Shown one piece after another: positions 1-64,000 of a stretch of DNA of 64,000 nucleotides. The stretch is from assembly GCA_029856145.1 (NCBI GenBank), contig JAHQWK010000004.1, forward strand, positions 128,001-192,000. The letters run 5' to 3'. How positions within the stretch are numbered: position 1 is the stretch's first letter; each line of letters begins with the position of its first letter. Source of the DNA: Promethearchaeia archaeon (GTDB taxonomy: Archaea; Asgardarchaeota; Lokiarchaeia; Sigyniarchaeales; SOKP01). Position numbers and translations under genes: made by a program. Under the pieces are notes generated by a model that worked only from the letters and a program-made list of their open reading frames with translations, was not told where the DNA came from and did no database searches.

Positions 1-430
1 TGGTTTTGGATTGAGCCAAATCTTACCCGTATTGGTTGAGGGTTTAAGAATGATTTCTGGTGAATTTTTAATTCTAGAACAACCAGAAATTCATTTACAT
101 CCTCGCTTGCAAGGAGATTTAGCTGACTTTATCCTTTGTAATGCCAAATTGGGAAAAAATTTTATGATTGAGACACATAGTGAACACTTTTTAAAGCGTT
201 TATGTTTAAGAATAGCACAATTTAAGGAAGAAGATATTTCAAAACTGATAAGTATATATTTTGTTGTTCCCAATGTTAATAAGCTAGGGACCAAAGTTGT
301 AGAGATAAAAATTGATGAATTTGGAAGAATTCTGAATTGGCCAAAAGGATTTTTAGATGGAAGTGAGGACGCTTTACTCTTAAGAGCAAGTATATTAAAA
401 GAGAAAATTAAAAAAGAAAAAGCAAACTAA
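1..430 (+). CDS. AAA/ABC-type ATPase, C-terminal part (DUF3696-like), truncated by the window edge
   Basis: GFGLSQILP, Walker B/D-loop LILEQPEIHLHP, H-loop ETHSEH and terminal 'IDEFGRILNWPKGFLD'. Confidence 0.85.
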   Translation, partial: GFGLSQILPVLVEGLRMISGEFLILEQPEIHLHPRLQGDLADFILCNAKLGKNFMIETHSEHFLKRLCLRIAQFKEEDISKLISIYFVVPNVNKLGTKVVEIKIDEFGRILNWPKGFLDGSEDALLLRASILKEKIKKEKAN

Positions 431-431
431 A

Positions 432-1385
432 ATGATTCCTGTTTATTACTTTATAGATCCAGCACTACTTGCCACCAAAAATATTACTGCTTACTTAACT
501 GAGAATTCGATTTGGAAATTAACATCTTTTTATATTAATTTTAAAGAAATTGAAGATATTCTACTAGTCGATGGCGATATAAAGAAGATTTTTAATTTTC
601 CAATAAAAAAAGATATCGTTGAAGATTGCTTAAATGAAGCTCCAAGTTGCGACCAAATGTTATCAAATGCATTTTGGAATACTTTCTTAATTATTTATAA
701 TAAATATTTAAAATATTGTAATAAAGATTACATTGAAGATCCTAGTAATATCTATAATAATCCTAATATTTCTGAGAAAATAAAGATAAAGTTTGATAAA
801 TTTTTAACAGGATGTATAAGAGGAAGAAATAATCTATGTGAATGTGAGAATATTCTCAATATTATACCAATTTATACATCAGAATATACTCATATTAAAG
901 ATCTACAATATATTATTCCATTTACTAATCCAAATAAGGTTAAAAATCATTTTCCTTTAATGAATGTTTATCCTTCTAAAATTGATGACATTGAAAGCAA
1001 AGTGAGAAAATTTCAATTCATACTTGATTTAAACTGTATTAAAGAAGATTCTCATCCTTCTGAGAGAGAACTTGATCCTATAAATCGAAATTATAACTTC
1101 TTACCACAGTTCTGGGAAAGTGAATTATTGTATGATAATGATAAAGTAATTAAGAAAAAAATAATTGAAGTTATGACTAAATTGATAATGAATCCCGATA
1201 GGAATATTAATAGAATGCACAGATTAAAGAATGAATATATAATAATTGACGGAAGAAGAAAAAATCTTGATCAAATAGATATATTTCAGACTTATAATCA
1301 TAAAGGTGTGACTTTTTATCCTCGTTTGAGATTTCGTATCTTTAATGGCATAATTTATTTTAATGATATTATTGATAGTCATTAA
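432..1385 (+). CDS. Hypothetical protein, possible C-terminal RelE/ParE-like domain
   Basis: 317-aa ORF starting 1 nt after the ATPase stop; C-terminus 'MHRLK...YPRLRFRIFNGIIYFNDIIDSH'. Confidence 0.55.
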   Translation: MIPVYYFIDPALLATKNITAYLTENSIWKLTSFYINFKEIEDILLVDGDIKKIFNFPIKKDIVEDCLNEAPSCDQMLSNAFWNTFLIIYNKYLKYCNKDYIEDPSNIYNNPNISEKIKIKFDKFLTGCIRGRNNLCECENILNIIPIYTSEYTHIKDLQYIIPFTNPNKVKNHFPLMNVYPSKIDDIESKVRKFQFILDLNCIKEDSHPSERELDPINRNYNFLPQFWESELLYDNDKVIKKKIIEVMTKLIMNPDRNINRMHRLKNEYIIIDGRRKNLDQIDIFQTYNHKGVTFYPRLRFRIFNGIIYFNDIIDSH

Positions 1386-1436
1386 TTAATTTTAAAGTAT
1401 TATTAATTCTAAAAAAAAAGAGTTAATGATTTTTTA

Positions 1437-2114
1437 TTATAACAAAGCAGTGAATAAAACCCCTAGAGTAATAAAGAGTTGAGCCATAATATAGGTAGTC
1501 ATAATGATTAGTCGTCCATTGGTTACCTCGGTATCCCATTTATTTACTGCTATTGTAGCATCAGAAAATATGAAAGAAATCGAACCAACGTAAACTAAAA
1601 TAAATGGTAATCCTTGAAATTCTGCTAATCTTAAAATTGCTACCACGTGCATTAAAAAAATCGCTACTAAGTATACCAACACAGGAATCTTCATATCCTC
1701 TGTTTTATTGATGAATCTTGGTACCATGAAAATCAACATTAAGATTGCTGGCCCTAATAAAAACAATCCCCACCTATCGAAATTCGTAATGTTAGATATA
1801 GATAAGAAGAATGATATAATATAAAAGATTTGGTTAACTAGGAAAGCAAGCATTCCAAATAAAAACCATTTTTCTTGATTCTTAAGCATTAAGAAAATAT
1901 CGCCAGCACAACCGCCTATTAATGCAACAACAATTAGCCAATCAACTCGAGCTATTGAAGCACCTTCGATTACCCCAAAAATATAAAACAAGATCAGCAA
2001 AGGCATCAAAAGTGGCTTAGTACAATATTCAAGTTTTTTATTGTCTTTATATTCACTAAACACTTCTACTATAACAATAATGAAGAATATAACTAAAAAG
2101 ATGTATTCAATCAT
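1437..2114 (-). CDS. YhhN/lysoplasmalogenase-family membrane protein
   Basis: TKPLLMP, GDIFL, FLFGMLAF, FIFSD and TYIMAQ motifs; multiple TM helices. Confidence 0.9.
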   Translation of the reverse strand: MIEYIFLVIFFIIVIVEVFSEYKDNKKLEYCTKPLLMPLLILFYIFGVIEGASIARVDWLIVVALIGGCAGDIFLMLKNQEKWFLFGMLAFLVNQIFYIISFFLSISNITNFDRWGLFLLGPAILMLIFMVPRFINKTEDMKIPVLVYLVAIFLMHVVAILRLAEFQGLPFILVYVGSISFIFSDATIAVNKWDTEVTNGRLIIMTTYIMAQLFITLGVLFTALL

Positions 2115-2492
2115 AGTTTTTCACTAAAGAGACGTGTAATGTAGTGATATTCTATTAATTAAAACAAGTTTATATAATTTTAGAATAAGCATTTACAGAT
2201 TTGTTATTTGTTTGAAATAAAGGAATTATTCAATATAAGATAAAGATAGATAGAGATTCTTATCAAAAGATTTATATAGGAAAAAACAATATTTGTTCTA
2301 TATCGAACTATTCGATCTCGAACAAAAAATCTTTTTAAAAAAGGAATTGAACATGGACACGATGTCTGTTTTTTTTGGAATTGATGAAATACAGCGTTTA
2401 AAATACTCATTACATAATAAAAAAGAGGAATCTAAAAAAACAGACGTTATTGAAATGTTAAATTCTAATTTATATAATGAGTGTGAAAAAAA

Positions 2493-3062
2493 ATAAATAA
2501 AATTAAAACAGGATGGAAATTCCCATTAATGCCTCTCCCAATAGCCTTATTAGGTGCTCATGTTAATGGTAAACCAAACTTCAAAACTGTTGTGTGGTTT
2601 AACATGATCCATGATGACCCACCCCTAATTGGCGTTGCAGTGTCAAAAAAGCACTACACTACCCCCGGCATTAAGGAAAATAAAACATTTAGCATCAATA
2701 TTCCGACTAGTGATATGTATGTTGTAACAGATTATTGTGGTCTTCATTCAGGTTCAGAAGTTGACAAATCTAAGGAGTTCGATCTATTTTATGGGGATCT
2801 AAAAACAGCTCCAATGATTTTGGAATGTAGTATAAACATCGAGTGTAAACTTGTAGACATTAAAGATTTCAAGAATACTGAATTACTTATAGGAGAGATC
2901 ATTGAAATTTATTCAGATGAAAAATACATTAAAGATAAAGAGCCAGATGTGAAGAATTTTGATTCATTTATATTTTTAATGCCAAGTGGGCCTTACCGGA
3001 AAATGGGGGACTATTTAGCTGAAGCTTATGAAGTAGGAACAAGTTATAAACCTAAAAATTAA
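2493..3062 (+). CDS. Flavin reductase-like (flavoredoxin) protein; first ATG at 2529, frame open from 2487
   Basis: PLPIALLG, GKPN, PPLI, FSINIP, DYCGLHSG and APMILEC motifs; start position uncertain. Confidence 0.85.
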   Translation: MNKIKTGWKFPLMPLPIALLGAHVNGKPNFKTVVWFNMIHDDPPLIGVAVSKKHYTTPGIKENKTFSINIPTSDMYVVTDYCGLHSGSEVDKSKEFDLFYGDLKTAPMILECSINIECKLVDIKDFKNTELLIGEIIEIYSDEKYIKDKEPDVKNFDSFIFLMPSGPYRKMGDYLAEAYEVGTSYKPKN

Positions 3063-3119
3063 AATATTTTTTTGAATTTAAAATTGAATTATACTAAAAA
3101 TAAAATGTGAAATAATAAG

Positions 3120-3458
3120 ATGGAGAAAATAATAGCTTATTGTGGAATTTGTTGCTCTGAATGTCCAGCATATATGGCAACACAAAAGGATGATCGTGAA
3201 GAAATCAAAAAAGTCGCAAAAGAATGGTCAAGTGAAGCAATGTCGTTTAACCCTGAGGATATTTATTGTGATGGATGTGTTTCAGAAGGAAAGCATTTTA
3301 GTTGGTGTAGTGAGTGTCCTATAAGGAGTTGTTGCCAAGAGAAGGGATTAGAAAATTGCGCTTACTGTGATGATTATTTCTGTGATAACTTAAAGATGAC
3401 TTTCGATAAGACTCCTTCAGCTAAGGAAAGATTAGACAAAATTAGGGAAAAAAGATAA
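3120..3458 (+). CDS. DUF3795-like Cys-rich protein
   Basis: AYCGICCSECPAY...CDGC...CSECPIRSCC...NCAYC. Confidence 0.85.
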   Translation: MEKIIAYCGICCSECPAYMATQKDDREEIKKVAKEWSSEAMSFNPEDIYCDGCVSEGKHFSWCSECPIRSCCQEKGLENCAYCDDYFCDNLKMTFDKTPSAKERLDKIREKR

Positions 3459-3493
3459 GAAAAAATAATACTAAATGTAGAGAGGTATTTAAA

Positions 3494-3961
3494 ATGGAAT
3501 TAGAAGAAGCAAAAAGATCAAGTTTAGAGTTAATGGAGACCGCTAAAGCAGCGTATTTAACAACTATTAACATTGATGGATATCCCATAACAAGAGCGAT
3601 GTTTAATCTAAGAAATAAGGAACAATTTCCAGAATTTTCTGAGATTTTCGCTGGTTTAGGCAATAAATTCGAGATATATATCTCAACAAACACATCATCA
3701 TCTAAAACTGATCATATTAAGAAGAATCCTAAAATTTCTGTATATTACTGCGACCCTGAAGATTTCAAGGGAGTCATGTTTGGAGGTGAAGTAGAAGTGA
3801 TTAATGATATGAATATAAAGAAGAAAATATGGTTAGATTGGTGGACAAAATATTACTTAAAAGGTCTAGAGGATCCAGACTACACTTTACTCCGATTAAA
3901 ACCAAAAATGGCACAATTTTATTATAGATTACAAAAGGTCCAATTTGAACCATGTGAATAA
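3494..3961 (+). CDS. Pyridoxamine 5'-phosphate oxidase-like (general stress protein type) FMN-binding protein
   Basis: LTTINIDGYPITRAM, STNTSSSK...NPKISVYY, GLEDPDY. Confidence 0.85.
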   Translation: MELEEAKRSSLELMETAKAAYLTTINIDGYPITRAMFNLRNKEQFPEFSEIFAGLGNKFEIYISTNTSSSKTDHIKKNPKISVYYCDPEDFKGVMFGGEVEVINDMNIKKKIWLDWWTKYYLKGLEDPDYTLLRLKPKMAQFYYRLQKVQFEPCE

Positions 3962-3963
3962 TA

Positions 3964-4416
3964 ATGGAAAAGTTGAGGGAAGGAGGTTTTTTAATAACAA
4001 AGGTTCGTCAGCTTTCACAACGAATTTTTGACAAATTGTTAAAAGAACATAAAATTGATGAAATTAGTGCTGCTCAAGGTAGAGTAATGTTCCCACTTTG
4101 GCGTCAAGACAATGTTTCCTTCCAAGATCTTAAAAAAGAGACGATGCTGAGTAAAGCGACTCTATCATATATGCTAGACAACCTTGAAGAAGCCGGACAT
4201 ATAAAGCGAATACGTTCTGAAGATGATAAGCGAACTATATTTATAAAATTAACAAAAAGAAATAAAGAACTACAGGATAAATATCTTCAGGTATCGAATG
4301 AAATGAAAGATTTATATTATAAAGGGTTTTCAGAAAAGGAAATTGATGAGTTTGAAAGCTATTTAAGGCTACTTTTAGATAATCTTACAGACTATGGTGA
4401 AAAAAATAAGAAATAA
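3964..4416 (+). CDS. MarR-family transcriptional regulator
   Basis: SKATLSYMLDNLEEAGHIKR..SEDDKR wing motif. Confidence 0.9.
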   Translation: MEKLREGGFLITKVRQLSQRIFDKLLKEHKIDEISAAQGRVMFPLWRQDNVSFQDLKKETMLSKATLSYMLDNLEEAGHIKRIRSEDDKRTIFIKLTKRNKELQDKYLQVSNEMKDLYYKGFSEKEIDEFESYLRLLLDNLTDYGEKNKK

Positions 4417-4482
4417 AAAATCTAATTTAGTAATTTCTTTTTATTATTTTTACATTTTTTTTTTCAAAAAAAGAGAGTTTTC

Positions 4483-5376
4483 TTAATCATCACTATCTTT
4501 AACGCTTTTTGGTAGATGAATTTTTATTTTAGGAATAAGAATTTTTGGAACTTGAATTTTTGGCATTGTTATCTGAAAACTAGCATTTTCATTATCAACA
4601 GATTTTTGAAGTTTATCTTCTCTGACATTTGTAATCTTTGTCTCTTCTATTAACAGAGAATCGTTCTCTTCTTTAAGATCTAATTCTTCTACTTCAATTT
4701 CATCAGCTAATTCAATCAATGCTTCTTTATCATTATTTTCTTCGAGAAATTTGGATAATTGTTGGTTTTTTTCATATAATAATCCTTTATAAATCTTTAA
4801 ATGATTTTTATGGATCAAAAAATCTCTAAAATTCTCAGATTTAAAAATCCAACCAGTTTGAGTATCATATAACATTCCAGTGATTTCTATATCCGGAAAG
4901 ATAGCTTTAATTTTATGTAAATTATTAATCTGCTCTATTATATTACGGATTTCATTATCAAAAGGTTTAAAAAAATTTCTTAATTCTAAAAGAAGATCTG
5001 AATAATTTCTTGATAATCTTTTAAGAAATTCATTAGGAAGTTCTTCTCTTAACTTTTTTAGATTCATCTTCGTCATATCACATTCTAAGTGTCCTAAAAC
5101 AACAATGTATTTAATTTTATATTTATGAATTGCAATTAAAATAGATCTCATCATGTCTAGAGTGTATACATTTCCAGCATTTCTTAAGATGAATACATCT
5201 CCAGGATCAAGTTGGAATATTCGACGGACATCTATCCTTGGGTCCATGCAAGTAAGAAATAGTATAGGATATTTAGGAATTTTTTTTTCAAATGAATATT
5301 TTTCTGGATTTTGAATAATTTTGCTTTGAAACTGGAAGTTTCCTTCAATCAACAATTTTTCAATATCTTTTAACAT
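4483..5376 (-). CDS. Beta-class carbonic anhydrase with acidic and PKI-repeat tail
   Basis: TCMDPR, RNAGN and GHLEC (HxxC) zinc ligands. Confidence 0.85.
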   Translation of the reverse strand: MLKDIEKLLIEGNFQFQSKIIQNPEKYSFEKKIPKYPILFLTCMDPRIDVRRIFQLDPGDVFILRNAGNVYTLDMMRSILIAIHKYKIKYIVVLGHLECDMTKMNLKKLREELPNEFLKRLSRNYSDLLLELRNFFKPFDNEIRNIIEQINNLHKIKAIFPDIEITGMLYDTQTGWIFKSENFRDFLIHKNHLKIYKGLLYEKNQQLSKFLEENNDKEALIELADEIEVEELDLKEENDSLLIEETKITNVREDKLQKSVDNENASFQITMPKIQVPKILIPKIKIHLPKSVKDSDD

Positions 5377-5464
5377 TTAAACACACCCATTTTATATCTT
5401 CAATTGGAGCAAACTCCAATTTAATTTGTAACTTTAATATTTGAAAAAAAAAAAAAAATTGAAA

Positions 5465-6634
5465 TTATTTCTTTACTAAAATTTCTTTTATTTTTTTTGC
5501 TCCTCCATTGTTAAAAAAATCCTTGATTTTATCTGAATACTCCGGTAGTAGTTGCAGGAATGGCATTATTGCTCTTGAGAGTGAACTGAATGCTTCATTT
5601 CCATCTCCCATAATAAACATTTTGTCCGGACTAAGATGCTTAAATATCTCTGGAAGTATATTAGTTAATTGAACTGCTAAGAATCTTTCATCAGCACTAC
5701 CCATTGCTTCTACTTGCTTCTTAAAACCTTCAGCTTGAGCAAGCATTTGCTGTTTGATATTTTCAGCTTCACCTTCCGCTTGGGCTATTAATTTCCGCTT
5801 AATTTGTTGAGCATCAGCGTCAGCTTCAATAATCTTTTTCTGTCTATCGCCATCCGCTTCAATTTTTTTACGTTCTCTCTCTTGTTCTGCTATAGCAATT
5901 TCTTTATCTTTTCTTCGTAGCTCTATTTCTCTTTCTACGAATTGTTCTTGCGTACCAATCTCATTCTTCACTTCTAATTCTCTTGTTTTTGATTCTCTTT
6001 CAGCCTCCGCTTTAGCAATTCTAGCTTTTCTAAATTCTTCTGCTTGTTTAGTCGCTTCCATATTTTTCTTTAGCTCCGGTTCTACAATAATTACTTCTAT
6101 AATTTCTAAAGACTCGATGACTATTCCCCAATCCGCTGTCAATTCATGTAAATCTTTCTCAATATGATCAATTATCTCTCTCCTTTCTCGAATAATTTTT
6201 TCCAATGGCATATTAGCACAAGTTGTTCGGATAATTGCTTCTGCTGCGCCTTTTAATATTTTTTCAACATAGTTTTCATCTCTCATATTCCACGAAACCG
6301 CACTAAAAGCTTTTTCTGGATCAATAACTTTCCAAATCAATAACCCTTCAATTTCAATGTTTTGGTACTCACTTGATACTACTTGTTCATGTGCTTCTAC
6401 TAATGTTTGAATACTAGTCGTTGGGATTACAATGTATTCATCAATTAAAGGAAGCAAAAACAAACTTCCGCCTAACCCTGAATGTTTGACTTTCCCATTT
6501 CGTAAGTGTATAACAAATTGGTTTGTTTTGAATTTTCTATAACGAGCGGCAAGAAATATTACGAATAGGAAAATAATAATACCTATAGTAACTCCAAGTC
6601 CTACAAACCAAGGATTTAATTCTTGAAATATCAC
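5465..6634 (-). CDS. SPFH/flotillin-family protein
   Basis: N-terminal TM, SPFH domain, AEA/EAD-rich coiled coil. Confidence 0.9.
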   Translation of the reverse strand: MIFQELNPWFVGLGVTIGIIIFLFVIFLAARYRKFKTNQFVIHLRNGKVKHSGLGGSLFLLPLIDEYIVIPTTSIQTLVEAHEQVVSSEYQNIEIEGLLIWKVIDPEKAFSAVSWNMRDENYVEKILKGAAEAIIRTTCANMPLEKIIRERREIIDHIEKDLHELTADWGIVIESLEIIEVIIVEPELKKNMEATKQAEEFRKARIAKAEAERESKTRELEVKNEIGTQEQFVEREIELRRKDKEIAIAEQERERKKIEADGDRQKKIIEADADAQQIKRKLIAQAEGEAENIKQQMLAQAEGFKKQVEAMGSADERFLAVQLTNILPEIFKHLSPDKMFIMGDGNEAFSSLSRAIMPFLQLLPEYSDKIKDFFNNGGAKKIKEILVKK

Positions 6635-6743
6635 TTTTTTTATCTAAACCTCCTTTTCTTATTTTTAATAAATTATTTCTTTCCAATTTTTAGTAGATTT
6701 TTCAAATGAAAAAATAAAATTTATGTTAATCTTATACTTACCC

Positions 6744-6971
6744 TCATGAATTTTGTATAAATACAACTATAACCACAGGAAACACCATAAATAGAAGTAT
6801 TAATGAAAGACAAACCAAAAAAATGAGCATTAATCTATATTTACGTTTAATTCTTCCAAAGAATCTTTTTTGATCTTGCTCAATCTCTCCTATTTCTAAG
6901 GTTGATTTATCATTTTCTTTTGGATCTTTAGACTTTATAATCTTTTCATCAATTTCTTCTTTACCACTCAT
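6744..6971 (-). CDS. Small C-terminally anchored membrane protein
   Basis: Charged N-terminus plus one hydrophobic helix, inside the flotillin operon. Confidence 0.6.
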   Translation of the reverse strand: MSGKEEIDEKIIKSKDPKENDKSTLEIGEIEQDQKRFFGRIKRKYRLMLIFLVCLSLILLFMVFPVVIVVFIQNS

Positions 6972-6978
6972 ATTTTTT

Positions 6979-7833
6979 CTAGCTCCTTCTTTTTACTGAT
7001 TTTTTTTTATTATCAACTAACAAAACACCATTTTTTACATTACAGATATACACTTTATCACCTCTCTCGAATTGAGATGTCTCAAAGATAGGTTTAACAT
7101 GTATTCTTTCAAATCTCATAGGCGTTGATGAGGGTATTTTAATAACTCCTCCTCTATCATCAACATCTAATACTACTTCCCCTTGAATCCCAATCAAATT
7201 TTGCGTAGAAGAAATTCTGTAAAATCTAGATTTTGCTATAATTTTCCAGGCGAAATTAATAAATTTTGTAGTTAAATATGCTGCAGAAGGAGCAATAAAA
7301 AGTATAATAAATCGCAAAGTACCTACAATGAGTTGAAATAATAATAATCCTGAAATCCCAAAAATTAAAAAGGCGGAGGAGAATAGAAGCATGATTGGAG
7401 CAGGAGTGATTGTGGAAATTAGATCTATATCAACATCAGTATCTACATCTACATCAATATCAACATCAGCATCTACATCTACATCAATATCAACATCAGC
7501 ATCTACATCAATATCAACATCAGTATCTACATCTATATCAACATCAGAATCTACATCTATATCAACATCAGCATCTAGTTCTCCAGCTGCAGTAATGTTT
7601 GATTCCATTTGAGCTAGGAATGTTGATATTATTGATAATAATAACCCTCCAATAAATAACCCTAAACAAACGCTAAAAAAGATATCATAAAACTGATTGA
7701 AAGATAATCCTATAAATGAAAATATTAATCCTAAGAAAATAATTAAGAAAATGGCTATATTATCTTTTTTTTTCCATTGAATCTTATATAATTTATTTAT
7801 CGCCCTTATTTTCCTCATGATTGAATTAATCAA
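6979..7833 (-). CDS. NfeD/YqiJ-like flotillin partner with acidic (D-V/I)n loop
   Basis: TM helices, C-terminal OB fold 'LIGIQGEV...RGDKVYI', upstream of flotillin. Confidence 0.8.
   Translation of the reverse strand: MINSIMRKIRAINKLYKIQWKKKDNIAIFLIIFLGLIFSFIGLSFNQFYDIFFSVCLGLFIGGLLLSIISTFLAQMESNITAAGELDADVDIDVDSDVDIDVDTDVDIDVDADVDIDVDVDADVDIDVDVDTDVDIDLISTITPAPIMLLFSSAFLIFGISGLLLFQLIVGTLRFIILFIAPSAAYLTTKFINFAWKIIAKSRFYRISSTQNLIGIQGEVVLDVDDRGGVIKIPSSTPMRFERIHVKPIFETSQFERGDKVYICNVKNGVLLVDNKKKSVKRRS
7425..7578 (-). repeat. Coding tandem repeat encoding DVDIDVDA/T
   Basis: Repeated ATCTACATCAATATCAACATCAGC-like units on the plus strand. Confidence 0.85.
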
Positions 7834-7877
7834 TCCTCTCTTCCCTAGTTAAATTAACTTGAAAAAAAAATGTAATA

Positions 7878-8354
7878 TTATAGTTTTATTCCACACATAT
7901 GGCAAAAAACCGCATCCCTATCGATTTTTGAACCACAATATCTACAATAATTAATATCTGTAATTATAGGTATTTCTCGTTTAAGCTCTTTATTTATTGG
8001 TTCTTCTGGTTGCTTTGGAATTGAATCTCGGATTATATAAGGATTTGATTGTAAGGTTTGCCTTTGAGGTTGATATTGATATGATTTCATATATTCTTCT
8101 TTAGGTTTTTTCTTGTAAGCCGTACTCATAGATGCTGCAATAACACCAATCACTACAATAATTATTAAAAAAACACCGAAACCACTAATCATTACAAATA
8201 TCGGTGGTGTCAATCCATCAAAGCGATTAAAAAATACGAAAAACAGTAATCCAAATACAAATAACATTATTACAGCTGCAAATATTGCCCCAGCTGGTCT
8301 ATTTCTATAACCCCTATTCCGCCTATTTGGAACAACAATAGGAACCCAAGCCAA
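7878..8354 (-). CDS. Membrane protein with C-terminal zinc ribbon
   Basis: Two TM helices; CRYCG...FCHMCG. Confidence 0.8.
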   Translation of the reverse strand: MAWVPIVVPNRRNRGYRNRPAGAIFAAVIMLFVFGLLFFVFFNRFDGLTPPIFVMISGFGVFLIIIVVIGVIAASMSTAYKKKPKEEYMKSYQYQPQRQTLQSNPYIIRDSIPKQPEEPINKELKREIPIITDINYCRYCGSKIDRDAVFCHMCGIKL

Positions 8355-8374
8355 TTTTTTTTAACACACCTTAT

Positions 8375-8411
8375 TATATTTATTTATATTTATTTATATT
8401 TATTTATATTT
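8375..8411. repeat. 10-bp tandem repeat (TATTTATATT) x3+ in a divergent intergenic region
   Basis: Directly visible. Confidence 0.7.
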
Positions 8412-8699
8412 CCAATATTTATGTATATACCTATATATTTAAATGTTATGGTATTATTCAAATTTTATCTAAAAAACAGGAAACCTTTAAATCTGTGTAT
8501 TGAGATATATATATTAATATATATAAATAAATAGAAGATTAAAAATAAATAAGTATTTTTGAAGTATATAATTCTATATATACATTATAACTATCTAAAA
8601 AGCCTGTTATTCTTTTTCATGAATAAAATTAAACTTTATTAATATAAAGATATATATTCAAATTGATGCGCTATAAAAAATTAGCTAAGAATAAAGGAG

Positions 8700-9455
8700 T
8701 TGATTCTAATGGTTAAAAATAACGACAAAAAAAATAACTCTCATAATAATGATATTAAGGAACATGAACATAAGGATAAACCAATATATGTAAAAGTTAG
8801 TGATGAAACTAGGAATCTAATTGATAAATATAAGGAAAAAGGGACAACGATTTCAGATCTAGTAAGAAATGCTGTTAAGTGTTATGACGATTTTAATTCA
8901 ATCTCGCCTGAAATGCATGCAACTATCGAAAAATTTAAAGAAGTAGATGAACGAGATATTTCATTTATTGAACATGCGATTAAATACTATGGAGACCAAA
9001 AGGTTTTAGATAGAGATTTGTGGTTACGGGCGAGAGATGAGATGAAGATGATGCTCATAGGAAAAACAACCTTCAATCAATTGATCGCCGCTGCAGAAGC
9101 TCCAAAAGAAAGTTTAGAAAAACCTTGGAGAAAAAATGTAGCAATCGATTTAATATTATGGTATAATGATTCAAAACCACTCAAAAGTTTATCCATGGAA
9201 GAAATTATAAATACAGTTCAAAAGATGTGGGTTGTCGCAAATTATTTTCATACTATTGATGTAAAAAAAGAAAGTGCAGATTTGTTCTATTTACTTTTTA
9301 GACATCGGCAAAATAAACGATATGGTATTTATTGGCTCGGATACTTTACAGAATTATTCACATCAGAAGAATTGCCTTTTAAATGTGAAGTTGAGGGTCA
9401 AGCCTTCGATGAGTCCCTTTCAATGACAATTAAAATAGGATATAAAAAAGATTAA
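8700..9455 (+). CDS. Ribbon-helix-helix-like regulator with a C-terminal putative sensor domain
   Basis: PIYVKVSDETRNLIDKY...TISDLVRNAV RHH pattern. Confidence 0.6.
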   Translation: MILMVKNNDKKNNSHNNDIKEHEHKDKPIYVKVSDETRNLIDKYKEKGTTISDLVRNAVKCYDDFNSISPEMHATIEKFKEVDERDISFIEHAIKYYGDQKVLDRDLWLRARDEMKMMLIGKTTFNQLIAAAEAPKESLEKPWRKNVAIDLILWYNDSKPLKSLSMEEIINTVQKMWVVANYFHTIDVKKESADLFYLLFRHRQNKRYGIYWLGYFTELFTSEELPFKCEVEGQAFDESLSMTIKIGYKKD

Positions 9456-9472
9456 TTTAAAAGAGTTTGCTT

Positions 9473-10045
9473 TTAATCTGGAGTAAATTGATTTTTTAAT
9501 TCTTCTTTTTCTCCCTGATTTTCATACAAATTATACCAATCCCAAATTTTTAGAGCAAAATCCGAGAATGCATAACCCTTAGCTGTAATAATATTACCAT
9601 CTTGAATAACTCTTGTTTCTACATAAGTCTCCCTTGGAAAAGGATCTTTCTCATTTATCTCTTCATATGATTGGGGTTCTTTAGTTGTTGTATATTTTTT
9701 ACCATTTAATACACCACTTTTAGCAAGAAATTCAGGTCCCGCACAAATTGCTGCTAGCAATTTTTTCTTTGCATTTAATCGACTAATTAAATCATTTAAT
9801 TCAGGTTTAAAAATTCTAGTTCCTCCTCCAGGAATAATTAAACCTTCAATATCTTTTATATCAGATATTTCTGAAACTTTGCAGTCTGGTATAATTTTTA
9901 ATCCGCCGGAGCTATAAATTAATTCATTATTATACGCTATATAAATAATTTTGTAATTATCATCTTCATTTATAACGGAACAAGTAAGGACTGTTTCAAA
10001 ATCAGCAAATCCATCATAAATAAAACATAAAACTTTTTTTATCAT
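9473..10045 (-). CDS. DJ-1/PfpI-family protein (start corrected to MIKKVLC)
   Basis: GFADFE, LIIPGG, AAICAGP catalytic Cys, DGNIITA. Confidence 0.9.
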   Translation of the reverse strand: MIKKVLCFIYDGFADFETVLTCSVINEDDNYKIIYIAYNNELIYSSGGLKIIPDCKVSEISDIKDIEGLIIPGGGTRIFKPELNDLISRLNAKKKLLAAICAGPEFLAKSGVLNGKKYTTTKEPQSYEEINEKDPFPRETYVETRVIQDGNIITAKGYAFSDFALKIWDWYNLYENQGEKEELKNQFTPD

Positions 10046-10076
10046 ATTATCTCTAAATTTTATTTTTTGGTTAAAT

Positions 10077-10886
10077 CTAATTGAATTTGTTCCAGAAATC
10101 ATTAGAAGGATGGGATATATCCTTTTTATTACGAGTATCATGATAACAAAAATCACAATACTCATCACCTTCCATCAATGTATGGTTTCTGGTGAGAACA
10201 AAATTTGGGTTAAAGTTTTTTGCCCTTTCAAAATCTTGATGACAAATCATTGTATAGCCAATTTCAGGGTCAAAATCTTTTAAATCTTCGGCCCACCTAC
10301 ACTTTTTAATTTTATAAACCAATTTTTCTTTATCAATAATTTCTAGGATAGCTTCCAAATCATGCCATCTCTCCGAAAAATTTTTAAAATTATTAGCAAG
10401 ATCCTGCAAATTCTCTAGATAATTCTTTGGATCTCTTTTTGATTCGGTTAGCTCATTCACAAAATTTTGATAATGGTTAATTGCCTCTTCAACAGATAGG
10501 ATTTTCATCAATGATTCAATAAAATAATATTCAAAATGGTTGAAAGTGTGAATAAGATCAGAAACCTCTATTTCTATCTCCTCATCAATTGATATTTGTT
10601 GGTATTTTGTGAATTGTACTAAGTACAAGATTATATTTATACTTTTATTCATTAACTGAGGATATTCTTGAAATCCCTTTAATTCTAAATTTAATGACAC
10701 GTTGTAATCCTTTATTTTTTCAAAGTGAGAAGTCAAATTGTTAATAACAATTTCCAATAAATCTGGATAATTTTTTGATATATTATCCAAAAAAGCTTCA
10801 AGTCCAGATAAAGACATCTGAATAATATCCTTTATCCTAAACTTGATCTTAGAATTCTTAATACATTTAAATCTCATTTTTGTCAT
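10077..10886 (-). CDS. L-2-amino-thiazoline-4-carboxylate hydrolase-like (V4R-related) protein
   Basis: KCRWAE, ICHQDF, LTRNHTLMEGDEYCDF. Confidence 0.8.
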   Translation of the reverse strand: MTKMRFKCIKNSKIKFRIKDIIQMSLSGLEAFLDNISKNYPDLLEIVINNLTSHFEKIKDYNVSLNLELKGFQEYPQLMNKSINIILYLVQFTKYQQISIDEEIEIEVSDLIHTFNHFEYYFIESLMKILSVEEAINHYQNFVNELTESKRDPKNYLENLQDLANNFKNFSERWHDLEAILEIIDKEKLVYKIKKCRWAEDLKDFDPEIGYTMICHQDFERAKNFNPNFVLTRNHTLMEGDEYCDFCYHDTRNKKDISHPSNDFWNKFN

Positions 10887-10936
10887 ATTCTTTTCTCCAT
10901 TAATATTGATTCTAATAAAAAAATTAAAAAAAAAAA

Positions 10937-11746
10937 TTAGTTTAACTCAAGGAATTCCTTTTCTGAGGGGTGCATTATTTCTTTCTCATGCCGTGTATCG
11001 TGATAACAAAAATCACAATAATCATCCCCCATCATAATTGTTTTTGACCTTGTAAGAATGAAATTTGGATTGAGATTTTTTGCATTCTCAAAATCTGTAT
11101 AACACATTATAGCATAACTAAGTTCAAGATCAAAGTCTTTCATAACTTCTGCCCATCTACATTTCTTAACTTTATATAGAAGTTTCTTATCATTTAAGTT
11201 TTTAAAAACTACATCTTGTGCTTGCCATCTTTCCAAATTACCTTGAAAACGATCAATAAGCGCATCAAAAGTATCAAGATATCTACTTGGATCTTTTCTT
11301 GAATGGACAATATCATCTGCCATTCTTTTTATATACTCAATTGCTTCTTTACGAGACATGATTTTTAATAACATAATCATAAAAGAATATTCAAATTGGT
11401 TGAATGCGCGTATAAGATCTATAACATCAACATCAATTTGATCATAAATAGACTTTTGATTATATTTGCTATAATTTACTAGAGACAAAACATTATTTAT
11501 ACTACCTTTGATTAATTCAGGATACTGATTAAGGATCTCATAATCTGTATCGATTGAAATCCCAAAATCTTCTTTTTTTGCATACTTTGTATTTAAATTT
11601 TCAACTAGGGTAGTTAATGAATCTGGTATGTTCGCTTTTAAATCTTTTAAGAAAGTTTCAAGACCTGTTAAGCAAGCAGTAATAACATCAGCAACTTTAT
11701 AGCTGATTTTTGCATTCTCATCATAGGTATTTCTTATTTGTTCCAT
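10937..11746 (-). CDS. ATC-hydrolase-like protein, tandem paralog
   Basis: KCRWAE, MCYTDF, LTRSKTIMMGDDYCDF. Confidence 0.8.
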   Translation of the reverse strand: MEQIRNTYDENAKISYKVADVITACLTGLETFLKDLKANIPDSLTTLVENLNTKYAKKEDFGISIDTDYEILNQYPELIKGSINNVLSLVNYSKYNQKSIYDQIDVDVIDLIRAFNQFEYSFMIMLLKIMSRKEAIEYIKRMADDIVHSRKDPSRYLDTFDALIDRFQGNLERWQAQDVVFKNLNDKKLLYKVKKCRWAEVMKDFDLELSYAIMCYTDFENAKNLNPNFILTRSKTIMMGDDYCDFCYHDTRHEKEIMHPSEKEFLELN

Positions 11747-11779
11747 TTCTTCGATTCCTCCTTTAATTTACAATATCTA

Positions 11780-11947
11780 TCAGGATCTCTTAAACCTTCG
11801 TTTGATCATATTACTATAACCAAACCCACATGGAGTAGTTCGAAAGTCCTCAATTTTTTGCAATATATCACTTTCTCGTTTGATATTTTGCTTTCTTATA
11901 GCTTTCTGGAGCTTATCATTTTTTGATTTTTTAAAAAATTTTGACAT
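11780..11947 (-). CDS. Small basic protein, 55 aa, not in the ORF track
   Basis: MSKFFKKSKNDKLQKAIRKQNIKRESDILQKIEDFRTTPCGFGYSNMIKRRFKRS; GAGGGGA purine tract upstream; fills the operon gap. Confidence 0.6.
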   Translation of the reverse strand: MSKFFKKSKNDKLQKAIRKQNIKRESDILQKIEDFRTTPCGFGYSNMIKRRFKRS

Positions 11948-11992
11948 GTTTAATCATATCCCCTCGGAAATTTAAAAAAAGTTTAAATTATT

Positions 11993-14503
11993 TTAAGATT
12001 GTCTTTCTAATTCATCAATTTCAGCTAATAGATCTAATTTCTTTTCTTTCCATTCATTTCTCATCTTGATATCACAAAAACAGGTATGGATTGCTCTCTC
12101 TCCTTTTTGTAGACTATCCTTAGCTAAATCAAACTTACCAATTTCTTTATAGCATTTTGCCATCTGAATATATGTATTATAAGTAAACCAACCCAATGGA
12201 TCAAGATCTAATGCCTTTTGAAAGTATTTTAATGCCTCTTCATACTCGCCAAATTCAGTGAGAACTTCACCGTAAGAATCATGATAATTACCATTATCAG
12301 GCGCAAGTTTTACTAATTCCTTTGCTGCTTGCAATGATTCTTCTTTCTCATCACGATAATGATGCCAGTATACTTTATTATTTAATATATCAAAATCCTT
12401 AGGATTTTTTTCCCATAAAACATCAATAATCTCTAAGCCTTTATCATAGTTATTCCTCTTCTTATATAGAAATGCCTTATGCGTCATAAGCTTAGTTTCC
12501 ATTTCTGGAAACGCTTTTATCCCCTCATCGATGGCTGCCAAAGCTTCATCAATCTTCTCATCGCTAGCTAAAATATCATATTTCATAAAGTGTAAATGGA
12601 GATCCTTAGGATCAAGCTCAATAGCAGTTTCAATCATTTCAAAACCCTCTTCATATTTTTCTAATTGTTTTAAAATTAGACCCTTAAAATGATAATACTT
12701 CGCTTTGTTCTTGTCAATATCCTCTAGCGAAATTGCCTTATCGAGATCATGCAACACTTCATCCACTCTCATATCATCCATATCTAATTGGTAAACAATT
12801 TTATAGCCCCAAATTAACGCTCTTGTAACATAGGATAAAGGATGGTCAGAATAATATTCATTTAGTATGTCACTGATTTTAAGTGCCTCATCGAATTCAG
12901 CTAATGTTATATGACAATAAACCTTAATAAAATTATAAGGTACAAAAATTTCCTCATCTTTTCTATTTGGATAGCTCTTTAATGCATTTTTCAAAAATTT
13001 AATAGCCCTTTTATGCCTGTTTGATAAACTTAACACAATTGCTTTCAAGAACAGAAAATCCAAATTATCAGGATTATTTTCAATCTCAGAATTGATCTTA
13101 TCTAAAACATTATCAAAATCCTTTTTTTTCATTAAATGTTTGGCATCATTAAACATCTCCTCAATTTCTGGTGAAGAAAAAAATGGTAGCACCCTTAATA
13201 TTGAATAATCTACATAATACTTGAATTGAGTTTGTTCCGAATCATCAGACTGGGAGCTATTAGATTGAAATACTTCTGGAATATCTCTCCACATTACTCC
13301 TTCTAATTTATCACGGGTATCCTCTAGCTTTCTTTCAGTTTCTATTCTATAAGCTAAATGTTTGATGTATTCCGGTAGAAACTCTCTTAAAGTATCTTTT
13401 AGCTCATCATTAAATAAATTATTACAAATCTCGTCTAAAATCGCATTAACTGTAAAACTGAAATCCATTGAAGCACCTCTACTAAGATTACTTTCATACA
13501 ATTTATTTAAGTAAGTAAATTTTGTAATGTGATCTTCAGTTATTGCTGAAAGAACTTTCTCTATCTTTTCATCCTCCTGGAAATAATAAAATTTATCCTC
13601 ATCAACTTCTATATTAAAAAATTTGGTCGAGTAGATATTTTTCTCTATAATTTGACGAATATTAAATTTCAATTCCAATGAATTAATTTGATATTTCTTA
13701 GAAAAATCAGCAGGTGAAATGTAAAAGGGATACTGATTTGGATGATTCATAGACAGAAACAGTAACACTTTGTTAAAATCTTCCTCTGAATCTAAGGATC
13801 CTCTTAAATTAGCATAAGGTAGTTTCAAAACATTGTTTAAAAATCGAAACTTGATATCCTCATCCTGGATATCATATTTTTCAAAAAATATAATTGTACT
13901 TTTCGTGATTTCCTCGATTCTCTTGCTTTCCTCATTCAATATTGATTGTCGGTCTAAATCATATAACTTCAACATCCGAGAATATTCCGATTTCCCCTTT
14001 TTAGTAATTCTGTATTCCTTATTCTCTTTTCTAATAAATTCCATCTGTTGAAGCTCATTTAGATTTTTCGATAAACTGGATTGATTAATCCTTAGTGGAT
14101 CATCAATAAAATCTGACCATTTGCAAAATGTATTATTATAAACCATCCAAAGGAGCCAATGATCATAATTTCGGTCGTTTGTTATCGCTTTTGGAGGATA
14201 ATTTAAATTTCTTTCTCCGTCCTTAGCTTTTGATAGATGGTTGTATCGTTCCGTACCTTTAGAGGTTATTCTATATACTCCTCTTTCCGGCTTTTCAACA
14301 TATTCGTTCACCTTTAACGAGTTCAGGTAATAGGATAAAGTAGATTGAGGAATACTTACGGGTTCATCTAAGAAATTTGCCCATTCAACAATCTCATTAT
14401 TTTTTAACATCCATAGTATAACATGTTCTATATTTGGTCGCTCAATCCCTATTTGCCGAAAGATTTCTTCAGGTGGATAATTTATTTCTTGAGTTCTACT
14501 CAT
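11993..14503 (-). CDS. Tandem winged-helix plus TPR regulator, paralog 1
   Basis: Two N-terminal YPP...LWM..NN...W..F...QS.LS..L..L...Y.IT.KG repeats; C-terminal TPRs; start set at MSRT by comparison with paralog 2. Confidence 0.85.
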   Translation of the reverse strand: MSRTQEINYPPEEIFRQIGIERPNIEHVILWMLKNNEIVEWANFLDEPVSIPQSTLSYYLNSLKVNEYVEKPERGVYRITSKGTERYNHLSKAKDGERNLNYPPKAITNDRNYDHWLLWMVYNNTFCKWSDFIDDPLRINQSSLSKNLNELQQMEFIRKENKEYRITKKGKSEYSRMLKLYDLDRQSILNEESKRIEEITKSTIIFFEKYDIQDEDIKFRFLNNVLKLPYANLRGSLDSEEDFNKVLLFLSMNHPNQYPFYISPADFSKKYQINSLELKFNIRQIIEKNIYSTKFFNIEVDEDKFYYFQEDEKIEKVLSAITEDHITKFTYLNKLYESNLSRGASMDFSFTVNAILDEICNNLFNDELKDTLREFLPEYIKHLAYRIETERKLEDTRDKLEGVMWRDIPEVFQSNSSQSDDSEQTQFKYYVDYSILRVLPFFSSPEIEEMFNDAKHLMKKKDFDNVLDKINSEIENNPDNLDFLFLKAIVLSLSNRHKRAIKFLKNALKSYPNRKDEEIFVPYNFIKVYCHITLAEFDEALKISDILNEYYSDHPLSYVTRALIWGYKIVYQLDMDDMRVDEVLHDLDKAISLEDIDKNKAKYYHFKGLILKQLEKYEEGFEMIETAIELDPKDLHLHFMKYDILASDEKIDEALAAIDEGIKAFPEMETKLMTHKAFLYKKRNNYDKGLEIIDVLWEKNPKDFDILNNKVYWHHYRDEKEESLQAAKELVKLAPDNGNYHDSYGEVLTEFGEYEEALKYFQKALDLDPLGWFTYNTYIQMAKCYKEIGKFDLAKDSLQKGERAIHTCFCDIKMRNEWKEKKLDLLAEIDELERQS

Positions 14504-14561
14504 AAAATTCACATTATAGTACTCTATTTAATATATAGTAACAACTTCTATTTAAAAGTTT

Positions 14562-14635
14562 CGTGTTCAGTATAAAATTAGAACTCCAACTGAACTTCGA
14601 ATTACAATTGAACTTTCACGAATAAAACTATATAT
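14562..14635 (+). promoter_or_regulatory. Operator boxes plus TATA, site A
   Basis: GAACTCCA-AC-TGAACTTC (14581-14598) and GAATTACA-AT-TGAACTTT (14599-14616), then 11 nt, then CTATATAT (14628-14635). Confidence 0.75.
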
Positions 14636-14701
14636 TGAACTACAAACTTATGAGTATTAAGAAAAAAACAAATAAAAAAAACAAATAAGAGGTAAAAAAT
14701 A

Positions 14702-14779
14702 ATGAAAAAAATCGCAGAAAAAATAATTATAATAAAAAGTGGTACTTCAGCGTATAATCGAACTTATATTAGTTATTAA
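14702..14779 (+). CDS. Micro-peptide 1, 25 aa: MKKIAEKIIIIKSGTSAYNRTYISY
   Basis: GAGGT RBS at 14689-14693, first RBS-preceded ORF after promoter A, followed by a T-tract, homologous to 22685..22768. Confidence 0.75.
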   Translation: MKKIAEKIIIIKSGTSAYNRTYISY

Positions 14780-14872
14780 ATATTAAAAATTTTTTTTTTA
14801 TTTTTATGAAAAATAATCTATTGAACAATTTACGATAATTAACCGTTATTATATGATCACTAAGAGAAAACT

Positions 14873-14931
14873 CTTTTCCATCTCCATATTGAATATGTTT
14901 ATACGAGTTCGGGCGAGACTCTGACTCGCCC
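14873..14931. other. Conserved pyrimidine motif plus GC hairpin, copy 1
   Basis: CTTTTCCATCTCCATATT, then GGGCGAG-actctga-CTCGCCC. Confidence 0.6.
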
Positions 14932-14962
14932 ATAAATTATTACATTAAAAGGTTGAAAAGTT

Positions 14963-15169
14963 ATGGATATAAAAAATACAAGAATGGTTGGAAAACATCA
15001 TTGTCCTGAGTGTAATTGTATGTATATTAGAATTGATAATGAAATTATTTCTTGTCCTGGATGTGAACTATCTTCAAAAGGTAATAGATCGATCATCAAT
15101 GAAGAAGAATGCCAGGAAAGAATTAGTTCAATTTCAGATTTAAACTTCAATAAAAGTTCATGTTCTTAA
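14963..15169 (+). CDS. Small zinc-finger protein
   Basis: CPECNC...CPGC; AGGTTGA RBS. Confidence 0.7.
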   Translation: MDIKNTRMVGKHHCPECNCMYIRIDNEIISCPGCELSSKGNRSIINEEECQERISSISDLNFNKSSCS

Positions 15170-15234
15170 TCTATAAATAAAAAAAGTAATTTAAATATAA
15201 TAAAAAAGAAAATCAATTAAATAGGTAATTACAA

Positions 15235-16548
15235 ATGGAAGTAAAAAGCACAAAAAAATCTTATTGGCACTATATGTATTTCTTGATTGGACAACAATTC
15301 TCAATGTTAGGCTCAATGATAGTTGGTTTTGTAATAACTTGGTGGATGGCCGGTAACGTTATTTTTCTTTCAATTTCAGTGTTTTTAATGTTTCTCCCGC
15401 AAATTATTGTGACTCCACTTTCAGGTGTACTTTCGGATAGATGGAATAAAAAGGCAATAATTGCAATATCAGATTCTGGTCAAGCAGCTGCAACTCTTTT
15501 ACTGTTTGTATTTTTTCTTTTCGACATCCAAAACATCGTTTTTGTTCTCGCAATAAATACATTTAGAGCAGCATTATTTGCATTTCAACTACCAGCTGTT
15601 CAGTCTTTAGTCCCTATTATGATCCCTAAAAAAAGTCTAAGCAGGGTTAATGGAATGAACTTTTTGAGTACTGGAGTTATTTTCACTATGGGACCAATGA
15701 TAGCGGCAGGTCTTATGGCTATTTTTCCACAAACAGAACTGATCTTTCTTCTCGATATTATAACATTCCTGATTGCTATGGTCCCATTGTTAATTATCAA
15801 AATTCCTAAAGTACACCAAACTACAGAAGAAGCCGTAAAAAAGTCAATGTTTAAGGATTTCAAAACGGGACTATTAACAATCAAAATGATTCCGGGATTA
15901 TTTGCTATGATTGCTTTCGCAATGGTATGGAATTTTATTAACAGACCTTGGGCTGTTTTGCTACCTAATTTTATTTATGATACTCACGGAGGTACTGCCT
16001 TAAATCTTGCGTTATTAATGACTGTGAGTCAAGTTGGGAACATAATAGGATCTCTAATCACCTCACTTAAGAAAACGTGGAAGCATAAAATTAAAATAAA
16101 CATAATTGGAGGAGCAATATTTTTTGTATGTCAAATCCCCGCGATTCTTGCACCTCAAGGAAATTTCATTATTATGATGATATCTCTATTTCCTGCATGG
16201 GTGATTTTTCCAATTACAGTATCTACGTATTTAGCAATATTACAGACGGTTGTTTCGAAAGATAAAATTGGTAGAATTATGTCGATTGATCACATGATAT
16301 CTATGGCAATTGCTCCAATTGGAGCACTTATATCCGGGCCATTAGCATTATTAATAGGAATAAGATATTTATTTCTAATCGCTGCAATCCTTGGAGTAAT
16401 TCATCCGTTTATCATTTGGGGTTTCACGAAAATAAGACAACTTGAAGTTATAGAAAGAGAAATAGTAATGAAAGCAGATGAAGTTGCCGAAGTAGAAGAA
16501 ATCACAGAGCTTACTGAAGTTATTCAAGTTATTGAACCAATAGAATAA
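15235..16548 (+). CDS. MFS exporter (MefA/DHA3-like)
   Basis: GQQFSMLGS, GVLSDRWNKK motif A, about 12 TM helices. Confidence 0.9.
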   Translation: MEVKSTKKSYWHYMYFLIGQQFSMLGSMIVGFVITWWMAGNVIFLSISVFLMFLPQIIVTPLSGVLSDRWNKKAIIAISDSGQAAATLLLFVFFLFDIQNIVFVLAINTFRAALFAFQLPAVQSLVPIMIPKKSLSRVNGMNFLSTGVIFTMGPMIAAGLMAIFPQTELIFLLDIITFLIAMVPLLIIKIPKVHQTTEEAVKKSMFKDFKTGLLTIKMIPGLFAMIAFAMVWNFINRPWAVLLPNFIYDTHGGTALNLALLMTVSQVGNIIGSLITSLKKTWKHKIKINIIGGAIFFVCQIPAILAPQGNFIIMMISLFPAWVIFPITVSTYLAILQTVVSKDKIGRIMSIDHMISMAIAPIGALISGPLALLIGIRYLFLIAAILGVIHPFIIWGFTKIRQLEVIEREIVMKADEVAEVEEITELTEVIQVIEPIE

Positions 16549-16612
16549 TTTTTTTTTATTTTAATTTTTCATTTTTATTCTTTTTATTAGTATTTTTCAA
16601 TCTTCAATCTCT

Positions 16613-16668
16613 CCAGTTCATAATAAAGTATGAACTTCATATGAAGTCCGAATCAATAGTCTATATAT
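16613..16668 (+). promoter_or_regulatory. Operator box plus TATA, site B
   Basis: GAACTTCA-TA-TGAAGTCC (16632-16649), 11 nt, CTATATAT (16661-16668). Confidence 0.8.
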
Positions 16669-16801
16669 GAATTGAAAATCTAATAAGAATAAAGAATTTT
16701 AGGTTCAAAATTCGAATCATGTAGGAATAGGCTCCTACACTGAAGAAATGTAGCCTGTCATATTCCAATATTATTAATATCAATTAAAAGAGTGGTTTAA
16801 A

Positions 16802-17746
16802 TTGTCTGAAAAATCAGAAATCGAAAAAATATTAAAAGAACGCTCTAAATTTGAAGGTCTGGAAACATCAAATTCCGAATTTGTATTTATTGATAAAGTT
16901 GTTCAAGATTATGCACCAGAAATTGCTTTTTTATATCAATTTAGGGAGGACGAATCAGAAGAACAACAGATAAAAACAGGACGCCTTCATGAAAATCGCA
17001 TCTTAGGCATAATTCTAAAATTCTATTTAGAAGGAAAGAATAAGATCACTACTGGAGAAGTAGAACAGGAATATAAAAGATATTTTAGGGAAATTGCTCG
17101 ATCAACTACTTCAACATATTTAAATATGTTAAAGAAAGAATCTACTCTCTATACAGAAAGAGATGGTAGAGTAGCTTATTATATCTTTTATGAAGATCCT
17201 CCCGTTGATATTAAACCTTTTTGGTTTACTAGAATCTTTTGTATAGTTCCAGCTTACTTTAATAGAGCAATGAAATTTTCTAGTTTATACTTTAACGCTG
17301 AGAAATTTATCCAACAGTATATCAATGATATGGGTTATGGAGATAAAGAAATTTTAATAAGAAATTTCAAATTTATTATCGGTTTAATTGTATTAAATAT
17401 TTTGAAGAATCGAAGCTCTAAATGTATTGGTTGTCAGTTTAGTAAGAGGGAAATTTATAAGAAACTGGAAGAATTGATTAATGTAGCTATTAAAGATAGG
17501 TCTGATGTTTTACCAGGAGAATTATCGGTAGATTTGATTGAAAAGCATTCAGAAATACCAATATTTAAAGGAACTAATATTAAAGAAGATGAATTTAAAG
17601 GAAATATTATTAAGGAGATAGTAAGGAGCGCTGATATATTCAAAAAAGATTTAGATTTTCAAATTATGGTATCATCTCGAAGAAAAGATTCAAGATTAAA
17701 GCAAATACAAGCTTTAGAAGAAGACAGTGCAAAATTATCTTATTAA
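16802..17746 (+). CDS. Putative winged-helix DNA-binding protein
   Basis: ITTGEVEQEY...IARSTTSTYLNMLKKE..L...RDGRVAYY. Confidence 0.65.
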   Translation: MSEKSEIEKILKERSKFEGLETSNSEFVFIDKVVQDYAPEIAFLYQFREDESEEQQIKTGRLHENRILGIILKFYLEGKNKITTGEVEQEYKRYFREIARSTTSTYLNMLKKESTLYTERDGRVAYYIFYEDPPVDIKPFWFTRIFCIVPAYFNRAMKFSSLYFNAEKFIQQYINDMGYGDKEILIRNFKFIIGLIVLNILKNRSSKCIGCQFSKREIYKKLEELINVAIKDRSDVLPGELSVDLIEKHSEIPIFKGTNIKEDEFKGNIIKEIVRSADIFKKDLDFQIMVSSRRKDSRLKQIQALEEDSAKLSY

Positions 17747-17840
17747 TTTTATTTAACACTTTTTTTTAATATCTTAAGTAGTGAAATTTTTCGCACTATA
17801 ATCACCTTTAAATAAGATATTCAATTTTATAAAATTAGAA

Positions 17841-17865
17841 AGTTGTGAAAAAAAAACTCACAACT
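17841..17865. promoter_or_regulatory. Perfect inverted repeat AGTTGTGA-N9-TCACAACT upstream of thioredoxin
   Basis: Directly visible; a related TAGTG...CACTA at 17779-17798. Confidence 0.55.
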
Positions 17866-17894
17866 TAGAAAAAACAATTAAATGTGTATTTTAA

Positions 17895-18311
17895 ATGCAG
17901 AATGTAGATGATAACCTAGAAATGTTGAGAATAAAAAAAGCCGAAGCTTTATTAAAACACCAAAAAATGCCAGAAACTATAGTAGAGATACAGTCTTCAG
18001 AAGAATTTCATAAATTATTAAAGAATTACACTGACAAAACTATTATTATAGATTGTTGGGCTGTTTGGTGCGGACCTTGCATGTTTTTTGCTCCCATTTT
18101 TAAGAAACTTCATGGAGAATTTCAAAAAGATTTCGTATTTGTAAAGGTAAACGTTGATGAAAATAATGCCATAGCAAGGGAGTATGGGATAACTGGAATC
18201 CCAACGACTTTATTTATTAAAAATAAAGAAGTTATAAATCAAGTTGTTGGAGCAATGAATTATGAAGGTATGAAGCAGGTATTAATAAAATTAAAACAAT
18301 CAGATAGTTAA
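17895..18311 (+). CDS. trxA: Thioredoxin
   Basis: WCGPC active site, KVNVDE, GIPT. Confidence 0.95.
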   Translation: MQNVDDNLEMLRIKKAEALLKHQKMPETIVEIQSSEEFHKLLKNYTDKTIIIDCWAVWCGPCMFFAPIFKKLHGEFQKDFVFVKVNVDENNAIAREYGITGIPTTLFIKNKEVINQVVGAMNYEGMKQVLIKLKQSDS

Positions 18312-18362
18312 ATAAATACCCCTTTTTATTAATTTCTTTTTAAATTTTTAAGTTGATAACTA

Positions 18363-18827
18363 ATGGAAGTAATTGGAAACCAATTAAAAGAATTTGAAAT
18401 TATAGATGAGATATTAGAAAATAAAGATATTTTTTCTAGTACACGATTATTTAAATGTATTTTAGGCCTAAATAAAACCGAATCACAGGTATTTGGATAT
18501 ATTTTAAGAAATAAAGATGTAAGTACTTCTGAAATAGCAAAAGCTCTGAAGTTGGATAGAAGTTCAATTCAAAGAGCTGTTCAAGATTTATCTGAATTAA
18601 TACTTATTAATCGTAAGTCTATATCTATGAAAGAATATTCTAAGGTGAAAGGTAAGACTAATATCAAAAGGCAAGGATATCTTTATGTTTATAATGCTAA
18701 AGATATTAAGTCAATAAAAACCCAGTTTAAAGAACTATTAGATAAATGGTACGGTTCAATGTTAAAATACATTGAGAATCTCGAGAATCTATGTGAATGT
18801 TGTGGTTTCAAATTCGAACCATGTTAA
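18363..18827 (+). CDS. HTH regulator (TrmB/MarR-like) with Cys-rich C-terminus
   Basis: FKCILGL, EIAKALKLDRSSIQRAV, GYLYVY, terminal CECC....C. Confidence 0.8.
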   Translation: MEVIGNQLKEFEIIDEILENKDIFSSTRLFKCILGLNKTESQVFGYILRNKDVSTSEIAKALKLDRSSIQRAVQDLSELILINRKSISMKEYSKVKGKTNIKRQGYLYVYNAKDIKSIKTQFKELLDKWYGSMLKYIENLENLCECCGFKFEPC

Positions 18828-18858
18828 ATTTTTTAATAGGCTTAAGAAAAAAAGTTTT

Positions 18859-19521
18859 TTAGAACATAAAAATTACCTTGAAAGGGAGATCTTCCAATAA
18901 TTCTCTTAGTTCTTTTTTAAATTCTTCCGAAATGGGTTCAAAACCATCTAGAGTATAATTACTTACCGAATAATGATCTGGCATAACATCTAATAAGAAC
19001 TCCTTTAATTTTTCCACATTTATAACGGTATCATTTAACCCTTTCAAAAACATTGTGTAGATGCCCAACTTCCCCTTAAATTTTTTACTGAATTTCAAAA
19101 TGCCCTCTAAAACATTTTTAGGTTCTATCGATTCCGGACACTTATTAATTTTTGAAAAATGAAAGTGATCAACAGTATTAAGATTAATAGCAACCAAATC
19201 ACATCCGTTAAATACATTTCGAGCTTCCTTATCTTGAAAGATTCCACAATTTAAATAAATACCAATTTTTTGATTTGGATATATCGTCCTAATCATTTTT
19301 GTAATCAACTTAAAATTTGAATGGGTTATTGAATCTGTTATTCCCTTAAACCATATTAAACTGGGAATCCCTCGAACATTAATACAATCTCTAATTTCAT
19401 AAAAAACTTCTTCAGTAAGGTTAATTAGGCCTGAGCCTTCACAGTAAGAACTAAAATCAACTGATAAAAGTGTTCCAAAATTAAAATTAAACTCGAACGC
19501 TTTTACAAACCTGTAACCCAT
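18859..19521 (-). CDS. Radical-SAM-fold protein lacking CxxxCxxC
   Basis: 'DLVAINLNTVD...FSKINK', 'TMFLKGLND' resemble radical-SAM barrel motifs. Confidence 0.55.
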   Translation of the reverse strand: MGYRFVKAFEFNFNFGTLLSVDFSSYCEGSGLINLTEEVFYEIRDCINVRGIPSLIWFKGITDSITHSNFKLITKMIRTIYPNQKIGIYLNCGIFQDKEARNVFNGCDLVAINLNTVDHFHFSKINKCPESIEPKNVLEGILKFSKKFKGKLGIYTMFLKGLNDTVINVEKLKEFLLDVMPDHYSVSNYTLDGFEPISEEFKKELRELLEDLPFKVIFMF

Positions 19522-19547
19522 TTAAACCACATTTTTTATTTGCATTA

Positions 19548-22505
19548 TTAATTATTTTTTAATTCGTCTATCAATACCTTGATTTCAGAAATCAATATCT
19601 CCGCTTTTCGTAGATAATCCTCTCTTTCACTCGGATGCATCTTTTCTGTAAATTTTTTCCCTTTTTCATAATACTCGAGTGCGTTTTCAAATTTACCAAG
19701 TTCTTTAAAACATCTTCCCATTTTTAAGCATGTCTCGAATGCAAACCAACCAGTAGGTTCAAGATTCAAAGCTTCTTTTAATTTTTCAATAGCATCTTCG
19801 TACTCTCCTAAGGACATTAATATTTCACCATATGTATCATAAACGTTTCCATAATTTGGATTAAGACTTATCAGATATTCTGCAGTCTCAATAGCTTCCT
19901 TTCTTCTCCCTAAATACCCTAATATTATGGCTTTATTGTTAATAATATTAGTATCTTGTGGGTTTAATTCAAGGGCTTTATCAACAGCTTCTAAACCTTC
20001 ATCATACTGTTTTAGATGTACATAGATAAACGATTTTTGTAAGAGAAGACTTCTTTTCAAGGAGGGGTGGCTTTCTAACAAGTCATCAATCAAATTCAAA
20101 GCTTCAGATTCTCTCTTGGACATAATCAAATTGTATGTTTTCCTAGCATATAAAGAATTCAATCCGGGAACCAATTCAATAGCCTTATCAATAGATTCAA
20201 TAGCTTCATCATGTTTTCCAAGTCCATTAAAAACGTATGCTTGAAATAAAAGATATCTTGTTTTATCATATGTAAAAGGGTCAAAAGAGATTGTAAGTTT
20301 TATTAATTCAGTAAAAGTATCAATATTTGGTTCTTTTAATGTAAATCTATAAATCAAATTATAACCAAGTACAATGGCTTTTGTGATAAATGAAATTGGA
20401 TGATCAGGATAAAGAGTTAAAACTAGATTTGCAATTTCTAAAGCTTTTTCAAATTTCCCTCTTGCTAAATATGAGTATGCTAAAATAAAATAAGCTTCTG
20501 TATCAATTCCAGGATTCTTTTTAAGGGTATTTATATCGATTTCACTTGTTATCAGTTGCTTCGCCTCTTTATATTTATAAATCTCACAATAGTAGAGACT
20601 TCTCAAAAGTAGAATTTCTTTATCGTTTGGTTTCAAGGCGATTAATTGATTTATAACATCTAAGGGATCATTATAATCCTTTACCAATGTCATCCAATGA
20701 GTAATATAAATTATGAATTTTGTTTTTAATAGAAGAGTATTATCTGGATATTGAGATAATGACTCGTTAATAAGATGGAGTGCTTTTTCTCCTTGAAACA
20801 TTCTCAACAATATTTGAGCTTTATGACTAATTAAAACAACATTAGATGATTTCTTTAGTCCTTTTTCAACATTTTCTAAAGATCTCTCATAATTGTCCAT
20901 TAAAAAGTAAGTTAATGATTGCAATAAATATCCAATATACTCCTCTGGATATTTCTCAATAATTTCATTAGTTATATCAATTGAATCATCTAATTTATTA
21001 TTCGCTGTTGTTATAATATCTTTTATAATTAACTGATTAATGGTTTTTAACTTTGTGCTATTATTCTGATATAGTTCCCTCGCTTTAGAAGCTTTATTTC
21101 TGTATAATGTTTTTACAATTTTTTTAAATAGATCTATTTTATTCAGATAATAAGTCTCCTGAACTTCTTTTGAGTTCACAAAATACAATTTTGTTAGGTG
21201 CATAATACTTAGTACGCTAAAAATACTACCATCTAAGGTATAATGATACTCATCCTCATCTCCTGCTATTGGTTTTGAAGGTTCAAAAGTTTGGAATTCC
21301 TCAAAAATATTTTGCCAAACAAATCCTTCTAATTTTGCTTCGCTATCAACTAATTTTTTCTCAGTCTCAAATTTATATGCTAAATATTTAATATATTCAG
21401 GTAAAAATGATTTTAATGAGGGCTTCAGATGTTCATGGAATAATTTATCACAAATACCATCTAAAATTTCATCTAATAACAATCCTACATCTATCGTCAG
21501 GGCTTCATGAAATTTGTTTAGATATGTAAATTTAATGATATGTTTTTCCACAATCGCATTAAGAACTTTCTCAATTGTCTCATTCTTTTGAAAATAATAA
21601 ATCCCTCCTTGTTCATCTTCTACTTTAAAAAACTTAATATCAAAAAATTCATTATCTACAATCTCTCCTATATAATAATCTAACGTAGTTTTGTCAACTT
21701 TATACTTTAATGAGAATTCTTGAGGTGAAATGAATTCGGGATAATTATCTGGATGATTAATCGAAAGGAACAACAAAATTTTATTAAAGATTTCCTCGTT
21801 TTTTAACATTGGCTCTACTTTAGAATAAGAAAACTTTAAAATATGATCAAGATATCGAAATTTCAATTCATCATCTTCAATTTTATATTTCTTGAAAAAC
21901 ATTCTAGTTTTTTCTGTTATTTCTTCAATTCTCTTACTTTCTTGTTCTAATATAGATTGACGATCCAAATCGTAAGACTTTAATATTCTTAAATACTCAT
22001 TCTTTCCCAAGGGTGTTATTATATATTCCTTGTTTTCTCTTGCTACGAATCCATCATCTATTAATGAATTTAAATTGTTAGATAAGGAGGATTGATTAAT
22101 CGATAGTGGCTCTTGTTTAAAATCTGACCATTTGCATGAATAATTATTATAAAGCATCCACAAAATCCAATGATCATAATTCCTAATTTTAGTTATTGTT
22201 TTTGGTGGATACTTTAATCTCCTCTTTCCTAATTTCTTGTCATAGACTAATTCACTAAATCTATCTCTCCCTTGTGCTGTAATTAGATACTTGCCTTTTT
22301 CAGGTTTTTCAATATAATCCTTATTCATTAGTTTATTCAAATTACCTGATAATGTTGAAGGACTTATTTCTACCTCAAAATCCGACCACTCACAAATATC
22401 ATTATTACTGAGCATCCATAGTATTACATATTCAAAATCAGTTTTTCCCATTATTGGATTTAATATCTCTCCTGGAGGATATATGATTCCTTCTGATCTA
22501 CTCAT
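19548..22505 (-). CDS. Tandem winged-helix plus TPR regulator, paralog 2
   Basis: Collinear with 11993..14503 (RNYDHW.LWM.YNN..CKWSDF, YDLDRQSIL..ESKRIEEIT, P.GWF); longer TPR region. Confidence 0.85.
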   Translation of the reverse strand: MSRSEGIIYPPGEILNPIMGKTDFEYVILWMLSNNDICEWSDFEVEISPSTLSGNLNKLMNKDYIEKPEKGKYLITAQGRDRFSELVYDKKLGKRRLKYPPKTITKIRNYDHWILWMLYNNYSCKWSDFKQEPLSINQSSLSNNLNSLIDDGFVARENKEYIITPLGKNEYLRILKSYDLDRQSILEQESKRIEEITEKTRMFFKKYKIEDDELKFRYLDHILKFSYSKVEPMLKNEEIFNKILLFLSINHPDNYPEFISPQEFSLKYKVDKTTLDYYIGEIVDNEFFDIKFFKVEDEQGGIYYFQKNETIEKVLNAIVEKHIIKFTYLNKFHEALTIDVGLLLDEILDGICDKLFHEHLKPSLKSFLPEYIKYLAYKFETEKKLVDSEAKLEGFVWQNIFEEFQTFEPSKPIAGDEDEYHYTLDGSIFSVLSIMHLTKLYFVNSKEVQETYYLNKIDLFKKIVKTLYRNKASKARELYQNNSTKLKTINQLIIKDIITTANNKLDDSIDITNEIIEKYPEEYIGYLLQSLTYFLMDNYERSLENVEKGLKKSSNVVLISHKAQILLRMFQGEKALHLINESLSQYPDNTLLLKTKFIIYITHWMTLVKDYNDPLDVINQLIALKPNDKEILLLRSLYYCEIYKYKEAKQLITSEIDINTLKKNPGIDTEAYFILAYSYLARGKFEKALEIANLVLTLYPDHPISFITKAIVLGYNLIYRFTLKEPNIDTFTELIKLTISFDPFTYDKTRYLLFQAYVFNGLGKHDEAIESIDKAIELVPGLNSLYARKTYNLIMSKRESEALNLIDDLLESHPSLKRSLLLQKSFIYVHLKQYDEGLEAVDKALELNPQDTNIINNKAIILGYLGRRKEAIETAEYLISLNPNYGNVYDTYGEILMSLGEYEDAIEKLKEALNLEPTGWFAFETCLKMGRCFKELGKFENALEYYEKGKKFTEKMHPSEREDYLRKAEILISEIKVLIDELKNN

Positions 22506-22573
22506 AATAAAACTCAGTCTTATAAGATCTTATTTTGTTACATATATATTAGTTCATCTGCTTTTTAAGCTTT

Positions 22574-22629
22574 TCACTTCAGACTAAAGTGTGAACTTCA
22601 TGTGAAGTTCGAAGTGCGAATCTATATAT
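22574..22629 (+). promoter_or_regulatory. Operator box plus TATA, site C
   Basis: Perfect GAACTTCA-TG-TGAAGTTC (22593-22610), 11 nt, CTATATAT (22622-22629). Confidence 0.85.
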
Positions 22630-22684
22630 TGGAGTTCAAGTTAAATAATCATAAGAAAAAAATGAAAAAAAAGTGATAAAAAAG

Positions 22685-22768
22685 ATGGTTCAAGTATTAG
22701 AAAAGAAGTCGAGGTTGATAATTATAACGAATGATACGGACAGATATCATTCGAGATATATAACTTAG
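22685..22768 (+). CDS. Micro-peptide 2, 27 aa: MVQVLEKKSRLIIITNDTDRYHSRYIT
   Basis: AGTGA RBS, first RBS-preceded ORF after promoter C, T-tract after the stop, homologous to peptide 1. Confidence 0.75.
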   Translation: MVQVLEKKSRLIIITNDTDRYHSRYIT

Positions 22769-22814
22769 TAAAACTTTTTTTTTCCTATTTATATCAAAAT
22801 GGAGAGTGAAAAAT

Positions 22815-22955
22815 ATGGTTAAAATAATGATAAATTGTAGAAAATGTGGTAAAGAGATAAAACTTGACCTGAACGACTCGACGGCGCTTTGCCGAAAGTG
22901 TCGGAAGAATCATGCTGTAATTGAGGTAACAACAACGAGGAATTTTGATTTTTAA
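22815..22955 (+). CDS. Micro zinc-finger protein, 46 aa
   Basis: MVKIMINCRKCGKEIKLDLNDSTALCRKCRKNHAVIEVTTTRNFDF; GGAGAGTGA RBS. Confidence 0.8.
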   Translation: MVKIMINCRKCGKEIKLDLNDSTALCRKCRKNHAVIEVTTTRNFDF

Positions 22956-23017
22956 TGAAAATAATAGAGAATAATAAAAAATTAAATAGAAAATGAAAAA
23001 ATAAAAGAGGGACAAAT

Positions 23018-23116
23018 ATGCCAAAAAAAATAAGGATACCCTGTATGAAATGTGGTAAAGAGATAAAGTTAAATTTTACCGAATCACGGGCAATTTGTAA
23101 GGATTGTGGAAGGTAA
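23018..23116 (+). CDS. Micro zinc-finger protein, 32 aa, paralog of 22815..22955
   Basis: MPKKIRIPCMKCGKEIKLNFTESRAICKDCGR; GAGGGA RBS. Confidence 0.8.
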   Translation: MPKKIRIPCMKCGKEIKLNFTESRAICKDCGR

Positions 23117-23196
23117 ATTTCGAGAGATTTTTTAAATCTTTCAAATTTTTTAATTGTTTAATTATTTAATTTTTTAATTTTTTTTACGGTTCTTTT

Positions 23197-23245
23197 CTTT
23201 TCCATTCCAAATTAAGGGGCGAGAGTTTATCTCACCCTTTAATTT
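23197..23245. other. Conserved pyrimidine motif plus GC hairpin, copy 2
   Basis: CTTTTCCATTCC, then AAATTAAGGGGCGAG-agtttat-CTCACCCTTTAATTT. Confidence 0.6.
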
Positions 23246-23422
23246 TATTGAAAAAATTGTTCTGAAATTCAGTTAATCCTTTTGATATTTAAAAAAGGAC
23301 ATTTTCTCTTTTGATTTAACAATTAATCTTAAAACATCGCAAATTCGTTACATAACTTTATATTGAGAAAAAAGAAAATATTTAGTGATTAAAGAGAAAA
23401 CCAGATCATATACATATTTTTT

Positions 23423-23956
23423 ATGATGAAATTTAAGAATTTGAGGCTGAGAATGGCATTATTTTTAGGATTATTAATGTTACTCATTCCTCAAGTGAGA
23501 GCCAATCCAGTTGTTGTCCCTATGTTTCAAATCCACCCATTTATTATGGGTATATACTTAAATTTTCTATTTGTTGCTACTCTTGCCATAGAAATCTTAA
23601 TCATTAAGACTTTTTTAAAAAACAATAAAATATTTGAACGTTCAAAAGAATTCTACAATTCAATTTTTCTTGTTAATCTAATTTCTTATCCTATGACGCA
23701 ACTTTTTGCATTTCTTATATATCAATCTTCTTTAGGTGATTATGATGTTGCCTCCGTGTTATTTAATTCTATTTTAATTGAAGTATTTCCTATTATGTTA
23801 GAATGTGTATTATTTTTGAAAATCTTTAAAAAACTAAATAGAACTGCTTGTTTTGTACGTTCAGTTAATAATAAGATGATAGTAAAATCCACAATTACCG
23901 CAAATTTAGCATCTTTCGCGTTTGGGTTTCTTACATTTTTCTTATTTTTAATTTGA
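23423..23956 (+). CDS. Membrane protein with cleavable signal peptide
   Basis: Signal ending VRA|NP; four further hydrophobic helices. Confidence 0.7.
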   Translation: MMKFKNLRLRMALFLGLLMLLIPQVRANPVVVPMFQIHPFIMGIYLNFLFVATLAIEILIIKTFLKNNKIFERSKEFYNSIFLVNLISYPMTQLFAFLIYQSSLGDYDVASVLFNSILIEVFPIMLECVLFLKIFKKLNRTACFVRSVNNKMIVKSTITANLASFAFGFLTFFLFLI

Positions 23957-23975
23957 TTAAAATTGAGAGGTTATA

Positions 23976-25757
23976 ATGAGATATAATAATGATCATAAAT
24001 TTTTGAATTCTGCAATATGCATTGCTGTTATTCTAAATATCATTGTTTTTGGGATTTTTAGTTCTGATTTATTTATATATAGATACTCTCGTCCTTATGA
24101 TTGGAGGGTGGAAGTTCTTAAAGTACCAACAACGTCCAATCCTGTTACCATGGATCCTTGCGATTCATGGGATAGTGTATCAAATGATATACTTGATCAG
24201 GTAATAGAAACCCTAATTGCATATAATTTATCTGACCCAGAATTTCCACTTGTAGGAAGACTTGCCTCAGCTTGGGATTTCCAAAGCTCAAAATTTGGGC
24301 ATAATATAACTTTCACACTAAGACCAAATGTATATTTCCATGATGATTCATTACTTACTGGAGACGATGTTTTACATTCTTTCGCAAGAATTAATTACTT
24401 CGGTAATGCAACTGGTACCTTAACAGAGCCTGATCATATGGCTTTTCCACACTCTCTCTATAAATTTCCTGGTAAGCCTCCAGGTTTAACACCAATCTTC
24501 AATCATACCTTAAGCTTTGTTAATCCAACTGATAACTTAGAAGTTACTATTGTAATGAATGGTCCATTTGCTCCTGCTGAAGGATTATTAGCCTATGTAG
24601 CAAGTGGAATTGTACCTCTTAATTGTCCTGCAGAGGATATGTGGGAACTCGGTACGGATCTAGCCATTGGAACTGGTCCATTCAAATTAGTTAGTTATGT
24701 ACCAAATTCAGAGACTAGATTTGAGCGTTGGGATAGATATTGGGATGCTCCCGCTTATTGGGATGAAATTGTCTATGTCTATTATAGAGATGCTGTCACC
24801 GCTAATAATGCTATGTTGGCTGGAGATATTGACTACTTAGGCCAGGGTATTGCTGCACTAAAAGAATACTTTAATGCGAGTCCTTATATCACGGTAACTG
24901 GAGATGGAGTTGCTGATTTTATCAATGGTTCTATCTATTGGTATATTGCTTTTAACTCCCCTTATATAAATGTTACGTGGAGAAAAGCTATTTCATCTGC
25001 CTTTAACTATACATATCTTAACGAAGAAATAGATGAAGGCACTACTGTGAAAGCTAATTCCTTAGTTCCTCCCGGTTTTCCTGCTCATAATGCTTCATGT
25101 AAAGGTGGTGTTTTTAATATACCTTATGCTAGACTAAAAATGCAGAGCATGGGGCATGGTGTAGGATGGGACATTGGCAGTCAGGTTGGAGATATATTTA
25201 CTCCTGGTCTTGATGAAGCTCTATGGAAAGCAGCCGCATGGGTTCCAGATGTAGGTAACTTTACTGCAAATCAGTTTAATTTCCGGTTTAGACAAGGAAG
25301 TCATTGGATGGAACTCCTAATTGCTCAATTTCGAGATGATATGGACAGGATTGGAATTGAAATTAACGTGCAAATATTGACTTGGTGTGAATTCATAGAA
25401 ATGGGTGAAGGCTATCCTGACAGACTCCATATCTATCAAGTAGGTTGGGGTCCTGCTTACTTTGAAACCTTCACCATGATTGATCCATTAGTAAATCCCG
25501 CATCTTCATCAAACTTTGCTCGAATTGATAATCCTGAAATAAACACTTACTTAGCCCTTGCTGCTTCTGAAACCGATACTGCTACGAGATATGGATACTA
25601 TATGAAACTTCAGTATTTAATTATGGATAAATACTCTTACCATATGGGCATACAATTTGATAAGCTTTATCATGTTCATGCTGCTAATTTGAAAGGCGTC
25701 CCATATAATACTATGAGGAACTTATACTGGTATCCAACTTATCGCGAAACCGCATAA
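23976..25757 (+). CDS. ABC transporter family-5 (OppA/DppA-like) substrate-binding protein
   Basis: TMDP, LASAW, FTLRPNVYFHDD, IGTGPF, RKAISSAFN. Confidence 0.9.
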   Translation: MRYNNDHKFLNSAICIAVILNIIVFGIFSSDLFIYRYSRPYDWRVEVLKVPTTSNPVTMDPCDSWDSVSNDILDQVIETLIAYNLSDPEFPLVGRLASAWDFQSSKFGHNITFTLRPNVYFHDDSLLTGDDVLHSFARINYFGNATGTLTEPDHMAFPHSLYKFPGKPPGLTPIFNHTLSFVNPTDNLEVTIVMNGPFAPAEGLLAYVASGIVPLNCPAEDMWELGTDLAIGTGPFKLVSYVPNSETRFERWDRYWDAPAYWDEIVYVYYRDAVTANNAMLAGDIDYLGQGIAALKEYFNASPYITVTGDGVADFINGSIYWYIAFNSPYINVTWRKAISSAFNYTYLNEEIDEGTTVKANSLVPPGFPAHNASCKGGVFNIPYARLKMQSMGHGVGWDIGSQVGDIFTPGLDEALWKAAAWVPDVGNFTANQFNFRFRQGSHWMELLIAQFRDDMDRIGIEINVQILTWCEFIEMGEGYPDRLHIYQVGWGPAYFETFTMIDPLVNPASSSNFARIDNPEINTYLALAASETDTATRYGYYMKLQYLIMDKYSYHMGIQFDKLYHVHAANLKGVPYNTMRNLYWYPTYRETA

Positions 25758-25808
25758 ATGAAATATAAAGAAATATAAAAAATTAAAAAAAGAATAAAGG
25801 AAGGAAAA

Positions 25809-27623
25809 ATGAAATCTGAAATGAAAGAGTTAGCGATATTTATTTTAATAATTTTAATTATTTTTTCTGGTTTCGGAAACGTTATCATGTTACTGATGTA
25901 TAGTCCTCCGCATTCTCATCCTACTTTCGAAGTACTTAAAGTAGCAAGAACTTCAAATCCAGTTACTATGGATCCATGTGATTCTTGGGATAGTGTGTCA
26001 AATGATATGCTTGATCAGGTAATGGAAACCCTCATTGCTTATAATTTATCTGACCCAGAATTTCCGCTTGTAGGAAGACTTGCCTCAGCTTGGGACTTCC
26101 AAAGCACGCCTTTAGGCACGAATATCACATTCCAATTACGACCAAATGTATATTTCCATGATGATACATTACTTACTGGAGAATGTGTTATCCATACCTT
26201 TACAAGAATAAATTTTTTTGGCAATTGGACAGGGACATTAACTGCTCCTCATCATATGGCAGCTCCACACTCTCTTTATAAATTTGCTAATGGAACACCA
26301 ATCTTTAATGAAACGCTCAGTTTTGTTAATCTAACTAACCCATTAGAAGTTACTCTTGTATTAAATGGTCCATTTGCTCCTGCTGAAGGATTACTAGCCT
26401 ATACAGCAAGTTCAATCGTACATCCTTATTCTACTCCTGTAAATGAGATGTTAGAACTCGGCGAGGATCGAGCCATAGGGACTGGTCCATTCAGATTAGT
26501 TTATTATGTACCAAATTCAGCGATTTGGTTTGATCGTTGGAAGAGATATTGGGATGGTCCCGCATATTGGGATGAAATCGTCTATGTCTACTATAGAGAT
26601 GCTGTCACCGCTAATAATGCTATGCTGCGTGGAGATATTGACTACTTAGGTCAGGGTATTGCTGCACTAAAAGAATACTTTAATGCGAGTCCTTATATCA
26701 CGGTAACTGGAGATGGAGTTCATGATTACATCAACGGGGCTACTTATAACTGTATTGTATTTAAATCAGAATGGATCAATCGTACATGGAGAAAGGCGAT
26801 TTGTCATGCTTATAACTATTCCTATCTTATCCATAATATCATGGAAGACACAGTTGTGAGAGCTAATTCTTTAGTCCCTCCAGGTATCCCGGGTCATAAC
26901 AGTTCAGTTGTAGGTGGTACGTTCAATATTACAAAAGCAAGACAGATTATGCAGAGCATGGGTTATGGTTATACGGATAATGTTCCTTGGGACGTAGGAT
27001 CTCAGGTTGGAGATGTGTTCACCCCTGGTGCTAATGAAACTCTATGGAAAGCAGCAGAATTTATACCAAACGTAGGAAACTTCTCTGGTAATGTATGGAA
27101 TTTCTATGTAAAACCAGGAAGCCTTTTATTGGAATTTCTAACTCAACGCTTTATAGAGGATATGGATTTAATTGGAATTAAGGTAGAATATTATTGGTAC
27201 TGGTGGGCTGAATGGCCGATACCACTATGGTGGTGGAAAGGAATCCATTTATGTTGGTTGAGTAAATATCCTAATTATTATGAAGCTTTTAATATGATTG
27301 ATTCATTAGTCAACCCAGATTCTACCCTTTATTCCGAAACTTTAAATATACTTGATTCAATAGTCGACCCAGCATCTACCCTCAATATCCTTAAAATTAA
27401 CAATACAGAAATAAATACTCTTTTAGCTACTACTGTAGCTGAAACTAGTACTGCTACAAGATATGAATACTATAAGAAACTTCAATATTTAATTCATGAT
27501 AAGTACTACTACCATATGCCTCTGTTTTATGACAAGCTCTACTATGTTCATGCTGCCACCTTGAAAGGATTTCCATATAATTGTATGAGGAATTTATACT
27601 GGTATCCAACTTATCGTGATTAA
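25809..27623 (+). CDS. Family-5 substrate-binding protein, tandem paralog
   Basis: Same motifs; long near-identical DNA blocks shared with the upstream gene. Confidence 0.9.
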   Translation: MKSEMKELAIFILIILIIFSGFGNVIMLLMYSPPHSHPTFEVLKVARTSNPVTMDPCDSWDSVSNDMLDQVMETLIAYNLSDPEFPLVGRLASAWDFQSTPLGTNITFQLRPNVYFHDDTLLTGECVIHTFTRINFFGNWTGTLTAPHHMAAPHSLYKFANGTPIFNETLSFVNLTNPLEVTLVLNGPFAPAEGLLAYTASSIVHPYSTPVNEMLELGEDRAIGTGPFRLVYYVPNSAIWFDRWKRYWDGPAYWDEIVYVYYRDAVTANNAMLRGDIDYLGQGIAALKEYFNASPYITVTGDGVHDYINGATYNCIVFKSEWINRTWRKAICHAYNYSYLIHNIMEDTVVRANSLVPPGIPGHNSSVVGGTFNITKARQIMQSMGYGYTDNVPWDVGSQVGDVFTPGANETLWKAAEFIPNVGNFSGNVWNFYVKPGSLLLEFLTQRFIEDMDLIGIKVEYYWYWWAEWPIPLWWWKGIHLCWLSKYPNYYEAFNMIDSLVNPDSTLYSETLNILDSIVDPASTLNILKINNTEINTLLATTVAETSTATRYEYYKKLQYLIHDKYYYHMPLFYDKLYYVHAATLKGFPYNCMRNLYWYPTYRD

Positions 27624-27711
27624 AACTCAATAAAGTCCATTTTCTAATATATTATTGTTTATCATTTAATCATAGATAAAAATCTGAGAAGTAAAAAAAA
27701 GAAAAAAAAGT

Positions 27712-28080
27712 TTATTTTGCATTTTCATCTTCTTCCATAATTCCTAGTTGATTTCCTTCAGTATCTTTGAAGACTGCATAATATCCAACACTGGGAATTG
27801 GGTTCTTTGGTTTTAAAATTTCTCCACCATTTTCTTTTATTTTTTTAAGTGTTTTTTCTACGGATTCCACACCAACATAATTAAAGATACCATCACCTTT
27901 ATTCTCTCGTTTTTGCAGACCGCCATTTATTCCTTCCTCATCTTCTTCACCAGCAGAGATATTCCAGTATTCAAGAGGGCCTCCCCATCTTTCGATTTTC
28001 CAATTAAATACTTTTTCATAAAATTCTTTAGCCCGTTGAATATCATCTGCATTAATTTCAAAATGGTTAATTTTTGGCAT
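27712..28080 (-). CDS. VOC/glyoxalase-family protein
   Basis: HFEI...RAKEFY..VFNW, INGGL, DTEGN. Confidence 0.9.
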   Translation of the reverse strand: MPKINHFEINADDIQRAKEFYEKVFNWKIERWGGPLEYWNISAGEEDEEGINGGLQKRENKGDGIFNYVGVESVEKTLKKIKENGGEILKPKNPIPSVGYYAVFKDTEGNQLGIMEEDENAK

Positions 28081-28214
28081 AAATTCACCTCACATATGAT
28101 TCTTAGTTTAAATCATTCGCAAAAAATATAAATTTTTAGCTTGAGATTCAAAGTGATCTAAATATATTTAATAGAAAAGAGTCTCAATTTTTTTTTAGAT
28201 TTAGAAAAAGAGGA

Positions 28215-30137
28215 TTAAATTTTTAATTTACTTCTCCAAAAGCTGATTTTACTTCTTAATTCTTCTTTTTCAACGTTATTTAACAAATTCATATTTCTTT
28301 TAAGAGGGTTAATGCCCATTCTTATTTGCCTTAAAATAGCACTGAAACCTTTTCTCTCAAGGATATCATCTTGCAATTTCTCTAAAAGTAGAGCTATTTG
28401 TTCTCCAGGCAATGTGTCGATTTTTCCGAAGATATTGTCAAATTGAGTTGATAGATAAGCGTCTGTTGATATAACTACTCCTGGTTGGATATCTGGAGTT
28501 GTTTTAACAGGTTCTAGTTGAGGTCTTAGAGGTTCCGGAGGTGTTGGTATAGGAGTAAGAGGTATTTGTTGGGAAACTTTTGGTATAGGTGGAGTGACAG
28601 GTTGTTGATACTGTGGTTGTGCGAAACTGGGTTCAGGAGTGTGTTTTATCGCGTGTGTAATCTCTACTTGTTCAAATTTCTTACTCTGAATCCAAACATC
28701 CTCTAAAACTGCGGCGAATAATTTTACATGTTCTTCTAATACTGAACCCATTCCAGCTATTTCAAATTCTCCTGTTTCTGTTTTTGATACAACACATACA
28801 ACCACTTCTTCGAAATCTTTATTTATCGACCATAAATTTTCTCTGGAATAATGTCTTATTGTTAAATTTGTATAATCTGCTGCTTGTTTAAATCTCATTT
28901 GATCCTCTGGATTAGTTAAATCAAAATTTGTTGAAATTCTAATATTAACATGTTTTTTCAATCTTGTTAATGCAACTAAATCAATGTCTTCTAACTTAGG
29001 AGCTATAACATGAACTCGCATTTTCACCCGAGATAATGATTCATTTATTTGTGCTTTGATTCCTTCTATACTTCTTACAAACCATACATCTTTAAAGCTT
29101 AACAATGATGCTTCCTTCGAACGGTCCCAAAACTCTTGCATTGTCATCTCTGCACTTTCTAATTGATTTATGATATTATTGATAATATCATCTTGTATGG
29201 ATTCAAAAATTTCTGTGCGGAATAAATCTTTAAGTTCTGCGATTCCAGAAAGGATATCATCATGGACTCCTGAAACTCTTTTTTCTAAGTCTTCTAATGT
29301 AGTAACCATTCCACTCTGAATATCGGTAAATATAGTACCTAAGTCAGTACTGATCTCACCTGCGGTATCTGTAATACTACCTAACTGATTTATGACTTGA
29401 TCTAACATGTTTTGAGTAGTTTGCACGAATTTTTCTCGAAAAGTTTTAGTTATCTCTGTAAATTGTTCTGAAATTACTTTAGATACAATTTTTTCTGCCA
29501 TACTGCTTAATGCTCCAATTCTAAATTGTTTTTCGAATCGAGTCGCAATTTCAGATTTTACTGAATCTAAACGAGACTCCATTGCTTCAAAGTCTCTAGT
29601 TATATCTGCTGGAACAATTTCTTTTAAATTAAGTATAAATCTTCTTACATCTCGAAACTTATTTACCTGTTCAAGTTCTTTTTCAAATCGATCAAATTGT
29701 GTTTTTATTTGAGCTGGTAATTTTGACTTCATTATCTGAAGGTAAGTTTTATAGTCATCTAATTTCTTAAGTTTTGCCGATTGTTCACCTAAGGAATCGA
29801 ATTTCTCTTGGATATTCTTAGGAGCTATTTGTTGAAAATTTTTTATCGCCTCTTTGAATTGATGAATCTGGCTAACAAGTGCAGCATAAGGAGGTAAAGC
29901 TTCATAAATTGGCATTTTTCCAGGAATTTGCTTAAGAAGGCCCTTTTCAAATAAATTATTAGCTATTTCTGCTGCTCTTTCTTCAGTTACATTATTAAGT
30001 AGAGCTATTTCTCCAACCATTACAGGGCCTCTTCCTGTAATCTTATAATATGTATCGACCTCATCGTGAGCTAATCCGATGAGTTCCAAAACATGCTTTG
30101 TTGCTGAATCATCTTCTCCTGACAAGTTAACCATCAT
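28215..30137 (-). CDS. TrmB-like HTH, long helical region, PLD/TrmB-like domain, Pro-rich linker
   Basis: N-terminal 'LELIGL..DEVDTY...GEIALL...NLFEKGLL'; 'IKAQINESLSRVKMRVHVIAP'; start set by AAGGAG RBS. Confidence 0.6.
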   Translation of the reverse strand: MMVNLSGEDDSATKHVLELIGLAHDEVDTYYKITGRGPVMVGEIALLNNVTEERAAEIANNLFEKGLLKQIPGKMPIYEALPPYAALVSQIHQFKEAIKNFQQIAPKNIQEKFDSLGEQSAKLKKLDDYKTYLQIMKSKLPAQIKTQFDRFEKELEQVNKFRDVRRFILNLKEIVPADITRDFEAMESRLDSVKSEIATRFEKQFRIGALSSMAEKIVSKVISEQFTEITKTFREKFVQTTQNMLDQVINQLGSITDTAGEISTDLGTIFTDIQSGMVTTLEDLEKRVSGVHDDILSGIAELKDLFRTEIFESIQDDIINNIINQLESAEMTMQEFWDRSKEASLLSFKDVWFVRSIEGIKAQINESLSRVKMRVHVIAPKLEDIDLVALTRLKKHVNIRISTNFDLTNPEDQMRFKQAADYTNLTIRHYSRENLWSINKDFEEVVVCVVSKTETGEFEIAGMGSVLEEHVKLFAAVLEDVWIQSKKFEQVEITHAIKHTPEPSFAQPQYQQPVTPPIPKVSQQIPLTPIPTPPEPLRPQLEPVKTTPDIQPGVVISTDAYLSTQFDNIFGKIDTLPGEQIALLLEKLQDDILERKGFSAILRQIRMGINPLKRNMNLLNNVEKEELRSKISFWRSKLKI

Positions 30138-30144
30138 CTCCTTA

Positions 30145-31275
30145 TTATTTTTTATATGCTGCTTCAAGAAATTCTAGATGCTTAATTGCTACATTTTTGT
30201 TTAGTTTTCCTTCCATTCTATCTTTACGAATCTTTTCTATTAAATATTCGGGATAAAAAGTTTGAACAACTATATCAGTTAATAAAAATACCCATATTGT
30301 ATCGTTGTTACTATCTTTTATGACTTTTAGAATTTGATCATCTTCCATACCCTTTAAGAGACCTCCTATTTGGTCTAAACTCTCTCCAGGCCCTTTTGGA
30401 ATTTTATTTATTGGATATCCTCTCTCTCTAAATAAAGTTATGTAATCATAGTTATCTGGATTCATTAAATTTCGAGCTATTTTTAAGTTATCCTCAAAAG
30501 TGGGTTTGTAATTTGTAAAAAATTGAGTGACTTCTTCAAGATATTTTGATGCAACTTCAGGTGTTGGAATATTCTTTTTGGCGTCTTCGATTAACTTAGA
30601 AACTGGTGATCTAAAAATAGTAAAATCAGTGAGAAGAAATAACGTTATATCAGTATCACCTTCAACCCAATCTTGCATTAACAAGCCAGTTTTAATAAAA
30701 GGATCCAAGACATATTCGATATTTGGGATTATTTTTTGCAATTTCTCTTCTATAATCCCTTGTAATTCCCTTCTAGATAATGATCTTTCTTGTAAAGCCT
30801 CTAATATCGTCCGTGCTTTTTCACTAGTATATATTTGTGCTAATCTTTGTTCTTTTGATAAATTTTTTAATCGATCCAAGAGAATTAGTGTATTTCTCAG
30901 ATAGAGTTTTATTGTTTTTACAATTTCATAACTTTGTGATATATTAGTGCTCATCTGCCTTAAGTATTTTACTAAATCTTCATTAATTTCTTTTAGTACA
31001 GCTTCGCCGAACATTTCAGGGTCTTCTCCTAATTCTAACATTAAATTTATCATTATAGGCATATCAGATTCCATGCCAGTAAAATAACTCGATACATTCG
31101 AACGAGCTTTTTCTAATCGTACTAATACATTTCCTGCCGCTCCTGCACCCGTAATATGTGCATAAAAGATTCGCATCATATCGTCTAAGTCTATCTCAAG
31201 ATCTTCTGGATAACTTAGTTTAACAACTAGTCCCTGATCTTCTGTCCATTCAGTTATAATATAACCATGTGGCAT
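30145..31275 (-). CDS. Longin/uDENN-like N-terminal domain plus HTH-like domains
   Basis: 'HGYIITEWTEDQGLVVKLSYP' start pattern. Confidence 0.55.
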   Translation of the reverse strand: MPHGYIITEWTEDQGLVVKLSYPEDLEIDLDDMMRIFYAHITGAGAAGNVLVRLEKARSNVSSYFTGMESDMPIMINLMLELGEDPEMFGEAVLKEINEDLVKYLRQMSTNISQSYEIVKTIKLYLRNTLILLDRLKNLSKEQRLAQIYTSEKARTILEALQERSLSRRELQGIIEEKLQKIIPNIEYVLDPFIKTGLLMQDWVEGDTDITLFLLTDFTIFRSPVSKLIEDAKKNIPTPEVASKYLEEVTQFFTNYKPTFEDNLKIARNLMNPDNYDYITLFRERGYPINKIPKGPGESLDQIGGLLKGMEDDQILKVIKDSNNDTIWVFLLTDIVVQTFYPEYLIEKIRKDRMEGKLNKNVAIKHLEFLEAAYKK

Positions 31276-32874
31276 TTAAATTTCTCCCTCTTTTTTAATT
31301 GGATTTTTTTCAATTTTTTTTTCAATTTGTTCTTGTTGAATGGTTTCAAATATTAAAATATTCTTTCGTTCATATAAACTATTCTTAATTATATCCTCTC
31401 GGTTATTTACCAATATTGGCTTTTTGGCTTTTCCTTTACTAACTCTTTTCTTTAATTTCCTTATTTTTCTAACTAATGGAGGATATTTAAAATGAAATTG
31501 ATATAAACTAAATGCTATAACAATACTAATAATTCCAACAGTTAACCCAATAACGAGAAGACTTAAATCTGTTCCCGGTTTGACATAAATATATGAAATG
31601 TAAAGATAAATATCATCAATCGAAATTGTTATTGTTCTGTTTAATCCAAATGTATTTGCTATATAAGTTTGTATTGAAATTGATATATTTACTCCTTCTC
31701 TAAATAATGATGCAAAATCTACTCCTTCAAACCTTATATGTTGTAAGCTAGTAGTCAAAGAACTTAACTGAATTGTTTCTCTATAGGGATTATCATTAAT
31801 TAAAATCCTTATTTCTGAAAATGGAGATAGATCATAGGGCCAAGCTTCGCTTATTGAATAATTAAAATAACATATAGCGTTAGTAATTTGTACATTTTCA
31901 CCACTTACAGCATCCCCAATTTGATTCCACGCCACAGTTGTGAATTTTTCAATTTTTCTCTCATATGAAAATGTTAAATTACATTCTTTTATTCTTAGAT
32001 AATTAAATGTGTCTCTATCGTTTCCCCAATTATCTTCACAGTATATATCTATTCCCAATGTTATAGTGAAATTAGAATGAGAAGGATCTTTCTCAAATGC
32101 TGAATTTAATGCTGTTATTAACACACTTTCTCCATATATATATAGGAGACTATTATTTATTATCGAAGTAAGTCCATCTGAATCTACTCCTAAATCAACA
32201 GTTCGATTGAAAGCTACTATATAAGGATTTATAAAATCAATATCTGAAATAAGAACGTAAAAAGTTACAAAATCTCCAATACCAAATTGATTAAGAGCAC
32301 TTTCACCCAAAACATCCACACCCCCAGCAGAATCATCTCCCTGACCAACCACAGAAGCATTAAATACCACATCTAAGTCTGCAGAAGTAATTTCATATTT
32401 TGACATATCTACTGGCATACTAATATTTTTCCTCCAGTGAACTCCAGGAAATTGATTGGAACGTTCATTCCATGAATGAGAAACATAACAACCAAATGAA
32501 TCAATACTTGTAGTGTCTGGTAGGTAGTAATCAGGTTTTGCATATTCATACCAATTTGGTGAATCTGTTGAATTTGGAACGCCATATAATTGAAAAACGC
32601 TCCTTTCTCCTAAAACATGAAAATTTCCCATACCACTGCTAATATTTGCATCTACAGATGAATTATCCCCTTGATCACCTTTTGTATAAAACCAGTTCTG
32701 CTGAGTTGAAAAATCATTATTTTCTAACCATTGGGTTTGAGCAGAAAGATGAATCTCTTTTTGATCATTGTTTTCTAATGAATTCAATATATGATTAGAA
32801 ATATTAGTTTGAGTTAAAAATATGAGAAAAACTATTGACACCAATAAATATTTTGTATTTTTCGTCTTTCTCAT
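31276..32874 (-). CDS. Secreted, C-terminally anchored surface protein
   Basis: Signal peptide, many NxS/T sequons, TM plus YPPLVRKIRKLKK. Confidence 0.75.
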   Translation of the reverse strand: MRKTKNTKYLLVSIVFLIFLTQTNISNHILNSLENNDQKEIHLSAQTQWLENNDFSTQQNWFYTKGDQGDNSSVDANISSGMGNFHVLGERSVFQLYGVPNSTDSPNWYEYAKPDYYLPDTTSIDSFGCYVSHSWNERSNQFPGVHWRKNISMPVDMSKYEITSADLDVVFNASVVGQGDDSAGGVDVLGESALNQFGIGDFVTFYVLISDIDFINPYIVAFNRTVDLGVDSDGLTSIINNSLLYIYGESVLITALNSAFEKDPSHSNFTITLGIDIYCEDNWGNDRDTFNYLRIKECNLTFSYERKIEKFTTVAWNQIGDAVSGENVQITNAICYFNYSISEAWPYDLSPFSEIRILINDNPYRETIQLSSLTTSLQHIRFEGVDFASLFREGVNISISIQTYIANTFGLNRTITISIDDIYLYISYIYVKPGTDLSLLVIGLTVGIISIVIAFSLYQFHFKYPPLVRKIRKLKKRVSKGKAKKPILVNNREDIIKNSLYERKNILIFETIQQEQIEKKIEKNPIKKEGEI

Positions 32875-34502
32875 TGAATTACCCCTCCGTTATTGTATAT
32901 ATTGCCTGGTTTTTCTTGATTAGGCTTTTCAATACTTAAATCTTTTTTCACTATAGCTTCGGACTCTAAATCTAAGATTTGTAACTTATTCTGTAAACTA
33001 CTATTTACAATTAAATCTCTTTGGTATAGCATTATAGGTTTAAGTTTCCTCCCTTTCCTAACCTTTTTCTTTAATTTTCTTATTTTTCTAACCATTGGAG
33101 GAAACTGAAAAATTTTAAAATACAATCCAAGAGCCGTAGCAAGGATAATGATTCCTGCACTTAATCCAATTATTACTGGAGTCCAATCCCCACCAACATG
33201 TATGATTGTGATATAGAGATATACATCATCAATAGAAATTTCAATCTCTTTATCTAAATTGAAATTATCAGCAAGAAATAACTGAATTGAGAGATTTACT
33301 CCTGAATTTAAGTCAATAAAATCAGTAATGTCAAGTCCTCCTAATTTCACCTCTTGAAATGATGCATTAGCAGAACTTAATTTTAAAGTTTGCCTATCAT
33401 AAAAAATATCATTCAAATAGATTCTAAATTCAGAAAGGGGAGCCGTTGTTGGCCAAGTATCATTTATCTTATATTTGAAATTTAAATTACCATCTGTTAT
33501 TCGAATATTTCTACCACTTACCTCTTCCCCTATTTGATTTAATGATAATGATGTAAAATAATCTATTTTCTTTTCATAAGTTATGGTAAGATTACAGGTT
33601 TTAAAGATCAAATAATTCCATAAATCTTGATCTCCTCCACCAGCAGCTTTATTATCTTCACAATATATATCTAAACCTAAAGTAATAGTAAAATTTTGAT
33701 TATCTGTCTGCAGAGCAGTATTTAAAGCGGCAATTAAGTCTGGCTCATTAACATAATTTAATTCTGTGTCATTAATTTCTAAAATATCTGGAAATCCAAC
33801 CCGATCACCTTGTCCTAAAGCAACATCACGAGTTTCGAAGCTAGCAACAGGAAACGGATAGGTATAATTTGTATCTGATAATTGAACATAAAAATTTGCT
33901 GAATCACCAATAAGGAATTTGTCCGCATCAATATAGAACGTATTTGAAGTATTATCCCAATCATTATAACTATCTACATTAATGTCAACACTTGCATTAA
34001 AGATGACTTCTAATGATGCATCAGTAATAACATAGTCAGACATATCAACTGGCATACTTATATTCGTTCTAAAATGAACACTTGGAAAATTATGTACTTG
34101 TCCAGGGCCCGTACTTTCATCTAAATAATGATAAACCCAACAACCATAGGATCTTATTTCTGAATCATCTGGAAGCATAAAATTACTATTGTTATATATT
34201 CCCCACCCGGGAGAAGTTGAACTATTAGGCGTCCCAGAAATTAATGTAAATGTTCTTTTTTCTCCAAGAATCCTATAGTTTGCTTGATTTTGACTTGCTA
34301 TTAGCTCAAGATCTGAATTATCACCTTCTGATCCATATTCCCAAAACCAATCTGGAGTGATAGGAGAATCTAGAGTTGGATTTTCCACCCACAATTCCGG
34401 TTCGGAAGGTTTAGGAGTTAATAAAATAAAAGATCCATAAATTAATGCCCCTATTACTACTACGCCAAGTATACTCCCGATTAATACTTTTTTATTTACC
34501 AA
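32871..34502 (-). CDS. Surface protein, paralog of 31276..32874
   Basis: Shared NISMPVDMS, NFTITLG.DIYCEDN, PP.VRKIRKLKK. Confidence 0.75.
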   Translation of the reverse strand: MVNKKVLIGSILGVVVIGALIYGSFILLTPKPSEPELWVENPTLDSPITPDWFWEYGSEGDNSDLELIASQNQANYRILGEKRTFTLISGTPNSSTSPGWGIYNNSNFMLPDDSEIRSYGCWVYHYLDESTGPGQVHNFPSVHFRTNISMPVDMSDYVITDASLEVIFNASVDINVDSYNDWDNTSNTFYIDADKFLIGDSANFYVQLSDTNYTYPFPVASFETRDVALGQGDRVGFPDILEINDTELNYVNEPDLIAALNTALQTDNQNFTITLGLDIYCEDNKAAGGGDQDLWNYLIFKTCNLTITYEKKIDYFTSLSLNQIGEEVSGRNIRITDGNLNFKYKINDTWPTTAPLSEFRIYLNDIFYDRQTLKLSSANASFQEVKLGGLDITDFIDLNSGVNLSIQLFLADNFNLDKEIEISIDDVYLYITIIHVGGDWTPVIIGLSAGIIILATALGLYFKIFQFPPMVRKIRKLKKKVRKGRKLKPIMLYQRDLIVNSSLQNKLQILDLESEAIVKKDLSIEKPNQEKPGNIYNNGGVIQ

Positions 34503-34687
34503 ATCTGTTTACCTCAATATCTACAATTTGGGATGCAATTATAAAATTGGAATCTTATTTAGATATCACTTTTATAATATCAAGATCTTGGTTGCTTATT
34601 CCAGTTTTTCACTACTTTTATAGGATAATAGTAGCAATATGCCATATAAAAATCTTCTTCTATTTAAATTTACATCTATCATTATTT

Positions 34688-35491
34688 TTATAAAGCACTT
34701 TTTACAAATCCGCCATCAACTTGTATTACCGTCCCAGTAATGTAACTTGCCTTTTCAGATGCTAAGAATACTACTAAATTTGCTAGTTCTTCAGGCTTTC
34801 CTAATCGTCCTAATGGTATAGGATCTATCCACGTTTTCTCAACTTCTTCATAAGATTTACCTGTCTCTTTAACTGTTTTACGTATCAATTCTTTCATACG
34901 ATCTGTTAAGGTCGGACCAGGACATACAACATTCACTAATATATTATGATCACCATACTCATTAGCAAGTGTTTTCGCAAAGCCTACAATGCCTAAACGT
35001 GTTGTGTTAGATAAAACAAGATTGTTTAAAGGTTGTTTAACTGAGACCGATGTAATCGCAATAATCCTTCCGGACTTTTGTTTCCGCATAATAGGAATTA
35101 TTAAATCAGTTATACGAACTATTGAAAGGAGATTTAAATCAATTGAATTTTTCCAGTCTTCTTTCGTAATGTTCTCTATAGTCCCAGAAGGAGGTCCTCC
35201 AGCATTATGGACTAGAATATCAATCTTACCAAATTCATTTAATGTTTTTTCTACAAGATTATTTAGTTGATATTCATGCCTTAAATCAGCCACAATAGGA
35301 AAGACTTTATTATTTGAATTCTTTGAATCTATCTTTTCTATTTTTTCTTTTGCGATTTTAAGGTTTTCTTCAGAACGACTACATATTACAACATTAGCTC
35401 CCTCTTTATAAAGTCCACTTGCGCAAGCAAGCCCTAAACCTTTACTGGATGCTAGTACTAAAGCAACTTTATTTTCTAATCCTAAATTCAT
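34688..35491 (-). CDS. SDR-family oxidoreductase
   Basis: ASSKGLG, HNAGGPP, NVVCPG, IPLGRLG, VDGG. Confidence 0.9.
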   Translation of the reverse strand: MNLGLENKVALVLASSKGLGLACASGLYKEGANVVICSRSEENLKIAKEKIEKIDSKNSNNKVFPIVADLRHEYQLNNLVEKTLNEFGKIDILVHNAGGPPSGTIENITKEDWKNSIDLNLLSIVRITDLIIPIMRKQKSGRIIAITSVSVKQPLNNLVLSNTTRLGIVGFAKTLANEYGDHNILVNVVCPGPTLTDRMKELIRKTVKETGKSYEEVEKTWIDPIPLGRLGKPEELANLVVFLASEKASYITGTVIQVDGGFVKSAL

Positions 35492-35509
35492 TCTTAATAA
35501 TCATCCTCA

Positions 35510-35722
35510 TTATTTCGAATCTGAAATGAAACCTGTGAATTTAGCACATTTTCGGAAAAATTTATTACACCTACTACAATTTTCAGCACTTATACACTCA
35601 ATAGCATAAGGACAAGTGATTTGTTTTTTGTCTAATTTTATCATGACTCTATGTAATCTGTTCTGTATTTCATTTCTCACAGCATTACACCACATATCCC
35701 CGGTTTTCACATCTAATTTCAT
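35510..35722 (-). CDS. Small Cys-rich protein
   Basis: CPYAIEC....CSRC....RKC. Confidence 0.55.
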   Translation of the reverse strand: MKLDVKTGDMWCNAVRNEIQNRLHRVMIKLDKKQITCPYAIECISAENCSRCNKFFRKCAKFTGFISDSK

Positions 35723-35947
35723 TTCTAATTATACTATCTCTTTAATAATATAAGAAAAATATCTTTCATTAAAATTATTAGCTTTTTAATATAATACTTC
35801 TAAAATCTACCTCTTAAAAACGAGTTTTCCTAAATTTCCTATGAAAGATTTTAAAAAGATAGTTTTATAAATTCAAATAATTATAATAGTTTTAAAGATT
35901 GAAGAATATATTATTAAATATCTAAACATAATTTGTATAAAAGGTGT

Positions 35948-36409
35948 ATGAGTATTAGTATTGACACGAAAAGTTTCGATAACATTCTCAGCAAGATTAT
36001 AAAGAGTGAAAGTGGCATTAAAAAAGTAATTTTGGTCGATAGAACGGGATTAACTATTGCAAGTGTCTCGAAATTCTCCTATTTCCCAGCTGATGTTGAT
36101 GGGATTGGTGCTATTGCGAGTGCAGTTTTTTGCGCCTCTGAAGAACAAGGTAAAAATCTAGAGCTTGGTAATCTTGAAATTGTCACTTCAGAATTTATCG
36201 GAGGTAAAATCTTTGCATCGTCGTGTGGTCCTAAAGGTGTATTAACACTTATATCTGATCCGGAGATCAACATTGGATTAATTAGGCTTATTTTGAAACG
36301 ATCCGGAGATGAGTTAAAGGATATTCTAGATGAATTTTTATCAGAAACCGTTGATGTTATGGATAGTGGCTTAGATTTATCAGATCTTGACTCACTTACA
36401 CCAGATTAA
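35948..36409 (+). CDS. Roadblock/LC7 (MglB-like) protein
   Basis: VILVDRTGLTIAS, IGAIASAV, INIGLIRL. Confidence 0.9.
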   Translation: MSISIDTKSFDNILSKIIKSESGIKKVILVDRTGLTIASVSKFSYFPADVDGIGAIASAVFCASEEQGKNLELGNLEIVTSEFIGGKIFASSCGPKGVLTLISDPEINIGLIRLILKRSGDELKDILDEFLSETVDVMDSGLDLSDLDSLTPD

Positions 36410-36548
36410 AAAATATCGTTTTTAATCTAAATTTATTTTATTTGAAATAAACTTAATCTCTCAAATTTCTATAAATTGAATTTGTTGTCTGAAGTTCATT
36501 TATTTAAGTTTACAATGAAAATTAAAAAAAAAAAAAGTAAATTTCTAC

Positions 36549-37052
36549 CTAATTATATAACATTATTAAGAGAGAGCATGATTCTATACGATTTCCACCT
36601 GGAGCACCCAGAGTCCCTGCACCATAAGATCGTACTGATATGGTATACGTGTTTGCAGCCAAATTTAATAGATTATCCTGTGTTGTGAGAGAAAGCCTTG
36701 TATTTACTATTGAAGGTATATCGGCAACGGTTCTAACAGAACTTGTTATTTGAAGTCCATTGTAATATAAACTTACAGTAAGTTGCTCAGGTGTTGCTGA
36801 ATTTCTTAAAATTACTTCACATTCAAATAATATGTGTAAATTTTGACCTTCTCGTACATCAACGTCTATTGATGTTACTTCTGTATATGTCCCTGTGGGA
36901 TACCAGGGGACAGATCTCTCAGTATAATATATATTTTCTATTTTCGAGTATGGTGTTGTTATTATATCTTTTATAACAGTATAAGATCCAAGGCTCACTG
37001 CGATTAGACTTATTAATAATGTAACTATAGTTAAACCTTTTCTATTTCCCAA
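36549..37052 (-). CDS. N-terminally anchored beta-rich extracellular protein
   Basis: N-terminal TM; AGGTGA RBS before TTG. Confidence 0.65.
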   Translation of the reverse strand: MGNRKGLTIVTLLISLIAVSLGSYTVIKDIITTPYSKIENIYYTERSVPWYPTGTYTEVTSIDVDVREGQNLHILFECEVILRNSATPEQLTVSLYYNGLQITSSVRTVADIPSIVNTRLSLTTQDNLLNLAANTYTISVRSYGAGTLGAPGGNRIESCSLLIMLYN

Positions 37053-37396
37053 ATTTAATTCACCTTTTATGGTAAATTTTCTATTATTTTATAATTAAAA
37101 ATTAATTAATGGATAAGACAACCTTTATATAAATAATTAGCTATAAGGTAAATTTTACTTTTTGTTCTTTAGATCTTTATATACCTTTAATTGTTAAGAT
37201 TCAAAAATCGCGAGTTTCGATACTTTTATCGAGAGTTTGTTGAATTAATTCCCTTCTAGCTTTTATTACAGCTTCACTTTTCTAAACCATTATAAAAAAA
37301 AATAATTTTTGTAGGATTTAAAATAGAGGAGAGTTATATATTATTCTGTTAGAAATTGAGAAAAAAAATTAAAATAAAAAAAAAGAAAAAAGAATT

Positions 37397-38887
37397 TTAT
37401 GTTTTAGGTTTTCGTTTTCTAATGAAATAAATTCCAATAATCGCTCCAAGAGCAGCGCTTTCAATAATAACAAAAACTAATAAGACAATACTCAAGGTCA
37501 CCGTGTCTATTCCTGGGAGTCCCGCAGTACATATATTATTTTCAAATAAATTTCCGGTACTTCCTCCTGTTTCATTGTAACATACCAAATTCCCTAACAA
37601 AATATTATTGGCAATTATATTATTATCGCTATTATCTAAATATGTACCGTTCCTGTTATTATTCGCTGTGTTAGATATAATCGAATTTGAGTTACTATCT
37701 AATAAATGGATTCCATTCTTTTCATTATTATTAGCTGTATTTTCTACTAATGCGATATTATTGCTTGTTTCTAACAAGATTCCATGTTCTTCATTATTTG
37801 TTGCTAAATTATTCATTAGCAAATTATTATGACTATTAAAAACTACATGAATTCCACTTAAGTTATTGTATTGTATAGTGTTAGATTTTAAAATGCTTCT
37901 TAGACTAGAATATAATCTTATCCCATCTAAACCATTATGATGAGCGTTATTATTCTCTATTACACAATCGTCTGGATTGTTCACGAATATTCCATTTTGT
38001 TTATTTTCATAAACTGTGTTTTGAGAGCATATAAGACTATTTCCGCCATCAAGAATAATTCCATGTAATACATTTCCGTAAACTAAATTATTGGAAATAG
38101 TTGTTTCATCACAGGAATCAATTTCAATTCCATTTTGACCATTAAGATTAGCTGTATTACCTGAGATAGTATTATAATCACTATTTGAAGTTAAAGAAAT
38201 TCCATTTATATTTTCATTCTCGTTTGCTTGATTATAAGAAATGGTATTAGAAGTACTCTGGGTGAGAAATATTCCGTGGTTAAAATTTGCAGAGGCGTTA
38301 TTATTTGAAATGGTGTTATGATGAGAATTTGATAGGCGTAAACCTTCATTATTTCCATATATATGATTGCCACTAACTTCTGTGTTATTCACAAACGATA
38401 ACTCAATACCTCTTAAACAATTGTATACGAAGCTATTAATAATTTCACCATTGGTTACATTGTTTAGATATAATCCAGATTCCAGAGAGTCTGAATTTCT
38501 AAATATACAATCTCTAATAATAAAATAATCTCTTGAATTAAATATTCTTAAGCAGTCATCAAATGCAACACCATTATCAAAAATATGATTTCGAATTAAA
38601 TAAGGACTTGCAGGTGTACCATATCCTGTACAAATTCCAATATCTTTTGCCCAAGTCCAATTGCCAGAACTTGTAGTGTTAGTGGTGGCTAACGCATCAA
38701 TTTCAATATCAACAAATGTAGAAGCAATCTTTGGTAATATTGTATCGTAATCATTTTCATATTTAATCGTAGTATTTGAAACATGGAAATTGAAACCTAT
38801 TGAAAACCCCAAAATTGAACATGCTAAAAAAATTGTAAATAAAACCGCAATTTTTTGTTTTTTTCTATTGATCATTAGTTTAACCAT
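37397..38887 (-). CDS. NosD/CASH right-handed beta-helix surface protein
   Basis: GI.L..S..NTIS.N repeats; signal peptide; C-terminal TM plus RKRKPKT. Confidence 0.9.
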   Translation of the reverse strand: MVKLMINRKKQKIAVLFTIFLACSILGFSIGFNFHVSNTTIKYENDYDTILPKIASTFVDIEIDALATTNTTSSGNWTWAKDIGICTGYGTPASPYLIRNHIFDNGVAFDDCLRIFNSRDYFIIRDCIFRNSDSLESGLYLNNVTNGEIINSFVYNCLRGIELSFVNNTEVSGNHIYGNNEGLRLSNSHHNTISNNNASANFNHGIFLTQSTSNTISYNQANENENINGISLTSNSDYNTISGNTANLNGQNGIEIDSCDETTISNNLVYGNVLHGIILDGGNSLICSQNTVYENKQNGIFVNNPDDCVIENNNAHHNGLDGIRLYSSLRSILKSNTIQYNNLSGIHVVFNSHNNLLMNNLATNNEEHGILLETSNNIALVENTANNNEKNGIHLLDSNSNSIISNTANNNRNGTYLDNSDNNIIANNILLGNLVCYNETGGSTGNLFENNICTAGLPGIDTVTLSIVLLVFVIIESAALGAIIGIYFIRKRKPKT

Positions 38888-39010
38888 TTTTTAGTAAATA
38901 GTATGTAATTGAATATAGATATGATATAAAAAGGATTTAGGAATGATTCTTCCCAATTAAACTAAAAATGCCCTAAAATTATATTTAGAAAAAAAATAAA
39001 AAGAAGAAGT

Positions 39011-40756
39011 TTAGGTTTTAGGTTTTCGTTTTCTGACAAAATATACAGCAATTATTACTCCGATAAAAGCACCTTCAATAATACAAAGAATCAATAACAC
39101 TGTACTCAAATCTATTGCTGGGCCGCCAATTGCTCCAGTACAAATATTACCCTCAAAGATATTTCCTGAGCTTCCTGTTTCGTTATAACATACGATATTA
39201 CCTAATAAGATATTGTTAATGATTTTATTGTTATTACTCGTGTCCAGAAATGTACCGTTTTTATTATTATTAGCAGTATTTGTAATAATAGTATTATCAT
39301 TGCTTGTGAGTAAATGAATCCCATTCTCACCATTATTACTCGCTGTGTTACCTGAAATAATATTGTTATCACTATTCATCAGAAATACTCCATGTTCAAC
39401 ATTATTAGATGCTAAATTATTTAATAATAGGTTATCATCACTATTTGTATGAATGTATATTCCACTTAAATTATTATACTGGAAAGTATTAGATTTTATG
39501 AGATTTCTTAGAGATCCACCATCTAGAAGAAAACCATTCATACCATTATGATGCGCATTATTATCTTCGATTATACTATCAGTTATAAGAGAATAATAGA
39601 TTCCAGAATTTTTATTTTCATAAACTGTATTCATAGTACAACTCATATTAATCCCGAGGCCTGTAAAAATTCCATAACCGCTATTATTATAAGCTGTATT
39701 TTTATATATAATAGAGTCAATACAAAACGCTGCATAAAGTCCTGTCCCTGTGTTATGCTTCACTAAATTCTGAATATACTCATTATTATCAGCGAAACCA
39801 GCACTTATTCCATTATTACCATTAGATTTTGCTGTGTTTTTAGAAACAGTATTGAAATCACTTCCCGAAGTCAATGATATACCATTAACATCATTCTTAT
39901 TAGCAGTATTAGATATTATCGTATTCCTATCTCCATCACCAATAAGAATTCCATTATCTGTATTATCATTAGCTTCATTATAAGAAATGGTGTTGTAACT
40001 AGCTGTATCAATACTAATCCCGCTTTGACCATTACGATTGGCTGTATTGTGCAAAATATCATTGTTATCGCTATTTAAAACAATCCAGATTCCGGGAAAA
40101 TTTTGATTATCGTTTAGAAGATTATAGGAGATGGTGTTAAAAGTACTCTGAGTGAGGTATAATCCAATATCTATATTTGCCGATATATTATTATTAGAAA
40201 TAGTGTTAAAATGAGAATTATCTACTGTTAATCCAGCAGTAGTAATGTAAATATGATTTCCATCTAAAACAGTATTATTTACAAATTCCATCTCAATTCC
40301 TATATAGTTATCATAAGAAAAACTGTCAATGACCCTTCCATTAGTAACATTGCTTAAATAAAGTCCGGCCGACATGAAACCAGCGTTTATAAAGGTACAA
40401 TCTTGAATGATAAAATATTCTCTTGAATTTAAGATCCTTAAACAATCATCCATTGCTAAAGCATTATCAAAAGTATGCCCTTGAATTCTGTAAGGATTTC
40501 CAAGTGTGCCCAATCCTGTACACAGTCCAATATCTTTTGCCCATGTCCAATTACCATTGGTTGAAGTATTTGTAGTTAATAGTGCATCAATTGTAATATC
40601 ACCAAAAGTAGCTGCAATTCTCAACGAATCATTATCATAATCCCCATTAATTTCTCTAGAAGTATAAAAATTAGTGCTTACAGTGAGCGCCATGATTGTG
40701 CTTGTTAAAAAAATTGTTACAAAAAATGCAAGTTTTTGGTTTTTTCTATTTAACAT
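39011..40756 (-). CDS. NosD/CASH beta-helix surface protein, tandem paralog
   Basis: Same repeats; GNWTWAKDIG shared; RKRKPKT tail. Confidence 0.9.
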   Translation of the reverse strand: MLNRKNQKLAFFVTIFLTSTIMALTVSTNFYTSREINGDYDNDSLRIAATFGDITIDALLTTNTSTNGNWTWAKDIGLCTGLGTLGNPYRIQGHTFDNALAMDDCLRILNSREYFIIQDCTFINAGFMSAGLYLSNVTNGRVIDSFSYDNYIGIEMEFVNNTVLDGNHIYITTAGLTVDNSHFNTISNNNISANIDIGLYLTQSTFNTISYNLLNDNQNFPGIWIVLNSDNNDILHNTANRNGQSGISIDTASYNTISYNEANDNTDNGILIGDGDRNTIISNTANKNDVNGISLTSGSDFNTVSKNTAKSNGNNGISAGFADNNEYIQNLVKHNTGTGLYAAFCIDSIIYKNTAYNNSGYGIFTGLGINMSCTMNTVYENKNSGIYYSLITDSIIEDNNAHHNGMNGFLLDGGSLRNLIKSNTFQYNNLSGIYIHTNSDDNLLLNNLASNNVEHGVFLMNSDNNIISGNTASNNGENGIHLLTSNDNTIITNTANNNKNGTFLDTSNNNKIINNILLGNIVCYNETGSSGNIFEGNICTGAIGGPAIDLSTVLLILCIIEGAFIGVIIAVYFVRKRKPKT

Positions 40757-40933
40757 TAAATTAACCCTTTTTATGTAAAGACAGTATGTAAATTAACACC
40801 ATTCAAATATATAAATCTATTACATAAGATTCTTCATTTATCAAAGCATCAAAATCAGAATTCTTGTAAGAATTTGAAGGTGTAAGTCAGAAAAATCACA
40901 AAAGTTTTTCAAGAGTATATCCTAAAAAAATTT

Positions 40934-41881
40934 ATGTCATTTGATTTTGTGAAAAAATTAGATTTTGAATCAGAATTCTTTGATCTCTATAAACTTTCAG
41001 AAAGTGCTTATGGCGCGATTGGTAAAGAAAATTCTGGTATGGGTGGAAATGCTGGGTTCATTGATATTGAAGACTATTTGATAATTATCGATACTACTGC
41101 AAATGTAGACGCTGCTAAAGATTTAAAAAAAGCAGCTATCCAATACACTCAAAAAGAGCCTAATTTTATTGTAATTACCCATTATCATATGGATCATCTT
41201 ATGGGAACATCATTGTTTGATAAATCAACTCAAATAATGACATCTGATCGAACCCTTAAAAATATTCAAACAGATGGTAAGAAAAGAATTGAAGAGTATA
41301 AGAATATGGATCTAACCGAAATGGAAGATACTCTTAAAAATGAAACAGATGAGGCGAAGAAGAAAGATATTGAAAATGATCTTAAATTTCTTAAGGCTGT
41401 TCGTTCAGATGATTTTTCTCTTCGAGAACCTAATCTTACATTTAAGGAAGGTTGTGTCATATATGGAAAAGGAGAGTCTGTTCAGTTGAGAACTTTTAAA
41501 AAAGCTCATACTGATGGAGATGTAATAGTATATATCCCTGAGGAAAAAGTATTATTTGCCGGAGATCTTTTATTTGCACGTGAAGATCCCTGGCTAGGTT
41601 CTGGAGATCCTGAAGGATGGATTTCTGTAAATGATGAAATAATGACATTAGATTTTAAAGTTGTAGTTCCTGGACACGGTGAATTAGCTTCTAAAGAACA
41701 ATTTTCCCTTGAAAATAAATATATTAAAGAAATTCTCGATTTAGTTAAAAAACGTATTGATGCTGGAGAAGATCCAACACAATTAAAAAGAGAGGATTTT
41801 TCAGACGAGTTACAATCCTTTGATAGCCAACTTTTAGAATGGAATCTTAATTTTCTCGCCGAATTCTTAAAAAAGTCCTAA
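40934..41881 (+). CDS. MBL-fold metallo-hydrolase (cyclase-like)
   Basis: THYHMDH, AHTDGD, FAGDL, VPGHG. Confidence 0.9.
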   Translation: MSFDFVKKLDFESEFFDLYKLSESAYGAIGKENSGMGGNAGFIDIEDYLIIIDTTANVDAAKDLKKAAIQYTQKEPNFIVITHYHMDHLMGTSLFDKSTQIMTSDRTLKNIQTDGKKRIEEYKNMDLTEMEDTLKNETDEAKKKDIENDLKFLKAVRSDDFSLREPNLTFKEGCVIYGKGESVQLRTFKKAHTDGDVIVYIPEEKVLFAGDLLFAREDPWLGSGDPEGWISVNDEIMTLDFKVVVPGHGELASKEQFSLENKYIKEILDLVKKRIDAGEDPTQLKREDFSDELQSFDSQLLEWNLNFLAEFLKKS

Positions 41882-41986
41882 TTATATTTTTAATTTTTTT
41901 TGAAGAAAGTTATGTTCTTTTATAATCGTTGAATATTATTTGTAAATACGATAATTTAACCATACTCTTTTCTAAATAAGAAAAAA

Positions 41987-42041
41987 TTAGTTCAAATATT
42001 ATGTAAAGTTCATGTGAAGTTTATCAAATTAATCTATAAAT
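41987..42041 (+). promoter_or_regulatory. Operator box plus TATA, site D
   Basis: AAAGTTCA-TG-TGAAGTTT (42005-42022), 11 nt, CTATAAAT (42034-42041). Confidence 0.7.
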
Positions 42042-42101
42042 AAATGTATTACATTTTATCATTTATTTACACAATTCTGATAAATTTAAAGGAAATATAA
42101 A

Positions 42102-42941
42102 ATGAATTATAAAAAAATAGATTTTAAATCAAATTATTTTGATCTTTTTGAATTAGTAGAAGGAATTTATGCCGCAATATCCAAAAATGATTCTGGAGCA
42201 AGCGTAAGTGCCGGATTCTTTGATTTAGGTAATTATCTAATTGTATTTGATACTCATATATATCCAGGTGCTACTCACGATTTATATAAAGCAATAAAAG
42301 AATTATATGATAAAGATCCCTCATTTATTATTAATAGCCATTATCACAGTGATCATATGTTTGGTAATTACCTCTTTCCAGAGAACATTCCAATTATGAG
42401 TACCCCTCTTACATTGGAAAAAATCAAAGAAGTATGCTGTGATCAGCTTAAACATTTTAGGGAAACCGCAGATGAAGAAATACTAAAACGTAAGGAAATG
42501 TTAAAATCTGAAGATGCTCCTTTTGGCGAGATTGAAATTTATAATGACTTAGAATTCTATAAATATGTAAAAGATCCAAATTTCAACATCAGATTACCAG
42601 ATTTCTTGATTAAAGATGAAATAATAATAAATGGAACCAAAAAGACTGTTCATTTGATTCCTTACGGTGTTGGACATACAGAATCTGACATTATCGCTTA
42701 TTTTCCAAATGAAAAAATCTGTTTTATGGGGGATTTATTATTTGCTGATTTGGACGAGAGCTGGGCACCAAACGAAACTGGAAGATTTAATGCCGTTAAT
42801 CCATCAAATTTATACAAAATTCTGAAATCTATAATAGAGAAAGATATTGAGATTTATGTGCCGGGACACGGAGAGCTATCAAAAAAAGATGCTGTTCAAA
42901 TGAATATAGACTTTATAAAAAAATATTTTATTGAACAATGA
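42102..42941 (+). CDS. MBL-fold metallo-hydrolase, paralog
   Basis: SHYHSDH, GHTESD, FMGDL, VPGHG. Confidence 0.9.
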   Translation: MNYKKIDFKSNYFDLFELVEGIYAAISKNDSGASVSAGFFDLGNYLIVFDTHIYPGATHDLYKAIKELYDKDPSFIINSHYHSDHMFGNYLFPENIPIMSTPLTLEKIKEVCCDQLKHFRETADEEILKRKEMLKSEDAPFGEIEIYNDLEFYKYVKDPNFNIRLPDFLIKDEIIINGTKKTVHLIPYGVGHTESDIIAYFPNEKICFMGDLLFADLDESWAPNETGRFNAVNPSNLYKILKSIIEKDIEIYVPGHGELSKKDAVQMNIDFIKKYFIEQ

Positions 42942-43073
42942 ATGGATTAGATAGCTATATTCCCTTTTAGTATGAATAATAAGTGGTTAAGTTTCAATTT
43001 TAAGTATTAGACATTTTTGATCAATCCGCTATGTTGATGCTTAATTTTATTTCTCTCTAAACCTAAAAACAAG

Positions 43074-44120
43074 CTAAATAAGATTCTTTTTTTTTATAAT
43101 TTTATAATACTTATCACGTTCTTGGCGTATAAGTTTTATTTCTTCTCTTAAATCTGTTAATTCTCGTTTAATATTCTCCTTTTCATTATTTACACCCAAG
43201 ATCCTATCGTTCAATTTCTTAATTTCGATTTCTAAATTCGGAACTGATTCACTGTCTCTTTTTGCTTTTAGTACTTGAAATTTTAACTTTTTATTAGTTT
43301 CATTCAATTTTTCAATTTCATGATTTAAGGTATCGTTTTCCATCTTAATTTTTTTAATTTCTGTTAGTAGTTGTTCAGCACCTTTTTCGATTTCATCTGT
43401 ATCACCTAATTTTGCTTTTAAGTTATTAATTCGTTCATCTTTCTGGTCCAATGCTAATTTTTGTACATTTAATAATCTAGTTGATTCTCTATTTTTTGAT
43501 GTTAAAGTGGCGTTATATTCATTTAAATCTGCCATTTGGTTACTCCAATTTTCTAATTTTGAATATAATCCAGTTACCTCATTTTTTAAAGCTTCAACGT
43601 TTCTTAAATGTTCAGATCTGTCAGAAACTAACATAGAAACTTTTTGAGCAAGATCATTAATTTTTCCTTTCTTTTCTCCTATTTCTTGTTCAAATCCTCG
43701 TCTCTCTTGCCAATAGGCATCGAGTTCACCTTTTTCTAACAACTCGTAGGATTTTGCAAATAGTTCTTTAAACTTTTTTTCCTTTCTTTGAGGTAATAAT
43801 TCAAAAGCAATTCTTCGTACTTGACCCTCAAAATTTTTTGGAAGTATATCCTCATCAGAAAGGAATACTGTAATTACATGATCTCCCTTCCCAATAAAAT
43901 GCTTGGAAGAATGACCCGTAAAAAAACTAGCTACACTAAGATCACGCTTTATTTGCATTTCTAAATAATTGGAACCTGTCCTCACCCTCTTATGTTCCTC
44001 AAAAACAGTCGAAAGCATTGAATCTGTTACTCCTAATTCTTCACAGATATTTTGCGGATATTCAACATCTTTAGTTAATTCTGATTTCTTATCTAGATTT
44101 AAAATCACAATTCCTTTCAA
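43074..44120 (-). CDS. Longin-like domain plus long coiled coil
   Basis: 'KGIVILNLDKK.......EYP' start; heptad-rich C-terminal half. Confidence 0.6.
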   Translation of the reverse strand: MKGIVILNLDKKSELTKDVEYPQNICEELGVTDSMLSTVFEEHKRVRTGSNYLEMQIKRDLSVASFFTGHSSKHFIGKGDHVITVFLSDEDILPKNFEGQVRRIAFELLPQRKEKKFKELFAKSYELLEKGELDAYWQERRGFEQEIGEKKGKINDLAQKVSMLVSDRSEHLRNVEALKNEVTGLYSKLENWSNQMADLNEYNATLTSKNRESTRLLNVQKLALDQKDERINNLKAKLGDTDEIEKGAEQLLTEIKKIKMENDTLNHEIEKLNETNKKLKFQVLKAKRDSESVPNLEIEIKKLNDRILGVNNEKENIKRELTDLREEIKLIRQERDKYYKIIKKKNLI

Positions 44121-44265
44121 TTTATATCCCTAATAAGTAATAAATTAGCTAATTCCAAATATGCAAATATAATGTTCACTCTAATATTAATTAAGATTAT
44201 CAAATTTTTTAAAATTGCTATATATCATTAATGCATTTCAAAAAAAAACCACAAACTATTAATCC

Positions 44266-44634
44266 TTACTTTAAGTATGTGTTCACCAATTCTCTAAATT
44301 CATTAACTTTAATTGGTTTAGAGATATATTCATTAAATCCTGCTGATAAAATTCTATCTTTATCACCTTTCATTGCAAAGGAGGTTACTGCAATTATTGG
44401 TATTTCCCTAAATTTCTCAATATTTCGTAGTTCGGTACATATATCAATTCCACTCATTTCTGGAAGTTGGATATCTAAAATAACTAAATCAGGATTCCCA
44501 GTTTTTATTAGTTCTAATCCTAAATCTCCACGTGTTTCTTCAAAAATTTCAACATTCGGTATTAATTTTAAAATTGCTCTAAACAACTTCATGTTTTTTT
44601 CATTATCCTCAATAACATACACATTTCTAGTCAT
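44266..44634 (-). CDS. Single-domain response regulator (DivK-like)
   Basis: IEDN, LDIQLPEMSG, AVTSFAMKGD, ISKP. Confidence 0.95.
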   Translation of the reverse strand: MTRNVYVIEDNEKNMKLFRAILKLIPNVEIFEETRGDLGLELIKTGNPDLVILDIQLPEMSGIDICTELRNIEKFREIPIIAVTSFAMKGDKDRILSAGFNEYISKPIKVNEFRELVNTYLK

Positions 44635-44798
44635 AAATAATAACCCCGATTCTCTTCTATTGAAATTATTAAATATTTTTTTTTCTAATTTTATTTTAAA
44701 ACCATTTTCTTGAAACGGTTATATAAATCATTTTTGATTTATTATTTAAATCTATTTTTAAAAATATCAAATTGAAGTAGCAAAATCAAAAATAATAA

Positions 44799-46340
44799 TC
44801 ATGATATAAATTTTGCTTTTAATTCTTGAGCAACCTTAGCAATTTTTTTCAGTTCTTCAAAATCTTTCTCTATCATTGATTTCATTATGTCAATCTTGAG
44901 TTTTTTAACTTTTTCAAGGGTTACAGAAAATTCCTTGTTGATATCATCATAGAGTTCATCGATGTTGTTATAAAGAATCTGAGCATGTTCTTTATCCATA
45001 ATCTCAGAGTTAATAATCATGTTTTGATATGAATTATTTAATTCATCTAACCAATTCCTTCCGAGTTCCTTTATTGGGAAAAGATCATCGAGTTTACCCG
45101 TTCTAATCGCTATTTCAAACTTATCTCTATAGTTTTCAAATAACTTCTTAAAATAATTATTGATTTTATTTTCAATAGCTTTTAAGTTAATATTTGGGTT
45201 CATAAAAAGAGTCACTGTATAATTGTCATAACCAAATATATTCATTTTCAAATTACTCCCTTTTAAGCCAAAACCTGTTAAGTTTTGAATGTTTAATTCT
45301 AAGGAAAACTTTTCAAGTGCGCTAATAAACATTGGAATTAATTCAAGATCAACTGGAATTATTGTATCGTCATTTGGCATACTTTGAGAAATAAAGTCTT
45401 TAAGAGCATCATCAAATAATTCAAGCTTTATTAAAGATTTTCCATCCTTATCTGCTATTATTGCTCCTATAATTGACGGTACTACTTCCTTTATTGCTAA
45501 TTTAGTAGGGACTAAACGCCTTTCAGATTTATTAAAAGGAGCAGATGAAAAACTGCTTAATATCTTATTGTATATAACTTTACCTTTATTTGTCAAGCTA
45601 AGAAGGTCTTTATTCTCAACGTGCTTTATTTCAATATGCCCTTTGTTAGCGAGGCTTTCAACAAGATAATTAGTTAATTTTTTAGGATGGTTTAATTTTT
45701 CATGAAGATTTTCTTTAGTAATTACAACTTCTTTATCAATTTGATGTATAAGTTTAATTGATTCATCAACAATATTTAATAGTAAACCTTCATCATCGGG
45801 TATAATATCTTGAAGACAGATTTTCATAATATCAATCAAATTTGAAAAAGTCTGGGTAAAATAATCCCTTTTTAAACTTGTAAATAAAAAATTTATTAAA
45901 TTTTCATTTGGAAATTCAGTTTTGACAAGTGATTTGATTTCCCTAACTTTTTTTTCACTCACTAGATCTATTTTATGTAATAAAACAAAGATATATGTTG
46001 AAGGTGTTATGGTATTCCTTAAATCTATTATTTTTCTTACGAATTTAAAAATTTCATCATAACTAGACACAATATCTATTACAACTAAAATCAGTTTAGT
46101 GCCAATGAAAATTCTTTTTTCATCTGTATCAAGCCATCGCTTATTTTCTTGTCCTGCAAGATCAAATATACCAACGTCTTGATTTAAACTAGGCAATCTC
46201 ATTATTAATGATTCTTCACCGTAGGTTGGTTCTAATGCATATTCTAATAATTTTGTTGAACTTTCACCTTCAAAAAAGACCTTACGGAGCGTTGTTTTTC
46301 CTGCACCGGGAGGTCCTACAAAGATAATTTTTTCACTCAT
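44799..46340 (-). CDS. Rag/Gtr-like small GTPase plus winged helix plus roadblock/longin-like domain
   Basis: GPPGAGKT, EPT, DLAGQ, HKID, FTS; 'IIGAIIADKDGKSL'. Confidence 0.8.
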   Translation of the reverse strand: MSEKIIFVGPPGAGKTTLRKVFFEGESSTKLLEYALEPTYGEESLIMRLPSLNQDVGIFDLAGQENKRWLDTDEKRIFIGTKLILVVIDIVSSYDEIFKFVRKIIDLRNTITPSTYIFVLLHKIDLVSEKKVREIKSLVKTEFPNENLINFLFTSLKRDYFTQTFSNLIDIMKICLQDIIPDDEGLLLNIVDESIKLIHQIDKEVVITKENLHEKLNHPKKLTNYLVESLANKGHIEIKHVENKDLLSLTNKGKVIYNKILSSFSSAPFNKSERRLVPTKLAIKEVVPSIIGAIIADKDGKSLIKLELFDDALKDFISQSMPNDDTIIPVDLELIPMFISALEKFSLELNIQNLTGFGLKGSNLKMNIFGYDNYTVTLFMNPNINLKAIENKINNYFKKLFENYRDKFEIAIRTGKLDDLFPIKELGRNWLDELNNSYQNMIINSEIMDKEHAQILYNNIDELYDDINKEFSVTLEKVKKLKIDIMKSMIEKDFEELKKIAKVAQELKAKFIS

Positions 46341-47658
46341 TTTTATCAAGCAGTTTTTTTTTCAAATAGTAAACATTTTTTAGTTTTAATCTAATTTGAC
46401 CAATTATCCATATTAGTTTATTTGCACTAAGGGTCTCAGAAAGGCAAATTAAATTTTTAAGACTAAATTTTTTGTAATTCAAGCTATTCATAATGATATT
46501 AAAATTAGAACTTGAGAGGATTAAATGCTCAATTTTATCATTCATAGCCATGTTTTCAAAAGTTTTATTCAACTGTGTTATAAGTCTATGCGAATGATTA
46601 ATAATCACTGTATTAAAATCTTTAGACATCGATTGTACTATTATATTATCATTTAAGTTAGTTATAAAAAACATTGTTTTAGAAAAATCTCCAATTATAT
46701 CATCCAATATCTTTTTTAGATATATATTTTCTTTAGAAAAACCACTTAATAGTTCATAAAATGCGTTGTATAGGCTGTATATTAATTTTGGATAAATGCT
46801 TGTGTAATAAATAGAAATGTCAAATTTTCTTTTTATTTCATTAGTAATTTCCTTTAGAATCTTTCGTCTAGACTCCTTTCCAATCAGATCTATTTTATGA
46901 ATAAAAAGGATTACCTTGGCACTATAGGATTTATTAGTCATAATATCTCTAACTTTTTGGATATCATCTACAATTTGTTGGGAGTTAGAAACCCAAGTTG
47001 GATAATCGAATAGATATATAATAATATCAGTATTTTCAAATGCTAAGATATGATCACTATCATTTTCATTTTCCAGTAAATAACTTAACTCTTGTCCAGA
47101 AGAATCAAATAATCCTAATTTTAAATCCAACCATGAGTAGACAGATGGTGATATTCCACGTGTTGGTTCTAAAGGATTATATAATAAATCCTTGGGATTA
47201 TATCCTTCAAAAACAATTTTCTTAATACTTGTTTTTCCCGTACTAGCTCTTCCTATTAATAAGAATTTTTTTGTTGACGATTCTTCAAAAAAGGTGCCAA
47301 TTCTTTCCATAAAATATTTTTTTCTGTCATCCCTGGTTTTTTGTAAAGCTTTTTTTGAAAAATCAATAAATTTAGCTTTCAATGTATAAAGGTTAATCTT
47401 TTCCTTTTCATCAAGAATAATTACAAATATTTCATATCCTACATCCGTAACTTTAGATTTATCACAAAAACTCAGAATGGTTTGATCTTCATATGTAATC
47501 TCAATAATTTCGTCTTTAGTAAAATCTTCTTCATATGAATGAGTCATATATATTTTATTAATTAATTCATCTGTTAATTTTAAATCTAAAGGATATTTCA
47601 TCTCAAGTGTAGCACCCATCTTTGTATCCCAACTGAAGAATGCTAATCCTATAATCAT
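46333..47658 (-). CDS. Longin/uDENN-like plus Rag-like GTPase plus roadblock-like protein
   Basis: 'IGLAFFSWDTKMGATLEMKYP'; GRASTGKT, EPTRG, DSSGQ, HKID, TSIY; start set by AGGTGA RBS. Confidence 0.8.
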   Translation of the reverse strand: MIIGLAFFSWDTKMGATLEMKYPLDLKLTDELINKIYMTHSYEEDFTKDEIIEITYEDQTILSFCDKSKVTDVGYEIFVIILDEKEKINLYTLKAKFIDFSKKALQKTRDDRKKYFMERIGTFFEESSTKKFLLIGRASTGKTSIKKIVFEGYNPKDLLYNPLEPTRGISPSVYSWLDLKLGLFDSSGQELSYLLENENDSDHILAFENTDIIIYLFDYPTWVSNSQQIVDDIQKVRDIMTNKSYSAKVILFIHKIDLIGKESRRKILKEITNEIKRKFDISIYYTSIYPKLIYSLYNAFYELLSGFSKENIYLKKILDDIIGDFSKTMFFITNLNDNIIVQSMSKDFNTVIINHSHRLITQLNKTFENMAMNDKIEHLILSSSNFNIIMNSLNYKKFSLKNLICLSETLSANKLIWIIGQIRLKLKNVYYLKKKLLDKNE

Positions 47659-47668
47659 GTTTAAATTA

Positions 47669-49804
47669 TCACCTATTTTTTTCCTCAAATTTTTTAGATA
47701 TACTAAAAGTAAATGTAGATCCCATACCTAAAACACTTGTGAAGGTAATTTCACCACTATGTAATTCAATAAGCCTTTTAGTTAATGACAATCCGAGTCC
47801 AGTTCCAGGCACAGATCGTACATATGTGGAATTAACTCTTTTAAATTCTTTAAAGATTAAAGGAAAATCTTTGCGTGCTATTCCTATCCCTGTGTCTCTT
47901 ACTTTAAAAACCCATTGATTATACCCTTCTTTAACTATTAATTCAACTTGCCCTTCAATCGTAAATTTAATAGCATTACTTACCAAATTCAATAAAATTT
48001 CCTTAAATCTAATAGGATCAGCAAATATAAATTTTTCTTCTTTTAATCCTTTAATCTTGAATTTTAAATCTTTTTTACTATATAAAGGTTTTAGACTGGA
48101 TTTAATTTGATCTATCATAGGGTTCAAAGGAAACTTCTGAATATTTAAGGAGATCTGTCCAGATTCAATTTTAGAGATATCCAATATATGTTTGATCATA
48201 TCAAATTGATGTTCAGCCGAACTTTTAATATCTGTTATAAATTCCTTTTGTTCCTCATTCAATTGCCCATAAACTCCTTCTAAAAGCAAATCAGCGAATC
48301 CAATTATAGCATTCAACGGAGTTCTTAATTCATGCGACATAGTAGCCATAAATTCTGTTTTGAACTGTGATGATTTTACAATTTGATCTAAATAATATTT
48401 CTGTTGTTCAAGGGCTTCATTTAATTCTCTTGTTCGAATTTGAACTTCGGTTTCTAATTCATCTTTAAATTTATGTTCTAAAAGCTCTACCTTCTTTTTT
48501 TCAGTAATGTCTTCAAAAATCAGTTGAATTAAAGTTTTAGCATCCTGCTTTATGACAGATGCTTGAATTTCAACCCACAATAAATCTCCTTTAAAAGTTT
48601 TAACTTTGACTTCTATAGGTTCAGGAAAATCTTTTAAAAAAGAGGTTTTGAAAATTTGTTTAAAATATTTTTTAATTTCTATATGAAAAATATTATTATA
48701 AGCATCAATGGATTTTCCAATGATATCACTTCGATCCAAACCGAATAAAACTTCTGTTGTAGGATTAGAATCTACAATAATACCATTCAAATCAATAATA
48801 AATATTGCATTAGGAGAATTATCAAATAAAGCCTTATATCTCTCTTCAGCTAATTTGCGCTCATTAATATTCCTTGAAATTATCAAGCCTTTCAATTCTT
48901 TATCTCTATCAATAATAATCTGTCCACTACACTCAAACCAGAGCCAATATCCCTCCTTATGCTTAAATCGTAATTCAATCACAGATTCTCCTGGTTGAAA
49001 TCCTTTCTTAAAAGTATTAACGGCTCGTTCAACATCCTCCGGATGAATATATTCTAGAGCAGAGTTTCCTATAACATCCTTCTTTCGATATCCTAATAAT
49101 CTGAAGACAGTTTCTTCATTTAAATATTCGAATTTAATTTTACGGTCAATTATAACTATGAGATCATTAATGTTTTCAATAATAAGACGATATTTTTCTT
49201 CAGATTCTTTTAACAGATTTTCCATTTTACTTCGTTCTAAGGCATTTCCAATAATTTGTGATGATATGCGTAAAGGTGACAAATCACTCTCTTTCCATTC
49301 TTTTTGTATTGAATCATTTGCATACCCTATAAATCCAGCTAAATCTGTTTTAATATAAAGTGGGAATACTAATAAAGATCTAATATTATTAAGGTTCAAT
49401 AATCTTTTTGTAGCTTTAGCTTCATCTGGTAAACTTGAAGCATCATAAACATTAATTATATTTCCCCTTCTAAGTTGCTCGTTCCACCATGGAAAACTAT
49501 GAACCCATGAATTTTCAAAGTATTGAAATAGTGGATTTATTCCTTCTGTACACCATTCATATGTGTGATTTAAATTAATTCTGTTATCATTAAAAATACA
49601 CAAAACAACACGACTAGCTCCACTTAAAATTCCTATATCACGTAGTGTAGCATTAATTGCATCATTAATTTCTATATTTCCAAGAAAACGGGAGGATATT
49701 GTATAGGCTAAAACCTCTAAACTTGACCAGTTCTTAAATATTCTATCTGCTTCTTTAACTAAATTTTTTTCAGTCCCTGAAATTTCTTTTTCTCCTAAAA
49801 ACAC
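47669..49804 (-). CDS. Cytoplasmic GAF-PAS-PAS histidine kinase
   Basis: SHELRTPLN H-box; N, DTGIG and GTGLGL boxes. Confidence 0.95.
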   Translation of the reverse strand: MFLGEKEISGTEKNLVKEADRIFKNWSSLEVLAYTISSRFLGNIEINDAINATLRDIGILSGASRVVLCIFNDNRINLNHTYEWCTEGINPLFQYFENSWVHSFPWWNEQLRRGNIINVYDASSLPDEAKATKRLLNLNNIRSLLVFPLYIKTDLAGFIGYANDSIQKEWKESDLSPLRISSQIIGNALERSKMENLLKESEEKYRLIIENINDLIVIIDRKIKFEYLNEETVFRLLGYRKKDVIGNSALEYIHPEDVERAVNTFKKGFQPGESVIELRFKHKEGYWLWFECSGQIIIDRDKELKGLIISRNINERKLAEERYKALFDNSPNAIFIIDLNGIIVDSNPTTEVLFGLDRSDIIGKSIDAYNNIFHIEIKKYFKQIFKTSFLKDFPEPIEVKVKTFKGDLLWVEIQASVIKQDAKTLIQLIFEDITEKKKVELLEHKFKDELETEVQIRTRELNEALEQQKYYLDQIVKSSQFKTEFMATMSHELRTPLNAIIGFADLLLEGVYGQLNEEQKEFITDIKSSAEHQFDMIKHILDISKIESGQISLNIQKFPLNPMIDQIKSSLKPLYSKKDLKFKIKGLKEEKFIFADPIRFKEILLNLVSNAIKFTIEGQVELIVKEGYNQWVFKVRDTGIGIARKDFPLIFKEFKRVNSTYVRSVPGTGLGLSLTKRLIELHSGEITFTSVLGMGSTFTFSISKKFEEKNR

Positions 49805-49840
49805 GTTTTTAATTTTTCCTCATTTAATTTTCATTTTATA

Positions 49841-52768
49841 TCATAAATATTTTAATAATTCTTCTACTCTAAGACTGTTTGTTATCTTTTTAGGGATATA
49901 AAAAGAAAATGTTGATCCCATCCCTAATTTACTTGTAAAAGAAATATTTCCACCATGTAAATTAATAATTCTCTTGGTTAGAGACAATCCTAAGCCTGAA
50001 CCTGGCATAGAATCAACATATGGAAATTTTACCCTTTTAAAATCTTTAAATATAATGTTAAGATCTTCTTTAGCAATTCCTATTCCTGTATCTTTTACAT
50101 TAAATTCCCAATTATCTTTTTTATCTATAAATTCAAATGTAACAGTCCCCCTTTCAGTAAACTTTATGGCATTACTTAGTAGATTATAAATAATTTGTTT
50201 AAATTTAAGTCGATCAGCTAATATAATCTGTTTTTTTTTCACATCTTTTAATTCAATCTTTAAATCCTTTTTGCTATATAGGGATTTTAAAGTTGAGATT
50301 ACTTGATTAACTAGATCATATAATTGGATATTGTCAATTTTTACAGAAACTTGCCCCGATTCAATCTTTGATATATCTAGGATATTTGATATCATATCCA
50401 ATAAATGTTTTGATGATTCTTCAATATCTTTAATGAATTCTAATTGTTCTGAATTTAATTGACCGTAAACTCCTTCCAGGAGCAAATCCGTAAAACCAAT
50501 AATGGCATTTAATGGGGTTCTTAATTCGTGAGACATAGTTGCTAAAAATTCTGTTTTAAAATGAGATGCTTTTAAAATCTGATCTAAATACAGTTTTTGT
50601 TGGTCAAGCGCAACTTTCAATTCTTTGGTTCTCAGTTTAACTTCCCTTTCTAATTCTTGACTAAACTTCTTTCTTAAAGCTTCTGCTCTCTTTCTTTCGC
50701 TGACATCCCGGAAAAAACCTTTAAAACCAATTATTTCTCCATTAGAATTATATCTTAAATATACAGAAGTTTCTTGATATATTCTGTCCCCATCTTTTCT
50801 TATAACTTGAGAATTAATTAATTTGAATCCTTCTCCTTTCTTATATAAATCATTATATACACGAAATACTCTCTCTTTGGTTTCTTCATCAAACACCATG
50901 CTATAACTCTTATTTAATAATTCTTCACGTGAATACCCGCTACTCTTACATAACGCATCATTGAAAAATGTGAAATTCCCTTCAAGATCAACTTCAAAAT
51001 ATCCTTCATTAATATTTTCAAGCACACTTCTATATTTTTCTTCTGACTCACTTAATTTTTGTTCAGCTTTCTTACGTTCGGTAACATCTACAAGTGCAGC
51101 CAAAATTGCGTCTTTTCCTTGATATTGGATAGTTTTAGAATAGGTGTCCATCCATTTTATTTCACCATTTTTAGTAAAAATCCTATACATTCTGTCGAAT
51201 TTCTCATCAATCAATCCTTTTTGTCTATGGCTCAATCGTTTTATAATAAGACCTCTATCCTCAGGATGAACAACATTGAGAAATTCTTTCATGGACCATT
51301 CTTTTATTTCTTTTTCAGAATATCCCAACATTTTCGTAATGGTTTTATTTATATATTGGATACTAGAATCCTTTATTATACAAATCCCCATAAAAGATTG
51401 TTCGGTGATCTCTCTAAAGTTTTCTTCAGATTCTTTTAAGCGTTGTTCTGATAATTTTCGCTCGGTTATATCTCTTGAGACTGTTATTGCTCTTAATTGA
51501 TCATCAGACCCCTTAAAGACTGATCCCGTTGTATCTACCCAGATATAATTTCCATTTCTGTGTCGAAGTCTTAATTCACCCCTTCCTCTGCCCCTTTTAA
51601 AACTCTCTCTTATTATTTTTAAAGCTCGCTTAATATCATCTGGATGGATAATATCATGTCGGGTCTTTCCTAACATATCTTTATTATTATATCCTAAAAT
51701 TCTTTGATATGTATTTTCATTTATATATTCATGTTCATATTTACTATTTAGAACCACAATTAAGTCATTGGCATTTTCAGTAATTAAACGATACTTCTCT
51801 TCTGATTCTTTTAACTTTTTTTCGATTTCAGCTTTTTCTGTAAGATCATTATAAATGGCAACAATCTCCCCAGAAGGAAGTTTATATACGTAGTTTTCCC
51901 TCCAACCAGCGATTCTCTCGTCCTGGTAAAGAGAAATAGGGTGATATAATGGTTCTCCTGTCTTCCACACCCTTTGAAAAACTTCAAAAAGACCAAATTC
52001 TTTTATACTTGGAAAGATTTTTGTGACTTTTTTACCAATAACCTCTTTTTTCTTAATCTTTTCTATTTTTTGAGCTGCTAAATTTAAATCTTTAAAAATA
52101 AAGGCTTCACCATTATGAATCGCCTTATATACTGCTACACCACTACTCATTGTGTTAAAAAGTTCTCGATATCTTTTTTCAGATTCTTTTAATATATCTT
52201 CAGTTAGTTTTCTCTCAATTGCGTTTCCAATTATTCGTGAAGAAATTTGCAATAGATTTAAATCCTCTTCTACCCAATTTCTCAACTCTAAATCATCATC
52301 GAATCCTATAAATCCTCCAATTTCACCATTGATATACAAAGGAATAGTTATGTTAGCTTTTACTCCATGATTTTTCAATAAATTTTTAATATTTTTAGCT
52401 TCTGGTGGAAGTCTTGAAACATCTTCAATAATTAGTGGGTTTCCTTTAAGAAGTTGTTTTATTACCCATGGAACTTCGTTCAATTGCAAGTGTTTATAAT
52501 CATTAATATGAGATTCTGCATTCACATTACACCATTCATGAGTATTTATCATATATGGTTTTTCTTTATTAAAGAGGAAAATGAAAACCCTACTGGCATG
52601 TATAAATTCCCCCATATCAGCAAGCGATTTATTTATAACTTTATCAAGTTCATAATTTCCAACAAATCGGGAAGAAATCGATGAAACTAGTTTCTCAAAC
52701 CTTAGTTTTCTTGTAATTGATATATCTTCTTTCACTTGTGTAGTTTTATCTCTCAAATTAGACACCAT
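49841..52768 (-). CDS. Cytoplasmic GAF-PAS(x4) histidine kinase
   Basis: SHELRTPLN, NAIKFT, DTGIG, GSGLGL; repeated HPD/ED and DITE. Confidence 0.95.
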   Translation of the reverse strand: MVSNLRDKTTQVKEDISITRKLRFEKLVSSISSRFVGNYELDKVINKSLADMGEFIHASRVFIFLFNKEKPYMINTHEWCNVNAESHINDYKHLQLNEVPWVIKQLLKGNPLIIEDVSRLPPEAKNIKNLLKNHGVKANITIPLYINGEIGGFIGFDDDLELRNWVEEDLNLLQISSRIIGNAIERKLTEDILKESEKRYRELFNTMSSGVAVYKAIHNGEAFIFKDLNLAAQKIEKIKKKEVIGKKVTKIFPSIKEFGLFEVFQRVWKTGEPLYHPISLYQDERIAGWRENYVYKLPSGEIVAIYNDLTEKAEIEKKLKESEEKYRLITENANDLIVVLNSKYEHEYINENTYQRILGYNNKDMLGKTRHDIIHPDDIKRALKIIRESFKRGRGRGELRLRHRNGNYIWVDTTGSVFKGSDDQLRAITVSRDITERKLSEQRLKESEENFREITEQSFMGICIIKDSSIQYINKTITKMLGYSEKEIKEWSMKEFLNVVHPEDRGLIIKRLSHRQKGLIDEKFDRMYRIFTKNGEIKWMDTYSKTIQYQGKDAILAALVDVTERKKAEQKLSESEEKYRSVLENINEGYFEVDLEGNFTFFNDALCKSSGYSREELLNKSYSMVFDEETKERVFRVYNDLYKKGEGFKLINSQVIRKDGDRIYQETSVYLRYNSNGEIIGFKGFFRDVSERKRAEALRKKFSQELEREVKLRTKELKVALDQQKLYLDQILKASHFKTEFLATMSHELRTPLNAIIGFTDLLLEGVYGQLNSEQLEFIKDIEESSKHLLDMISNILDISKIESGQVSVKIDNIQLYDLVNQVISTLKSLYSKKDLKIELKDVKKKQIILADRLKFKQIIYNLLSNAIKFTERGTVTFEFIDKKDNWEFNVKDTGIGIAKEDLNIIFKDFKRVKFPYVDSMPGSGLGLSLTKRIINLHGGNISFTSKLGMGSTFSFYIPKKITNSLRVEELLKYL

Positions 52769-52823
52769 TTTATCTCCTCAATCTTCAACCCAAATTTGAT
52801 GAAATGATTAATTTTTATTTAAC

Positions 52824-53705
52824 TTAATCTTCTTTCTCCTTAAGATAGAGAAAAATATTAAAAAATTCAATCTCTTTATTGAAATGTGAATTTTCCATAT
52901 TAATACAATCTCTTTCTAATCCAATTTTAAAATAATATGCTCTATTAGTTAATTTAAAGAAGTCGTATTCATCAAAACTTTCTACAACACCTAATTTCTC
53001 TAACTCTTCTATATAGAGTTTGGCCTTTTTAGAATTGATTTTAAATTTTTGAGATACATCATCGATACTATACTTTACATTAATATCGGATTTTAATATC
53101 ATAGATAATTGGTTTTTCAGCTTTTGAAATTCTTCACTCTTGATTGGAATTTTATTTCTTTTAATAATTAAATTTAAAATTTCTGAAATTATACAAAAGG
53201 TATTATAAAAGTTGTCTTTTGTAATAGATGTTTGATATATCTCAAAATCCTTACCTTGTGGATGTTGAATTGTAATGAACTCTTGGATAGTCTTTAATTT
53301 ACTACATACATAGGCATTACTCCTAAGATCTATTTTATGTAAAAAAGCAATAATATTACATGAATGAAGGTGAAGATCTTTTTTCACTTTATATATATTG
53401 ATTAAAAATTTAATTATAGATTCTAATGAATTTCCAATGTCAAAAACACAAATTATGATATTACTTTCACTAAATACATCTTTCCCTTTATCTGAAAACC
53501 AAGTTTCATTTTCTTGTCCTGCTAAATCAAAGACTCCTAAATCAGTATTAGATGTTGTATAAATTCTAGAGCTAATCCCTCTTGATGGTTGCAAAGGTTC
53601 TTCTAAAAGTGAAATTGGGCTCACTTGATCGAAATAGACTTTCTGGAGTGTTGTTTTTCCTACTCCAGATGGACCAACAAGAACAATTTTTTTTCTACTT
53701 ATCAA
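52824..53705 (-). CDS. Rag/Gtr-like small GTPase plus C-terminal winged helix
   Basis: GPSGVGKT, QPSRG, DLAGQ, HKID, TSI. Confidence 0.8.
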   Translation of the reverse strand: MISRKKIVLVGPSGVGKTTLQKVYFDQVSPISLLEEPLQPSRGISSRIYTTSNTDLGVFDLAGQENETWFSDKGKDVFSESNIIICVFDIGNSLESIIKFLINIYKVKKDLHLHSCNIIAFLHKIDLRSNAYVCSKLKTIQEFITIQHPQGKDFEIYQTSITKDNFYNTFCIISEILNLIIKRNKIPIKSEEFQKLKNQLSMILKSDINVKYSIDDVSQKFKINSKKAKLYIEELEKLGVVESFDEYDFFKLTNRAYYFKIGLERDCINMENSHFNKEIEFFNIFLYLKEKED

Positions 53706-53740
53706 AGGTATTAACCGATTTTTAAATAAATTTGTATTAT

Positions 53741-54424
53741 TTATTGCATGGAATTTTTTAGATATTTTTCTAGAGATATAATTATATCTTTACATGATTC
53801 TAACATCATTTCTATAAAATTTATTAAATTCTCATTTGATAGACTTTTATTTTCCTTTTTATCTTCTAAAATTAAATCACAAAATCCTTGAATTGTATTA
53901 ATACCACTACGAATTTGTAGATTAAATCTTTCTAATGGAAGAATTTCATTTTTTTTTATATAGATATAGCTTAATTCTTTAAAAAAACTCTCAAATACAT
54001 TTTTATCATCTGATAATATTTTATCTTCACCAATTTTACGAAACATCATTTCAATTTTTCTAAAATGTATTATAGGAATTAAAGGATATTCGATATCACG
54101 AAGTAAAATGATAGAATATAATTGCTTTCCACCTCGAGCATTATTATCTTCGACTTCGATTTTATAGATTTGAGAATAGAAATAATTAAAATCTAAAATT
54201 ACAAATTGATTTTTTGTATTTAAAGCATCTCTTAGAAGATTTCTAATAAAATGTTTCTGTCTTTCAATATTGACTGACGTGTATATAGCTCTTGGTCCTA
54301 GGGTATGATCATATTTACCAATAATTATTATGAAAGGATTTTTTTCTAAAATTGATTGAAAATTCTTATAAGTATCCGAAATTTCATTTTCTATGGATTC
54401 TTTTGTTAAATTTTTTTCTATCAT
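53741..54424 (-). CDS. Longin/uDENN-like domain fused to a degenerate HisKA (DHp) helix pair
   Basis: 'IIIIGKYDHTLGPRAIY'; 'NLQIRSGINTIQGFCDLIL'. Confidence 0.6.
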   Translation of the reverse strand: MIEKNLTKESIENEISDTYKNFQSILEKNPFIIIIGKYDHTLGPRAIYTSVNIERQKHFIRNLLRDALNTKNQFVILDFNYFYSQIYKIEVEDNNARGGKQLYSIILLRDIEYPLIPIIHFRKIEMMFRKIGEDKILSDDKNVFESFFKELSYIYIKKNEILPLERFNLQIRSGINTIQGFCDLILEDKKENKSLSNENLINFIEMMLESCKDIIISLEKYLKNSMQ

Positions 54425-54658
54425 AAAATTTCCTCATTTCTGAATAAATATTTCTTATCTATATCATTTTCAGAATAATACAATAGAGATTTTTGAATTA
54501 AAATTTTAAATTAATATACACTAAAATAGATACTAATTTGGTATAATAGTAACAAATTTTATTTATTAATTTATTTATTTTACTAAATAATTATTATTCA
54601 GTACAAAAAAATGATAATTTAGTAAAAATTTATAAAACAATAAAATTATTAGTAAAAT

Positions 54659-56158
54659 ATGTCAGAATCTGCAAAAACAATCATAAAATATTTCTGTGAT
54701 CGATTTCTTGACTTAGATTATTATCCAACTAATTTAAAAACCATATTAGATTTGGAATTAGATAAATTACGAAGTATAAAAGATGATGAAATAGAGAAAT
54801 TTAAAAAAATCGATATCGTGAGTCTACGCGACCTTACTAAACTAGAGGATTATGGATTTGAAAATTTGATTGAAAAACTGCATATTGAAAAATCAACTAT
54901 AAAAAATGCTCTTATCGCATCAACTCTTATATCTAACGCTTGGAATAAAAGGAATTTATATCTGAAAAAACAAAAATTGAAGGTTGTAGTGGCTGGTCTT
55001 GATTTCGCGGGTAAAACATCTCTCATAAATAGATTGATTAATGATTATAATTATAATGATATGGCTAATCTAGAACCCACAATAGGAGCAAATGTAGAGG
55101 AATATCAATCTGATAAATTAGATTTAATTCTCTGGGACCTTGGAGGACAGAAAGATCATGTAGACGAATATCTTGCTTCTCCAGAAAGTTTTTTTATAAA
55201 CGTAGATATCATGATATTTGTAATTGATTCACAAGATGATGTTAGATATTTAGAAGCTGTAAACTTTTTGAATGATATAATTGATATTCTCAAATTCTTG
55301 AAAGAGAATCCTTTTATTGTAGTTTTATTGAATAAAGCAGATTTAGATATCAGAAAAGATCCTGATTTTCAAATTAAGCTTGAATATCTAGCAGATAAAA
55401 TTTCAGAGATTTTTAAAAAATCTGAAAATCCTTGGAATTTTGAGATCATTCCCACAAGTATTTATAATTATTATTCTAATCAACCAGAAATAGTTAAAAG
55501 TATTAAAAATATCTTTTCAAAAGGAAAAGAGGAGACAGATAAAGAGATTGTGATACCTGACATTGAAGAAAAATTTCAGAAAATTTTAGATCTTAATCTG
55601 AAATTGATGGATAAATTCGTATCTGAGCTTGCGGAAATTAAACGAGCTTTACTACGATTAAATCCATCAGATATAACTCAATCTCTTTTTTCAGTTCCTT
55701 TCAAAAAAGTACAACCAGATTATATATCTCCAGACTTAAAATCAAATGGAAAAAGTAAAAAAAAGAAGAAGAAAGCTAAAATTGATGAATTTCAAAAAAA
55801 GAAAAAAACTAAAAAAGGTTCAGGACCTCCAAAACCACTGCCAACACACCCTTCTTTAAAAATAGAAGAAGAAAAAATAGTTAAAAACGAAAAACTCACA
55901 ACTAAGAAATTAGAAAAAGTTAAATCTTCTTTAAAATCAAAATCTCAATTATCTAAGATGTCATCTAGTCCACCAACAGCTCCACTAACAACACCTAAAC
56001 AGGATGAAATCAACTTAAATTCGCTTAAACCTCCACCTCCCCCTCCAAGAATTTCAACAAGTGGCAATATTAGATCAACCTCACCTAGAGGTGAAGTCCT
56101 TTCAGAATTAAAAGAAATGTTCTTGAAGCGAGGCTTAGTCAATCGTTATGACTTCTAA
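54659..56158 (+). CDS. Arf-like small GTPase with N-terminal HhH-like domain and basic/polyproline C-tail
   Basis: GLDFAGKT, EPTIG, WDLGGQ, NKAD. Confidence 0.85.
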   Translation: MSESAKTIIKYFCDRFLDLDYYPTNLKTILDLELDKLRSIKDDEIEKFKKIDIVSLRDLTKLEDYGFENLIEKLHIEKSTIKNALIASTLISNAWNKRNLYLKKQKLKVVVAGLDFAGKTSLINRLINDYNYNDMANLEPTIGANVEEYQSDKLDLILWDLGGQKDHVDEYLASPESFFINVDIMIFVIDSQDDVRYLEAVNFLNDIIDILKFLKENPFIVVLLNKADLDIRKDPDFQIKLEYLADKISEIFKKSENPWNFEIIPTSIYNYYSNQPEIVKSIKNIFSKGKEETDKEIVIPDIEEKFQKILDLNLKLMDKFVSELAEIKRALLRLNPSDITQSLFSVPFKKVQPDYISPDLKSNGKSKKKKKKAKIDEFQKKKKTKKGSGPPKPLPTHPSLKIEEEKIVKNEKLTTKKLEKVKSSLKSKSQLSKMSSSPPTAPLTTPKQDEINLNSLKPPPPPPRISTSGNIRSTSPRGEVLSELKEMFLKRGLVNRYDF

Positions 56159-56363
56159 TTAAGTTTATTGATTAAAATAGCTGTATAAGATTTATGTCTT
56201 ATCTTAATACTAACAATGAAATTTCTCACAATCAGAGATATGATATTTATAATTCTTTAGAATTATTTGATCAATTTTAAATATTTATTAGTGTAAAATT
56301 CAACTAAAGAATAGAATAAAAAAATGAATTATTGGATAATTTTCTAATCAAAGGTGAAAGTTC

Positions 56364-57227
56364 ATGTCGAATAGTGACAAAAAAACAAAGGAAATGGAAC
56401 AATATGAGCAAGAGACTGGAAAACAAGCAATTTGGCAGGGAAAAACCACTAAGGGATTCCTAAGATGGAAAAAAGGTGAAAAAAATTATTATGCTGATAA
56501 AAAAAGAATTTCCGTTTATGTATCAAGTGAAACTGAAAGGAATTGGAAGGAATATATTAACACACATAAAATTACTTCATTTTCTAAACTAATTAGAGAA
56601 AGCGTTAATTATTATATTAAAGAAAGATCTAAATTTGGTGGAAATTTATTTCCGGATTTAGAAACTAGTACTAAATCTAAAATGACTCACACTTTGAAAG
56701 AAAAGCTAACAACGATAAAAGGATTTTCGCAATTATTACTTGAAAAATATAGTGGGAATTTAAATGATGAAATAAAAACGATTATTAATAATGTCTTGAA
56801 GGAAACTAAACAATTGGAAAATAAATTCATAGTTCAATTAGAAGAAAAAGAATTTAAACCTTCACAATATGATATTTTACTCATTGAAGATAATTTGTCT
56901 ACTATAGATTTATTGAAAAATTATTTTGAAAGCAAGGGGTATTCTTTTAAAGGAGTATTAACAGGTTTGGAAGGAATTGAAGAACTATCCTCGTCTACTC
57001 CAAAATTAATATTGCTGGATATAATTTTACCAGATGTTAGTGGATATGATATTTGTAAGGACATAAAATCTAATATGAATTTAAAAGAAATACCTGTATT
57101 TTACTTAACTGCTTTACCCGGTATTAACGTAGAGAATAAAATAGAAGAAACAATGGCAGATGGTTTTATTTTAAAACCTTTTGATTTACTAGATTTAGAA
57201 TTTTTATTTGATTATCTCCAAACTTAG
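56364..57227 (+). CDS. RHH-like plus DHp plus receiver hybrid response regulator
   Basis: RISVYVS...FSKLIRESV; THTLKEKLTTIKGF; IEDN, LLDIILP, ILKP. Confidence 0.8.
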   Translation: MSNSDKKTKEMEQYEQETGKQAIWQGKTTKGFLRWKKGEKNYYADKKRISVYVSSETERNWKEYINTHKITSFSKLIRESVNYYIKERSKFGGNLFPDLETSTKSKMTHTLKEKLTTIKGFSQLLLEKYSGNLNDEIKTIINNVLKETKQLENKFIVQLEEKEFKPSQYDILLIEDNLSTIDLLKNYFESKGYSFKGVLTGLEGIEELSSSTPKLILLDIILPDVSGYDICKDIKSNMNLKEIPVFYLTALPGINVENKIEETMADGFILKPFDLLDLEFLFDYLQT

Positions 57228-57277
57228 CACAAATAGCATTTAAGTCAATTAATTACTTGTTTTAAACATAGTTGTCA

Positions 57278-57394
57278 TTACTTATAATTGGAAGTGAAAT
57301 TTAAATCTAATTCTCCAACCACATTTGAGATATTATTTATTATATATTGATATCTCATTTCGGAATCATGTAATACATTTTCAATTTCAGTCAA
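57278..57394 (-). pseudogene. PAS-domain relic
   Basis: LTEIENVLHDSEMRYQYIINNISNVVGELDLNFTSNYK* resembles LSESEEKYRSVLENINEGYFEVDLEGNFT in the neighbouring kinase. Confidence 0.55.
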
Positions 57395-57763
57395 TTTTTA
57401 TACAACCCTTTTAATTTTTAAGAAGATTAGTAAATTAAGAATTAAATCGTCTTTTTTTTAGTAATTTACGTTATTTTTAATCCTAATCTTTTACCCAATT
57501 TTGAAGTAAGTTAACTTTTTATTTAATAAATTCGATGATAATGTTGAAACTAGATCATAGGCATATTTTTTTGCACTACTAAACTTGATTTAGGTAACCT
57601 TAAAAATAAAAAATTTTATCTCTAGTGTAAATATTAAAAAATTTTGCATCTGATTCAACTTGATAATAATCACTATAATTTCGAGAATTTCAAAGTGTAA
57701 TCGATCATACTTTATTATGTAAAGTGTTACGCAATTATTAAAAGAAAAGAGTATGAATTTAAC

Positions 57764-58714
57764 ATGCCGGAAAAAATAACTTTGATAGGAAGAGCGGGGG
57801 TTGGAAAAACAAGTATACTTAGAGTATTATTCGAAGGAGAATATTCTAAAGATCTTATGATTAATCCGCTTGAACCTACACGTGGTATAATACCTAAGAT
57901 TTATTCATGGATGGACATAGAATTAAGTATTTTTGACACTTCCGGACAAGAATTACCATTTCTGTTAGAGGATGAGAATGAACAGATGATCGCCTTTGAT
58001 AAGGTTGCTATTGTTATCTACATCTTTGATTATCCAAATTGGATAAATCAATCTCAAGATATTGTTAATGAAATAAACATGGTATTCAAAATATTAAAAC
58101 TTAAAAATATTGAAAATAATCTTGTATTAATCTTTCATAAGATTGATTTAATAAAACAAAAAGCTAGTGTTAATTACCAGTTAATGAAAAGTGGAATTAA
58201 AGAACGATTAAATCTCCCAAAAAATATACCTCTTTACCTTACAAGTATATCTCCAGAATTAGATTTCACATCATATAATGCTTTTTCTGAGATATTGAGT
58301 AGTTTATCACAAGATTCCAATAATTTAAAGTTAATTGTTGATGAAAAGATCAGGTTTCTCTCAGAATCGATCTGTTTTATTACTAATAAAGAGAATTTTA
58401 TAATAGTTCAATCAATTACACAAGATTTCAATACAGATTTAATTTATAAATTATATATTTTGGTTTCCTATTATGTAAAATCTATTTCTACAAATAGTGA
58501 TTTTGAAAATGTTATTCATTCAATTGATTCAACGACCCTTACTTTAAGCTTAATTGTTAGTAATCTTGAAAATTTAAATCCAAATCTTAAAAACTTAGTT
58601 TTAATATCGGATACTAATAACAAAGATGATTTATTCAAGGTAAAGGAAAATATAAAGTTAGAGATTGAAAAATATTATGATTCTGCTGATAATAAAAATA
58701 TCAAAAAGAAATAA
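57764..58714 (+). CDS. Rag/Gtr-like small GTPase plus roadblock-like domain
   Basis: GRAGVGKT, EPTRG, DTSGQ, HKID, TSI; paralog of 46333..47658. Confidence 0.85.
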   Translation: MPEKITLIGRAGVGKTSILRVLFEGEYSKDLMINPLEPTRGIIPKIYSWMDIELSIFDTSGQELPFLLEDENEQMIAFDKVAIVIYIFDYPNWINQSQDIVNEINMVFKILKLKNIENNLVLIFHKIDLIKQKASVNYQLMKSGIKERLNLPKNIPLYLTSISPELDFTSYNAFSEILSSLSQDSNNLKLIVDEKIRFLSESICFITNKENFIIVQSITQDFNTDLIYKLYILVSYYVKSISTNSDFENVIHSIDSTTLTLSLIVSNLENLNPNLKNLVLISDTNNKDDLFKVKENIKLEIEKYYDSADNKNIKKK

Positions 58715-58813
58715 CAACTGAAAATCACTATATTTTCTTAGGTAATTTCTATTCTAATTCTGAAAATTGTTAAGGAATATTAAACATAATATATTTCTAT
58801 TAAGATCCTTCAT

Positions 58814-59102
58814 TTAAGTGTAAATATGTGAAAAAGTCTCTACAGTTTTTACAATATCTGTAGCTAAATAATTTTACTTAAACACTGAAGCAAAGAAAGC
58901 ACGATCTCTTGGGTTGAAATAATTATACCCAAACTTTTTCCATTCAATACTGACTTGTAAAGGGGCAAAAAGAGAAATCTGATCTTTCATTAAATTCATC
59001 AATAATAAGTTTCTCTCTTGCAGAGTATTATTAGATATAGTATTTAATAAAATACATTCACTAAAAAAATCCCAAGAATCCTTAAATTGAATACAGAATT
59101 TT
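58814..59102 (-). pseudogene. Diverged copy of the 3' end of the amidohydrolase gene
   Basis: ...IEWKKFGYNYFNPRDRAFFASVFK*NYLATD...FSHIYT; internal TAA at 58874-58876. Confidence 0.9.
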
Positions 59103-59108
59103 TATATA

Positions 59109-59205
59109 GAAGGAAGGAGAAAAGGATTATTATTATATTGATAATAAAAGAAATTCTGGCTCTGTATCAAGTGAAACTGAAAAGAATTGGTAGAAATTTA
59201 TGAAT
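59109..59205 (+). pseudogene. Fragment of a paralog of 56364..57227
   Basis: YYIDNKRNSGSVSSETEKNW*KFMN versus YYADKKRISVYVSSETERNWKEYIN. Confidence 0.75.
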
Positions 59206-59210
59206 TATTT

Positions 59211-60764
59211 TTATTGTCCCTTTATATCATCATCTATATTCTTTATAATTGGTAGTGAAAAATGGAATATACTTCCTTTATTTTTACCTTTTGATTCAAC
59301 CCATATCTTCCCTCCATGTAAATCTATAATCTCTTTTGAGAAATATAGCCCTAATCCAATCCCATCAGAAATTATGTCCCAACCTTTTCCATATCTCTCA
59401 ATCTTTCCAAACGGTCTAAATAATTGTTCTATTTCTTTTTTCTGTAAACCTATTCCATTATCTTTAATAGAGATTATTATAGATTTTTTATTGATTCGAG
59501 ATTGAATAGTAATATTACCTTCTTTAGGTGTAAATTTAATTGCATTCTGTAAGAGATTTATAAATACGCTATAAATTTTATTTTTATCAAAATCTATAAA
59601 TAGTTTATCATGAATATCTATAATTAATGTGTGTTTTCTTAATTTAATCAATCCCTCCATCTCTGCTATACTCTCTTTAATTAAATCATGTAGATTTTCC
59701 CGATTTAAATTTAATTCTATTAACTGCCTATCTAACATTATACATTCTATGAAATGATCTATAAGTAATTTCAGCTTATCTGCTCCTTTATCGATCTTCT
59801 TCAAAGATGATATTGTATCATTATCTAGATTTTTCCTAGTCTCTGTTAGTAAAAATTTAGAAAATCCCTTAATAGATATGAGAGGTGTTTTGAACTCATG
59901 TGAAAACCTTGTTAATAAATTTGATTTCATTTCTTCCATCTCTTTTCTTTCAGTAATATCTTGCACCCATAATCTTAGAGTCGCCAAAGATCCATCATCT
60001 TGATAATGAGGTAAGATTTTTCCTGATAACCAAATAATTCTCCCTTCTTTGTTAATTATTTTAAACTCTATATTTCTTTCATCAAATAATTTTTTAATAT
60101 TATGAATATCTTCTGGATATACCGCTTTATAAAAAACTCCTTCATTTTTTAGTTCTTCTTGGGTATAACCAATAATCTCTAACAATCTAGGATTAATATA
60201 AATAACTCCTCCTTTTGTAGAATCAATCTCCAATAACCCCATTGAAGATGTTTCGATTAAATTCCGATATTTTTTTTCCGATTCTTTTAATTTTTGCTCG
60301 GCTTTCTTATGTTCGGTAATGTCTCTTAAGAATCCTTTATATCCGATTTTTTCTCCCTTAATATTGTATCTTAAATAATCAGAGGAATCAACAAATAATT
60401 TTTTCCCATTCTTTGTGATAATTTCATATTCACCTGAATTAAATCCTTTTCCTGCTTTATATAGGTTGTTAAACCCACTTAATACTTTCTTTCTAGTTTC
60501 TTCATCGTATAATTGACTATATTTCATATTCATTAAGTCTTCATTTGTATAACCAGTACACTCTCGTATTACGTTATTGCAATAAGTAAAATTACCTTTA
60601 AGATCAAGTTCAAAATAACCATCCTTAAGAATTTCTATTATATTCTTATATTTTTCTTCTAATTTTTTAATGGATTCTTCTAATTCTTTTATTTGTATAA
60701 GTAAATAATTGCTATCCCTTTCATATTCGTTCTTATTTTTTTCTAAATCTTGTTTAAAATGAAT
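59211..60764 (-). CDS. PAS-PAS histidine kinase, probable ATT start at 60764
   Basis: SHEFKTPL, NAIKFT, DNGIG, GIGLGL; the first PAS extends upstream of ATG 60533 in an open frame of 77 codons. Confidence 0.9.
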   Translation of the reverse strand: MHFKQDLEKNKNEYERDSNYLLIQIKELEESIKKLEEKYKNIIEILKDGYFELDLKGNFTYCNNVIRECTGYTNEDLMNMKYSQLYDEETRKKVLSGFNNLYKAGKGFNSGEYEIITKNGKKLFVDSSDYLRYNIKGEKIGYKGFLRDITEHKKAEQKLKESEKKYRNLIETSSMGLLEIDSTKGGVIYINPRLLEIIGYTQEELKNEGVFYKAVYPEDIHNIKKLFDERNIEFKIINKEGRIIWLSGKILPHYQDDGSLATLRLWVQDITERKEMEEMKSNLLTRFSHEFKTPLISIKGFSKFLLTETRKNLDNDTISSLKKIDKGADKLKLLIDHFIECIMLDRQLIELNLNRENLHDLIKESIAEMEGLIKLRKHTLIIDIHDKLFIDFDKNKIYSVFINLLQNAIKFTPKEGNITIQSRINKKSIIISIKDNGIGLQKKEIEQLFRPFGKIERYGKGWDIISDGIGLGLYFSKEIIDLHGGKIWVESKGKNKGSIFHFSLPIIKNIDDDIKGQ

Positions 60765-61573
60765 TTTTTTTTACCTCTTTAGATTCTAATTAAATAGGAT
60801 TCATATGAATTTTTATAAAGAATCCAATTCATAACTAATATATTTAGATTTCCATGTTTTGAAAATCCAAGATTTTTCTCAGTGAAATTTAAGTAAGGAA
60901 CTTGTAAAACAATTAAAACCATTTTTAATTATTAGAGTAATCATTTATCCTGCCTAACTCTATTTTTTTACTGCTTCAGCTAATTGTTATAAGCTACCCT
61001 ATTTTGAGAACTTTTATTGTAATATCAAAACTTTGAGATAAATACGTTACCAGTTTCACTTATAAATATTTCCATTAAAGAGTAAAACAATGAGTAGAAG
61101 CTTTCTTTTCAACAAATTCAAATTATGGATAGTATAAAAAACCACGATTTTTTAATTTTGCTTGTCATTGACAAAAAAGTCAATCGAGGAAAAAGATATT
61201 ATAATTTAAAGACTAGTAAATCTATAACTCATTTATCCAGGGGTAAAATCTTATTAAAGATTTTTATAAATAGAAGGGATAATTCAGAAAATATATAACT
61301 ATACCATTTAGTAAATAATCGTTTCACCTTTGAAGACTGCTTCTCCTTTAAACTCTTGGCTTCTATTTTATTTTTATGATTCCGCTTATTTATTTTCATA
61401 TTACTGTCTTTCTGTTAATCTATTGATCTTTAAAGGCGTTAAGGAATACAAAATCCTTTTAAAAGTTCTTCTATAATACTAATTTTTGCCTATTGCTTGT
61501 AGAAAGCTCAATTAAAGGATTAGACTTAGAAATAATTCTGATTTTTTATAGATTTACTGTGAGTATTTACAGA

Positions 61574-63121
61574 TTATGTATAAATATGTGAAAAAGTATC
61601 TACTGTTTTTAAAACATCTGTAGCTAAATAATTCTGCTTAAACACCGAAGCAAAAAAAGCGCGATCTTCAGGGTTGAAGTAATTATAACCAAATTTTTTC
61701 CATTCAATACTAGAATGTAAGGGAGCAAAAAGAGTTATTTGATCTTTCACCAGATTCATTAATAATAAATTTCTTTCTTGTTTGGTTTTATTTGTCAACG
61801 TAGTTAATAAGATATCCTCATTAAAAGTGTCCCAAGTATCTTTAAATTGTAAACAAAACCTTTTAATGTCGATTTTATTTTCAACAATTAACCTTGCTAA
61901 AGCCATTATAGATGTCTCATAAGTACTCATCTTATTTTGATGAAATTGAGGGTTTGAAATAATTATGCTTGGTACAGACTTTGCTTCTTTTTGATTTTGA
62001 GACACATTATACTCTGGTAAAATTCTTAACTGGTTTAATCCAAGTATATTTCTAACATCTGCAATTTTTCCCCCTGTATCAAAGAACTGCTTATTAATAA
62101 TATATACCATTAATTTTTGAGCATGAACATCACCAAAATATGGGTAATCTGAAGCATAGAGGAGATATTCAGACCAATCTCGATTATCTACACTCTTTTT
62201 GTTATTAGATTGAAACCATTTGCGAAAACTTTCAAAAAAATTCCCAGCACCCGCACCATGCAACATTGAAAGATCTCCATATGTGTTTGGCTGGACAATA
62301 GTATTGTATACTTCGTAATCATCAATGTTTCCTTGAGCAAAATGGGCAATTATCACTTTAAAATGAGGTAATAAATCAGGATATTTAGATTGAATTACAT
62401 TTCTTGCAGATCTAATTAATTTTCCAATTTCTAAAATCGAACCCCGACCTCTTGTATCAAAAATAACTGGTAAGGAATAGCTAGCAGCTTCAATAAGAAC
62501 ATTTATTACCTTTTCAGAAGTCATTTTGTCAATATATCCCTCTGACCTAGGATGCAATTTTAAACCTCGAAGTCCTAGTGTCTCTCTTATATATTTCACT
62601 TCATTTACAGCTTTTTGTCCTTCCATTGGATCACAGCGACCATAACCAATTAATTTCATAGAAAATGGAAATCTAGTTGTAAAACGTGAAACATTTATGT
62701 TACTTGCTCTATACAATGCTTCTGGCATTTTCGCCCTAAAAATGTCTTGAAAGGGGAAACACACCCCCATATCTATGAAAGAATAAAATTTGGATTTCTC
62801 TTTTAAATCGGAAAATCTTTTTCCTAACTTTTCAAGCTCACTATAGAGCCTGATTGTAAAAGGAAAGGGTGTAAAAGACCACGAAATTTTTGTAAATTTT
62901 CCATCCATCGTAGTTGTAAAAGACTGTTCTCCAGTCTTTTCCCAATCACTTTTTATTCTACCTTGTACATTACCCCAAAAATCGAACGTCCCAACTCCTG
63001 GAGCTAAAGGGTTCATCATCGTTGCCCCATCTACATCTTGACCAAGATGAGAATGAGCATCAATTACAAGTAAATGTTCTACTCTTTTTTTTCCATCTTG
63101 TTCTATAGTACATGTTAACAT
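61574..63121 (-). CDS. Amidohydrolase_2-family protein
   Basis: DAHSH, GLKLHP, IIAHF, ASDYPY. Confidence 0.85.
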   Translation of the reverse strand: MLTCTIEQDGKKRVEHLLVIDAHSHLGQDVDGATMMNPLAPGVGTFDFWGNVQGRIKSDWEKTGEQSFTTTMDGKFTKISWSFTPFPFTIRLYSELEKLGKRFSDLKEKSKFYSFIDMGVCFPFQDIFRAKMPEALYRASNINVSRFTTRFPFSMKLIGYGRCDPMEGQKAVNEVKYIRETLGLRGLKLHPRSEGYIDKMTSEKVINVLIEAASYSLPVIFDTRGRGSILEIGKLIRSARNVIQSKYPDLLPHFKVIIAHFAQGNIDDYEVYNTIVQPNTYGDLSMLHGAGAGNFFESFRKWFQSNNKKSVDNRDWSEYLLYASDYPYFGDVHAQKLMVYIINKQFFDTGGKIADVRNILGLNQLRILPEYNVSQNQKEAKSVPSIIISNPQFHQNKMSTYETSIMALARLIVENKIDIKRFCLQFKDTWDTFNEDILLTTLTNKTKQERNLLLMNLVKDQITLFAPLHSSIEWKKFGYNYFNPEDRAFFASVFKQNYLATDVLKTVDTFSHIYT

Positions 63122-63152
63122 TAATTTATCCTCCAGTTTTTAATAATGGTAA

Positions 63153-64000
63153 CTAATCCCTCATTTCTTTTGGAAGGGTTAAAACACCTGTAAGTGGATT
63201 ATTTAAAGGATCCTGGCAATATTGAATTGTAAAATATATCAAATCATATAAGATGCTTGGATCCTCTCCGTTTTTTAATTTGTAATCATAAAGTGAAAGC
63301 TGATATTCTGCCTCTGTTATTGGCGGTTCGGCATAGCTTACACTTCCAAATACGGACTGGAGCACTGGTTTTAAAAAGGGACTGTAGAGAAATCCTAACT
63401 CTTTCAATTCATCTTTTAAGTAGAAAAACATTCTCTGAACTGCTTGCATCATATAACGTATCGGTTGATCTTTTGGTCCTAAATATTGCACTGCAAATTC
63501 TGGATCATATTGAGCAAGCTTCTCGTGACTAATATTAGGAGCAGGCCTAAATAAAGAAATCAACCCCCTCTCAATTGCTCCTTGACGATTTATTGCAATT
63601 GTTTCACTACCCGCATCAGGCACCCAAACTCCTTTTTCTAGCAATTTTCTTGCTTTATAGCACATAGCTTGAATCAGCATTCCGACTCCGATACGGCGAC
63701 AAATAGAAATCTGCGCATCACTAATTCTAACTTCGATTGTCCCCCAATCCGTTAGTGGGAACACATCTTGAAATCTTCCGTCTTCTAAACTTGCTTTCTG
63801 GACAGTTTGAAGAAAGAAATTAACAGAATTCTCACTAAGATCAGTTAAATAGGGAATATAATATTTTGGGTCATTCCCACTTAACATGGTAGTGTTATAT
63901 TTTAAACGCAAAGATCTAGTGCAGTTTGGTGCAGTAATTCTTCTATTAATAATTTTTACCACATCAGTCGGTTTATTATTCAAAATCGGAGAATTACATG
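63153..64000 (-). CDS. GCS2/glutamate-cysteine ligase-like carboxylate-amine ligase, truncated by the window edge
   Basis: 'DVFPLTDWGTIEVRISDAQ' resembles the GCS2 TiEvRv.D motif. Confidence 0.65.
   Translation of the reverse strand, partial: CNSPILNNKPTDVVKIINRRITAPNCTRSLRLKYNTTMLSGNDPKYYIPYLTDLSENSVNFFLQTVQKASLEDGRFQDVFPLTDWGTIEVRISDAQISICRRIGVGMLIQAMCYKARKLLEKGVWVPDAGSETIAINRQGAIERGLISLFRPAPNISHEKLAQYDPEFAVQYLGPKDQPIRYMMQAVQRMFFYLKDELKELGFLYSPFLKPVLQSVFGSVSYAEPPITEAEYQLSLYDYKLKNGEDPSILYDLIYFTIQYCQDPLNNPLTGVLTLPKEMRD

Follow-up and report, generated by a model that had tools for sequence, protein, structure and literature searches.

What might a protein do that joins a longin domain to a His-less DHp hairpin? 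The question is raised by a gene of a Loki-type Asgard archaeon that lies among Rag-like and Arf-like GTPases, two sensor histidine kinases and a single-domain receiver, in the 64,000-nucleotide stretch of DNA analysed here (the window). Its product, which we call the longin-DHp protein, may act as a DivL-like sensor, responding to the phosphorylated receiver by regulating a longin GAP for the Rag/Arf-like GTPases of this island, a reading to which we give a probability of roughly 0.35.

A conserved gene heads an island of GTPase and two-component genes

The longin-DHp gene starts with ATG and encodes 227 amino acids. It has 283 relatives, the named ones all carrying Promethearchaeota or related Asgard labels, and against three orthologues its dN is about 0.10–0.17 versus a dS of 0.7–1.0, which indicates purifying selection. 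With relatives and a dN far below dS, the ORF is therefore a real gene. A search of its own genome for a second copy returned no paralogue, making it single-copy. As the initial annotation stated, the gene is the first of a minus-strand run; it is followed, 35 bp downstream, by a Rag-like GTPase, then by two kinases, two further Rag-like GTPases, a receiver and a coiled-coil protein. A divergent Arf-like GTPase gene lies 234 bp away. The island comprises:

53741..54424, minus strand: longin-DHp protein gene (ORF, relatives, AF2 model, dN/dS)
54659..56158, plus strand: Arf-like GTPase, divergently transcribed, candidate substrate (Arf E 4.5e-23; divergent neighbour in 21 of 37 loci)
52824..53705, minus strand: Rag-like GTPase, 293 aa, directly downstream, candidate substrate (Gtr1_RagA E 1.7e-15; next gene in 23 of 37 loci)
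49841..52768, minus strand: GAF-PAS sensor histidine kinase, 975 aa, whose helix-1 docking face equals that of the pseudo-DHp
47669..49804, minus strand: GAF-PAS sensor histidine kinase, 711 aa, with the same helix-1 docking face
46333..47688, minus strand: Rag-like GTPase, 451 aa, with an N-terminal longin-like region lacking GP motif and finger; candidate substrate or non-catalytic partner
44799..46349, minus strand: Rag-like GTPase, 516 aa, candidate substrate
44266..44634, minus strand: single-domain receiver, 122 aa, with DivK as closest solved relative; candidate ligand of the pseudo-DHp

The P-loop, the DxxGQ motif with its Gln, and [HN]KxD are intact in all five island GTPases. At the switch I Thr position the 293-aa protein has Ser and the other island GTPases have Thr, and the Arf-like protein carries a long Lys-rich and Pro-rich C-terminal tail. 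The longin identity of the 451-aa GTPase N-terminus was judged by eye, and an hhalign comparison of this region with the longin-DHp family returned nothing. The last gene of the run (43074–44120, minus strand) encodes a small N-terminal alpha/beta region and then a long coiled coil, with no Pfam family above cut-off. On the plus strand, at 56364–57227, the window also encodes a protein with an RHH-like region, a DHp that keeps its His and a receiver, and without an ATPase domain; at least three more proteins of this type occur in the genome (C18 twice, C19 once), and in locus L077 the His is Tyr. A promoter scan gave hits at chance level (17 versus 17.5 expected) with a bacterial model.

The N-terminal half is a longin domain of the FLCN/NPRL2 type

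The AF2 model of the longin-DHp protein, at a mean pLDDT of 83, places a five-stranded longin domain at residues 29–160 and two long helices after it. Three features of this half matter here:

53945..54340, minus strand: FLCN/NPRL2-type longin domain, residues 29–160 (AF2, Pfam, fold searches)
54293..54313, minus strand: Tyr38-Asp39-x3-Gly43-Pro44, the GP motif of longin GAPs (invariant in 121 relatives)
54134..54136, minus strand: Arg97, candidate arginine finger in the beta4-beta5 loop, D-x-x-A-R-G (121 of 121 relatives)

The best VIA fold match is chain 8fw5_B of the GATOR1 complex (Z 11.6, rmsd 3.0, 131 aligned residues), followed by 6nzd_H of the FLCN complex (Z 11.2, rmsd 2.8, 129 aligned) and the Lokiarchaeal longin 8yqg_B (Z 11.2). 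These top matches all cover residues ~29–160 and, at Z 10.9–11.6, are tied between GATOR1/SEA, FLCN and Lokiarchaeal longins. Foldseek likewise ranks GATOR1/SEA chains at the top (E 1e-4), and the structure atlas returns NPR2, SMCR8 and Asgard Folliculin-like clusters. At the sequence level, every one of 89 relatives has a Pfam Folliculin match with E ≤ 0.1; for the longin-DHp protein itself PF11704 scores 20.5 bits (22.2 for the segment), under the curated cut-off of 23.3, which counts against a GAP reading. Pfam gave no NPR2 match. FLCN, SMCR8 and NPRL2 stayed out of reach of PDB sequence searches, whose matches to CheY and dopachrome isomerase (E 0.05–0.8) were dismissed as chance.

The initial annotation had called this N-terminus longin/uDENN-like and GEF/GAP-like, on the strength of a motif that is indeed present, at residues 32–48. 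The AF2 model and both fold searches bear out the longin; the uDENN part narrows to the FLCN/SMCR8/NPRL2 GAP type, on the GP motif and the candidate finger, the latter being absent from the annotation.

A GP motif and an invariant arginine suggest a GAP

The GP motif stands before strand 2, and Asp93-x-x-Ala-Arg97-Gly is invariant across the 121 relatives. In silico replacement of Arg97 by Ala lowered the Folliculin score from 22.2 to 16.7 bits, a loss of 5.5, whereas changing two other basic residues as controls cost nothing (22.7 bits). Arg97 therefore coincides with an Arg that the Folliculin model conserves strongly, and on this profile test we take it to be the putative equivalent of FLCN Arg164. 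FLCN Arg164 is a proven arginine finger (PMC9473554). In GAP longins the GP motif lies adjacent to the arginine finger and is reported to be specific to that class, and the Trp33-Asp34-x3-Gly38-Pro39 of C9orf72 has the same spacing as the motif described here (PMC12290439). Some Asgard longins have been noted to carry both GP motif and finger, with GAP activity raised as a possibility (PMC12290439); in the literature we consulted on the topic, we found no Asgard longin shown to be a GAP.

Because it combines the GP motif with an invariant Arg97 at the conserved Arg of the Folliculin model, the longin resembles a GAP more than it does a DENN-type GEF. GAP activity through Arg97 itself would, on these comparisons, come close to an even chance without quite reaching it. 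The contrary idea, a DENN-type GEF or a non-catalytic GTPase platform in which Arg97 is structural, draws on the fact that GEFs and platforms make up the majority of longin dimers (PMC10933270), and Mon1-Ccz1, TRAPP and adaptin longins do appear further down the fold list. The GP motif, however, is reported to be absent from DENND and other non-GAP longins (PMC12290439), GAP-type longins rank first in the fold searches, and no cDENN/dDENN lobe follows the longin, as only two helices lie past residue 160 in the AF2 model. We consider a GEF or platform very improbable.

The C-terminal half derives from a DHp hairpin

Two features define the second half of the protein:

53747..53944, minus strand: DHp-derived helical hairpin, residues 161–226, without an ATPase domain (AF2, HMM, hhalign, Pfam)
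53918..53920, minus strand: Leu169 at the phospho-His position (Leu in 94 and Met in 26 of 121 relatives)

The initial annotation had read this half as a DHp without its His and without an ATPase domain, and both points hold. The motif it quoted lies at residues 167–187, and hhalign of the hairpin to the kinase DHp (P 7e-6) puts Leu169 in register with the His. An HMM of the island-kinase DHp reaches the longin-DHp protein at E 0.0057 among 5571 ORFs; it scores 117 of the 121 relatives and none of their reversed sequences. Pfam HisKA matches 27 of 89 relatives, weakly, with a best E of 0.0021. Compared by fold, the hairpin aligns with HK853 (5uht_A; Z 8.6, rmsd 1.9, 67 aligned residues) in a tie with unrelated hairpins, and matches to CorA and to designed hairpins were rejected as generic helical hairpins. 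Since the fold alone is unspecific, DHp ancestry rests on the agreeing sequence tests. Independent support comes from divergent relatives: Leu or Met occupies the His position in 120 of 121 close relatives, and four divergent ones (P0141, L032:720–1403, P0128 and P0132) keep the His. Neither Pfam nor the AF2 model contains a HATPase_c domain, the protein ending past the second helix, and a weak test for a longer fused form with a full kinase found none.

Within the hairpin, conservation is highest at the surface positions of helix 1, with a dN of 0.04–0.06 in two of three comparisons. This bears on whether the hairpin is simply a dimerisation module borrowed from a kinase, making no receiver contact and serving a GAP that is constitutive or otherwise regulated. 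Eukaryotic longin GAPs act as dimers and need a longin-longin pair cupping the GTPase (PMC8213707); one protomer here has both a C9orf72-like YD-x3-GP and an SMCR8/FLCN-like Arg, so a homodimer could give both halves, and longin-only relatives exist that keep GP and ARG without a hairpin. The conservation of the helix-1 surface nevertheless goes beyond what dimerisation needs, and we think a pure dimer module unlikely.

The hairpin-less relatives are stand-alone longins of 169–184 aa (L033, L034, L070 and L072, family f2) that have GP and D-x-x-A-R-G and sit in unrelated gene contexts.

The helix-1 face matches that of the island kinases and may dock a receiver

In HisKA-receiver complexes, helix-1 positions H+3, +7, +11, +12, +14, +15 and +18 contact the receiver. 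In the longin-DHp protein these are R, N, G, F, D, L and E; among the genome's 19 other DHp proteins this set is identical in the two island kinases and occurs in none of the other 17. The H+3 Arg (R172) is invariant in relatives. Wherever a larger His-less locus includes a kinase H-box, a kinase of the island docking-face type is present, and the faces of pseudo-DHp and kinase are both nearly constant across loci. The matching residues could also be inherited from a neighbouring kinase, which counts against the docking inference.

The island receiver finds its best solved-structure match in DivK (E 6e-27). In Caulobacter, the R553A change at the H+3 Arg of DivL abolishes binding of DivK~P, and DivL is a sensor rather than a kinase or phosphatase (PMC4211667). 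A complex model of two longin-DHp copies with the receiver reached a score of 0.49, while the best of its three controls stayed at 0.00; contacts agree between runs to at least 90%, and the partner has a pLDDT of at least 81. In calibration, 58 of 80 solved pairs reached the mark, as did 2 of 110 mismatched pairs; at scores of ≤0.60 only 7 solved pairs and both mismatches did. The model thus lends docking weak support, and its score may come from resemblance to solved complexes of kinases with receivers. On the conserved docking face, the co-occurrence of a DivK-like receiver (below) and this model, we judge docking of the receiver on the pseudo-DHp slightly better than even. The initial annotation had suggested that the protein could dock receivers and so physically link a GEF/GAP-like fold to the two-component system; a link to the two-component genes is well supported by gene context, and a physical one through docking is modelled only weakly.

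The same annotation also suggested dimerisation with the kinases. In that arrangement the hairpin would form mixed four-helix bundles with the island kinases, inhibiting or tethering them, as might be expected from a helix 1 that is 9/19 identical to both and from genes co-oriented in one run. The kinases, however, vary in number and sensor domains and are not one-to-one neighbours, whereas the receiver is constant. Receiver docking has the better evidence, and we rate a kinase heterodimer as improbable.

A further alternative concerns direction. The longin could bind a GTPase as effector or scaffold, with the pseudo-DHp relaying its state by sequestering or dephosphorylating the receiver. The docking face, receiver co-occurrence and complex model fit this equally, and the input of normal kinases is the domain N-terminal to the DHp. 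Thr or Asn at H+4 serves phosphatase activity in HisKA kinases; position H+4 is Ser or Thr in 121 of 121 relatives, and Ser173 of the longin-DHp protein could do likewise. Set against this, one divergent relative has Gly in place of that Ser, a pure sensor needs no invariant Arg at the finger position, and DivL is without phosphatase activity (PMC4211667). We hold this GTPase-to-kinase direction to be rather unlikely, and prefer a pseudo-DHp that senses the receiver and controls the longin.

The island behaves as one module

The longin-DHp gene is patchy within its genus (5 of 24 genomes by a single query), and full-length matches occur in three families of the order. For co-occurrence we compared 22 carriers (one of them, G067, with an internal stop) with 22 non-carriers at least 91% complete; the genomes are related to one another, and the E thresholds are of our own choosing. 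The DivK-like receiver was found in 22/22 carriers and 0/22 non-carriers. Non-carriers were equally empty (0/22 each) of the 451-aa GTPase N-terminus, present in 21/22 carriers (E ≤ 1e-34), the 516-aa GTPase in 20/22 (E ≤ 1e-60), the Arf-like orthologue in 19/22 (E ≤ 1e-60) and the 293-aa GTPase in 16/22 (E ≤ 1e-50). In genome G024 (L031:12000–13700) the longin-DHp gene and its flanking Rag-like and Arf-like genes are truncated together.

The island set hence behaves as one module, gained or lost whole. Given this linkage and the kinship of the genomes, the counts cannot single out a binding partner, and GTPases and their regulators are in general hard to pair from gene layout (PMC10933270). 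Decayed longin-DHp copies were seen in G024 and in G133 (L075:6050–6358), and the receiver was found in neither genome.

Divergent relatives vary the histidine, the finger and the attached domains

Among the four divergent relatives that keep the H-box His, P0141 (L084:8001–8582) and L032:720–1403 also keep the GP motif and the Arg-Gly loop, lack an ATPase domain and lie directly upstream of a single-domain receiver. P0141 and its downstream receiver sit among four Rag/Arf-like GTPases and a hybrid kinase; L032:720–1403 matches HisKA at E 1.8e-5. By sequence, this pair is a possible phosphorylatable form of the same regulator. The other two, P0128 (L030:1902–2528) and P0132 (L087:8001–8585), have lost the finger Arg and lie between receiver-kinase genes, P0132 among kinases and GTPases. 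In the tree, one His-bearing pair falls outside the main group (92/86) and the other is nested inside it on long branches; in this tree, whose bootstrap had not settled, the His may have been lost once or more than once.

Further variants change what is attached to the longin. L064:683–1849, P0134 and P0135 have a PAS-like domain N-terminal to the longin, an Arg-Gly loop, a degraded hairpin and an adjoining GTPase, and are possibly a directly sensing form. In L065, L066, L068, L069 and L071, of about 345 aa, a GP/ARG longin is fused to a degenerate P-loop GTPase domain, an arrangement that could possibly act as a GAP in cis.

A proposed path from receiver to GTPase

In the mechanism we favour, the longin-DHp protein would dimerise through its DHp hairpin, and the two island kinases would phosphorylate the DivK-like receiver, which would then dock on helix 1 of the His-less DHp. 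Unable to take the phosphate, the pseudo-DHp would read the state of the receiver as Caulobacter DivL reads DivK~P. Docking would alter the way in which the longin domains offer Arg97 to at least one Rag-like or Arf-like GTPase of the island, and GTP hydrolysis would be sped up or permitted as a result. Either the other protomer or the N-terminus of the 451-aa GTPase, which has no finger, could serve as the second longin of the dimer.

The best fold matches to NPRL2 and FLCN, the invariant motifs, the docking face, the co-occurrence and the joint truncation in G024 support this DivL-like sensor. Several observations weigh against it. DivL owes its phospho-selectivity to PAS domains (PMC4211667), and the longin-DHp protein has none. 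Longins tethered through a DHp may be unable to form the longin-longin dimer that eukaryotic longin GAPs need. The GAP half has to accommodate the loss of the finger Arg in P0128 and P0132, and a downstream GTPase that has the switch I Ser and occurs in only 16 of 22 carriers. That receiver docking and GAP activity through Arg97 both hold is a tentative proposal. We favour the DivL-like sensor with a longin GAP over, in falling order of probability, the GTPase-to-kinase direction, the dimer module, the kinase heterodimer and the GEF or platform. A protein that wires a bacterial-style phosphorelay to eukaryote-style GTPase switches is plausible.

Comparison with known systems

By its defining architecture, the longin-DHp protein is outside FLCN, DENN proteins, HisKA kinases and DivL. 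FLCN-FNIP2 is a GAP for RagC/D and C9orf72-SMCR8 one for Arf. With FLCN and SMCR8 it shares the longin fold, the GP motif, an Arg in the equivalent loop by the profile test, and Rag/Arf-like likely partners; it differs in having a DHp-derived hairpin instead of a DENN lobe, and its heterodimer partner is only a candidate. NPRL2 of GATOR1 gives the highest fold score, tied with FLCN, and has the GP motif, but the longin-DHp protein lacks an NPR2 Pfam match and the C-terminal domains of NPRL2, and its finger loop is FLCN/SMCR8-like.

With the DivL/DivK pair of Caulobacter it has in common a non-His residue at the phospho site, Arg at H+3, a DivK-like receiver and neighbouring kinases with a PleC/DivJ-like H-box (PMC4211667). 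DivL, by contrast, has PAS and CA domains and a Tyr at the site and acts on CckA, whereas the longin-DHp protein has neither PAS nor CA and carries a longin. The resemblance is one of analogy, not orthology. The protein plausibly works like an FLCN-type GAP combined with a DivL-type sensor. A fuller conjecture, which we think rather unlikely, is that it is a prokaryotic folliculin-type arginine-finger GAP acting on a Rag/Arf-like GTPase and switched by a phosphorylated DivK-like receiver on its His-less DHp; that it derives from a His-bearing longin-DHp phosphoacceptor surviving in a few lineages; and that its homodimer would be a symmetric precursor of the heterodimers FLCN-FNIP and C9orf72-SMCR8.

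The text of a 2020 preprint reports many Asgard fusions of NPRL2-like longins to two-component domains and surmises such wiring (bioRxiv 10.1101/2020.10.19.343400). Those fusions, together with the GP/Arg-finger longins published in 2025 (PMC12290439), form the general class that includes the longin-DHp protein. The texts of these two sources leave the His-less DHp fusion, the DivK-like receiver and the island unnamed; Fig. 5c of the 2020 paper may draw the architecture. Literature searches combining Asgard with histidine kinase and longin, or with DivK, found no paper, within coverage that included few subscription journals. The general fusion class and the Asgard finger longins were already published; to these the present analysis adds the His-bearing relatives, the match of docking faces, and the co-occurrence and complex model of the receiver. 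Encoded together in the conserved island are a candidate GAP that is small and soluble, five GTPases that could be its substrates, two kinases and a single receiver. The island thereby makes testable, with six or seven purified proteins, the surmise in the 2020 text that the place now taken by mTOR, upstream of or around the Rag switches, was once filled by two-component systems.
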